Shown here: positions 1 through 64,000 of the stretch, in pieces
Numbering within the stretch: the first letter of the stretch is position 1
Layout of the letters: each line of letters starts with the position of its first letter
Assembly (NCBI GenBank): GCA_951406725.2
Contig: OX597831.1
Coordinates: 35,092,001 to 35,156,000, forward strand
Reading direction: 5' to 3'
Origin: Octopus vulgaris
Lineage: Eukaryota
DNA length: 64,000 bases
The notes under the pieces: generated by a model
What the model saw: the letters and a program-made list of their open reading frames with translations, nothing else
Database searches by the model: none
Told to the model about the DNA's origin: nothing
Made by a program: the position numbers and the translations under genes

Positions 1-2078
1 TTTTGTATCATCTGCATAACTTGTGATCGTGGATCTCTGCGTGGCTGAGGGCATGTCTGAGAGGGCCATTATGAACAGTAGTGGTCCCAAAACAGTGCCC
101 TGTGGAACACCGCTCACTATTTGCGTGCTAATGGAAGTGGCCCCATTGGCTACTACCACCTGACTTCTATTCTTCAGAAAGTCATGAAGCCATTCTCCTA
201 GTTTTCCAACTATGCCAAGATCACGCAGTTTGTGACATATCATTCCATGATCGACTTTATCGAAGGTCTTTGCGAAGTCGAGATATATGACTTCAACATT
301 TGAGTGGTTGAGCAGTTGTTTCAGCACCCAGTCATAGTGCTGCAGGAGCTGAGTTAAGCAGCTTCTTCCTGGTCGGAAACCATGTTGGGTGTCAGGCAGC
401 AAGTCATTTTCTTCAAGGAAGGTGATTAGTTTCCTTCTGACTATTCGTTCCATGACCTTGCTGATGTGTGAGGTCAGAGAGATAGGTCTGTAATTCTTGG
501 CCTCCGCTCTGCTACCTCCTTTATGAATAGGGCATATTTTACCTTCCTTCAGTCCCCTTGGAAGTTTGCCAGCTGCAAGGAAGCTCTGAAAGAGGAACTG
601 CAGTGGTCTTGCTAAGACTCTCTTACATACTTTTAGGAGGATTGCCGGGAATCCATCGGGGCCAATAGCTGAGTCTATTTTCATTTCATCTATAGCCTTT
701 ATTACATCGTCTTCCTTTATATCGATGTAATTTATCGTCGCCGCCTCTGATTCTATATCTGCAGTGGTAAAGAAGTCAGTTGGATTGCTGATTTGGAAAT
801 GCCCAAGGGGTGGAGTGAAAACACTCTTGAATTGTTCATTCAGTATTTCACTTACCCTCATTGGTTTTCCTGTGAGTGTGCCATCCTTTTCAAGGAGTGG
901 CCCTATCCTACAGTGCACCGTAGCTGTTTCTTTGGCATACCTGTAGAAAGCTCTGGGGTTAGTTTTTATGTTGTCTATAGCCCAGGCTTCTTTGTCTGCT
1001 CTTTCCTTCTCATGGGAGAGTTGCAGACAATTTTCAATTTCCAACAGTTTTATTTTCAGGCGGGACTTTTCACTGCTTTCAATTTGTTTGTTTAGGCGAT
1101 TTGAAATTTTTGTACGCCGTCTCATTAAAATTTTCCTCTCTCTGGGGATTTTGTTCTTGTGTACAGTGGCCTTTCTCTCTGGGACACATTTGTAGCATAT
1201 GGCTTGCATTACAGACATGAATTGTTGAAGTATCATGTCGATGTCCGGCGAGGAGAGACATTCAGGCCAGTTTTATTTGAGGATCTCTTTCTCAATTTGT
1301 TTCCAGTTTGCCTTATTGAAGTTCAAGCTGGAAAGATTCTGAGGGTTTCTTGTAGGCTGCATGTCCGTGCTCTCTTTTGGCCCGTACATGGTCAGCTCTA
1401 CCATGTTGTGATCCGAGAGTAGTGTCGGTGTCACTTTCACATTATGGATGAGATCCATATTATTTGTGAAGCAGAGATCCAGTGTGTTACCTGCTCTGGT
1501 TGGTTGCAGTATTACTTGCTCCATGTACAGGGTGTTGGTGAGGTTCAGGAGGGACCTCGCCTGTCCACGTTCACATCTTGTCATTCCTGGGAGAGAAAGG
1601 CCCTCGGGCCATCTGACATTCGGTAGATTGAAGTCTCCCATGAGAAGTACACTTATGTGTTGTTCTAATGTGGTTAGAACTTCTTCTATTTTTATAAGGC
1701 AGTCCTCAAACTTGCCCATATGACTTGGGGCATCTGGAGGGCGATATGTAGCACACACAACTACATCAAGTTGCCTTATGTGTACAATTAGTGTGTCACA
1801 CACCGAGTTTGAGTATGACAAAAGGACCTGGGGTGTGAGGTCCCCACGGATGTACATAGCAACTCCTCCATGACTCCTTTCTTTCCTGTCGGTCCGTAGT
1901 ACAACATACTGTGGTATGTGTAATTCCGCATCTGCTATGTCCGGTTTCAGATGCGTTTCTGTGAGTGCTATGCATAAGGCTTGATTGCATGCGACAAAGT
2001 CTCTCAGGAACGGGACTTTTGTCCTGTTACTGTGTGTTAGTAGTCCTCTGATGTTCAGTAGGAGCATCGAGGTGAGGT
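1..2078 (-). mobile_element. LINE ORF2 (APE endonuclease + reverse transcriptase), CR1/L2/Jockey group; 5'-truncated and runs off the window start
   Basis: ORF 1273..2067 has APE motifs (LNIRGL, LTETHL, GGVAMY, YRPP, MGDFN, TLDLCF, SDH). The same frame continues past TAA at 1273-1275 through NYRPISLTS, QHGF, VIYLDFAKTFDKVD, SGVPQGTVLGPLLF and YADD (codons at 7-18). Confidence 0.95.
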
Positions 2079-2407
2079 GTATGTATATATGTATAGAAAA
2101 ATTATTATTTCAAAAGAGACAACATAACAATTAATCAATGATTAGAACTCCATATTAATCCATGTATATCTAAATCAAGTATTAAAACATATGTCCCCCA
2201 ATTATCTTTTGGTATTGTATATATTTAAATAATTTATGAAGTGTATACCCATGTGCATGATAAAACGAGAGATTTAGTGAAACACTTACGTATGACATCA
2301 TAAATTACGCTATTTTCACACATGTTTTACAAGTGTATACTTGTATGTCGTGCAGCTATTATTACATAGATAAGATACATGCGTGCATACATACATACAT
2401 ACATACA

Positions 2408-2439
<32 letters not shown>

Positions 2440-2484
2440 CATACATACATGGCCACTAGTAATGGTAACATTATGTTTTGTGCC

Positions 2485-2615
2485 CTTGCCAGGACTTATT
2501 TTTTGTAAGCCCAGTACTTATTCTATTCGCCTCTTATGCTGGACTGCTAAGTTATGGGGACATAAACACACCAACATCGGCTGTGATGATAGTGGACAAA
2601 CACAGACACACATAC

Positions 2616-2664
<49 letters not shown>

Positions 2665-2815
2665 GCTTCTTTCAGTTTCCATCTACCAAATCTATTCACA
2701 AGACTTTGATTGGCCTGAGGCTAGTAGAAGACATTTGCCCAAGGTGCTACGCAGTGGGACTGAACCCGGAACCTTGTGGTTGGGAAGCAAGCTTCTTACC
2801 ACATAGCTACACCTA
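2485..2815 (-). mobile_element. tRNA-derived SINE family A copy
   Basis: Reverse complement matches the family at 19581-20012 (A-box TGGCTGTGTGGTAAG, B-box GGTTCAGTCCC, internal (TA)n(TG)n). Confidence 0.85.
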
Positions 2816-2869
2816 TGCCTATATGTATATATATATAAACATATAAGTACATACACATACATACTTACA

Positions 2870-3380
2870 TACACGCGTACATACATACATGCACATAAAT
2901 ACACACGTACATACATACATGCACATAAATACACACGTACATACATACATGCACATAAATACACACGTACATACATACATGCACATAATACACACGTACA
3001 TACATGCACATAAATACACACGTACATACATGCACATAAATACACACATACATACATACATGCACATAAATACACACGTACATACATACATGCACATAAA
3101 TACACACGTACATACATACATGCACATAAATACACATGTACATACATACATGCACATAAATACACACGTACATACATGCACATAAATACACACGTACATA
3201 CATACATGCACATAAATACATACGTACATACATGCACATAAATACATACGTACATACATGCACATAAATACATACGTACATACATACATGCACATAAATG
3301 CACACGTACATACATACATGCACATAAATACATACGTACATACATACATGCACATAAATACATATGTACATACATACATA
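2870..3380. repeat. 26-30 bp minisatellite derived from (CATA)n
   Basis: Tandem units of acatacatacatgcacataaatacacacgt with variable CATA count. Confidence 0.9.
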
Positions 3381-3545
3381 CACACACACCGGCATGCATA
3401 TGTAAACACACACACAGGCACACACACATACACGCATACACGCACACACGCACACACATACACACACACACATACACACATACACACATACATACATACA
3501 TACATACATACATACACGCATACATACATACATACATACATACAT

Positions 3546-4105
3546 AATATAATGATTTGGGATAGAGAAGAGAAACAGTGCACAGTTGTGGAAATTAGCT
3601 GCCCAGCAGATGTTAATATAAAGCTGAAGATCAGTGAAAAAGAGAGAACACCTATTCTGAACTATTGAGAAATTTACAGTTAATATATCCAGATTACAAG
3701 TTCCAATTTATACCTGTAATTATTGGGGCCCTAGGTTATGTAACAACTGCATAAATACCAATCTTGAAAAATTAGGTTTCTCAAAACAAGAAAGAAGATA
3801 GCTAATTCGAAAACTACAGATCCAATCCATCACTGGAACTGTAAAAATCTGTAAAACTTTCCAGAATTTTATCATTGAAATATACATGAGCATGTCTAGA
3901 TATGCAACTATATGCATGAGAATATATACATAAAGCATACACATCTACACATACATACATACATACATACATACATACATACATACATACATACATACAT
4001 ACATACCCTGTTGTTGATGTTGGAATTCCAAAGATGGTACCTTGGATCTTGGTTAGAAACCGGTTCTTTCTCTATTGGCAAGAAATCTTGAAATAAACTG
4101 AATAA
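3546..4105 (+). mobile_element. 3' end of RLE-type (R4/Dong/NeSL-like) non-LTR retrotransposon, copy 1
   Basis: Translates, with frameshifts, to IMIWDREEKQCTVVEISCPAD...IPVIIGALG...LQIQSITGTVKICKTF. A 3' UTR follows, ending aaataaactgaataa; (CATA)n on both sides. Confidence 0.8.
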
Positions 4106-4217
4106 TACATACATACATACATACATAACATACATGCATACATACATGCATACATACATAGATACATACATACATACATACATACATACATACATACATA
4201 CACGCATGCATACATAC

Positions 4218-4736
4218 AAATCAGTTGCCCAGTGAATCAACATTAATTCGAAGATCAATATGAAAGAAGACACCTACACTGAACTATTGAGAAATTTGCC
4301 GCTACTTTACTTGGATTACAAGTACAGATTTATACCTGTAATTATCGGAGCACTTGGATATGTAACCAACTGCCTCAGCACCAATCTTGAGAAATTAAGG
4401 TTCTCAAAAACCAGTGAAGAGAAAACTAATTAGAAGATTACAGATACAAGCCATCAATTGAACTGTCAAAATTTGTAAATCTTTCTCAAGTTTAGCAGTC
4501 AAGTATATAAACTGATGTCTAATCATGCAACAATATGCATGAGAATGCATACATACATAAAACAAAATATACAAATTTGCATATAAGCTAACTCCAGATA
4601 TTGCACACAAATGTATGGTCATGCACAAATCCTTTGCGGATGTTGTTTAAAATTCTAATGAAGGAGCCTTGAATCTAGCTCAGAAACTGACTCTTTTTCC
4701 ATTGGCAAGTAATTTAGAAATAAAACTAAATAATAG
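4218..4736 (+). mobile_element. RLE-type retrotransposon 3' end, copy 2
   Basis: Homologous to 3595-4105 (YTELLRNL...IPVIIGALG); flanked by (CATA)n. Confidence 0.8.
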
Positions 4737-4807
4737 CATGTATATGTACATACATACATACATACATACATACATACATACATACATACATACATACATA
4801 CATACAT

Positions 4808-5277
4808 CTGTCAAATGTAAGCCTAACAGGCCGGATATTGTTGTTAGGAACAGTGGGGCAAAGGTATGTACCATCACAGAGGTCACCTGCCCTGCAGATA
4901 TAAGATATAAATATCTCTTTGAAAATCAAAGAAAAAGAAGATATCTATAGACAACTGCTTTGAAACCTCCGGCTTCTATATCCAGACTATGAATTCATAT
5001 TCATACCAATAATAATTGGAGCACTAAGTTTTGTTGGTAAATGCTTAAAGGAGAATCTGGGTAAACTGAGATTTTCAGAAAGAGAAATTGACTGGTTAAT
5101 TCATGCATTACAAGTACAATCTGTGAGTGGAACAGTAAAAATATGCAAAACTTTTCTCAAGTTCCAAATGTGAGTTTGTCTGCTTTAACTAAATCCCAAA
5201 GATGGAGCCTTGTATCTTTGTTGGAAACCGGCTCCCTCCTCAGTGGAAGATTTATAATAGCTAAAAAAATAGAAGAT
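4808..5277 (+). mobile_element. RLE-type retrotransposon 3' end, copy 3 (diverged subfamily)
   Basis: KCKPNRPDIVVRNSGAKVCTITEVTCPAD contains the RPD...E..P motif of the PD-(D/E)xK nuclease; IPIIIGAL; begins directly after (CATA)n. Confidence 0.8.
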
Positions 5278-5287
5278 ACACACACAC

Positions 5288-5342
<55 letters not shown>

Positions 5343-5869
5343 TACATACGTACATACATACACACATACATACATACATACATACATACATACATACATA
5401 CACACCTGCCTGCCTGCCTACCTACCTGTCTACATGTCTGTCTATATATTCATATACATAGATGATAATTACCTCATCTTGTCAGATGCTGGCCATCACA
5501 CATTGAATGATAGTGAGACATCTATACGTCTCTGGATTTAAGTGACCAACGCTTGTACAAGACTTTTGCCACTCTCTCAGTTGCCATAGTAAATTCCAGT
5601 AACAAACAGCGCAAGATAACTGGTACTATTTTGATTGCAAGTTTTTTGTGAGAGTGTCTTTCTTCTAGAAGAGCTACCTTCCCCACGGCTTTCTTCTAAC
5701 CTTAGGAAATATATTTACAACATAGATGGAAACATGACAGGTATTACCATTCCAGATTAGAATGGACCTGGGAACAATTGTAATTAAGGGATGACTCCAC
5801 TCTCCCCACAGTTTTAGAACACCCAAACTGGAGCCTTACTACTGGATGTAGTTTAATACCATATCCAGG

Positions 5870-6470
5870 ACATACATACACACATACATACATGCATACA
5901 TACATACATGCATACCATTGTACATACATACAAACATACTTACATATAGACACACATACATACATACATACATACATCCCATCATACATACACACATATA
6001 CATACATACATACATACATACATACATACATACATACATCCCATCATGCATACACACATATACATACATACATACATACATACCATTGTACATATATACA
6101 AACATACGTACATATATACACACATACATGCATACATACATACACACATACATACATGCATGCATACATACATACATACATACATACATACATACCATTG
6201 TACATGCAAACAAACATACGTACATATATACACACATACATACATACATACATCCCATCATACATACACACATATACATACATACATACATACACACACA
6301 CACATACATACATACGTACATACACACATATGTATATACCATCATACATACACACATACATGTATACATACATATACACACACATACATACATACATACA
6401 TACATCCCATCATACATACACACACATACATACATACATACTCACACATACATACATACACACACTATAA
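5870..6470. repeat. Compound (CATA)n with higher-order structure
   Basis: Recurring cataccattgtaca and catcccatcata landmarks separated by CATA/CA runs. Confidence 0.8.
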
Positions 6471-6520
6471 ATGATCGCAATATCTGAGACAATAAAAATC
6501 TGCAAGACCTTAAGATTTAA

Positions 6521-6742
6521 CCCTTTAGCATTCAAACTGGCCATATCCAGCGAAAATATTCTATCTGTTTTATTTCAAACTGGTCAGATCTGGTTTATGT
6601 CATCTACCCGATAATTTTCATTCTTAAAATAAACAATCACATCAACAAAATCCCTCTAAGCTACGAGATAATGCATGATTAATTTAAAGCAATATGAATA
6701 AGTAAGCATTAAGCCTGACAGAATAATCTGAGTAGTGAAGGG
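6521..6742. mobile_element. TTAA-flanked MITE (piggyBac-like)
   Basis: ttaa|CCCTTTAGCA ... GAAGGG|ttaa; homologous to 61350-61569. Confidence 0.7.
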
Positions 6743-6969
6743 TTAAAGGATAATGAACAAAATAAGATGCTTTCCTTCCCATCCTCATTACCAAGTGGGT
6801 GGCCAATTAAAATTTACTCTGAATTAAAAAGAGAAAGGGAAGACATACATACATATGTATGTATGTATGTATGTATGCATCCATGCATGTATGTATGCAT
6901 CCATGCATGTATGTATGTATGTATGTATGTATCCATGCATGTATGTATGTATGTATGTATGTATGTATG

Positions 6970-7119
6970 TAGGCGCAAGAGTGGCTGTGTGGTAAGTAGC
7001 TTGCTTACCAACCACATGTTCAAGTGTCTTCTACTATAGCGCCAGGCTGACCAAAGCTTTCTGAGTGGATTTAGTAGACGGAAACTGAAAGAAGCCCACC
7101 ATATATATGTATGTATGTA

Positions 7120-7168
<49 letters not shown>

Positions 7169-7392
7169 ATGTGTGCGTATATGTTTGTGTGTCTGTGTTT
7201 GTCTCCCCAACATCGCTTGACAACCGATGGTGGTGTGTTTACATCCCCGTAACCTAGCAGTTCATCAAAAGAGACTGATAGAATAAGTACTAGGCTTCCA
7301 AAGAATATGTCCTTTGATCGATTTGCTCAATTAAAGGTGGTGCTCTAGCTTGGCCACAGTCAAATGACTGAAACAAATAAAAGAGTAAAGAG
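6970..7392 (+). mobile_element. SINE family A (internal deletion across the B-box)
   Basis: Head aggcgcaagagtggctgtgtggtaag; tail gactgaaacaaataaaagag. Confidence 0.85.
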
Positions 7393-7425
7393 TACATACA
7401 TACATACATACATACATACATACAT

Positions 7426-8275
7426 GCAGCACAGCTGAAGATCATTGAAAAACAGAATACCTACACTGAACTATTGAGAAATCTACAGTTACTCTATCCA
7501 GATTACACGTTCAGGTTTATACCTGTAATTATAGGGGCACTGGGATATGTAACACACTGCCTGAATACCAATCTTGAGAAATTAGGCTTCTCAAAACTAG
7601 AAAGGAGAAAGTTAATTTGAAGACTACAGATCCAGTCCATCACTGGAACTAAAAATCTGTAAAACTTTCCAGAAGTTTATCATTTAAATCATCATCATCA
7701 TCATCATCATCACCATCATCACCATCATCACCACCATCACCACCACCACCACCATCACCACCATCACCACCACCACCACCATCATCATCATTGTTTAACG
7801 TCCGCTTTCCATGCTAGCATGAGTTGGACGATTTGACTGAGGACTGGTGAACCAAATGGCTGCACCAGGCTCCAATCTGATCTGGCAGAGTTTCTACAGT
7901 TGAATGCCCTTCCTAATGCCAACCACTTTGAGAGTGTACTGGGTGCTTTTACGTGCCACCGGCATGAGGGCCAGTCAGGTGGTACAAGTAACAGCCACAC
8001 TCAAATGGTGTTTTTTACGTGCCACCTGCACAGGACCCAGTCCAGTAGCGCTGGCAACAACCTCGCTCGAATGTTTTTTCACGTACCACCGGCACAAGTG
8101 CTAGTTAGGCGATGCTGGTAATGATAAATATATATGAGTATGTCTAGATATGCAACTATATGCATGAGAATACATACATAAAGCAAAACATGCAAATCTG
8201 CACACAACCAGCCAGTCTACCAACCAACCAACCAACCACCCTAATACCCACCCTGTTGTTGATGTTGAAATTCTA
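7426..8275 (+). mobile_element. RLE-type retrotransposon 3' end, copy 4, interrupted at 7689-8121
   Basis: 7426-7688 matches copy 1 coding end; 8122-8275 resumes the copy 1 3' UTR (tgtctagatatgcaactatatgcatgagaa). Confidence 0.8.
7689..8121 (-). mobile_element. (GAT)n-tailed retroposon family C
   Basis: (CAT/CAC)n followed by tttaacgtccgctttccatgc...gatgcccttcctaa motif. Further copies at about 12475-12878 (+), 12973-13270 (-), 22235-22490 (-) and 46715-47130 (-). Confidence 0.75.
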
Positions 8276-9837
8276 CTTGGAGTCAAGTTTGCCTTTTCAT
8301 ATTTTTCAAGTCAATAAATAAAATAAAAATAAAAAGTGGTGAACTGACGGAATCATTAGGGCACCAGACAGGGTAACTTGTGGTAATTATTGTGGCTCTC
8401 TATTTTCTAGGTTCAAATCCTGCTGATGCCAGCTTGGTCGTTCGTACTTCTGGGGTCAATAAATAAAGTACCATTTTAGAGAAATGGACCAGCAGACTGG
8501 TTCAAGTTATTTAAATATCTTGTAGTTTTTGTTCCATCTCTTTGTAGTATTTTGTGTTCAAATCCTGCCATGGATGCCCCTATAAATGGGTGCGAATGTT
8601 CATCTAACTCATTAAGTCTGTAAAAATCATACTTAATTTTATTAACCCCAGAAAGATAAAATGGCACCCAAAATATATTTGTCCCAAGAGTTGAGGACTT
8701 TTTATTTAGACACCCAAAAATACTTTGCTCATTATTTAAACCCAAGGTCATATCTGTGATCAAAGACATTTGTTGTGGTGGTACCATTTTTTTCTTTTAT
8801 ATTCAGGTATTCAGTCTCTTGGATTATGTTATCCAATGTGTTCTGTTTTTGTTTTTGGTATAATTTTAAGTGAATTTGGTTGCTGTATCTAGCAAATTGA
8901 CTGGTCACATAGAAGCTCTCTTGTTAGCTTGCAGATACTTTCGATGCATCCACCTGCAAATCCTTCACAACTGTATAAATATATATATACATTCTTTAGT
9001 GGAATGTCAACTTAACCTACATACATGTATCTGACAATCTTCAAATAAAAATCCTTAACATGACAAATAAGTCAACTGCTACCCATTGCTTGTCATATCT
9101 ACTACTACTCAGTGAGTCGGTGGAGGGAATGGGAATCCCTATATGGCTGCATAACTTGCTAGAAACAACAGCCAGATCTCACATTATCTCACGTTTCTCT
9201 CATTATCTCTGGTTATCTTACATTGGATGAAATTTATCTAGATCTAATGCAAACAATGTCACAGCTACAAACAATGTCACAGCTACAAAAAGTGCTAAAT
9301 CTACCTTAAATCACCTCCTAGTGATTTAGCAAAAGAAGGACTTATTGAATAATGTGTCCTTCCTTGGGCTGGTCACAGCTGGAATGTCTTTGATAATAGG
9401 TCTGGGTTGACATGAGACTACACCACAACATAAATTACAAATGCATCTACAAACCAATGAGGGATCTTTGTTTAGTTACAATTTCAGTTTAATTGCTATT
9501 TCAAGTTTGTACAGCTTGAGATAACAGCTAAATCTTCCTTAAAACACTTTTTACTCTCTTGAATTAAAGAAGGAAACATTATACACTGCAATAATCTATA
9601 TAGGTGTAGGCATGACTCTTGGCACAGACTTGGTTGTGTGGTTAAGAAGCTTGCTTTGCAACCATGTGGTTTTGGTTTCAGTCCCACTACACAGCATCTT
9701 GGGCAAGTGTCATCTATTATAGACAGGGGCTGACCAATGCTTTGTAAGGGTATTTGGTAGGCAGAAATTGTGTACAAAATAAGGCAGTGAGCTGGCAGAA
9801 ATGGGTGAAATGCATAGCAGTATTTTGTCTGCCATTA

Positions 9838-10560
9838 TGTTTATTGGACAAAATGGAAACTTGTCAGGATGAATAATTCCAATGTGTTTTGGGTAACTTT
9901 GGAAATCACCTTCCAGCGATTTCATCTTTGAGACAAAGTTGAAATTCCTTTTAAAGTTTGGAAGAAAACTTGACAATCGCAAATACTCAAAGCTGATCGA
10001 AAGAGCACCAAGTTAAGTGAAAGTGCATAACAATGTACATATATAACATTTACACTGAACATCTCCTTTATTCTTGCTTGAACTCCAATCAAATGCCCAG
10101 CTATCATACTTGCTCCGTCATAAGTTTGTGCTGTTAATTTTTTACCACAGTTGAATTCATTAACAAATTTTCGAACTTCTGTTTGTGATGCAGTTTTTCT
10201 GTCTTTACTGACATCAATGAATTCAAAAATCCCTTCTTGAGTTTTTCCCTTCTTATCAACAAATCACAAAATGTGTGACAACTGAGATTTCATTTGAAGG
10301 TCTGTAGTCTCACCAAGCATAACAGCAACAAATACGGTTTTTTTTTTTCTTAATTTCACCTTCACTTGTAGCAGCTATACAATTAAATGATCACACTTTC
10401 AATATCACTTGAAAGTCCAGAAAATGTGCAGTTGGTATTTTACTTCATGAAATCTAAATGCAATCTTAAACCATCATTGTATTCTGCTACTGCTTCACAT
10501 AAATCCAGAAAATTACCCTTATTGTTTGTTTGATTCTTCTGTTTCATTGTGACCTCCAAA
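9838..10560 (-). mobile_element. hAT-family (ZMYM1/DUF4371-like) transposase remnant
   Basis: Minus-strand fragments NKGNFLDL, FVAVMLGETTD...QLS, AQTYDGASM, YVHCYA.SLNLVL; multiple stops and frameshifts. Confidence 0.8.
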
Positions 10561-11218
10561 TGGTAATTCTTGACAGGCCAAAATTTCAATACAATGAATT
10601 AACCTTTTCTCAACTGATCTATTATGGAACTGAATCAAAGCTGCTTTCCAGTGATCGACTGCTGGATCAATTCATTGTCAGCCAAAGGTTTTCAGAACAA
10701 TTATGGAATTCAGATGGTTCTGAGACTTTTGTGTTTTATCAAAGCTGTAATCAAATTGTGCAAATCACAGTAGCCAGTAATTGTCCATGTGCTGTTATGC
10801 TGACAAAATAACACACATGGGAAACAGAAAAAATTGTACAGAATGGGACATCCCATCTTTCACTCATACTGTTCATAATATGTGGAATCAAAATGATGAT
10901 GGCATTCCTTGCAGCTTACTTTGGTTTTGATTTCCATTTCAAGCTTTGGTTTCTCTTTTCTGAGCAATGCATCTTGTTGCAAAGGTCAGAAAAGTCAAGA
11001 GGAAACTGAGCTAAATGACTCTTTTGCCATCGTGGGGGTGAATGAAACATGAAAAATGTTACTGGGTTATAATCTTTTTAAAGGAATCAAAGTTATATTC
11101 TAACAAAATTCATTGCTCTGAAGTGAGACCACATGAGTGAAAGGTAGATTGTATGACACATGTGTATGTGTTAGATGCGAGTTTACTTTTTCAGGCAACC
11201 ATTTTTAAATATTTTAAA

Positions 11219-11645
11219 TAGGTGCAGGTGTGGTTGTATGGTAAAAGTTTGCTTTCCAACCACATGGTTTCAGGTTCAGTCCCACTGCATGGAACCTTGA
11301 GCAAGCGTCTTCTACTATAGCCTCAGGCTAACCAAAGCCTTGTGAGTGGGTTTGGTAGATGGGAACTGAAAAAAAGCCTGTGGTATATATGTATGTATTG
11401 TTTTTATGTATGTGTGTGTGTGTGTTTGAATCTGTGTTTGTCCCCCATCGCTGCTTGACAACCTGTGTAGGTGCGTTTATGTTCCCATAACCCATAACCC
11501 AGCAGTTGGGCATGAGAGATCGATAGAAAAAGTACCAAACTTTAAAAAAAAAAGTATTATGGTCAATACATTTGACTAAAACTTTTTCAAGGTGGTGCCC
11601 CAGCATGGTCACAGTCTAATGACTAAAATGAGTAAAAGATAAAAG
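11219..11645 (+). mobile_element. SINE family A, older copy
   Basis: Same head, body and tail as 19581-20012, with many CpG-to-TpG changes. Confidence 0.8.
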
Positions 11646-12297
11646 CTAAAATATACAGCACCAAGTTAATCTTCAGCACCAAATTAATTGTAGGAAATAA
11701 ACCAGAATCAGCAATAGACTGAATTGACTAAATACTCAGTCCTTTGATCTCTGCTGTACAGGGCAGTAAATACTTCAACACTTCATGAGAAAATATATTG
11801 ACAGCATATTTGCTGGCTTAACATGACTGGAAGGCAAGCAGTAAAAAATCTGCTTTCCTTTGTCTTTCTCTCTCACTCTCTTCTTGCAGAGAATAATAGA
11901 ATACAAAGAAACTAACACCACTGCTTTTTCTTACTGTGACCCAAAGCAAGCAGGACAAAGGAAATTTTCTCTGCCTTTCCCTCTTTTGAACTCTCACTCT
12001 TTTGAGTTTTGTTTCACACACCCACCTCAAAAAGAACAGGAGAACAATTAATTCATTGCTTTTCCTTCTTTTTTGTCCCCCTCAGCAAATAGGAACTTTC
12101 TCTACTTACACTTGTTAAACGATATTGATTGCTTACAATTTATACTAAGAAATGGAAGAATGCGAAATACAAAAGAATATCACAATAGTAAAAGTTATCA
12201 ATAATTAAATTTCATATACAGAAGAATTATTTATTTTGGTAAAATAGTAAGGCATGCAATGAATGTGTTGCATACACAAATCCATTGCCTCTTCACA

Positions 12298-12462
<165 letters not shown>

Positions 12463-12847
12463 CCACCACTGTGCTTGAAGAGACCTTTGAGTCAAGTACA
12501 TCAACATCAAAATAAAAATCAAATGGAAATTGTAGTTGTGATACCCAGGCTGGTGGCACGTAAAAAACACCATCCGAACGTGACCGATGCCAGCAACACC
12601 TTGACTGGTGTCCGTGCCGGTGGCACGTAAAAAGCATCAACCGATTGTGAACGTTGCCACCCTCCTCTTGCCCCTGTGCCAGTGATATGTAAAAAGCACC
12701 CACTACACTTATGGAGTGGTTGGTGTTAGGAAGGGCATCCAGCTGTAGAAACACTGCCAGATCAGACTGGAGCCTGGTGCAGCCTCCTCACTTCCCAGAC
12801 CCCAGTCGAACCCTCCAACCGATGCTAGCATGGAAAGCAGATGTTAA

Positions 12848-12879
<32 letters not shown>

Positions 12880-12885
12880 ATGTGT

Positions 12886-12936
<51 letters not shown>

Positions 12937-14054
12937 CATGTATATATAAGTATCTATCTAGATATATGTATGTCATCATCATCATCGTTTAATGTCTGTT
13001 TTCCATGCTGGCATGAATTGTATGGTTTGACTGAGGATTGGCAAGCGAAAAGACTGTACCAGGCTTCAATCTGATCTGGCAAGGTTTCTACAGCTAGATG
13101 CCCTTCCTAATACCAACCATTCTGAGAGTGTAGTGATACTTTTTACTTGCCATGGGCATGGGAGTCAGTCAGGCGGTACTGGCATTGACTACGCTCAAAT
13201 GGTGCTTTTTACATGCCACCGGCATGAGAGCCAGACAGGCGGCACTGGCATTGGCTACGACAATGACTTCAATTGTGTATATATACATACATATATATAT
13301 ATATATATATACATACATACATACATACATATATATATATATATGCATGCACACACACACATACAAATCTATATACATATATATATATATATGTGTATAT
13401 ATACATGTATATATTTATATCTATCTAGATATATATGTATGTGTATATACGTATATTTATGTATATGAGCACAAACACACACACACATATCACAGACATT
13501 CTTGTAATTTCTGTCTTCCAGATTCATTCACAAGGTATTGGTTACTCTAAATGAATAGTAGAAGATACAATTGCCCCAGGTGTCCCACAGTGGAAGAGAA
13601 CCCAAAATCTACTTAGTTGGAAAGCAAACCTTTTAACTTCGCATCTAATGACCAGGTCTAAAGTACAGAAAAATCCATCTCATGGGAGTTCAGAATGTAT
13701 AAGTAGCCAGGTTATATAACACCACAAGGCATTTTGTCCAGCACGCAAGCACTTCTGCTAATATTTACCAATCATCGACTTAGACCTAGGTCTGTCAGGT
13801 GCCCCAGAACTCAGAAGGCCAGAGCTAAACTCAGTTTCCATAACATATAAGTAACTGAGTTTACAACATTCTCCCATTTCCTGGATAAGGTGCTAGTCCA
13901 TTGCAGGGTTAATTCTCCAGCTGTTGCTGGAACTCATTTACCGCTGAATGGACTGGAGCAACTTGAAATGTTTTGCTCAAGAACACATCACATGGCCCAA
14001 GGTGGGAACTGACATAAGGATCATATGATTGTGAGTGCAACACCCTTTAAAACT

Positions 14055-14375
14055 GGCACTTACTCGGTTATGATGACATGGGTTGTACTTGATTTGAAAG
14101 ACAGAACAGCCTGCTTGAGAAATTAAGGTGCAAGTGGATGAGTATTCCGCAGACATGTGTACTCTTGATGTAGTCCTTAGGGAGATTCAATATGACACAG
14201 AATGTGACAAGGCTAACCCCTTTGAATTACTGGTACAACTCACTTTTTCCAGTTGAGTAGACTGGAGCAACGTGAAATAAAGTGTCTTGCTCAAGAACAC
14301 AACACACTGCTGAGAATTGAACTCGTGACCATACCACCATGGGCTGCTGAATATTCTAACCTCGAAGCCATGTAC
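14055..14375 (-). mobile_element. tRNA-derived SINE family D
   Basis: Shares gcctgctcgtgaaattaac...ctggagcaacgtgaaataaagtgtcttgctcaag with copies at about 29645-29982, 56030-56320 and 59180-59505. Confidence 0.75.
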
Positions 14376-14377
14376 CT

Positions 14378-14576
14378 TCTTTTCTACTCTAGGCACAAAG
14401 CCTGAAATTTTGGGGGGATGGGGCCAGTCGATTAGATCGACCCTATTATGCAACTGGTACTTAATTTATTGACCCCAAAAGGATGAAAGGCACTTGGCGG
14501 AATTTGAACTCCGAATGTAAAGATAGACAAAATACTGCTAAGCATTTCACTAACGTTTCTGCCAGCTCACCGCCTT
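14378..14576 (-). mobile_element. SINE family B (core CTTTGCCTTTCATCCTTTCGGGGTCGATAAA)
   Basis: tRNA-like head ggcggtgagctggcagaa...gagttcaaattcc. The core resembles the MetaSINE/Sauria-type domain as I recall it (unverified). Confidence 0.8.
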
Positions 14577-15286
14577 TAAGCCATGTACTTTCACTGTGCA
14601 ACACTATCTATTAGGACCTGGACCAGCTCAGGGTACCATCTACTTGGGCAGTCACCCAGGGTCCCATGTTCTAGGGTGCGCCAAAGAGGGCATGACAAAG
14701 ACAAGGAAATTTTCATGACCGTCAGCTTGTACACACCGAAGTTCAGCTTGCCTGGGGCACCAGCAACCCTGGAGCTGGCCCTGACTAGGACACACTTTCA
14801 GCAGCAGATCTAAAATCATACTTAATTGTATTAACCCCAGAAAGATGAAAGGTAACTTTAACTTTTGTAGGATTTGAACACATAATGTAAAGAACATTAG
14901 CAAATACCACTAGACATTTTGAGTGTTGCTTCAAGTACGTTTTTCTGTGTTTTCTTTTGGCTTAGCTATCACCACTACAAGATTAGCAAAATAATAGGCG
15001 GGTCCTGATGTCTGAGTAACTTGAGCATGTCCCTATGTATTTATAATAACAGGATTGTGCCTTTAAAATTCTTGTTTCATTTATTTCTATTCAAATTCCA
15101 TTGTTTTTCAAGAAAGTTGGCTACCAGAGAAATTCTATCTCTGAAAGAAATTTTAGAGTAGAGTTTCTTTGTTTTTTTTTGCTTTTGTATAATGAACAAA
15201 CAGTAATACTTACATATGTACACACACACACACACACACATACATACATACATACATTGCATCTGCAAGCACACACATACATAAAT

Positions 15287-15327
<41 letters not shown>

Positions 15328-16061
15328 CATATGCATTATATTGTCAGTACTGCATATATCTGATGTATGCATGTGTGCGAGTGCATCTATACATATAAAT
15401 CTATATATATACACACATATACATATATATGTGTTTGTGTCTGTGTATATACATATACATACATATATGCATATATGTGTGTATGTATATGCAGAGAGAG
15501 AGAGAGAGAGAGAGACAGGAAGAGAGATGGAGTGAGAAAGAGTGAGAGAAAGAGTGAGAAAGAGAGAGAGAGAGAAGGAGAGAGCCAAACAGATAAATAT
15601 TTACATATAAACATATAAATATACCCATATCTATCTATATCTATGAATCTATATCTCCATCTATTTATTTATCTTTCCCTTCCTCTTTCTTTCTGCCTGT
15701 CTATTTGTCTCTCTCTCTCTTTGCCCTCTCTCATTCCACACACACACACACACACATATACCAAGTGTTACAATTTCATGAAGTCAGACAGAAAGTAAAT
15801 AAATAAATAAATATAGAATTTATGACTTACATTGTTTAAAGAAAAAAAATGAAGAAAAACTTACGTCTGATGTGATCGATTTTTTTTAAAGCCATGATGC
15901 AAAAAGTCAATGACTAATTGTATTGAGTAAAGATGAATTAAAAAGAAATAAGTTGAAGTATCAAGTCAGAGATGATCATCTGGGGGTGGAGATATTCCAG
16001 TATCTCTCAGTCTAAACTGGCTGCAGTCTGATTCCAAGAGTAATTCTAGAAAATGCAATGC

Positions 16062-16358
16062 ATCATTACGACCACCACCACCACCAAAACTACCATCACC
16101 ACCACCACCACCACCAAAACCACCACCAACACGACCACCACCAAAACCACGACGACCACCACCACCCCCACCAAAACCACCACCACCGCGACCAAAACCA
16201 CCACGACCACCACCAAAACCACGGCAACCACCACCCCCACCAAAACCACCACCATCAAAACCACCACCACCACCACCACGACCACCACCAAAACCACGAC
16301 GACCACCACCACCATGACCACCACCACCACCAAAACCACCACCACCACCACCATCATC
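16062..16358. repeat. Degenerate (ACC)n trinucleotide repeat
   Basis: accaccacc interspersed with aaa/acg; yields poly-T, poly-H and poly-V ORFs. Confidence 0.9.
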
Positions 16359-16460
16359 AATCTTGCTTGCAGGGGTAGGATGGATTTTGTTGAGCTAGAT
16401 TTTCTGTAGTCAGATGCCCTTCCTGTTGCCAACACTCACCTGTTTCTGAGCAAAGTAATA

Positions 16461-17710
16461 TTAGGTTGTCCAGAAAGTTCTGAGCATTATTTGATATGCA
16501 AAAGGAATATAAATAATTGACCTTTCAATAAATTTTATTCTACGAAATAATTTCCATTTATTATTAACTAGCACTATGACCCAGCAACACCGGGTCATAG
16601 TGCTAGTGCATGCACATACACGTGAGTACTGTCCAAATCTCCGATCAATCACATACAGCTAGCTGGCATTCAATTGGCGTATCAAGTTTCGGGCATTTTG
16701 ATTGGGTTTTGGATAGAAAATTCACAAAAAGATCACTTCTATTGATTTTTTAATGGCTTTGTCAGGTGACTGGGGAAATGTAAAGATGTGCACGACCACC
16801 CTTGGACAGTTTTAAATGACCATAGAAAGTGCGAGCCCTCTAACTAAAAAATTGTGGATTTGTATAAAGGACACGCACACAGACATTTTGCTGTTTATAT
16901 ATATAGAGATGACCTTTGCTCGTCTATCTGGCAATTTAAACATTCCATCAACATAAAATTTAACTGGTTTTGAAGAAAAAAATGTTATGCATTTTGACTC
17001 CATCTAAATCATTAAATGTTTTTCCTTGCAATGAGTTCTGTTGAGACAAAAACAAGTGGTGGTCAGATGGCACAATATCAGGAGAATATGGTGGATGGGG
17101 TAAGAAATCCCAGCCAAGTTCACATAGCCAAAGACACATGTGGTTGGGCATTGTCATGTTGGGACACTCCCTTTTCCTATTCGCAATCTCCGGCCTCAAT
17201 TCTTTGATTTTTTGGTTCAAATTAGCCAGCTGATGACTGTATACATCAGAATTAATGGTCTGGTTTTGTTGGAGAAACTCAAAACAAATAATGCCTTTAT
17301 GATCCCACAAAACTCAAAGCATAGCTTTTTTGGCATGAATATTCATCTTTGGTTGCTATTTTGGGAGATCCTTATGCAAACTCAAGGATTTTTTTCACAC
17401 TACATTTTTGTACACAATCCATTTTTTTTATCTCCAATCATAAGTCGTTTAAAGAAAGGCATGCTTTCATTCCGTTTCAAAAGATGTCACAAACGAAATA
17501 CCAGTCCAAGCAATTCTTTTCTGAGAGCTTATGAGGGGCCTATACACTATAGCAAGAAATGTATCCTAGCTTCACTAGGCGTTCATAAGCCATACTTTTA
17601 GGAAATTCCAGCTCCTCTGTAAGTTCTCTAGTCATGATATTTGAGTTTTCTTTGATTTTTGCCTTCAAAACATCTTCATCCAGTTTTGAAGGTCTTCCAC
17701 TGCTTCTGTC
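16461..17710 (-). mobile_element. Mariner (DD34D) transposon remnant
   Basis: ta|TTAGGTTGTCC TIR-like end at 16461. Fragments RSSGRPSKLDED, WDHKGIICFE, HDNAQPH, HPPYSPDIVPSDHHLF; frameshifted. Confidence 0.9.
16568..16909 (-). mobile_element. Non-autonomous Helitron inserted in the mariner
   Basis: Minus strand starts TC(TC)TATATATATAAA and ends in a 16-bp perfect hairpin (16567-16582/16592-16607) plus CTAG. Inserted between A and T with no TSD; removal rejoins the mariner C-terminal sequence. Confidence 0.85.
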
Positions 17711-17727
17711 ATTATATGTATATATTA

Positions 17728-18125
17728 TAGGCACAGGCATGGCTGTATGGTAAGAAGCTTGCTCACCAACCACCTGGCTCCGGGTTCAGTCCCACTGTGT
17801 GGCACCTTGGGCAAGTGTCTTCTACAATAGCCTCATGCTGACCAAAGATTTGTGAGTGGATTTGGTAGACAGAAACTAGAAGAAACCCATCATATATATA
17901 TATATATTTGAGTGTTTGTGTCTGTGTTGTCCACCCCACTCCCCCATCATCGCTTGACAACCGATGTTGGTGTGTTTACATCCCCGCAACTTAGCGGTTC
18001 GGCAAAAAGGAATGATAGAATAACTACCAGGCTTACAAGGGATAAGTCCAAGGGTCGATTTCTTCGACTTGAAGGCAGTGCTCCAGCACGGCCACAGTCA
18101 AATGATTGAAACAAGTAAAAGAATG
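17728..18125 (+). mobile_element. SINE family A
   Basis: Full head-to-tail match to the family. Confidence 0.85.
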
Positions 18126-18390
18126 AAAGAATGTGTGTGTGTGTGTGTGTGTGTGTGAATGTGTTTGTGTGTGTATATATACAAAGGTAGACTTGTAGGT
18201 AGGCTGATGAATGAATCTACCATGCAAACATATGCATACATACATACAAACATAAATATCTACATGCAAGATACATATATACAAGAGTACAAACAATACA
18301 CACACACACCATCATCATCATCGTCATATATACATATATACACACATATATATACACATACATACATATACACATACATACATATACACA

Positions 18391-18422
<32 letters not shown>

Positions 18423-18533
18423 CACATACATACATATACACATACATACATACACATACACACATACATACATACATACACATACATACATACACATACA
18501 TACATACATATACATACATACATACATACATAC

Positions 18534-18594
<61 letters not shown>

Positions 18595-19580
18595 CATGCA
18601 TATATACATATACGAATACATACATGCATATATACGTGTGTGTGTGTGTGTTTATGAATGAATGAATGGCAGGCTTCTTTTATTTTCCGAAACATATTTG
18701 AAGGATTTTAGTCTCAAAGTGAAAGAATATTGAATAATATGAGAACATGATTCCAATAGTAATGGGTGTTGATGTTTCAAAGTATGACATAACTGAATTA
18801 TAACACAACTAGATTATGATATAACGGAATAATGATATAACTTGATTAAGACATAACTGAATTCTTCAAATATGATATAACCGAAGCCTCCTCTTCCCTC
18901 ACCTTTGTAGCAAAGGATGACTTCAGTGGTACCCCCTTGAGTTCTGATCATGGTAATGGTGATGATGATGATGATGATGGTAGCAGTTGTAGTGATGATG
19001 ATGATGACAGTCATGATGACGATGATGATTGTGGTGGTGGTGGTGATGGTAATGTTGATGAAGCAAAATTGAGATAACGTCTCACTGTTTATACTAGAAA
19101 ACACTATACAGTATATAGAATGTTAAAGTACTTAAACATTTTGAAATAAATGATGTTGTTATTCTGCTTGCTGTTGCTGGTGATCAAACAATGTATAAGT
19201 GTGACAGTGTACAAACGATGTATAATGCCAAACCAGTACTCACTAAAGTAACTACGTCTATAGACACCAGATACAAACGAATTGAAGGGTCTGAGTTATT
19301 CTTTTACTTGTCTCAGTCATTTGACTGTGGCCATGCTGAGGCACCGCCTTTAGTCGAGCAAACCTACCCCAGGACTTATTCTTTGTAAGCCTTGTACTCA
19401 TTCTTTTGGTTCCTTTTGCCGAACTGCTAAGTTACGGGGATGTAAACACACCAGCATCGGTTGTCAAACGATGTTGGGTTGACAAACACACACACACACA
19501 AAAACAATAATATAAATAATAAATATATACATATATACATACATATATGTACATACCTACATATATATTTATTTATACAT

Positions 19581-19747
19581 TAGGCGCAGGAGTGGCTGTG
19601 TGGTAAGTAGCTTGCTAACCAACCACATGGTTCCGGGTTCAGTCCCACTGCGTGGCATCTTGGGCAAGTGTCTTCTGCTATAGCCCCAGTTCGACCAATG
19701 CCTTGTAAGTGGATTTGGTAGACAGAAACTGAAAGAAGCCTGTCGTA

Positions 19748-19814
<67 letters not shown>

Positions 19815-20012
19815 TTGTGTGTCTGTGTTTGTCCCCCTATCATTGCTTGACAGCCGATGCTGGTGTGTTTACGTCCCCGTCACTTAGCGGTTCGGCAAAA
19901 GAGACCGATAGAATAAGTAATAGGCTTACAAAGAATAAGTCCCAGGGTCGATTTGCTCGACTAAAGGCGGTGCTGCAGCATGGCCGCAGTCAAATGACTG
20001 AAACAAGTAAAA
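19581..20012 (+). mobile_element. SINE family A, young full-length copy
   Basis: A-box at about 19593, B-box GGTTCAGTCCC at about 19636, internal (TA)n(TG)n, A-rich tail; closely similar to 21700-22112. Confidence 0.9.
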
Positions 20013-20187
20013 AAGAAAAAAAAAAGATTCATATATCGGTACATCAACAAAATGAGAAATGGGAACATAAAAACAAAAACACAGAAAATGAACTTTTTTC
20101 GAACAACGAAAGAAACAAACAGAGAAACGAGACAGGCAACATAAAGAACATTCCCTTCATCAGTTGTCCCCTGTTTTATCTACTCCG

Positions 20188-20219
<32 letters not shown>

Positions 20220-20942
20220 TGCAAAGCTGGCATGATTTGAACTCAGAACAGACAGACAGACAAAATACCACTAAGTATTTTATCCAGTGTGCTGAGGGTT
20301 CAGGTGAAGAATAAATAATGAGTTCAAATCTTTTTGCCACAAGGGCAGCTTGGGGGGAGGGATTAAGTCAATTACATTGACCCCCAGTGCGTAACTGTTA
20401 CACATTCATAACTATGTGTTTGCGTATGCCAAACTACATCCCCACTCTTTGCACTATTTTGTTAGTGAACAGTACAACTGTGTGTAAAGTATATAATGTA
20501 TTACTACGCTGAATGTCGAGTCCATGTATCATGTAAAGCAAATAAACACGTAACAACAACAATGGTCTTCATTTGGTTGTCTATCCCATTAGAACCCAAA
20601 CTACACGCAACATGGTGGCAGCGGTACTGATACTTATTTAATCGACCCCGAAAGGATGAAAAGTAAAGTCAACCTTGGCGGAATATGAAATTGGAATGTA
20701 AGCGGCTGACGAAATATTGCTAAACATTTCGCCCGGTATATTGACGATTCTGTCAGCTCACTGCCTTAGGTGAAAAATAAATAACATCTGTTGTTATTAT
20801 TTATGTGTGTGTGTGTGTGTTTGTCCCCCGCCACTGCTTAACAACTGGTGTTAGTGTGTTTACATCCCTGTTTTATGGTCAAACTGACCAGCTCCAAACT
20901 CTCACACCTATCTTACAATGTCATTCTAAAAATATACAAATA

Positions 20943-21106
20943 TAGGTGCAGGAATGGCTGTGTGGTAAGTAACTTGCTTACCAACCACATGGTTCTAGGT
21001 TCAGTCCCACTGCATGGCATCTTGGGCAAGTGTCTTCTACTACAGCCTTTGGTCAACCAAAACCTTGTGAGTGGATTTAGTAGACAGAAACTGAAAAGAA
21101 GCCCTT

Positions 21107-21170
<64 letters not shown>

Positions 21171-21343
21171 GGAGTAAACACATAAATGTGAAATAAGGTG
21201 GAAAAAAGAGTACTCAAATACCAGTGGTAGAGTAATATGCTTTATTTAAAGCAGCAGAAAATTCAACAAAACCTGTTACAGGTTTTGTTACAGGTTTTGT
21301 TGAATTTTCTGCTGCTTTAAATAAAATATATATATATGTGTGT

Positions 21344-21411
<68 letters not shown>

Positions 21412-21590
21412 TCTCCCACCATTGCTTGACAACCAATGTTGGTGTTTACATCCCTGTAACTTAGCGGTTCGGCAAAAGAGGGCCGATAGAATAAGTACTA
21501 GGGTTACAAAGGATAAGTCTTGGGGTCGATTTGTTTAGCTAAAGGTGGTGCCCCAGCATGGCCACAGTCAATTGACTGAAACAAATAATA
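20943..21590 (+). mobile_element. SINE family A carrying a fold-back insertion in its (TA)n
   Basis: Head at 20943, tail at about 21585; extra segment 21169-21325. Confidence 0.85.
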
Positions 21591-21699
21591 GACAAAAAAA
21601 AAAAATAAAAAATAACACCATTGAAATTCTGAAGCTTCAAAGTAAAGTGTGATTAATTCAAAGCAACATGAATGAATAGGAATTACATTTGACAAAGAG

Positions 21700-21863
21700 A
21701 GGCGCAGCAGTGGCTGTGTGGTAAGTAGCTTGCTAACCAACCACATGGTTGCGGGTTCAGTCCCACTGCGTGGCATCTTGGGCAAGTGTCTTCTGCTATA
21801 GCCCCGGGCCGACCAATGCCTTGTGAGTGGATTTGGTAGACGGAAACTGAAAGAAGCCTGTCG

Positions 21864-21904
<41 letters not shown>

Positions 21905-22112
21905 TTGTGTGTCTGTGTTTGTCCCCCTAGCATTGCTTGACAACCGATGCTGGTGTGTCTACGTCCCCGTCACTTAGCGGTTCGGCAAAAGAGACCGATA
22001 GAATAAGTAATAGGCTTACAAAGAATAAGTTCCGGGGTCGATTTGATTGACTAAAGGCGGTGCTCCAGCATGGCCGCAGTCAAATGACTGAAACAAGTAA
22101 AAGAGTAAAAGA
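21700..22112 (+). mobile_element. SINE family A, young full-length copy
   Basis: CpGs retained; tail gtaaaagagtaaaagag. Confidence 0.9.
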
Positions 22113-22787
22113 GATCTAAATGCTAAAGGGTTAACTAGTGCATAATACAAATGGTCAATTAGTTAATTGGTTAAGTTATTAACCAATCAAATTACTATAA
22201 AGAATTACGATTGAACCTGTGCATGTAATATCATGATCATCATCATTGAACGTTCACTTTCCATGCTGGCATGGGTTGGACGATTTGACTGAGGACTGAC
22301 AAGCCAGTAGGCTGCACCAGGCTCTAATCTGATCTGGAAAGGTTTCTACAGCTGGATGCCTTTCCTAACACCAACCACTCTGATAATGTAGTGGGTGCTT
22401 TTTACGTGCCACTGGTATGGGGGCCAGTCAGGTGATACTGGCATTGACCACGCTTGACTGGTGCTTCTTATGTGCCACTGGCATAATGATTCTCCCAAGC
22501 CAAAATGATACAAAGAAATACAAAATCAATATTTACAATCTTTGTCCAAGACAGAAAGGATACATATAATATATAGGCATATATGTGTCTGTGTGGTAAG
22601 AGGTTTTCTCCCCAACCATATGGCTCCACATTCAGTCCCACTGTGTGACACCTTGGGTGAGTCTTCTATTATAGTTCCAGGCCGACCAAAGCCTTTCCAG
22701 TGGATTTGGTAGACAAATTAAAAGCAACTCGTCTCTCTCTCTCCCTCCCTCTCTCTTTCTCTCCCTTTCTATATACACATATATATA

Positions 22788-23150
22788 TCTATATATATAA
22801 AACTGAGAATGTGTATCTGTCTGTCTGTGTGTTTCCCTAAAACTTGAGAACTACACAACCAATTTCATTCAAATTTTACACATGCCTTACTTAGGGCCCA
22901 TGTAGTTTCATGGGCAAAAAAATGTTCAACTTCTTACCTAGAGCGAGCCCATAGCAATATCATATCTTCTCCACTATTTCAGTATTACGTGTTAAAAGTG
23001 AAACGAAAACGTTTCTCTATTTTATGTCAGATGCTTTCACTTTAACAATAAAAATGATAATAACAATTGAATTATATGTAGTAAGTAATAATTAAAATCA
23101 AACTAAAGTATAATATTATCGTAACATAACATCAATATTACGGTGATCAA
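22788..23150 (+). mobile_element. Helitron-like 5' end
   Basis: a|TCTATATATATAAAA followed by (TCTG)n, the same architecture as the 16909 end; no 3' terminus found. Confidence 0.55.
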
Positions 23151-23864
23151 ACAATTCCATAACCTTTTTGGATAAATAGCCCCCGGAAGCATTTGGTGAG
23201 TCAAATATGGCACATTATCCTTTATTAGATTCATAAAACCTACACTATTTAGCTTTCCATCAACTTTAACTAGAGGGCCAACACCATAGCTACTAAATGC
23301 TGGCCCACACCATCACCCCACCCCCGCTTGCGTCGTCTTTTTCACGCATTTCGGAGGGAATTCCTCGGTTGGGCGACGTCTGACATATGTTTTACCATCT
23401 GATCCAAATATTCAGAAGCGTGACTCGTCACTCCAAAGGACCGTGCACCAATCTTCGGCTGTCCATTGAGCATGGCTTTTTGCGAAATTAAGACGTCTGA
23501 GTCAACTTTTTCGGATATTATTGGCTTTTTCCTAGCGATTCGTCCATGTAGTTCAAATTCTCTCAAACGGTTGCGGACGGTTTATAGTGTAAAAATAACA
23601 ACATTCTCGTTGGACAATTGTTTACAAATGTCAACGTCTGTCAGCATTCAGTTGCCTTCCGAAAGTCGGTGGATTCGACGGTCCAACTGCGCCATCGTTT
23701 TTCTTGGGTCGCCAGTCCTTTGCCGATCTTTATATTGACCAGTCTCCGAAAATAACTTCCATGCTTGCACGCATGCCGTTTTACTGCACTTTAGTAGTTT
23801 GCTGATGTTCGAAAAGGAAACTTTTTGCTGCTGGAATAACACGATTTTTGCTCTTTTGACTGGA
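23150..23864 (-). mobile_element. Tc1-like transposase remnant
   Basis: KRAKIVL...SKLLKCSKT (paired-like HTH), RTGDPRKT, GRIARKKPIIS, VLWSDESRF. Confidence 0.85.
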
Positions 23865-25075
23865 TCACCATCCAGATAGAGCCACAGATGCCTCAACCTC
23901 AGCGCGTGCCTGCGCATCATCAGCCGAGGCATCCCTAGCTCACCCTTAAGTGGTTGTTGGCAGCAAATAGAGCATCTCACAAGCGTATTCGAACCCTTCC
24001 ACAAGAAGCGGAAGAGCTGTCTTTCCAGCTTGCTCAACCACGAATCAGGGCAGGGAACGACGGTTAGGCGGTACGTGATGACAGATGCGATGAACACATT
24101 GGCCACCTCCGCCCTCCCTGGCTCTATTTTCGCAGCAATGGCTCAAGAGACATTACATATAAAAGCGGGGAGAGCGTTTGAAGCTGAGCGGCTTAGATAA
24201 AAAAAAAAACCGTTTATCTGAACTACCGAGTCGATGTTGTTATAAATTTCAATGATCCACCTAAGGAAGCTAATACCCAGGCCGAACTGTGCCAGAACGG
24301 ACACCAGGTAATGATGGTCTACCCTATCAAAAGCCTTTGATTGGTCTAAATCGACCACTGTCCCTCCCTTGCAAGAATCATTATGAAACCCTTCCACAGT
24401 GTACTGTAGAAGATGGAGATTATCCTGAATGGTTCTACCGGGAAACGGCACATGCCTGTGCCTTCCCGATCAAGCCATCTGCGACACACACCAATCTTTT
24501 CGAGAACACTTTGGCCAAAATCTTCAACTCTGTGTTTAGCAGAGTGATGGGCCGAAAATTATCAATGCAGTCCCCCCTTATTCGGGTTCTTTCTGACAAG
24601 CCTCACAAGTTCCCGGCGCACAGATCTGGGAATGAACCCATTCTGCTGCCAGTTCGCGTAGACATTCGCAGGTGCCCGAACAAGTCTGGCATACTCTTAT
24701 ACAGTTCATAGGGTAGACCATCCAGTCCCGGTGCCTTACCCGCGTCGTGGTGCGCCATAGCCTCAATTACCTCCTCAGGCGTGATCGGCCCTACACAACA
24801 CTCCGCGTCAAGCTCCGAGAGGAGTGGCAGCCTGGCGAGGTAATCCGTTAGGTCCCTCTTACTGTCCGGTCCGTTTCCCCCACCCAGAAAAGCTAGGTGA
24901 AGTGCTCCTGAAAGACCTCACGCATCTCTTCGGGCTCGTTTATTAACTTACCTCTTTGGTTCATCAAAGATCGAATTGTGCCATCGTTGACACGTTGGGC
25001 TTCCACCACTCGGGCCCATCCTTCTGCCTTGATTCCTTCACAACCCAATGTACGAATCCTGGCTCCAACAATGCA
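23865..25075 (-). mobile_element. Tx1/L1-clade LINE fragment
   Basis: GKAPGLDGLPYELY, RPITLLN, PGRTIQDNLHL, DLDQSKAFDRVDH, LERQLFRFLWKG; GC-rich with internal deletions. Confidence 0.85.
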
Positions 25076-25257
25076 ACCCATCTGCTTCACAACTGGTGTT
25101 CGTTTATTTACATCCCCATAACTTACTGGTTTCACAAGAAGAAACTGATAGAATAAGTACCAGGCTTATCAAATATAAAAAAGCACTACGCAGTGTGTCA
25201 TATTTTTGCTTGCCCACTCAGTTGTATCTATCAATTTATCTTTGTGTGTATGTGTGT

Positions 25258-25336
<79 letters not shown>

Positions 25337-25469
25337 CATATATATATATATATATATAATTTATATATGAATTTCGTAGACAGGAACTGAAACAAATCAA
25401 TCGTATATATATGTATGTATATATGTAAGTGTATGTGTTTAGATATTGGCAACATGAATGACAATGGTT

Positions 25470-28108
25470 AAAGACTACTTGAATTTTGCACATACCATAA
25501 CCCGTGCATCACCAACACATTCTTTGTCAACAAGACATCCCACAAGGCATCTTGGAGACATCCAAGATCTCACCACTGGCATCAGCTGGTTCTCATCATT
25601 ACACGAAGATCCTTTTTGAATTCTGTTCAACTGACCCGTAGTTACCACAGTGCGGATTGTGACACACATCATTCACTAATAAGAAGCAGAGTGAGGATTC
25701 TGCCTAAGAAAGTCCATCACTCCAAGAAAATGGGCCGACCACACATTAACACTGCCAGAACCTCGGACCCTACACTGCGAAAATGTCTTGCTGTTTCTAT
25801 CAAGGTTGCCCTCAGTAGCTGCCCAACCTCCTCTGCTGAAAGTAGGTGGAATTATATCAGGGAAGCTTTGTATACCACATCAATAGATACTTTCAGCATG
25901 AGAGAAAAACCAAAACCCAGATTAGTTCAGTGCTGGGCTCTCAGAGCTGGAAACAGTTATCGAAGCAAAGCATGCAGCTTTGATGCAATACAAGAGTGAT
26001 TCTTCTACAAAGTCACTCGAAGAACTCAGAAAGGCAAGAAATAAAACCCAACTGACTGCCAGACGCTATGCAAATAGGTATTGGCAGGAAATCTGTCAGA
26101 GTATTCAGTCAGCTGCTGACAGTGGCGACACCCGTGGTTTGAAGAAGGCCCTCGGTCCATCCGCAACCAAGTCAGCCCCTCTGAAATCAGCTACTGGAGA
26201 TCTCATCAAGGACCAAAGCTAGCAAATGGATAGATGGGTGGAGTACTACCAGGATCTTTACTCACTGGAGACCACGGTAGCTGAGGCTGCACTCGAGGGT
26301 GTCAAGATCTTGCTGGTCATGTGTGAACTTGACAGTCTGCCATCTATAGCAGAGCTCAAAAAGGCTATTGACTCCCTAGCAAGTAACAAGGCTTCGGGAA
26401 AAGACGTCATCCCCTTAGATATCATAAAAACCGGCAAAAACACTATCCTGCTTCGGCACCTTCATGAGCTGCTGTGTCAGTGCTGGGGAGAGGATACAGT
26501 CCCTCAGGATATGCGGGATGCTAACATCATTACGCTTTACAAAAACAAAGGTGAACGTAATGATTGTAACAATTACCGTGGAATATCTCTTCTAAGCACT
26601 GTTGGAAAGGCCTTTGCTCACGTTATCCTGTCCGGCTACAACTGCTTGCTTCTCGAATTTATCCAGAATCGCAGTGTGGCTTTAGAAGAAGCAGATTAAC
26701 TACTGACATGATATTTTCCATACGCCAACTTCAAGAGAAGTCCAGAGAGCAGAAAATGCCATTATATATGGCCTTCATTGATCTGACAAAGGCCTTTGAC
26801 TTGGTAAGTAGAAAAGGCCTCTTCATCCTGCCCCCAAAAATCGGATGTCCACCAAAGCTGCTGAGGATTATCAAATCTTTCCATGATGATAGGCAAGGCA
26901 CCATACAGCACAATAGTTCAACATCAGCCGCCTTCCAAATAAAAAACGGAGTAAAGCAAGGTTGTGGCCTTGCTCCTACATTATTTGGCATCTTCTCGCT
27001 GCTGCTGTCACATGACTTTCAGACATCAGATGATGGATCGTTTCTGCACAATCTCACGCGTCTGCGTGTCAAGACCAAAATCAGAAGCGTCCTGATCAAG
27101 GAGACGCTATTTTCTAATGATGCCACTCTGGTATCACACACAGAAGAAGCCCTACAAAGGCTCATCAACTGTTTTGAGCAAGCATGTAGTGACTTTGGCT
27201 TAGTTATCGGCCTCAAGAAGACCAACATCATGGGTCAGGCTATATCGGACATCTCAAACATACATATTGGAGACCACAGACTACAGGAGGTGGAGAAGTT
27301 TACCTATCTTAGCTCTACCGTCACCTACAACCTATCTCTTGATGCTGAGCTCAATATACGCATTGGCAAGGCAGCTGCTGTGATGGCCCAACTATCCAAA
27401 CGGTCATGGGACAACAATAAGCTGACCAAGACCACAAAAATGAAGATTTACCAGACATGTGTACTTAGCACTCTACTGTATGGAAGTGAGACTTGGACGC
27501 CATACACACGCCATACGACGCCATACGTCGCCTAAATATCTTTCACCAGCGCTGCCTCCGGAAAATCCTTCGCATCAAAATGGCAGAATCATGTCCCCAA
27601 CAAAGATGTCCTCAAGCAAGCAGGTATACCAAGCATGTTTGCACTCCTCACACAAAGACGTATGATATGGCTTGGACATGTTAGCCGTATGGAAGATCGC
27701 AGAATCCCCAAGGACATACTCAACGGTGAGCTTGCTAGGGGCACTAGGTCTGTGGGAAGACCGTTCGTACGATTTGCAAAAGGGACATGAATGCCTGCAA
27801 CATCAATATTACCAACTGGGAAGCAGTTGCCAGCAACCGTGGAGATTGGCGACGTACTGTAAAAGAGGGAACACAGAGAGGAGAAATGGAAAGACAAGAA
27901 AAGACGTCAACAAGAAAGTATGACATTACAACCAGCCAGGCAAAGTCTTCGCTACATTTGCGGCACCTGCCAGAGGGAGTGTTTGTCCCGGATAGGACTA
28001 CACAGCCACAGCAGGAGATGTATTAGGACATGAAATGTAAAAGCCGGACTAGATTATTTTGTGCGCAACTCCATTGTCTCCCGAGACGAAAAGGATGTCA
28101 ACAACAAT
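25470..28108 (+). mobile_element. RTE-clade (BovB-like) LINE, degenerate, 3' end intact
   Basis: Endonuclease end (CDTHHSLI), NYRGISLLS, AFIDLTKAFD, GVKQGCGLAPTLF, degenerate FSND, LLYGSETW, C-terminal C2H2-like CGTC...HSH, (CAA)n tail. Confidence 0.93.
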
Positions 28109-28383
28109 ATATATATATATTTCGTAGACAGGAACTGAAACAATTCAATCGTATATATATGTAAGTGTATGTGTGTGTCTTTGTCTCTGTGTTTCGCCCT
28201 CATCACTGCTTCACAACTGCTGTTCATTTATTTACATCCACTTAACTTACTGGTTTCACAAGAACAAACTAATAGAATAAGTACCAAGCCTATGAACGTA
28301 AAAAAAATCACTAGGCTGTGTCTCATATTTTTGTTTGCCCACTCAGTTGTATCTATCAATTTATCTTTGTATGTGTGTGTGTG

Positions 28384-28685
<302 letters not shown>

Positions 28686-28821
28686 ATATATATATATATA
28701 TATATGGCCTGCTCGCTTAGCCAGCGGGGTGGCGTCATTTGAAGGCTAAAACAATGCGGAACGCATTGTGACCAGCGATGTGTAGCAACATCTGATAGCC
28801 TGGTCGGTCACGGTGATCACG

Positions 28822-28860
<39 letters not shown>

Positions 28861-29982
28861 CACCCCAATGGGAGCCTTAACTGCCAAATTTTAGTCATTT
28901 CTTTTATGATCCAAAACTAGGTCAAAAGTACTGAATGGATCTTTATGAAATTTGGAAATTATATTCTATGCATAAGGGCCATAACCCCCATGACAATTCA
29001 TATATTTTTGCTGTTGAGGAAATTTTAACCATATATGTTAGACACAAATGAAGTAATATTTATAACATTTCATCTTACAAATTATAAAGACCCCTCCATG
29101 AGGACTTAACACCCACAGTTTTGTCATTTTATCTAAGCAAAAACGAATACAGTTGTGCTCTTGGAAGCTGTAGGGTTACTCGAGCATAAAAGTTGAGCAT
29201 TATTTCTAATTCAATGGTACAACAGTGTAACAGTTTGCTTTGACATACACTTACATTGTGATTTCTGCAATGTGGTGCATAAATTGTCAAGTAAATGAGG
29301 GGCATCTTTGCCTCCACTGATTCAGTTGCAAAGTGTTGAGTAAAGTTATTTGATTGCCGACCTCTTGTGGTCCCAACTGCCTTGTGGTCCCAACTTCATT
29401 GTTACCGAACAATTACTATTGCGTTTTTTACTGCAGACTGATATTTATTTCCATCTTGTGTCTGATCTACTTCTAGCGTCCTGAGAGGCTCATTTCCATT
29501 GCTCTGTATTTTATCTCACATGCATACACCTTTGTTTGTACACACTTACACATTATGTATGCTTGACGGCCTGTCTTATTGTTCTTTATTATATATGTAC
29601 GTATGACACGAACACACAGACACACTCTGCTACACACATGAACATTTGATGGAAGCACTCCGTCGGTTACGATGACGAGGGTTCCGGTTGATCCGATCAA
29701 CGGAACAGCCTGCTCGTGAAATTAACGTGTAAGTGGCTGAGCACTCCACAGACACGTGTACCCTTAACGTAGTTCTCGGGGATATTCAGCGTGACACAGA
29801 GAGTGACAAGGCCGGCCCTTTTGAAATACAGGTACAACAGAAACAGGAAGTAAGAGTGAGAGAAAGTTGTGGTGAAAGAGTACAGCAGGGATCACCAGCA
29901 TCCCTGCCGGAGCCTCGTGGAGCTTTTAGGTGTTTTCGCTCAGTAAACACTCACAACGCCCGGTCTGGGAATCGAAACCGCG

Positions 29983-30335
29983 ATGGTTCCGAGTTCAGTC
30001 CCACTCTGTGGCACCTTGGGCAAGTGTCTTCTACTATAGCCTCGGGCCGACCAAAGCCTTGTGAGTGGATTTGGTAGACGGAAACTGAAAGAAGCCCGTC
30101 GTATATATTTATATATATTTGCGTGTGTGTGTTTGTGTGTCTGTGTTTGTCCTCCTAGCATTGCTTGACAACCGATGCTGGTGTGTTTATGTCCCCGTTA
30201 CTTAGCGGTTCGGCAAAAAGAGACCGATAGAATAAGCTTACAAAAGAATAAATCCCGGGGTCGAGTTGCTCGATAAAAGGCGGTGCTCCAGCATGGCAGC
30301 AGTCAAATAACTGAAACAAGTAAAAGAGTAAAAGA
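29983..30335 (+). mobile_element. SINE family A, 5'-truncated
   Basis: Starts just upstream of the B-box, abutting a minus-strand family D copy. Confidence 0.85.
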
Positions 30336-30339
30336 GATG

Positions 30340-30452
30340 CAGGCAGATGTTGTTTGATGTTGAAATTGCAATGAAGGAGCCTTGGATCTCGAATAGGTTA
30401 GAAACTGACTCTTTCCCTATTGGCAAGAAATCTTGAAATAAAACTGAACAAT
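30340..30452 (+). mobile_element. RLE-family 3' UTR fragment
   Basis: Matches 4010-4105 (ccttggatc...ttggcaagaaatcttgaaataaaactgaa). Confidence 0.7.
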
Positions 30453-30469
30453 GATATATATACATATAT

Positions 30470-30700
30470 TTATTTCCTTATTACCCACAAGGAGCTAAAC
30501 ATAGAAGGGACACACAAGGACAGACAAACGGATTAAGTCGATTACATCGGCCCCAGTGCATAACTGGTACTTAATTTATCGACCCCGAAAGGATGAAAGG
30601 CTAAGTCGACCTCGGCGGAATTTGAACCCAGAACGTAACGGCAGACGAAATACGGCTACGCATTTCGCCCGGCGTGCTAACGTTTCTGCCAGCTCGCCGA
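30470..30700 (-). mobile_element. SINE family B, young copy
   Basis: Near-match to 61723-61952; CpGs intact. Confidence 0.88.
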
Positions 30701-31320
30701 CATATATGTGCGTGTGTGCATGCATGCGTGTGAGTAAGTGTGTCTGTGTGTGTGTGTGAGTGTGTGGGTGTGTGTCTATGTAAATTTCCAGAGATCGCGA
30801 GAAGCAGATATATTGAGAAAGTACGAAAGTAGTGTCGGTGATAGTGTGACTGCGTACAAACAATTTATAATAACAAATACGTACTCACTAAAGTAAGCAG
30901 GTACTTGCTCTTCCAGTTATGCATACATTCACAGGTGGTTGACTGAATAGAATATTTGACGAGTCATCAAAGTCACACAAGGATATACTCACCGCCGTCA
31001 AGAGACACCAGATACAAACGAATTGAAGGTTCTGAGAGTTAGGTGAAGAATAAATAGCATTTGAAGGCTAAAACAATGCGAAGCGCATTGTGACCAGTGA
31101 TGTGTAGCAACATCTTATAGCCTGGTCGGTCACGGTGATATATATTATATATGTATGTAAGTATGTATGTATGTATGCATGTATGTATGTATGTATGTAG
31201 GTATATATATATAAAACTTGGTACTTACTCTAACGTTCTCCTTTGCTAAGCCACTAAGTTACAGGGACGCAAACAAACCAACAACGGCTGTCAGGCAGTG
31301 GTGGGGGATAGACACAAACG

Positions 31321-31392
<72 letters not shown>

Positions 31393-31614
31393 AACAAGAA
31401 ATGCTATTTATTCTTCACGTTTGTATCTGGTGTCTCTTGACGGCGGTGCGGGTAGTATATCCTTGTGTGACTTTGATGACTCGTCAAATATTCTATTCAG
31501 CCACTTGTGAATGTATGCATAACTGGAAGAGCAAGTACCTGCTTACTTTAGTGAGTACGTATTTGTCATTATACATTGTTTGTACGCAGTCACACTATCA
31601 CCGACACTACTTTC

Positions 31615-31677
<63 letters not shown>

Positions 31678-32349
31678 GGGGTTGATTCATTGACTAAAAT
31701 TCTTCAATGGTGCCCCAGAATGGCCGTAGTCTAATGCCTGATACACGTGAAAGATAAAAGATAACACAGCCCGTGCCCGGAATCAAAATCGCCTCAATGT
31801 AGCTTACAAATTTGTTTCCTTAATGTCAGTCACCAATGATGTTTTTGTTTATGCACAAGACACCACTAGCTAGTTTTTAAGAGAGGGCAGGGTCGATTGA
31901 CTCGAAGCCTTTGTATCACAGGTATATGCGACCAGAGGAGCAGGCCCGTCGCTAGACTTTGGTGCTTGGGGGGTACTTCAGAATATTCCGAGTGAGCACT
32001 GCTTTGTAACAACGCTGAAGTGGAGTTTCAAAATAAGTGTATCACTGTAAATCTAAGGGTGTACCATTGAATAGTTAAGGGGCAGTGCATCCATTTAGCG
32101 ATGGGCTCCAGAGCAGATCTGAGGTTACATCATATCCAGTCGATATCCCCTATCAACAAAGAATTGAAAGAATGGGAAATGAATGTTACGTTGTAAAGTT
32201 GCCACGAAGAATATTAGTGACGTAAACGAAGCGAAACAATTTTAACCAGTAAAGAAAACTGGGTCACAGAAGACCGATTTCTCTGTGTTGACTTCTCCTT
32301 AGTCCATAACATTTTAATTTTTGCTGTTTATAATAATATAATATAATAA

Positions 32350-32675
32350 AATTATTGTATACAGTGCTCAGGTGCACCGCAACTTGTCAGAAAGTGCATA
32401 TAAAGTACATGCAGTAATGTAGAAATGTCTGGAAAGCGAACAATGTATGAGTCAGATACATGCTTGTGTGTGTATGGAGGGGAGAAAATCAAGTGTAGTG
32501 TTGGCGAATCTCAGGAAGCATGGAAGTTTTGAAGGATGCAGTGCTCCGACAACTAACAACTGATGCCGGCAGTTTGTTCCATGCTTCAGCAACTCTCAGC
32601 GTGAAAAAATGTTTCCTGAAGTCATGGGAGCTGTGCTATTTTCTTACTTTGTAAATATGTCCACGCGTGTTAGAT
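32350..32675 (-). mobile_element. CR1-type LINE 3' end
   Basis: SNTRGHIYKV...RKHFFTLRVAEAWNKLPASVV, then UTR and (AAT)-rich tail. Confidence 0.85.
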
Positions 32676-32699
32676 GGGTGGAGTACAGTAAATTGCATT

Positions 32700-33050
32700 T
32701 TGCTAGGAATAACATTACGAGAGCTTATCCGAAATGGGATGATTGGAGAACGAAACGGAGTAAAACGACGTGACCGCAGCATACCGAAAGTACAAGGTCC
32801 GCTGGGCCGGGTACGTCACAAAGTTCACAGGCAACAGATGGAGACGTGTAGTTGCCTAGTGGTATCCAAGAAGTTGGAAAAGGCTACTCGGAAGACCCTT
32901 ACGACTATGTGAAGACTGTTTAGCCAAACAATTTGGGCGAAACTGGAAAAGAAGGGCCAAGAAAGAACCGGAAGAGCATGGTCACCGAACTGGAAAAGCA
33001 GGGCCAAAAAAGAACTGGAAGAGCATGGTCACCAGCTGCATATAACAACA
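32700..33050 (+). mobile_element. RTE-type LINE 3' fragment
   Basis: KVRWAGYV...RW...WYPRSWKRLLGRP, resembling the RTE C-terminus. Confidence 0.65.
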
Positions 33051-33534
33051 GCCGATAACCTCGTTGATACAATGATACACTGACTGTAAATTTTATTCTT
33101 TTTTTTCAATAAATAAACCAATGAAACTATTGTTAAAGTAGTCAGGTCGAACCACTTTTTGTTCGGCGTGTCGAAAGTTTCATTTCTTTTAAAAATCATA
33201 TTAGAGTGTCAAATACATGAATTTTAGTTTTGATTATACGTTTTTAGATTAGTTTTTCATAATATGATATTGTAGAGGAGATTTCTTTTTCACAAAATCC
33301 ATCGCAGGTCATCCAAGAATCCAGTTTGTCACAGGTAGGTTCATCATTCATCGTTCTATAGGAATCACCGACTGCTGTTTTCCTAGAACTTGGGTTTATG
33401 AGGTTTTGCTCATCATAAATCAGACCATCCAGCTTAAAAGAAGCAATTCAACAAACATCGTCTGCAATACAGAATGCACAAAATATATTTATTACTCTAA
33501 GCACATCATAAAAAATTCAACTGAGAGGAAGTAT

Positions 33535-33584
<50 letters not shown>

Positions 33585-34534
33585 CAGATAGATAGATACA
33601 TAGAGATAGATAGATATATAGATAGACAGATAGATAGATACATAGAGATAGATAGATAGATAGATAAAGAGAGAGACTGATTGTTAGAGAGAATGAGAGA
33701 GAGAAAGAGAAAAGGAGAAAAGATCGGGAGAAATAAATCAGATTGTTCACATTAACAGAATTGGAGCTAAAGAATATATTACGGAATTCTATTAAAAAAT
33801 TATGGTAATACAATCAAGGTATTACGTGTGTCATCCCAAAAAGTTGCACGGAGCTGCAATCTTGCGCAAGCGTTGCAGATTTAGATAAGTTAATTCTACC
33901 TGTTCTGTAGCAGTGGTCGTAAAAAGAATAAATAAATAAATAAATGATAATAATAATAATAATATGAAAACATAATTAACGTAACTAAGTGGAAACAATA
34001 TTTCAGGTCGATGCTGTATATCATTTTCCACAGATCGATAAGTTAAAAGTACCTGTGTGTGTGTGTGTGTGCGTGCGCGTGTGGGCTATATGTATATGAT
34101 ATATACAATATGTATATATTACATGTAATAGAACTGTGATCGATATAGTCAACAACACCCCAGTAAATTATTAATGATTTCTGATTTGGTACAAGGCCAG
34201 CAATTTTGAGGGGAAGGGCTAGTCGAAGCCACAGATCCTTGTACGTGACTGGTAGTTTGTTTTATAGATTGCAGTGGGGCAAAAGACAAAGTTGACCGCG
34301 ATGGGAAATGAACTCAGAAAGGTAAAAGAAAAAACGTAGTGAATCTTACTACAATACAAGCAGACGAACCGGAAGCATAACTCATTGGAAAGAGCGAGAG
34401 AGAGAGAGAAAGAGACAGAGACAGAGAGAGAGAGAAGGACAAACACTGCAGTGCTCCTCACAGGCGTGTAATATGACTAATTCCCCCGCTCTCTCTCTCT
34501 CTCTCCAATGATTTGTTTCTCGTTAATTTTTTTT

Positions 34535-34888
34535 TTACTTGTTTCACTGGATTGGACTGTGGCCATGCTGGAGCACCGTCTTGATCAATCCTAGTGCTTA
34601 TATCTTTTTTTAAAGCCTGGTACTTATTATATCGGTTTCTTTTCCCCGAACTGCTAAGTTACAGGGAACGTAAACAAGCCAGCACCGGTTGCTAGGCGGT
34701 GATGGGGGAACAAACACAAACATAAACACACACACACACATAGATATATATACATATATGTACGACGGGTTTCTTTCAGTTTCCGTCCACCAAATCCGCC
34801 CGTGAGGCTTTTTGGTCGGCCCGAAGCTATCGTAGCAAACACTTGACCGCGATGCCGCGCATGGGACTTGAACCCGAAACCATGTGGT
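34535..34888 (-). mobile_element. SINE family A, diverged but CpG-rich
   Basis: Reverse-complement match to the family body. Confidence 0.8.
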
Positions 34889-34889
34889 T

Positions 34890-35825
34890 GTCAATTTATT
34901 TCTCTCACTTTATTTTATATTTCTTTCTCTCTTTTCATCCTCGTTTGTAACTTTTCCATTCAGTTTTCTTTCGTCTCAGTTTCTCTCTCTCTTTCTTCTC
35001 CACCCAATTCTTCTAACGTCTCTTTCTTTATTTCTTCTCCGTAAGCACACACATACACTCTTTCATTCTCCCTCCTAGTTTTCTTACTCTCACCATCCTC
35101 GTTCTCTTACATTTTTATCAACCCTTTCTAACTGCAATCTTCTTTTTCTTCCTCCTTCTCCGTCTGTCCCTTTCCTTTTCTTTCTTCCTCCCCTCTATCT
35201 CTCTTTATCCACCTCCTAATACTTACATACGATCTTATTTCTCCTTTTCCCCTCTATATTTTCTTTGCTATCACCACCCTCTTTATTTCTTGTTCGCTAT
35301 CTCCTTATCTCTCTTTCTTTTTATATACGACCATCTCTCCTCTATTAATCCTCTCTTTCTCCTTTACTAAGCCTCTCCGCATCTTTGTACCTCTCTCTCT
35401 CTGTCTCATTAAAATCTCACTTCATCTCTATACCTTTTCACTCTCTTACTAACTCCCCTTGTGTCTCTATACCTCTCACCACTCTCTCTCTCTCACATAA
35501 TCAGTTTATCTGTAGCTCTATGTTTCTCATTTTCTCTGTTTCTCTCTATCACTCTTTCCATACCACTCCCTCATACAGCTGTACACCTCTCACTCTCACT
35601 ATTTCCCCTCTATCACTTTCTCTATACCACTCCCTATTACAACTTTATACCTCTCACTCTCGATTTATACCACTCCCTATAGCAGCTTTATACCTCTCAC
35701 TCTCGCTTTATATTACTCTGTCTTACATCTCTATACCCCTCTCTCCCGTTTCCCCCTATCATTAACTCTTTCTCTATACCACTCCCTCCCTCTTACCATC
35801 CCTTCACTCATACTCTTACTCTCAT
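34890..35825 (+). repeat. Pyrimidine-rich low-complexity tract upstream of the NHE start codon
   Basis: Very few G over about 900 bp; recurring tataccactccct / tatacctctcactctc in 35560-35790. Confidence 0.75.
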
Positions 35826-35852
35826 TCAAAGGGGGTGTTTCATTACTTCAAC

Positions 35853-36144
35853 ATGGCGACACTCTCTAACATAATTCTGCTGCGTTGTTCTTGGCATTTA
35901 GTGTTGCACGTCGTTTTCTGGTGGTTTCTGCTGGCCGTTATTCCTTGCAGCATGGCCAATGTACCAAATGAATCACCATCTATAGAAGCCCAAGAAGAGG
36001 CTTATGTTACCTTCCGACACAAAACGGACAGTCTTACCATTCTCATGCTTCTTACATTACTTTTACTCACAATTTTGACTATTTGGTTGTTTAAGCATAG
36101 ACGTTTTCGATTCGTGCATGAAACTGGACTTTCTATGATATACG
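35853..36144 (+). CDS. Endosomal sodium/hydrogen exchanger (SLC9A6/7/9; Drosophila Nhe3-like), first coding exon
   Basis: caacATGG context; signal-peptide-like N-terminus; H..DS...[30 protein letters not shown] matches the conserved NHE6/7/9 motif; phase-1 donor G|GTGAGT at 36144/36145. Confidence 0.95.
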
Positions 36145-36289
36145 GTGAGTACTACAAGAATCGTTCGTCTGCTGGACGAGAGGTTTTACTCTCATATATT
36201 CTATACATAACGTAATTTAAACACATAAACACACATCCAATATGTGTATATATATATATCTATATTTGTCATTCTTGTTCCTCAGCCTT

Positions 36290-36297
36290 ATATCTAT

Positions 36298-36335
<38 letters not shown>

Positions 36336-36416
36336 GTCTATTTATCTATCTGTCTGTCTATTTATCTATCTGTCTGTCTGTCTATTTATCTATCTGTCTG
36401 TCTGTCTATTTATCTA

Positions 36417-36456
<40 letters not shown>

Positions 36457-36464
36457 TCTATGTG

Positions 36465-36497
<33 letters not shown>

Positions 36498-36556
36498 GTC
36501 TATCTATCTATCTATCTATCTGTGTCTATCTATCTATCTATGTCTATCTATCTATG

Positions 36557-36601
<45 letters not shown>

Positions 36602-36640
36602 GTGTCTATCTATCTATCTATCTATCTATCTATGTGTCTG

Positions 36641-36685
<45 letters not shown>

Positions 36686-36692
36686 GTGTCTG

Positions 36693-36749
<57 letters not shown>

Positions 36750-36756
36750 GTGTCTG

Positions 36757-36805
<49 letters not shown>

Positions 36806-36848
36806 GTGTCTGTCTATCTATCTCTCTCTCTCTATCTATCTATCTATA
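36290..36848. repeat. (TCTA)n/(TCTG)n compound microsatellite
   Basis: About 550 bp of TCTA with periodic tgtgtc interruptions. Confidence 0.95.
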
Positions 36849-37234
36849 TTTGCCTCTCGATCGTTATTTATTGTTTACTTTTTGTATAAAAATCGTCCCC
36901 CCTCCGATCTTTATCGCACTGTCAGACTTAGTATAGTTTGTGTTTGTGTGTATGTGTATTTGCTATTATATATGTCGATGATGTTATGAGCACTAACTTC
37001 TCATATAGCCATCCATCCATCCTCATATCGATCTGTTTTTAACCTCTTCTCAGCCTATATGTCGCTATCAGATCAGAATATTTATTGATATTTTATATGT
37101 ATGTATGTATGTGTTTATTTCTTAATAGTACTGTACAATATAAAGGGTCTATATATATATATATAATAAACTGTCTATATATGTAGTGACAATTTTGAAA
37201 ATGTGTATTTGTATTTCAAACAATCAAGATGTGC

Positions 37235-37277
<43 letters not shown>

Positions 37278-37428
37278 AACAATCAATATGTGTGTGTATA
37301 TATATTATATAGTTTGTAATGTATATAATCGCATATCGATTTCCATTCAACCTCTCACTAGCCTGTATATCGCTATCAGAATATTTATGTAATAATATAA
37401 TAATATATTGACAAAGGTCTACTCCGTG

Positions 37429-37474
<46 letters not shown>

Positions 37475-37919
37475 ATGTAGTTTGCCTTTGTATGTCTCTA
37501 TATATGTCACATTCGCACCCATACACACTTATAATCTTGAACCAAATCTTGTTCCCCGACTATCAAGTTATGTAAGTATTTAATCATCATTTATAAATTA
37601 GGCGAAATGTTTAACGACCCTGCATGGAATGAAGCCAACATGTTTGTATAAATATATGATCGTCTTGGCGTAAATGTGCGTGTGCCTGAAAGTGTGTTAC
37701 ATGTGTATAAAATTGTATGTGTTACTGTTCAAATTCCTGTGTGTAAAATCTGGTGTGAGTGTGGTTAAAAAAACAAAAACAAACAGTAACAGTAATTTTC
37801 CTCAGTCGTTTTCTGCTGGAAAAGCGATTGAACTGTAGCTTCGATATCAGATATTGGATTGTCATTAAGGCTGTTGTTATGAATGCTGCTGCTGCTGTTG
37901 TTTATAGCTCCATGTCACC

Positions 37920-38987
37920 CCCCCCCTTTTCTTCCAGCGACTGAGCAGATCTATGATCAACGACGTTCCAGCCATGATCTTCCCGCCTTATTTTCAGACA
38001 GTCTTTTCAGGGACTATACGTTATTACATTTTTCGTTGTTTAGGACGGCAGTGTGTTTTTTTTTTAAGGAGATTTAGCTGCTATTTCTTGCAGAGGACGA
38101 TCCCGTAGAAACTTCGTTCGGTCTGTTGTAGTGGTCGTTTAACTTCTGGTCATGCTTGCCTGAGCGGATCTCTGATCAAATGATTCCAACCAAGACAATC
38201 TTTTAGAGGTATGAAGGGACTAAACTATCCAATGTTCCTTTTTTCCCTCTTTGTCAAGTCGAAACGATGTAACTGGATAGAGATTTATCTTGTTTCGGAC
38301 AGATCAATTTACTGGATAGAAGCTCCTTTCATTCGTTCGCAATAATTTGAGTAGTGAAATTGGTTGCTACAGTGGTTGTTGTTGTTGGAGTGGTAGTTGT
38401 GATTATTGTGGACAGTTTCAGTTGTAGTGGTTGTGAGTTGTGTTGGTGTTGTCATACATAATTTCTTCGGGCATTTTACCTAACGAAATCAAATGTCGTT
38501 GTGTTCAAATTTTGCCTTTCATCCCTTCGGGTTCGAGTCATGTGCTAGGGTCGATGGTAACGACTAACCAGCACCCCTGAAAACTGCTAGCCTTGTACCT
38601 AAATCAGAAATTATCAGTTCAGTCCCACTTTAGTCCCTAATCGAGCAGATGTGTGCACATATTATCAGACATTCCAGCCTATCTTTTTCACTTCATCTTT
38701 TTTTCCCCCTTCCTTAAGAAAGCAGAGTGAGTGACGGGAGGGAGAACCGGCTGCTGTTTCTACCTAGCGTAGCATGTTTGTACTGGTTTTTGGTGTTTTA
38801 GCTTGTTATGCTTGTAGCTGTGGCTGTTAATATAACAGTGTTGCTAACGATGTATGTTGTGACTAAACTCTTCGTTTGTTTATATCCACTGCTTCAGATA
38901 GAGGTATGAAGGCCTCTCGTTCAATTCTCTCTCCCTTATCTAGACAACTTATGTCACATGCTCTTACAATCTATCTGTCTATCTGTG

Positions 38988-39042
<55 letters not shown>

Positions 39043-39760
39043 TTGTACACATACAAATATTAGACATGCAGATGCATATATATATATATACATATACACA
39101 TTTACGTGCATAAATATATGCATTTGTGTACATTTACGTACATAAATATATGCATATATGCACATATATGAATGCGTGTATACACACACACATATATATA
39201 TATATATGCATATACGCGTGTATGTCTGTTTAAGACCTGTAGCATCGTTGATGAAGTGAGGAGTTGAAACAGTGCGTTGAGCTCGAATCGTTGTACATCC
39301 CGCACATTCCAGAATTTACCATTTGCGACCAGTCAGTCTAAAAATACGAAGTAAACGAAACAAAACAAGCATAGAAATAAAATGGAAACTAAGCATTTTA
39401 TTGTGAACAAGAAATATGATTAATAAACTGTTAAAGGGAGAGGAGAATGACAAATAAGAGATTAAGAGGGATGGAGGGAGAGAGAGAGAGATGGATGGAG
39501 GGAGAGTGGATTGCCAGACATAGACGGAGGTGGGAGAGGGTGGAGAGAATTAGCGCAGAATTCTCTAGAAAGTTCAGGATTTTATGCGAAAACTTATCTT
39601 GCGAAAACTTGTTCCCAGCTTCATCTTGCCACGAGTCATTATTCAGAGAAAGAAAGAAAGAATGAAAGGGAGGGAGAGACGGTGTTCTTTAGTTTATCTG
39701 GGATCACTTTAATGATTTTATTTTGCTAACGCTAATGAACCGTATAAGTGTGTGTTTATG

Positions 39761-39808
<48 letters not shown>

Positions 39809-41090
39809 CATACATATATATACATACACACACATATATATATATATAATGTGTGTGTGTTTGTAGGTTTGATCGATTGAGCGATCGAACGTTTCTAGCC
39901 TATCACTAAAGTTGATTGTTTTATTGATCTTGGTTGTTGGTAGTGGTTTTGTTTAGCCACAGGTTAGCCCTGATTAAGCAGGCTTATGATCAAAGGTGTT
40001 CTAATCGTGACCATCCCATATTGTTACTGTTATCATCATTTTGTTTGTTTTACTTTCTAAACACATTATACCTTTAGCGCAGTAATTATCCGATGTACCC
40101 TTCCAACCTGTATGACTATCGGGTATGGTTTGTGAGGGATTTGGTTGTTGTATCTAGCAGATTGAGTGTCTGCATGGAGGTTACTTATTCTAGGCGCCCT
40201 TTATTTAAGAAGTTTAATTATAATCTGGTCATTACGCAGAAGCTTCCTTGTTGGTTTGAGTTGCTAAGGTTAATGTTTAACCCTAGGTCAGTCTCGATCA
40301 AATTGTCCTCTGATCAGGACAGTACGGCGTAATTTGACGGAGATTTACCTGCTATTTCTAGTATGTCGAACGACTACGCAGAGGCTCCTTTGGTGGCTAG
40401 TCCTTTATAGTTGTAGTTGTTTACCAGTCTCCTCCAGATCAGCCGTAATCGAATGCGTTCCAGCTATGACCATCAGTCCATCCTGTCTTTCTGTGTTATA
40501 AGCGATTACATCGTCCAGTGTAGGGGTTTTAGCTGTTTTTTCTAGCATGTTGATTGGCCTCATTGAAACTCGCTCGTTCACATATGAGGGGTCCCTTCTC
40601 GTTAGTTCGAGACCTGAGGTGTGGGACGGGATAAAAAAAATTTTTTAAATCAGTACAGCATTCTTGCGAGATTTGAACGTGGAACGACGGGACATCTAAC
40701 GCCAACTAAATTACAGTGACGCATTTTTTTAACTTCCTCGTGCCATTTAATTTACAATGGATTTCTTTCTTTCTTGCTTTTATTCTCTTTCGATTTATAT
40801 TTCATATCACATTGAGATAGACATTGAGTTTATTTCTTATTGCGATATTACTCACTCCTCTACTGCATACTTAGATTAAAACAAACACCCACCCTCTATA
40901 TGAGGGTGGGGCGGAAACTATAGCTACCGCTTATGGCTAATTCCACTTGCTTTAATTGTTGTCGCTGTGTCCCAAGTCACCTCCGATTCAACAGGCCTTT
41001 GATAAAAGGCGTTCCGGCCAAGGCCATGACAGTCCATTGCAAATCTAAGACTACTTTATGCAATATGTCCTGTCTTTTTCCAGATGGAAG
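37920..41090 (-). mobile_element. Cluster of old retroposon family E copies
   Basis: Repeated gagattt.gctgctatttctag and ...tgatcaaagg..ttccagc...gaccatc motifs, preceded by (TTG)n-like tails. Other copies at about 8730-8930, 9150-9430, 44300-44550 and 55130-55290. Confidence 0.6.
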
Positions 41091-41559
41091 GGTGTAATGG
41101 GCAGCACGAGACCGGGATTATTCTCAGGCGGGCCGCATTACTTAAAAAAAAAAAAATCATGTTTATTTTTCGATGGGCGTACCATTCGTAAATCCCGGCG
41201 GACAGCAGGTTGCTCATAGCTGATGTATTGTAATGCGAGGAAGATTTTTGCATTTAACTGCCAAAAACATAGTCATACTTTTTCTTTCGATTCCGATCCT
41301 ACACTCCGTTACACACTTTTTCGTGTTGTTCGTCCTGTGGTGTCTCACTTCCGTTGTCCTTGTGGCAAAAGAAAAAAAAAAAAAAGTCCCTATTATTTGA
41401 ACAGTATATAATTTTCACTTCACTTCTTGTTTCAAATCCTGCCAGCGCCTGACTTTGCCTTGGACTAGCAGTAGTTGCTATGCCGGGTGGATGTCGATGT
41501 ATCCGTAATATTTCTCTTACAAATTTTTCTCGGCTGGTGCCAGAACAAGAAATCCTAAT

Positions 41560-41885
41560 TGTCGTCATAACGAACGTCGTAATAATCATCTACGTCATAA
41601 TCAACGTTGTAATCATCATAAATCATTGTCATAACCAACGTCATCGCTGTCATAATCATCGTTCTCAGTACTATTGTCATAACCAACGACTTGGTAATAA
41701 TCATTATCATAACCGTCGTGATTATAAATCATCATAATCATTAATTATCATTATTATCATCGTCGTAATAATGATCGTCGTCATTATTATCGTTGTCATC
41801 GTCACAATCGTCTTAGTCATCATTACAATCATCGCCATCATAACCACGAGCGTCATTATCATCATTAATAAGCAATAATCATAAA
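41560..41885. repeat. Degenerate (ATC/GTC)n repeat
   Basis: Trinucleotide periodicity of atc/gtc/ata. Confidence 0.8.
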
Positions 41886-42420
41886 CATCGCTACATATAT
41901 ATATATGTATGTATGTATGTACATATATATATATTGGAGGTTGGTTAGTGAGTAGGGGTCAAATATTTGCTTTGCAGAAATTTCATTTTTGCACAATTAA
42001 GTTGGAAGAATTTTTCTCTCCTTATCCTTTTCCGTATTTCTGTTTTCTGCATCCAATTCCGTTGCATTGCATTACATTGCATTTCAGTTCTTTACTTCTG
42101 TCTCCAGACGTCTATGATGTCAGTCACACAGCATCATCATTAACAGCCATGCTACTCCAGTGCTATCGCCGTTCTTCCGTAGTCTCCCCCCCCACCTTTC
42201 TTTCTTCTTCTTCTTTATATTTCACCGCCGAGGGACTCGGAGGGGTTAGTTGACATTTGAAGAGATGGAACTAGCCACATACTAATACACACTCGCAAAC
42301 ATATATGCATGAGTGTGCGAAGGCGCGCCTGCATATATATGTATTTATAAATATATACATGCATATATCTATGTATATATATATATGTGTGTGTGTGTAT
42401 ATGCATCTATATATGCATAC

Positions 42421-42451
<31 letters not shown>

Positions 42452-42826
42452 CAGAGAAATATATATGCATATATACACTCATATATATATGCACACACAT
42501 TCAATTATTTTTTACATCAGTGAGTCCAAATTTCTGTTTCCACCTTGCTTCCAGGCGTCTTTTTTTTTGTTTTTGAGTGAGCATGTGTGCTGCATGTATG
42601 TAAATGTATGTGTTTATATATGTAAGGGTGTGTATGTGTGGCTATATATTTTCATCCCATATCTACACCTTTCTCCCACGTATAGTCTGAATTAAAAACA
42701 AAATTCTTTAGAAATTATAAAACATTCCAGTTAGACACTAGAATTTGAGAAAGATGAGATGAGAAATAGGATTTTGCGATGTGCATGCTCCTGATGCATA
42801 CGTACATATATATATACATACATATG

Positions 42827-42873
<47 letters not shown>

Positions 42874-44873
42874 AATGCGTTAACGATCTTCATGCGAACT
42901 TAAGAACAAAGAAAATACCGATTTTTCGATAGAATACCAAATTTTTCATTTGTGTAATTCCATATGTACGTTTGCATTATCCATGCATGAATGGATAATG
43001 CGCACCTACATATATACAACCCACATAAACACATGCATACATCTACATTTAATATACACAGACATGCGTGCACACCCGGAAGCTGGAATGCGTGCTTGTG
43101 TGTGTATATATGCATGAGTGTGTACACGCGCCCCAGTGTGTGTATATATATATATATATATATGTATATACCCATTCTCACATACATATGCACACATGCA
43201 TATGTCCGCATGCTTGCACTCTCCACGTATACAAGTTGGTATCCATGTGTGTATACATACATACATAGATACATACTTGCATATATACCTTTGTAAACAT
43301 ATGCACAGTTTGCTTACATACGCCAGACATAAACACATACTCCCACAAACTCAACCATACTCCATATAACTGCAAGTATGTGTATGTATGTATGTATGTA
43401 TATATGGCAATATCTATGAATACACACACATTTTTCAATTATGGAACTATATCAATTTCTAAAAACCCATGACCTACCTACATACCTAATCAACCCCCCT
43501 ATCTATCTACCTGTCTAATCCGCCCACCAACATCTGTGCATTAAATATTAGCTTTAATATTTTCTGTAAAAGAATTATTTTTTCATGTATTTTTCGCTTA
43601 AATTTTAAATCTTAACAAAACATTTACTCTTTCCCCACCGCCCCCTAATCGTTTTAGTTTGCTTTTTTTCTCCACCCCTTTTTGTTTCGTTTATTCTTCT
43701 CAATTTCTTTTACTGTTTTTTTTTTCTCCTAATCTCTCACTCTCATTTCTACATTTCTTCTGTATAAACGTATAAAATATTAAGATAGTTATTTTGGTGC
43801 ATTTACAAAAAGATAAAAAACCCATTTATTATTACCTGTTCAGTTTTCTTTTTACTTTTTCTTATAACTTCCCTCTTTCTATATCTTACTCTTTCTTCCT
43901 CCCTCCCTCTTTCTGTCTGTCTCTCACTCTTGGCAGAGTCTTATCTCTCTCTCTCTCCTCCCTCCGTATGTCACTTTGCCTCTCTTTCTCTCTCTCTCTC
44001 TCCCTCCCCCCATGGCTAAGTCATTCTGACTTCGTTCTTATTCCAATAGAATTTATTCCTGCACCACCATGTCGATAGACTCTTATTACAAGAAAAGTAC
44101 TTCGATAAAATAAACAAAACGACTGTTTTCGACTTAATTGATGCGCTCCTCTCTCTCAACACACACACGCACCCCGCTCTTCCATATTTGCGGCATAGTG
44201 CCCATTACATCATTATTACGAAAGACCGAACGGGCGGGAGGTATAAACGGCTGAATGGCTGGTGATGTATCGCTGATACTTATTTTGTTAACTAACCTTG
44301 AAATAGCAGCCAAATCTCTCGCAAACCACACCCAAGAAGACACGGGTTAATGTAGGTCTAGATATATGATGTTTAGAGAAAATAAATATATAAGACTGAA
44401 TGAGGACATCTGTAATATCTCAGGTCATAGGTCTACTCTGTCAGAATTAACTTGGGGGTCATAGAATCATGATAGACATTGATGGTCATATCCAGGATGG
44501 TACTGGTCATAGCTCTGCTGTATCAGGATTGACCAGAGGTCAAGCAACAGATTAGCTAATCACGAGAAGGGAACTCGTACCTGTTTGCTTAATCTTTTAG
44601 AAAAAGCAGTCAAATCTTTCTCAAATCACATCCTACTGTCTTACAAAAGAAAGGTCATATTATCTTTAAGGCCTCTTTTGCCGAACTCCTGGGCTACAGA
44701 GACGTAAACAAACCAACACCAGTTATCAAATGGTGAGGGGACATGCACAAAGACACAAGTCTGTCTGTCTGTCTCTCTCTCCATTATATCAGTTTCTATA
44801 AATTTCATGATGTTTTATATCTAGATGCTTCTATTGAAGTCATTCAGTTGTTAAACATAAATATATTTATATA

Positions 44874-45108
44874 CAGGGTTGGCCAAAAGTCACCTGGCAG
44901 TAAATCAAAAACTATTTCATTCCAAGATATATTTATGTTTAACAACTGAATGAATTTAATAGAAGCATCTAGATATAAAAACATCATGAAATTTATAGAA
45001 ACTGAAGTCCTTCTTCAGTGCCACATTTTTCCATTCGTGTCAATACAGAATTACAGATAGTATTTATGGAATGTTGACACACTGTCGGGTAACTTTTGGC
45101 CAACCCTG
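44874..45108. mobile_element. Tc1/mariner-type MITE
   Basis: ta|CAGGGTTGGCCAAAAGT ... ACTTTTGGCCAACCCTG; 17-bp perfect TIR. Confidence 0.85.
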
Positions 45109-45544
45109 TGTATTTATGTGTGTGTGTGTGTGTGTGTATATATGGTGATTGTCTGTCTACTCCTAATGCAGAGTCTGACCACCTCTTGTACTTACACCTT
45201 AGATCCATCATAGCATCTGATGTGGCTTTTTAAACCAGACACTGAATTGAAAAGACACCCACATAGAGATTGCATATGATTTGGGGCTACAGTAAGAAGC
45301 ACTTATTCAGGGTGTCATGCAGAGGGACTGAACCCAAAACCACACAGTTACAAAGTGGGCTTTTTACTTCGCCGGGGTTGGAACCCAACTATAATAATAA
45401 TAATAATTGGATAATGTGTTATATTGTGCAGTATATTGTGTTCAAGAAATAAGTTGAGGGCCATAATTGGAAATGCCTGTGATCATATATAGGATATTTG
45501 CTTGACCAAGAATGACTTGGGGGGGATAATCAATAATAATCCTC

Positions 45545-46147
45545 TCTACCATAAGCAGAAGGCCTGAAATTTTGTGGAAGGGGGCTAGTCGAATATCCTT
45601 GAAAGAACGGAAGGTAAAATCGAACTCAGCAGAATTTGAACTTAAAATGTAAGGACTGGTGAAACATTGTTAAGCATTTAGCGTGGCATGCTAATAATTC
45701 TGCCCGCTTGCTAGCTTGATGATTAATAACAATAATAATTCTTTGTACTGGAAGCACAAGGCCTCAAACTTGGGGGAAGGGGTTAAGTTGATTACATCCA
45801 CCCCCAGTGCGTAACTGGTTCTTATATAATCGACCCCGAAAGGGTGAAAGGTAAAGTTGACCTCTGCAGAATTTGAAGACAAAATGTAGCAGCAGATGAA
45901 AAACTACTAAGCATTTTGCCCAGCATGCTAACGAATCTGTTCTACTCTAGTCATAAGGCCCGAAATTGGGGGGGGGGGGCAGTAGATTAGATCAACCCCA
46001 GTACGGAACTGGTACTTAATTTATTGACCCCGAAAGGATGAAAGGCAAAGTCGACCTCGGATGAATTTGAACTCACAACGTAAAGACAAACAAAATATTG
46101 CTAAGCATTTTGCCTGGTGTTCTAACGATACTGCCAGCTCGCTGCCT

Positions 46148-46148
<1 letters not shown>
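45545..46148 (-). mobile_element. Tandem cluster of three SINE family B copies
   Basis: Three successive gg.aaagt.gacctc.gc.gaatttgaa cores separated by AAT-rich spacers. Confidence 0.8.
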
Positions 46149-46172
<24 letters not shown>

Positions 46173-46178
<6 letters not shown>

Positions 46179-46442
46179 AAAAACAGAAACAGTTTCTATC
46201 ATAGTGGGCACATTAGGTATGACCAAAAAATAGTCGGACAAGTACATAACAAAAACACCAGTGCTAACAAATATATATAACATACAGAAAATAGCACTAC
46301 TAGGCACTGCACACATCTTACGTAAAACACTTTCTATACAGTAACAATAAGTGCATCACAGCAAACCACAGTACATACCCAAGGCACACAGAGCTGCGCT
46401 CAGTAGTGGAGTGAAAGCACATGATAAAAATAAGACTACTGA
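46173..46442 (+). mobile_element. Dong/R4-like retrotransposon 3' end in (TAA)n
   Basis: SLKTETVSIIVGTLGM...IQKIALLGTAHILRKTL* plus short UTR; (TAA)n on both sides. Confidence 0.85.
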
Positions 46443-47357
46443 ATAATAATAATAATTTCTCACATTAGTATGGGGTATAACATTTGTAAGGAAGACAGTT
46501 TTGTTGATGTTGTTGTGTAACCCCTGTTCAACCATATGATTGGTAAGTGCAATGATTCACTCACTCACCAACATACAACTGTCTCCATCAGTTTCCTGCT
46601 CATCGAATTAGCTTGTAAGAGTATTCCAGTTCACAAACAGAACCAACGCAACTTGTGACAAGGCTGGACTTTCGAACTATAGGTAGATTCCATCCAATAA
46701 GCTTTCACACGTTTTCATCATCATCACCATTACCATTGCCTTTTAATGTCTATTCTATGCTGGCATGAATTGGATGCTTTGACAGTATCTGATGGGCTTA
46801 TGTCATCATCATTATCATCTTCATCAACATCATTGTTTAACGTCCACCTTCCATGCTGGTATGGGTGGAATGATTTGTCAAGAGCCAACCAGCCAGAAGC
46901 CTGCACCACACTTCTGTGACTGTTTTGGAAGGATTTTTACATCTGGATGCCCTTCCTAGCACCAACCACTCAGCAGAGTGGACCTTTTGCATAGCACCAG
47001 CACAGGCAAGGTCAGTTTTTGTAAGGTTTTTTACAGCTAGATGCCCTTCCAAACACCAACCATTTTATAGTGTGGACTGCGTGCTTTTAAATGGTACCTG
47101 TGCTGACAGGGTCACCAAGTACTTGCAATACAACAAAATAAAAAATCTTTTTTGAGAGTGGAGGGGGGCATTGGAGGAGGTGATCTTGTATTGGGCGATG
47201 AATGGTTATAGTATGACAGACATATAGAAACAGGTCTTTTGTTGCAGAGCAGGTACAAGGTTACCTGTCTGGAGGGAGAGTGAGATCAGGAATGAAGACA
47301 GAAACAGGTGCACTGCCGCAAAGGAAATACATGGTCGCCCAACCTGAAGGAAGTGCA

Positions 47358-47389
<32 letters not shown>

Positions 47390-47949
47390 AGACAGTAGGA
47401 TAGAGATGGTGCCAGAGTGCCAGGCATACTAACAAGGGACGGAGATCAGAATTTAAATGGGATGGTTGAGTAAAGGAAGGGAGAGATATTGATGGTGACA
47501 AGTGCCTGGGCATACTCTTGAGGTTTGAACACCATAATATGTGGCAGGATATTGTGAAGGAAGCGTGATTAAAGAGAGCGGAGGTGGTAGGAGTGAGTGG
47601 TGGAAACCTGGGTATATATAGAGTCAGTGGAGCTACCGGATGGCAATGACACAGAGGAACAGGGCCATGAGGACAGGATTGGGGAGTGAGAGCTATCAGG
47701 GGCTAGAAGATAGCAATGGTACAGTGAGACAGGGCATGTGGGTGGAACACACAAGTTGGGGGGCAGCAGAGCGCAATGATACAGTAGCATAGGACCAAGA
47801 GGACAGGATTGGGGAGTGGGAGGTAAGTATAGTGCATGAAGTGGAAATGTGAAGAAGAGAAGAGACGTAAAGATGTAGTTTGGCTTGTTGTGGTAGAGTG
47901 TGTGACAAGTTTTCTCATTAAGTGTGGGTAGGACACACAGCACTTCTAG

Positions 47950-49140
47950 AAATCAGTTTTGCTGACGTGGGCAGGTCTTCTTAAGAACTTCATATCACCA
48001 GACATCTCAGTCCAATTTCATTTCATCTGTGAGGCCCAACATCCTGAGATTGCTCCTTACCACTTCATCCCACATCTTTGTAGGTCTCCCACTTCCATGG
48101 GTACCATCTACTTTCAGTGATCAGCACTTCTTTATGCAGCTGTCCTCATTCATTCACATGTCCAAATCAATGTAGTCTTCTCTCTTGCATGCTACATTTG
48201 ATTCCTCTTATGCCCAACTTTTCACTCAATACATTTGCACTTTGTCATATATGCGCACTGATGCTGCACATCCAATGGAGCATACCTTCATTTCTTTACA
48301 GTCTATCCATATCTTCTGCATTCATTGCCCATATCTCACTACCATGGAGTATAGCTGTTTGCACACAAGCATCATATAGTCTACTTTTTACTCTGAAAGA
48401 GAGTCTTTCTGTTGCCAACAGAGGTAATAGCTCTGAACTTCCTCCACCCAATTCTTATTATAGAAACAATACTTTCAGAGCATCCTCCACCATTGCTAAT
48501 TTGGTCACCCAGGTAACAGAAACTATCTACAACCTCAAGAGAGCCTCTTGGGCATTTGAGAGAATCTAAGTCCTGTGTGCTCTTAGTGCTTATTGTTCCT
48601 GCACATCTGCCACATACAAAGACTACTTTATCTGTTAATCTACCTGTGATACCACTACACATCTTATGTGTCCATAGTTTACACTGAGTACAGTGAATGG
48701 AATGTCTTCCAACTACTTTCCTAGATATTGAGTAGGGCCATTTATCAGATGGAAAGAGTGTTTTATCTTCATTCTTACTAATAACAACTTTGGTTTTTGC
48801 TAGATTAACTTTAAGGCCCTTTGATTCCAGGTTTTGTTTCCATGCCTGAAATTTCTTCTCCAATTCTACTAAAGATTCTGCAAAAAGAGCAAAGTCATCA
48901 GCATATAGCAGTTCCCACGGGCACCCAGTTTTGAATTCCTTTTTTATGGCCTGGATGACTATAATGAATAAGAGTGGGCTGAGAACTGAGCCCTGGTGAA
49001 CCCCTACCTGAACGCTAAATTCATCACTGTATTCATGACCAACTCTCACCTTACTGACAGCACCACTGTACATGGCTTATACAACTCTAACAAGCCACTC
49101 CTCTTCTCCTAACTTCCTTAGAGACCACCATATAACAGAG
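47950..49140 (-). mobile_element. RTE/RTEX-like LINE RT fragment with Cys-rich (PHD-like) insert
   Basis: ORF 48381..49073: VGVHQGSVLSPLLF, WELLYADD, CTQCKLWTHKMC...CGRC, FCYLG. Confidence 0.9.
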
Positions 49141-49621
49141 TGGAGAAGGAAATTTATTTAGTGGGTGTAAACCCAGATCCAATCAACCCAGGATGTTCAA
49201 AGTGTTTTCATTGCCCCCTACCTCCAAATTTTAGGGAGTGCGTCTACTCCTCCTGCACCCTCTATTCGCAAGTCTATGCTTATGGGTCCGGGGACTGCAT
49301 CGTGTTATGCACTACTGTCTACTTAAGAATGGTTTATACGGCTTGAAACTCCTCCAGACTCCAGCCACTTTACCATATGTGTTGAGTGTTTTTTCTTATA
49401 TTTTTCATGCCACCAGCACCAGTGAGATCAACATGCAACAAGCAAGACTATGAGCCCTAAGCGAGGTAGCTTTGTGTTAGAGATGAGGGGGGTTAAAGTA
49501 TGAGAAAAAGGGCTACAGCAAAACAGGTTTCTTACTGTACATTGCCATTCACACTTTAAAGGAGAGGATAGGGGGTGATAGGTTAGAGATAAAATTGTGG
49601 TGATGAGGTGTCTGTGTGAAC

Positions 49622-49880
49622 CAGTGGTTCTTAACTGGGGTCCTTATGGCCCTTGATGGAGTCCATATCAGATTTTGTTGTTAAAATTTATCTGCAATAA
49701 GTTAGCTATACTTTTACAATACTCAAAATATTTTAACAATTTTTCTTTCTACTAATCCTAATAATATTTAATTGTAAATATGCTATGAGATTTTTTAAAA
49801 CATTGAATGGCTAGAAGGGTCCATCCAAGTAAAACAGGAACCAGAGGGGTCCATAAATAAACAACGGTTGAGGAATATTG
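49622..49880. mobile_element. hAT-like MITE, degenerate
   Basis: Starts CAGTGGTTCTTAAC with subterminal ggggtcc repeats; right end decayed (ggttgaggaat). Confidence 0.45.
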
Positions 49881-51553
49881 GTGTGGACCCTTAAGGTATG
49901 AGGTAAGTAGAAATGAGTGCAGCAACAGAACGGGGAGTGTATGCGGGTAGAAGTTGCAACAGTGTAAGAGAGAGTGAGAGGTAGGAAGTGGGTGAGAGGG
50001 TGAATGTAATGAATGAAGATTGGATAATAAGTAAAGGAAGTTTGCCTCCCCAGTTTCATTCACAAGGTTTGGATCAGCCTCAGATCAAGTCACATGACAC
50101 TTGGCCAAGATGCTGTGCAACGAGATTGAACCCTGGACTCACCATTATTCTATTGTTATCATTACACTGCACCTGTCCCTGTCCCTCTGAACAAAGCTGA
50201 TTCCTGCCATGCTACCTGTCATCCAGACACAGCTGTCTCTCCACCACTTCGAGCATTCTATTCTCTTCCCCTATCCTAGTCACCACACCAACCTCTCTAT
50301 CCAGTCCTTCTGTAAATATTTGTAGTTGCTTATATTCATTCATTCACAGCTGCTTTTTCCTTGTTAGCAAAGGTTTGCTGAACACATTATGTCTCTTATC
50401 TGTTTCAGTTATTAGACCGTGGCCATGCTGGGGCACTGCCTTGCAAAACTTTTCAGTCGAATTAACCAACCCCAGTACTTGATTTTTTAAAAAACTTGTT
50501 ACTTATTCTATCAGTCTTTTTTCACTGAACCACTATGTAAACAAACTGACACTGGTTGTTATGTGGTGGTGGGAGACAGACAGACACACACACACAGATA
50601 GATAGATACGATGGGCTTCTTTAAGTTTCTGTCTACCAAATCAACTCTCAAGGCTTTGGTAAACCCAAGTCTATAGTAGAAGAGACTTGCCCAAGGTACC
50701 ATGTGGTTGGGAAGCAAGCTTCTTACAACCCAACCAAGCCTGGTTTTGTATTGAATATATAGGTCTCTGAGATGGTTGACATTTTAGAGATAGTAGGAGT
50801 AACCCCTTGTTTCTGGTAGTGTATTGAAAGTAAATGGAAAACTGGAAGAAGCCTGTCATATATATGTGCGTGCGTGTGTGTGTGTGTGTATGTATTTGTG
50901 TGTCTGTGTTTGTTCCCCCACCATCGCTTGACAACCGATGTTGGTGTGTTTACATTCCCGTAACTTAGCGGTTTGGCAAAAGAGACCGATAGTATAAGTA
51001 CTAAGCTTACAAAGAATAAGTGCTGGGGTCGATTTGTTTGACTAAAGGTGGTGCTCCAGCATGGCTGCAGCCAAATGACTGAAACAAGTACAAAAATGAA
51101 GGAATATTTGTAGAGTACTCATCCAATTGCTCGTTAATTTCATGAGCAGGCTGTTCCATTGATCAGATCAGCTGCAACCCTTGTCATTATAACCAATTGA
51201 GTGCCAGTTATCCAGTATTTTCACAGAAGCACACAGCTTAGTGGTTAGGGTGTTAGACTCATGCTCGCAGGATTATGGTTTCAATTCCTGCACTGGGCGA
51301 TGTATTGTATTCTTGAGCAAAACATTTCATTTCACATTGCTCCAGTCCACTCAGCTGGCAAAATTGAGTAATAGAGTGAAGTTGTGACAGGCCTGGCCAG
51401 CTGGTGATGGACAGTGGACCAGACTAAAAAGCAAATAGAAGGGAACTTTTTGACTGGCCGGTCATAGGCCTACCCTAATGCTAGCTATTACTCTTTTAAT
51501 ATCACATATTTTTTTAGTTAAACTTGAGACTAGATTATCCAGTGGGTTGATCC

Positions 51554-52028
51554 AGTGATATCACAGGTAGATTAACAGATAAAGTAGTCTTTGTATGTGG
51601 CAGATGTGCAGGAACAATAAGCACTAAGAGCACACAGGACTTAGATTCTCTCAAATGCCCAAGAGGCTCTCTTGAGGTTGTAGGTAGTTTCTGTTACCTA
51701 GGTGACCAAATTAGCAATGGTGGAGGATGCTCTGAAAGTATTGTTTCTATAATAAGAATTGGGTGGAGGAAGTTCAGAGCTATTACCTCTGTTGGCAACA
51801 GAAAGACTCTCTTTCAGAGTAAAAAGTAGACTATATGATGCTTGTGTGCAAACAGCTATACTCCATGGTAGTGAGATATGGGCAATGAATGCAGAAGATA
51901 TGAATAGACTGGAGAGAAATGAAGGTATGCTCCATTAGATGTGCAGCATCAGTGCGCATATATGACAAAGTGCAAATGTATTGAGTGAAAAGTTGGGCAT
52001 AAGAGGAATCAAATGTAGCATGCAAGAG
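51554..52028 (+). mobile_element. Inverted duplicate of LINE segment 48182-48656
   Basis: Reverse complement aligns without gaps over 475 bp, with few mismatches. Confidence 0.92.
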
Positions 52029-52502
52029 TGAAGATGACAGAGTAGGATTTATGGGAGATTTGGCTGCTGTTTCTAACAGATGAAACAGCTGTTCAAATTT
52101 GCTTTTTTGGAACACGTGTTAAGACTAGCAGTGATGTAATAGCACTGCTAACACAGTAGAACATGGTATTGACTTATAAAAACGTTTAATATACTTTGTA
52201 GCATATTATAGTTGCATAATGAAACCCCATGTCCTTACAAGTCATTCATCTCTTTTTGGATTTCTTATCTCACTGAGATTGACTTTTAACTTCAATCCCT
52301 TACGAGGGCTGCTAAAATATATACGAGACCTTTTCTGGAGTTAATTCAATCAGTTTTATTCATTTTCTACTAATCGTTACTCTTCTGTCGATATGTTTTA
52401 CTTAGTAAAGATTAATATTGATTTTGAACATGGCCACCAGTTGACATATTGGGGAAGGGGAAAAGGAGTATAGTCGATAATGTAAACTACAGTATATTAT
52501 TG

Positions 52503-52544
<42 letters not shown>

Positions 52545-53329
52545 TTTCATGGCTTAGTCAAGAGAATGAGCTGTGTCTTTGACCTTGGTAGCCCCCCAAG
52601 AGACCAATGAAATCAATGCACTTTATGTTCAGATTTGTAAGTCAATGTCTGCAGAAAAATTAACAACAACCAGACCAAACAAACCAGAAACATTAATAGT
52701 TGGTTGACTAACTCTGTAGAGGTTCCTTTGATTGTTGTTGTTGATGTTGTTGTGTAATCTCAGGTCAGTGTTCTAATAAAGGAGAGCTATGATAAAAGAC
52801 GTCCTAGTTGTGACCATCCTATCTTTCAATTTTTTTTGTGGGTTTCTTATTTTTAAAAAAAATTTTTCTTTTCCAGACACAGCATGTCCATGTAGGTTAT
52901 GTAATGCTTAATAGAGTTAAACACTTCTGCATTGCATAATTAAAATGCTATTCAGTGATGTATAAGACCATGTCAGAGCTCACTACTAAGGGAGCAAACT
53001 CCAAAAGAAACCCTGCCACATGGTAAAATTGGGTGGGGGGAAGAATGCTTGCTTGGAATTGTCAGCATCTTTTGGCCAGTCCCTGTAGAGTCTGCTCCCA
53101 CACTCATTCTCCCCTGTTCTCACCAGTGAGAAACAACTGTTCTTCCTCAAGTGAGTGTTGGTAGTATCTTGCAAAGGTAGCAATATGTAAAAATACTCTT
53201 ACAAGCAGCATTCATCTTTATCTTCATGTGCAACACTTCAAGTGGAATGTTAGCAGCATCTATCTTACCAGTATATGGCAACAGAAATATAATGACAAGA
53301 GAGTTAAACAGAAAAGGAGGATGCATTAA

Positions 53330-53551
53330 CCCTTATGAGACCAACCCGGTTGAAACCGGCTCTGGCTCTGTAGTACAAATGTCTTGTTTTCATAAGTTTT
53401 GAATTAAAATCTTCCACCAAATCTTAGTCAAAATTTATGTTCCTAACATTAGCTTAATGATAACTAAGTTATTTTATTAAATTCTTTGTTATATTTAAAA
53501 TTATTTGAAAGAAACACAAAGCATCTCAAAATAAATACAGTAACGAAAGGG
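53330..53551. mobile_element. TTAA-flanked MITE, second family
   Basis: ttaa|CCCTT ... AAGGG|ttaa. Confidence 0.65.
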
Positions 53552-54339
53552 TTAAATAATGTAGACTGTGGTGAAATGACTTTGATTATAAGTCAACTCT
53601 GTCAGGGCTGTCCTGTGTCTAAACAACATTATAGAACGCACATTTCCTCTTCTAAATTAATTCACTTGAGAAAAAAACCATCTCACGTGACACACCTAGT
53701 TACATGTCACTGCATAATATATTCTTATCTCTTCGAATATTTTACATTATTCCTAACATAAGTGTGGTAGTTTGGCTGAATCAGTTGAGATGAAAATAAA
53801 ATATCTAGCTATATTGTTTCATTTTATGTTCTGAGTTCAAATCCCGTAGAGGTTGATTTTTGCCTTTTATCTTTCCAGAGTGGTTAAAATGAAATACTTT
53901 TCAGGTGCTGGTGTTTATGGTTATATCAGTATATCAACTATGCAACTGTTGTTGATACTACTGTAGTTATGAAAAAGGGCATCTTCTTTACTGGTCCATC
54001 TGTCTGGCATTGCCCTCTTCCATCTCTGTGGCTGTTGGGAATCAAACAGTGTGGATAGCTTCTTCTTTGCTCTTGCCATTGTTGGGTGATATGTTTACTA
54101 CTATACATAGTACTTTCTTTGGTATAGTACCTTCTCAGTTTGGTAGAACCTGTCAGGGCATATTTCTGGCCATACCTCATTGTCATGTGGACCAGAGCCA
54201 CCTACACACCTTGTTGAGACAGTGTGATTGGATGTTTTGGAAGTAACTGACCAGATCTTCCTCCAAAATTCGTGATTTTATTACGTCATATGTAAACAAA
54301 CATAAGTTTGTTTTTTGAAGCGCTGAAATGTATTGTAGT

Positions 54340-54520
54340 ACAAGTAGAAAGATATATTTTTCAATGCGTAAATACTCATAGAACAACATATGTAGGATAA
54401 AATTCTTTAAGAGCAGAAAAATCTGTCAGCAACCAGCTGTTTGCTGACAAGATTTTTCTGCTTTTAAAGGATTTTGTTCTATCAGTATTTATGCATTGAA
54501 AAATATAGCTTTCTACTTGT
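54340..54520. repeat. About 180-bp imperfect palindrome (MITE-like)
   Basis: acaagtagaaagatatatttttcaatgcgtaaatactcatagaacaa pairs with ttgttctatcagtatttatgcattgaaaaatatagctttctacttgt; inner arms centred on cagctg. Confidence 0.85.
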
Positions 54521-57500
54521 GATTTTGTGTTTATGTCAGTAATCATTATTCATATTGTTATAACAGTGGAAATGATCAAGACGATAGGGCACCAGACTAG
54601 ATGCTTTACAATATCTAGTTTCATCTCTTGGATTAAGGGGTTAAAAGTCAGCTTTACTTTTTTATGCTTCTGTACATCAATTCTATTTAAGGTATCTGGA
54701 TAATCGACAGAACAGTTAGATGTGACCAGATCTTTGTCATTAGTTTTATAACCAAGGCAACTGGTTGGTAGAATAATGAGCGCATCAGACAAAAGTGCTT
54801 AGCAGCATCTCTTCCAGCTGTTTATGTTCTGAGTTTAAATTCCATTCAGGTTGACTTCACTCTTCGTCCTTTTAGGGGTTGATAAAATGAGTACCAGTTG
54901 AACACTGCAGGGTGATGGGGATGTAATCAACAAGCCCTTTCCACTAAAATCACTGGCTTTAGGCTAAAATTTAAAACAATTATGACTCCAAGTAGATCAT
55001 GCCTCTACCTGTCTGATGACCTTACTGCCCCTTCCTCGACATGTAGTGTTGCAGTCTTCACTTGCCCTCTCTCTCTGCTATCCACAAAGTACATGTCCAG
55101 ACTAGAACACACCATGTGTTCTCTTGATATGCTAGAAATAGCAGCCAAATCTCCAAACAAAATTCTGCTATCTTGGCAGAAGAAAGGGCACATTGGATAG
55201 CATAGTGTTTTAACATGTCCCATATAAACTAGATGGCCTTAGCTGGATAAACTTTGATTGTATATCTGCTGACTTAGAGCTGTTTTGTTTAGTCTTGAAA
55301 CTAAGCAGCAAGAACTGTTATCACTATTACTGTTGTAGATAACTCTGGTACCCACATAAATGTAGCTGGAATACATAAGTCGAATGGTATCTAGTTTAAT
55401 TGTGTCACTGATCTAAATTGAAATCCCACAGAGACTGGCTTTGTCTTTCATTCCTGTGGAATTGATAAAACAAGCATATCTCTGACATATCCAAGTTAAT
55501 TCATGAGGGTACGCCAACCCATCTTCTCTTCAAACACTGTCCTCATTCTTATATCAAAAATCTTCATCCTTATTGTCTAAGTGGTTGTTTGACCTACTAA
55601 AAATAACCAATTGAGCAGCCTTGTGGGAGTTTCTTCATTGGTTCATGAAACATCAGTTAATTACTGTGGATCAACTTGTCAATTACTTTATATCATTCCA
55701 GGATCAATAAAGTCTAGTACAGGGATTGATATAATTGACTGTTCCACCCTCACACACATGTTTCTGGCTTTGTGTCTGTATTAGAAATTATTGCAGTAGA
55801 CTGGCAGAACTGTTAGAACATCAAACAAAGCACCTTGTGGCGTTTGTTCCAGCTCTTTAGTTTCTGAGTTCAAATCCTGCCGGGGTCATCTTTGCCTTTC
55901 ATTCCTTTGGGGTTGATAGAATAAAGTACCAGTCAAGTACTGTGTTTGATTTAATTAATTGCACCCTCCCCTTTCTTCATAAATCTAAAGCCTTGTACCC
56001 TTATTAGAATCAGTTATTATTAAAGGCAGTATACTATGATCCATCGGTTATGATAACTGTTCCAGTTGATCATGCATGTTTCTGAGCACTCCTCAGACAC
56101 ACATATTCTTAATGTAGTTCTCAGGGAAATTCAGAGTAATACAGATTGTAACAATACTGGCCCTTGAAATACAGGTACAATTCATTTCTTGCCAGATGTG
56201 TGGAACTTGAGCAATGTGAAATAAAGTGTCTTGCTCAAGGACAAAACGTGCCACTGGGAAGCAAATTCATGACATTATGATGGTGAGTTGGATACCCTAA
56301 CCACTAAGCCATGTACCTTCACATTAAAGGCAGTGATATAGAGCACGTAGGCAAAATGCCTTGCAGTATTTAGTTATAGATGTGTGTTACAAGTTCAAAT
56401 TTGACCAGAGTCAACTGTATGTGTTTTTTGTTTGCTCTTTCAGAGAGGATAAGAGAAATAATAATTAGGTGTTTAGGTTGAATAATTCAACACATTTTTC
56501 TCTTTATCTGACCTCACCCTCAGCCTCCACCTAAAGAAGAAAAAAAAACAACAAAAAACACCACCACAACATTAAGGCCCAGTCCTCTCATCCCATTACT
56601 TTTATTATTATTCTGCTTGTCACAGTGTATGGTCAGGTATTATGCTCTTAACAGCCTTAGCTACGCTAAGAAGTCAAAAACACAGTGGATGTATTTAGTA
56701 TAATCAAACAGTGTTATGAAGATATATCAAATCATCATCATCATCACATTTCATGGTCTACTTTGACAGTGTTTCTATGATCGGATGCTCTTTGTAACAT
56801 CAGTCATTTTACAAAATGTATTGTGTGCTTTTTAATTTTTTTTTTGTACCATCAGCTCCAGTGAGATTACGATGCAGCTTGCAAGACTAAAGATCCTTTT
56901 GTCTGAGTGGGGTAACAATAGAGAAGAAGTAGGAGATGAGGAATTAATGTATGAAAGAAGGAACCAGAACAGGACTGGTTTCTTGCTGTAGATGAGCTAT
57001 ATAACTATATAAGACATTATAAAGGGGGTAGGTGAAATCTGTGCATCATAATGGAAATATTGAAGTACTATCTTGAGTCTTGGGACTCACAGGGTCAGTT
57101 GACTGGTTTCTATGGCATTTAAAGACTGACATCACAACATCACCCCTAAATGGGATATCAGTTCATTGCAGAGTTACTCATTTAAAGCTGAACGGACTGG
57201 AGTAATGGGAAAAATGAAGTGACTTGCTCAAGAACAATATACACCACCCAGTCCAGGAATCGAAACCACAATCTTGCAATCACAACAACGGCAACATCTT
57301 AACCTCTAGGCCATGCACCTTCACACACTAGCGTAGCTAGAGTGTGTATGCCGCCTGGGATAGCCCTTCCTTTGCCCCCCACCCCACCCCGACCCCACAT
57401 GAAACATATTGCCTCCAGCAGACCTAAAAGTGGTGCTCCTTTAAAAGTGCCGCCTAGGATGGACTTCCTCTTAAGTCCCTCTCCACCATCTCCCAGCTAC

Positions 57501-58289
57501 ACAAGTGCCTTCACAATGGAAATACGACCATTTATGAAAATGTGGAATTTTCACAGGTCAAAATAATTTATAATTATTCTTGCCAATATGTCATGAGTTT
57601 GCAGAAACAATAGAATTCTTCCAGAATAAATACTTTATTGTTCTTTAACCTTTTATCTCATGCTCCGAATATTTGTGTTCTTCGCATTAGGCTGGTCTTT
57701 CATCCTGCCATTATTTTCTGTTGTAATCTCCATCTTATTTGTTATTTAGCAAACAAAGTAGAAGAGATTGCACTGATGACCTTTTGGGTCATTCCTAGAT
57801 GGATGGGTAGAGGGTGGGAGTCAATAAAATAAGCTTTAACATACAGCAGCACTGGTAGTAATTTCATTTTTTATTTTTCTTGAGTTCTAGGACCCACAGG
57901 GCCAGTTACCTGGTTTCCATGGTGCATAAGTGGCCAAGATCACAATATATACCCATGAACTGGACACTGGTCCATTGCACAGTTCAAGGCTGGTAATTGT
58001 GATTGGAAGGAATAAATTGGTTATATTGACCCCCAGTATTTGATTGGTACTTTATTTTATTGACCCTGAAGGGACAAAAGGCAAAGCTGACCTCAGCAGT
58101 ATTGGAACTTAGAATGTAAAGCACTGGAGGAAATGCTGCTAAACATTTTATGCACTGTGCTAACAACTTTGCAAACTCATTGCATTTGATTATATCAAAA
58201 GTTATAACTCTGCAAAAATTGCCGTTTTTTATTGCCATCTCTTTACGTGCTGTGTTCAAATTTCAATTCCCTTCCTCAGAGTCAAAAAG

Positions 58290-58443
58290 ATATATATCAG
58301 TCAATGAAATATCTATCTGTCAATGTAATATCTATCCAGTCTCAATAAAATACCTATCAGTCAATGAAATATCTACCAGTCAATAAAATATCTATCCAGT
58401 CTCAATGAAATATCTATCCAGGCTCAGTAAAATAACTATCAGT
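58290..58443. repeat. 19/22-bp minisatellite
   Basis: About 7 units of tatctat(c)cagt(ct)caatgaaa. Confidence 0.8.
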
Positions 58444-58489
58444 AGTATCAGGTCAATTATATTATGACTCTACTGAATCATCAAACTAT

Positions 58490-59132
58490 CAAAATACCAT
58501 GTGGTATTTATTCATCCAGTTCTTGATATTCTGAGTTCAAATCTCGCTGAGGTCAACTTTGTCTTTCATCATCCTTCCTAGTCAAGTACTGGAGTTGATT
58601 TGATCAACCAAGACTTACCCACCACCAATTTGTAACGGTCAACCTATGTTAGAAACCATTATTATTATTTTTAGTAGTATCTTCATAAGGCAGGGAGCTG
58701 GCAGAATCAGTAACGCCCACCCCCACCTGGACAAAATGCTGGGCTGCATTTCCTTCCTGTTTTATGTACACAGTTTAAATTCTGTCAAGGTTGACTTTGC
58801 CTTTCATCCTTTTCAGGGTTGATAAAATAAGTACCAGCAATGCACTGGGGTCAACAAAATCAACTATCCCCTTCCCCCAAAGTTTTAGGCCTTGTACTTG
58901 TTGTAGAAAGAATTATTATTATTATTATCATTATTATTATTATTATTATTATTCATGTTGGGTGAAATGCTTAGTGTTATTTCATCAGCCGCTATGTTTT
59001 GAGTTCAAATTCCTCCATGGTCAACTTTGCCTTTTCATCCTTTGGGGTCGATTAAATAAGTACCAGTTACGTTGATATAATTGACTTAATCCCTTCCCAC
59101 AAATTTGAGGCCTTGTGCTTCCAGTAGAAAGG

Positions 59133-59181
<49 letters not shown>

Positions 59182-60050
59182 GGCACACTGTCGCTTATGA
59201 CGATGAAGGTTCCAGTTGATCCAATTGACCGGACAGCTTGCTTGTGAAATTAACATGTAAGTGGCTGAGCACTCCACAGGCACGCACTCCCCTTCACATA
59301 TTTCTCAGGGAGATTCGGCATGACATACAGTATGACAAAGCTGGCTCCTTTGAAATACAGGTACTACTTATTTTTGCCGGCTGAGTGTACTGGAGCACCA
59401 TGAAATAAAGTGCCTTGCTCGAGGACACAACACGCTGTTGGGAATCGAACTCGCAGCCCTATGATCACAAGCCAAATGCCCTAACCATTAAGCCACATGC
59501 CATCACATTATTTATGAGTTCAAGTTCTGCTGAGGCTGACTTTGCCTTTCATCCTTTCAGGGTTGATAAAATAGGTACCAGTTGTGCACTGGGGTTGATG
59601 TAATCGACTTACCCCCATTCCCCGAAATTGCAGGTCTTGTGTCAGAATTTGAAACCGTTATTATAAAGGTGGTGAGCTGGCATAATCATGGGGTGTGCTG
59701 GACAAAATGCTTAGCACTTCTTCTAATGCTTCACATACTGAGTTCAAATCCTGCTTACGTCAACTTTGCCATTCATCCATTTAGGTTCAATAAAATAAAG
59801 TACCTGTAAAGTACTGAGCTCGATGTAATCAACTAACCTCACCTTCTACTAAAACTTCTGGCCTTGTACCTAAATTTGAAGCAATTATTATTATTATTAT
59901 TAGTTCAAATTCCGCCGCAGTTGACTTTGCCATTCATCCTTTCAGGGTCGATAAAATAAGTACCAGTTAGACACTGGGGTCAATGTGATCAACTCATCTC
60001 CTCCTCCCAAATTGCTGTTCTTGTAGCAAAATTTGAAACCATTGTTAATT
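58490..60050 (+). mobile_element. Cluster of SINE family B copies separated by (TTA)n
   Basis: At least six gactttgcc.ttcatcc cores in the same orientation; one family D copy in the middle. Confidence 0.8.
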
Positions 60051-61349
60051 ATTAGTTGTGTCATTATTATTAGTCATAGAGGCACATGGCTCAGTGGTTA
60101 GAGCATTGGGCTCACAATCATGAGATAGTGAGTTCAGTTCTCAGACAAGGCTGTGTGGTGTGTTCATGAGCAAGACGCTTTTTGTTTCATGTTACTCCAG
60201 TTCACTCATTTGTAGAAATGAGTTGTGATGCCACTGGTGCCAAGTTGTATTGGCCTTTGGATAACATCAGTGGCATGGAGCAGGGAGGCTGGTATGCATA
60301 GGTGACTGCTGGTCTTCCATAAACAAACTTGCCCGGACTTGTGCCTCTGAGGGGAACTTTCTAGGTGCAATCCCATGGTCATTCATAACTGCAGTAGGGT
60401 CTTTATTATTAGTGGGCAGTTGTGCATTGGTAGAATCATTAGCTTTATTTTTCAACTACCTTACACTTATAGAAGTAAGTGCTAGGCATGTATAAGTCAT
60501 GTCAGAATCAGTTTCTTACCCTGCACTTTTTGGTAGGCAATGATTAACAGAAGAGAAACTTAGACACCATTTAGAGTGTTATATCAGAGTGTTATTGAAT
60601 CTGATACAAATGAGTGACTCCTGTCAATTGTTACAGATGTTACCAGCAAATCAATGTGTCAAAAGAATCATTCCTAATTGTCCTTATTTCTAAACTTCAA
60701 GAGGCCATCGGGTACCTGTGTGAGCTTGGTCTGACAGTAGCATACAAATTGCCAAAAGGTCAAGATCATATGTACAGTCAGCAAGGTGATGGTCATCTGA
60801 CAGACCTGACTGTGACAAGGGACTGAAGAAGAGTGTAAAGTGTTTTAGAAAGAGTCGCATCTGGATAAAACCATATCGGAACTTAATGAGAGTAATAGAT
60901 AGCACATAATTTGAGCACAAATGTAACAACAGCAGTGTAATTAAATGTAATGAGATGTATGTTTATATAAATCATATCAAATTGATTTACAGTTTTTATA
61001 GCTGTTGTTGCTGTTTTATGTGTAACACATGTGCCATGATTGGTTGGCCAGTTAAACATATTACGAATCGGTTTAAGCTGAATACAGCATCCATTGTCTT
61101 ATCGTGGTAGTTGAGAGTGAGTAGTGACGATATGCTTCTTTTCAGCCATGGTGCAGAGAGAATTACATAAGAAAGATGGAAGATATAGTCGGGGAGAAGT
61201 TTAACCTCAGAGGTGACATTTCAGGATTCCAAGGGGAAATTTGGAGGATTCAAGTAGGGAATATTGTTTTTAGAGGATGAATAGTTCATTGACATTTTAG
61301 GGGACAAATAGTTCATTGTCGTTAGTCACATTAAATTTATCTGCCTTAA

Positions 61350-61569
61350 CCCTTTAGCATTTAAACTGGTCATATCCAGCTCAAATATTCTACCTGTTTT
61401 ATACTCAAACTGGCTAGATCTAGCCTTTCACACCTCTCCTACCATGTCATTCTAAAAATAAATGATCATGTCATTTAAATCTCATAGTTATGAGATAATA
61501 TATGATTAATTCAAAACCATGTGAATACATAAGCATTACGTTTGACAAAGTAATCTGAATGCTAAAGGG
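61350..61569. mobile_element. TTAA-flanked MITE (same family as 6521-6742)
   Basis: ttaa|CCCTTTAGCATT ... AATGCTAAAGGG|ctaa; 12-bp TIR. Confidence 0.75.
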
Positions 61570-61592
61570 CTAAATAAGGTTTTAATTTATAC

Positions 61593-61636
<44 letters not shown>

Positions 61637-61722
61637 GTTGAAGAGCTTAGGTTTGAAATGTAAAAGACTTATTCATTTTCCTAAGCATCAAACTAATACA
61701 CCAGCTTGTTGTTCATACACCT

Positions 61723-61952
61723 ATTTCTTTACTACCCACAAGGGGCTAAACACAGAGGGGACAAACAAGGACAGACAAATGGATTAAGTTGATTACATCG
61801 ACCCCAGTGCGTAACTGGTACTTAATTTATCGACCCCGAAAGGATGAAAGGCAAAGTCGACTTCGGCGGAATTTGAACTCAGAACGTAACGGCAGACGAA
61901 ATGCGACTACGCATGTCGCCTGGTGTGCTAACGTTTCTACCAGCTCGCTGCC
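61723..61952 (-). mobile_element. SINE family B with 14-bp target-site duplication
   Basis: TTGTTCATACACCT at 61709-61722 and at 61953-61966. Confidence 0.9.
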
Positions 61953-62716
61953 TTGTTCATACACCTGTCTTCGTCTTTGTTTTTCTATAAATTTCAACTA
62001 TGTATATATATATAAATGGAAGTGCATATACATAAGTATGTTTCTTCAACTTGATTTACATGACAAAATATACAAAGACCATTAAGGCAGATGAAATACT
62101 GTGAAACATTTCACCCAGCATGCTAATAATAGTAATGATAATAATAATGATTTCAAATTTTTCCATAAGGGCAGCAACTTTGAGGGAGGGGATGAGTCAA
62201 TTACATTGACACCAGTGTTCAACTGGTACTTATTTTATTGGTCCCTAAAGGATGAAAGATAAAGTTGACCTCGGCAGAATTTGAACTCAGAATGTACCGG
62301 AAGGTGAAATAACGCTAAGCATTTTGTTCAGCACGCTAACAATTCTGGCTGCTCACCGCCTTAGTAGTACTAGTAGTAGTAATAGTTCTTTCTACTGGAA
62401 GCACAAGGCCTCAAATTTGGGGAAAGGGTTTGATTACATTGACCCCAGTGTGTAACTGGTACTTATTTAATTGAACTCAAAAGGATGAAAGGTGAGATAA
62501 TAATAATGATAATATCTAGCAGGACCTGTGGATATCTTTTTCATAAATTTTTTATTAGGATACATAAGTTTAAAGATTTTTATGAAAATTTTTTTAATTA
62601 GGTTAAGAATTCCAATACTGTCTTTGAATCTGTTCCATAGTTAAGGCTGTTGGACTACAGAAACAGCCTTGTGAGTGAATTTAGAGGTTGAAACTATGTA
62701 GAAGCCCATTATGTAT

Positions 62717-62756
<40 letters not shown>

Positions 62757-62759
<3 letters not shown>

Positions 62760-63123
62760 TATGAGCAAAAGCCTCCCCCCCACGTCCAATGGACGGTGCT
62801 GAGTTGTCAAACATTTAAACCAAATTTTCTCAAGACAACTTGTCCGACCGTCCCATAGGCCTCCCCTTTGAGAAACACTGATTTAACCTAAATTTGAGAC
62901 ACCAGCAAAAGACGGATTTCAACTGACGTACTTGTGCGTACAAATGCATGTTCCCATGGCTTTATCGATCGCATTCTCACCTGGAATTGATTTTTGTAAT
63001 TTTTTCAAGACTTATACATGCCCTGATACCGTCGGTATCTTCATATCAAATTTGAGCGCAATCGGATGGAGGATGCCTGAGATCCTAGAAGACATACACA
63101 CAGACAGACAGAACGGATTTTAT

Positions 63124-63130
<7 letters not shown>
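62757..63130 (-). mobile_element. Helitron/DINE-like non-autonomous element
   Basis: Minus strand begins in (TA)n with gtataaaa...(TCTG)n; CpG-rich body bounded by (TA)n on both sides. Confidence 0.45.
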
Positions 63131-63158
<28 letters not shown>

Positions 63159-64000
63159 ACATCATCATCATTTAACATCTGTTGTCCATGCTGGCATATA
63201 TATGTATGTATATATGTATTTATGTATGTGTGTCTCTCTCTCTTTGTGTCTGCATTTGTCAACTGTTGGTTTGTTTATGTTCCCCATAATCTTGCAGTTC
63301 AGTAAAAGTGACTGATAGAATAAGTACCAGACTTACAAAAAATACAAAATGAAAAAAAAAAAGAAAAACAGAAATAAAAAACAAAATAACAAAACAGACA
63401 AACCCCGTAAGTACTTGGTTTGATTTATATCATTAAAACTCTTCCAAGTGGTAGGCCAGCATGGCTGCAGTTCAGTTCGATAACTGAAACAAGCAAACAA
63501 TGAAAAATAAAAGGAGATACTGTACCAGCTGCGGAATATGTTTTGTTGTACAGAATTAAAATGCAACAGATTTTGAGGGCATAATAGTATTGGCTAAAAA
63601 GGAAGGAGAAACGAAAAGAACAATGTATATTGAATTGCTGCTAATCCAGTATTGAACAGCTGTAGATGCCATGGAAGGAAGGTAGCAGGGAGAATATTGA
63701 ATAATGGAAGACAGTTTTAAGGAAGTGATTATCTATGTTGCTTCCTATGATTTTACTGACAAAACAAAAAAAAACAAAACTATGGAACAAGATTTGATGT
63801 CACTTATTTCGAGGTTTTATTTATTTATTTATTTTTGTTCAGCCTCCTTGGACTATATTAGTATACAGCTATCTTTCTTTATTGCATGCATTTGGTCCCC
63901 ACCACTGCTGCCCCCTCCAACACCATGTTTAATTAATCGGTGATAGATGACTAATAGAACCTATGAGAAAAATAGGTTTCGTCCCAAGACTCAAGGTTCT

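Follow-up and report, generated by a model that had tools for sequence, protein, structure and literature searches.

Apparently dead R4/Dong-like retrotransposon copies lie in fixed orientation within (ACAT)n microsatellites of Octopus vulgaris and were probably inserted there

The genome of Octopus vulgaris contains apparently dead R4/Dong-like retrotransposon copies that sit within (ACAT)n microsatellites with fixed orientation. Sequence-specific TPRT likely placed them there. The element is of the R4/Dong type with a different target repeat, its clade being assigned via stand-in proteins.

The window, the whole 64-kb stretch of DNA that was analysed, holds four real, independent, 5'-truncated 3' ends of a non-LTR retrotransposon with an RT, zinc-knuckle and RLE ORF. 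All four are on the same strand and each begins immediately 3' of an ACAT-type tract (Table 1), as a first-pass annotation had reported and as coordinates and alignments bear out. The truncation point in the ORF differs among all four copies, and the two or more subfamilies that had been suspected correspond to family A (copies 1, 2 and 4, of which copy 2 is more diverged) and family B (copy 3). Because typical identity is about 88% for family A and 91% for family B, copy 2, whose best matches elsewhere in the genome are also at about 80%, is either older or a member of another subfamily. Copy 1 retains a broken RLE C-terminus, the 3' UTR and the 3' end; the CATA run described in its 3' UTR is a feature of family A, present with variable length in other genomic copies. 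The 3' UTR of copy 3 is short and has no internal repeat. Copy 4 is without its final ~95 nt, its first seven bases (7426-7432) do not align to reference copies, and TAAAT is found at both borders of the later insertion within it. Further copies of the repeat inserted in copy 4 are located at 12549-12879, 12974-13250 and 22236-22478. The fifth fragment noted near 30340 was found, but no ACAT tract adjoins its 5' side.

Table 1. Features of the retrotransposon copies and associated repeats in the 64-kb window.
Feature	Position	Strand	Remarks
Compound (ACAT)n-type tract, 5' of copy 1	2855-3546	+	
Copy 1, family A	3547-4106	+	5'-truncated right after PD motif
Internal (ACAT)n run, 3' UTR of copy 1	3949-4006	+	
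ACAT tract separating copies 1 and 2	~4105-4218	+	
Copy 2, diverged family A-like	4218-4736	+	~79% to copies 1 and 4
ACAT tract separating copies 2 and 3	4747-4807	+	
Copy 3, family B	4808-5276	+	RLE part RPDI...EVTCPAD kept
3' flank of copy 3, (AC)n, then grading into (ACAT)n	5278-5405	+	
ACAT tract 5' of copy 4	7393-7425	+	adjoins end of short interspersed repeat (7118-7389)
Copy 4, family A	7426-8273	+	alignment from 7433; interrupted
Later 440-nt insertion of another repeat in copy 4	7690-8129		(ATC/ACC)n end
Fifth fragment, family A 3' end (final ~105 nt)	30348-30453	+	5' side without ACAT tract

Copies 1-3 are arranged head to tail with just 60-110 nt of repeat between them, which might reflect one insertion duplicated in tandem, or a single event in which RT jumped from RNA to RNA. 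Such an origin of the cluster is almost certainly wrong: the window copies are 66-87% identical pairwise, represent two families and have different start points, and for the window these identities refute it, in agreement with the earlier reading of the copies as separate insertions. Template jumping may be behind some same-family pairs elsewhere.

Among 211 de-duplicated 5' junctions of families A and B, 127 have an ACAT tract just upstream (a 12-mer with at least 11 of 12 matches, within -15 to +5 nt), compared with 1.4% of 6000 random background positions. The enrichment of CATA in 5' flanks that the window had suggested is thus real, and with only 5 of the 211 junctions bearing ACAT in antisense, orientation is fixed rather than random, as had also been proposed. 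ACAT flanks both truncated copies (108/185) and full-length 5' ends (19/26), and in a third host family, C, it is present in sense at 17 of 30 5' junctions and in antisense at none (0/30). Most copies scored were the best-scoring search matches; the random draw, from an unselected 600-kb grid, comprises only nine copies, five of which have ACAT at the 5' junction. By the 12-mer test 84 of the 211 junctions have no tract, and some of these may be later deletions. Non-pure matches indicative of target-site duplication number 4 in 85, compared with 4.0 in shuffled pairs, and a pure-repeat duplication would be invisible. Microhomology at 5' junctions is weak (at least 2 nt in 15% of 100 junctions, 9% in simulation), which indicates that the junctions are not defined by it.

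The surroundings of the copies are generally rich in ACAT: the signal falls from 85/210 at -50 nt to 30/209 at -200 nt and 10/182 at -800 nt, where it still stands at 5.5%, about four times background. Such a gradient might also arise if insertion had no sequence preference and copies simply built up or persisted where repeats are frequent and constraint is low, and the same idea is put forward for Waldo-A/B near CA repeats in a passage of PMC3812793. Here it is highly improbable, since it predicts neither the strand bias nor the choice of ACAT over more abundant repeats, namely AT (at 5/211 junctions of families A and B), AC (12/211) and AAT (0/211). ACAT, supposed by the first-pass annotation to be the dominant microsatellite, constitutes 0.83% of the 600-kb grid sample, compared with 2.65% for AT and 0.99% each for AC and AAT. 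Nor does passive accumulation predict what is seen in a young Dong-like family of this genome that is flanked by TAA: reversing the pattern of families A and B, it has AAT at 8 of 11 junctions and ACAT at none (0/11). Strand bias and this cross-control already largely refute it; two RLE lineages in one genome use different microsatellites.

ACAT also follows 103 of 117 intact 3' ends (70/80 in family A, 33/37 in family B), by the test of an 8-mer with at least 7 of 8 matches, for which background is 6%, and its phase at the 3' junction is constant. This fixed phase would also suit a repeat that is merely the element's own tail, the 5' tract arising at or after insertion by, for example, slippage expansion of a short duplication, which would require no long tract beforehand. 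Likewise compatible with a tail are the presence of 3' ACAT even without a 5' tract (32 of 40 with at least 6 matches) and the occurrence of at least 3 bases matching neither tract nor reference at 39% of 100 truncated junctions, versus 13% when simulated without copy-specific mutations. The lack of an empty site points the same way: among collected loci, a search for insertions into other repeats found no clean case in 140 copies, and for L159, a family B copy whose flanks are unique, none of the 4 public runs analysed out of 24 listed had a joint across the element, which a single one of them covered. The claim that tracts pre-existed therefore rests on their length distribution. In the 52 of 109 two-ended copies that have at least 8 matches on each side, the median upstream tract is 42, compared with 38 when cuts in grid tracts are simulated (p=0.83), whereas the median downstream tract is 16.5, compared with 36 (p=1e-4). 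Upstream lengths match a random cut within existing tracts. That the upstream tract fits the length-weighted genomic distribution and is the longer of the two in 36 of 52 copies (p=0.007) argues against a tail-derived origin, as do two further results: 109 of 118 ACAT tracts touch neither family A nor B, and another copy on the same strand precedes 17 of 123 upstream tracts, versus 4 of 118 random tracts (p=0.005). The own-tail explanation is accordingly unlikely, and insertion into existing (ACAT)n remains the preferred reading. The elements do not account for the ACAT content of the genome; with only 9 of 118 tracts in contact with them, they are not the main source of the microsatellite, which the first-pass annotation thought they could spread. 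Self-seeding of targets, also suggested there, occurs above random frequency, but its effect is modest.

The element encodes a single ORF with RT, a CCHC knuckle and a PD-(D/E) RLE at the C-terminus, and C936, C939, H948, C953 and D1024 are invariant across 95 rows; its 3' end is constant, its 5' truncation variable, and it has no LTRs. Host copies align to the protein P0003 from near the N-terminus through the C-terminus, and a natural full-length copy of 3930 nt is present in L256. Three protein searches, with 150 scored matches each, yield no intact host copy of the ACAT lineage. Among the matches listed, open frames of the ACAT families reach at most 505-574 aa, and by their sequences the copies in the host appear dead. 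Long frames at 44-46% identity, considered as copies of this lineage, prove to be those of the TAA family in the 8 loci examined, and L027, L028, L006 and L104-L107, considered as separate long copies, are segmental duplicates and were merged. Intact relatives, L303 and L304, each have a single ORF (1213 and 1172 aa) in which RVT_1 is recognised at E 1e-25. An APE family is detected by Pfam in none of L303, L304, P0003 and P0007. The predicted fold of the L304 ORF (pLDDT 89) has R2 structures as its top matches (E 3e-36) and resembles R2 far more than L1 ORF2p. At the N-terminus a three-helix domain is predicted, and Myb/SANT domains make up most of its top structural matches (rmsd 2.5-3.1 over 64-68 residues). 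Its best match is middling, to telomere-repeat-binding Myb domains (Z 6.3, below the tool's 'clear' level), and a Pfam scan of the N-terminus finds no Myb or zinc-finger family. In 8 loci, Rfam scans match no rRNA family and no 5'-end ribozyme family, giving only sub-threshold, repeat-driven miRNA/snoRNA matches; a hairpin predicted in the 5' UTR is almost without covariation (2/31 pairs).

The association with a repeat extends beyond the evidence of the first-pass annotation to three host families and to metagenome relatives with ACAT or ACTT flanks. The repeat is (ACAT)n at both ends of L303 and L304 and (ACTT)n at both ends of L307. In L302 and L305 (ACTT)n borders the 5' side, and in L308 and L310, which are one element, it borders the 3' side. 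Four of the 11 metagenome contigs listed (L306, L312, L313 and L314) have no terminal repeat, and most contigs terminate in the repeat, so that the true flanks lie beyond view. A complete protein is spanned in L303 and L304 (ACAT), L305 and L307 (ACTT) and L330 (TAA). All ACAT/ACTT-flanked rows fall in one long-stemmed branch of 29 rows with SH-aLRT 100, separate from the 3 TAA rows, in midpoint-rooted trees whose rows are unnamed proteins and host TAA-flanked families standing in for named R4/Dong/Rex6 elements; the final tree leaves out L163. P0003 and the intact TAA ORF share 33% identity. There is an even chance that these sequences represent an old, undescribed R4/Dong-like sub-lineage that specialised for ACWT repeats and has changed between ACAT and ACTT, which differ by one base.

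By analogy with R2 (R2Bm, R2Tg, PlaMe), which provides the best structural matches and the model for the mechanism as presented in part of PMC12503042, the N-terminal domain would hold the repeat upstream of the cut and the RLE would nick the (ATGT)n strand. The freed 3' end would then likely pair with a few ACAU units at the 3' end of the RNA, priming cDNA synthesis; this scheme is consistent with the constant 3' phase of ACAT and the short downstream tract. As ACAT remains on either side of each insertion, further copies may stack head to tail, like copies 1-3. R2 itself has N-terminal zinc fingers and a Myb domain and targets 28S rDNA, whereas here no N-terminal zinc finger was seen and the flanks are a dispersed microsatellite repeat.

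Among known systems, Dong of Bombyx mori, DongAg, DongBg and ostracod Dong1/2 (R4/Dong clade) likewise combine RT and RLE with microsatellite insertion, according to passages of PMC3812793 and PMC7998251. The latter describes (TAA)n as the Dong target in most insects, molluscs and cnidarians, and, for R4/Dong, an N-terminus that has a diverged Myb/SANT-like domain but no zinc fingers; here a Myb-like domain is only predicted. The flanks of the present families differ from those of Dong in being (ACAT)n or (ACTT)n rather than (TAA)n, and the ACAT lineage is on a long branch separate from the TAA-flanked families of the same genome. Dong-R4 elements are reported to be abundant in octopus genomes, with no target named in the passages of PMC13282606 and PMC8967140 consulted. 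Waldo (WaldoAg1, WaldoAg2, WaldoFs1) is reported in a passage of PMC3812793 to target ACAY microsatellites, which include ACAT. However, Waldo relies on an APE endonuclease and, to judge from the title of the paper cited there, is of the R1 clade, whereas the present element has a C-terminal RLE and one ORF, and AC runs are only weakly present at its junctions; the shared target would be convergent. The target is therefore not undescribed, contrary to what the first-pass annotation had supposed, but is apparently new for an RLE element: the literature searched yielded none with an ACAT or ACTT target. Togen, specific for (TG)n, and microsatellite-specific HERO families are likewise RLE elements with targets other than TAA, but as described in part of PMC4640811 they are NeSL-related or HERO and use other repeats, a distinction drawn from description.

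Families A and B together may amount to ~40,000 copies in the genome, a figure extrapolated from nine copies in 600 kb, with a Poisson range of about 19,000-80,000. Related proteins bordered by ACAT, ACTT or TAA, with complete ORFs, make it directly testable what sets the target in RLE clades other than R2 and how the target changes, the candidate determinants being the Myb-like domain, the RLE or the 3' end of the RNA. If the reading of an ACWT-specialised lineage is true, intact ORFs of both specificities, ACWT and TAA, would be natural pairs for locating the target determinant.

The window (G000:C18:35092001-35156000 of the 2.8 Gb host assembly) contains four RLE retrotransposon fragments, 66-87% identical to one another, and the first-pass annotation was correct that all four are 3' ends lying on one strand directly after ACAT-type tracts, and that a fifth UTR fragment occurs near 30340. 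The repeats of the window appear octopus-like. The 3' UTR common to copies 1, 2 and 4, which constitute family A, contains a CATA run; copy 3, with a shorter and different UTR, represents family B. The inverted arms elsewhere in the window could represent either a DNA transposon of recent origin or two retroelements in inverted orientation.

Features of the window and of related host loci
Feature	Location	Strand	Remarks
Copy 1	window, start 3547	same as copies 2-4	broken RLE C-terminus; ACAT-type tract immediately 5'
Copy 2	window, start 4218	same as others	broken RLE C-terminus; ACAT-type tract immediately 5'
Copy 3	window, start 4808	same as others	broken RLE C-terminus; ACAT-type tract immediately 5'
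Copy 4	window, start 7426/7433	same as others	broken RLE C-terminus; ACAT-type tract immediately 5'
Fifth fragment (family A end)	window 30348-30453		105 nt; no 5' tract
Match to start of family A 3' UTR	window 42379-42497		weak (70%); under copy-table threshold
5'-truncated copy, TAA-flanked Dong-like family	window 46177-46441	+	(AAT)n on both sides
Inverted arms	window 48171-48656 and 51554-52039		486 nt; 98% complementary; 2897 nt between
(GTA)n tract	L142 ~2428-2580	+ (of locus)	reads as poly-Ser
(GTA)n tract	L153 and L148	reverse
Segmental duplicates (L222-L240)	G000:C1 205.6-206.4 Mb and 7.47-7.54 Mb		two distant clusters; 90-99% identical; family A 3' end, then family A 5' end

Genome DNA searches returned 4536, 2373 and 3373 first-look candidates for copies 1, 2 and 3, respectively, and a protein search returned 46,837; the best 40-150 candidates of each search were scored. 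Matches to families A and B in the fetched loci and the window were mapped against ten reference pieces taken from natural copies; 343 raw matches were merged into 215 copies, and in 211 of these the upstream flank exceeded 60 nt. A natural family A copy of full length (in locus L256) measures 3930 nt. Median identity between copies is approximately 88% in family A and 91% in family B, and because no intact frame was present among the best-scored matches, both families look extinct in the host genome. Within the ORF of family A, a (GTA)n stretch that varies in length separates the N-terminal domain from the RT (table).

A 12-mer of ACAT units, matching at 11 or more of its 12 positions and ending within -15 to +5 nt, was found at the 5' junctions of 127 of these 211 copies, versus 1.4% in a background of 60 segments, each 10 kb long, taken from a fixed grid. 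Most of the copies are top matches and not random draws, but the queries were devoid of any CATA run. The predicted enrichment of CATA in 5' flanks is therefore borne out, in family A (102/160) and family B (25/51), in truncated (108/185) and full-length copies (19/26), and in copies from the unselected grid (5/9). Orientation is fixed as proposed, antisense ACAT occurring at only five of the 211 junctions (background 1.7%); AT, AC and AGAT occur at 5, 12 and 1. The signal drops with distance, to 30/209 at -200 nt and 10/182 at -800 nt. After intact 3' ends, an ACAT 8-mer follows in 70 of 80 family A and 33 of 37 family B copies (background 6%), and ACAT forms the first four bases past 54 of 85 ends located by motif. 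A third family, C, spotted in the grid sample and represented by 1911 candidates in a search, has sense ACAT at 17 of 30 junctions and antisense at none, by a cruder all-against-all junction call.

RLE families with (TAA)n flanks occur in the same host genome, one of them young (copies 97-99% alike, with an open frame of 1136 aa at L330). Its 5' junctions carry AAT in 8 of 11 cases and ACAT in none, whereas AAT is found at 0 of 211 junctions of families A and B; general repeat richness therefore cannot account for the pattern. Several distinct TAA-flanked RLE families are stacked head to tail in AAT tracts (grid loci L181, L193, L195, L196 and L212), and such stacking in their own repeat is common to TAA-flanked and ACAT families.

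A tail belonging to the element itself does not account for the tracts that lie 5' of truncated copies. Of 109 two-ended copies, 52 had 8 or more matches on each side; in these, the upstream tract (median 42) did not differ significantly from random cuts of grid-sample tracts (38, p=0.83, which is not proof of equality), and the downstream tract was shorter (16.5 versus 36, p=1e-4). These lengths fit insertion into existing ACAT arrays, with more repeat apparently needed upstream than downstream. No empty site was recovered among the loci compared or in public reads for one family B copy, no target-site duplication was detectable at family A and B copies, and 5' microhomology at their junctions is weak. 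The observation of RLE-type 3' ends placed directly after (CATA)n is confirmed, and targeting of (ACAT)n is likely.

A longer-protein search yielded 115 matches, 23 of them at 35-50% across nearly the whole query, and a metagenome scan yielded 28 loci, of which 11 had their terminal sequences inspected. L303 and L304 each have a single intact ORF with (ACAT)n on both ends; (ACTT)n is found on both ends of L307, on the 5' side of L305 and L302, and on the 3' side of one element comprising L308 and L310; L306, L312, L313 and L314 have no terminal repeat. Contigs ending within the repeat would be expected of a collapsed multi-copy element. L303, L304 and L307 have in common a short motif, GGACGTG, which lies 20-45 nt in from the 5' end.

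In a quick IQ-TREE phylogeny (62 rows, midpoint root; 74 of 92 distant proteins, C_L283, L163 and L181 excluded), families A, B and C group together (SH-aLRT 100) within a 29-row branch (support 100) that holds every ACAT- or ACTT-flanked row and 15 rows with unknown flanks; the three TAA rows fall outside it. FastTree with more rows gave the same split; neither set of rows includes a named R4 or Dong sequence. Microsatellite targets on record include TAA, used by Dong, DongAg and DongBg, and ACAY, used by the APE-type Waldo (both PMC3812793), as well as TG, used by Togen (PMC4640811). In its way of working the element resembles Dong, and it probably belongs to the R4 clade, but it lacks Dong's TAA target. 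Dong-R4 elements are described as abundant in cephalopod repeat content, with no target given in the available parts (PMC13282606 with its supplement; PMC8967140). Literature searches turned up no RLE element with ACAT or ACTT as its target, and none is named in the accessible parts of PMC5753468, PMC5035012, PMC13580325 and PMC3124438; the families may already be present in Repbase or Dfam.

The first-pass annotation had also suggested that insertions could spread the dominant microsatellite of the genome. ACAT is the commonest of four tetranucleotides counted in the grid sample, but at 0.83% coverage it is not dominant, compared with AT (2.65%), AC (0.99%) and AAT (0.99%). As for seeding, stacking is enriched (another same-strand copy precedes 17 of 123 upstream tracts versus 4 of 118 tracts picked at random, p=0.005), but only 9 of 118 ACAT tracts touch family A or B, in a count limited to these two families. 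Among the 160 copies of family A, 32 end at the repeat inside the UTR, versus 10 in the next 102 nt. Possible causes are internal priming, a deletion that arose later between repeats, and an insertion lying past the fetched flank.

The predicted model of L304 (95-row alignment, pLDDT 89, pTM 0.82) best matches R2 structures. Its three N-terminal helices, folded alone (pLDDT 75), match mostly Myb/SANT domains, the top match being TRF-type telomere-repeat binders at a middling Z of 6.3; this predicted fold is in line with the divergent Myb domain that PMC7998251 reports in R4/Dong elements. The first part of the N-terminal domain is kept in host family A. In R2, as described in PMC12503042, the target is bound by the N-terminal domains upstream of the site that the RLE nicks; the 3' end released there anneals to the 3' end of the RNA and so primes synthesis. 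By analogy, the protein of the ACAT-flanked elements would bind (ACAT)n upstream of a nick that it makes in the (ATGT)n strand, and ACAU at the end of the RNA may set the phase.
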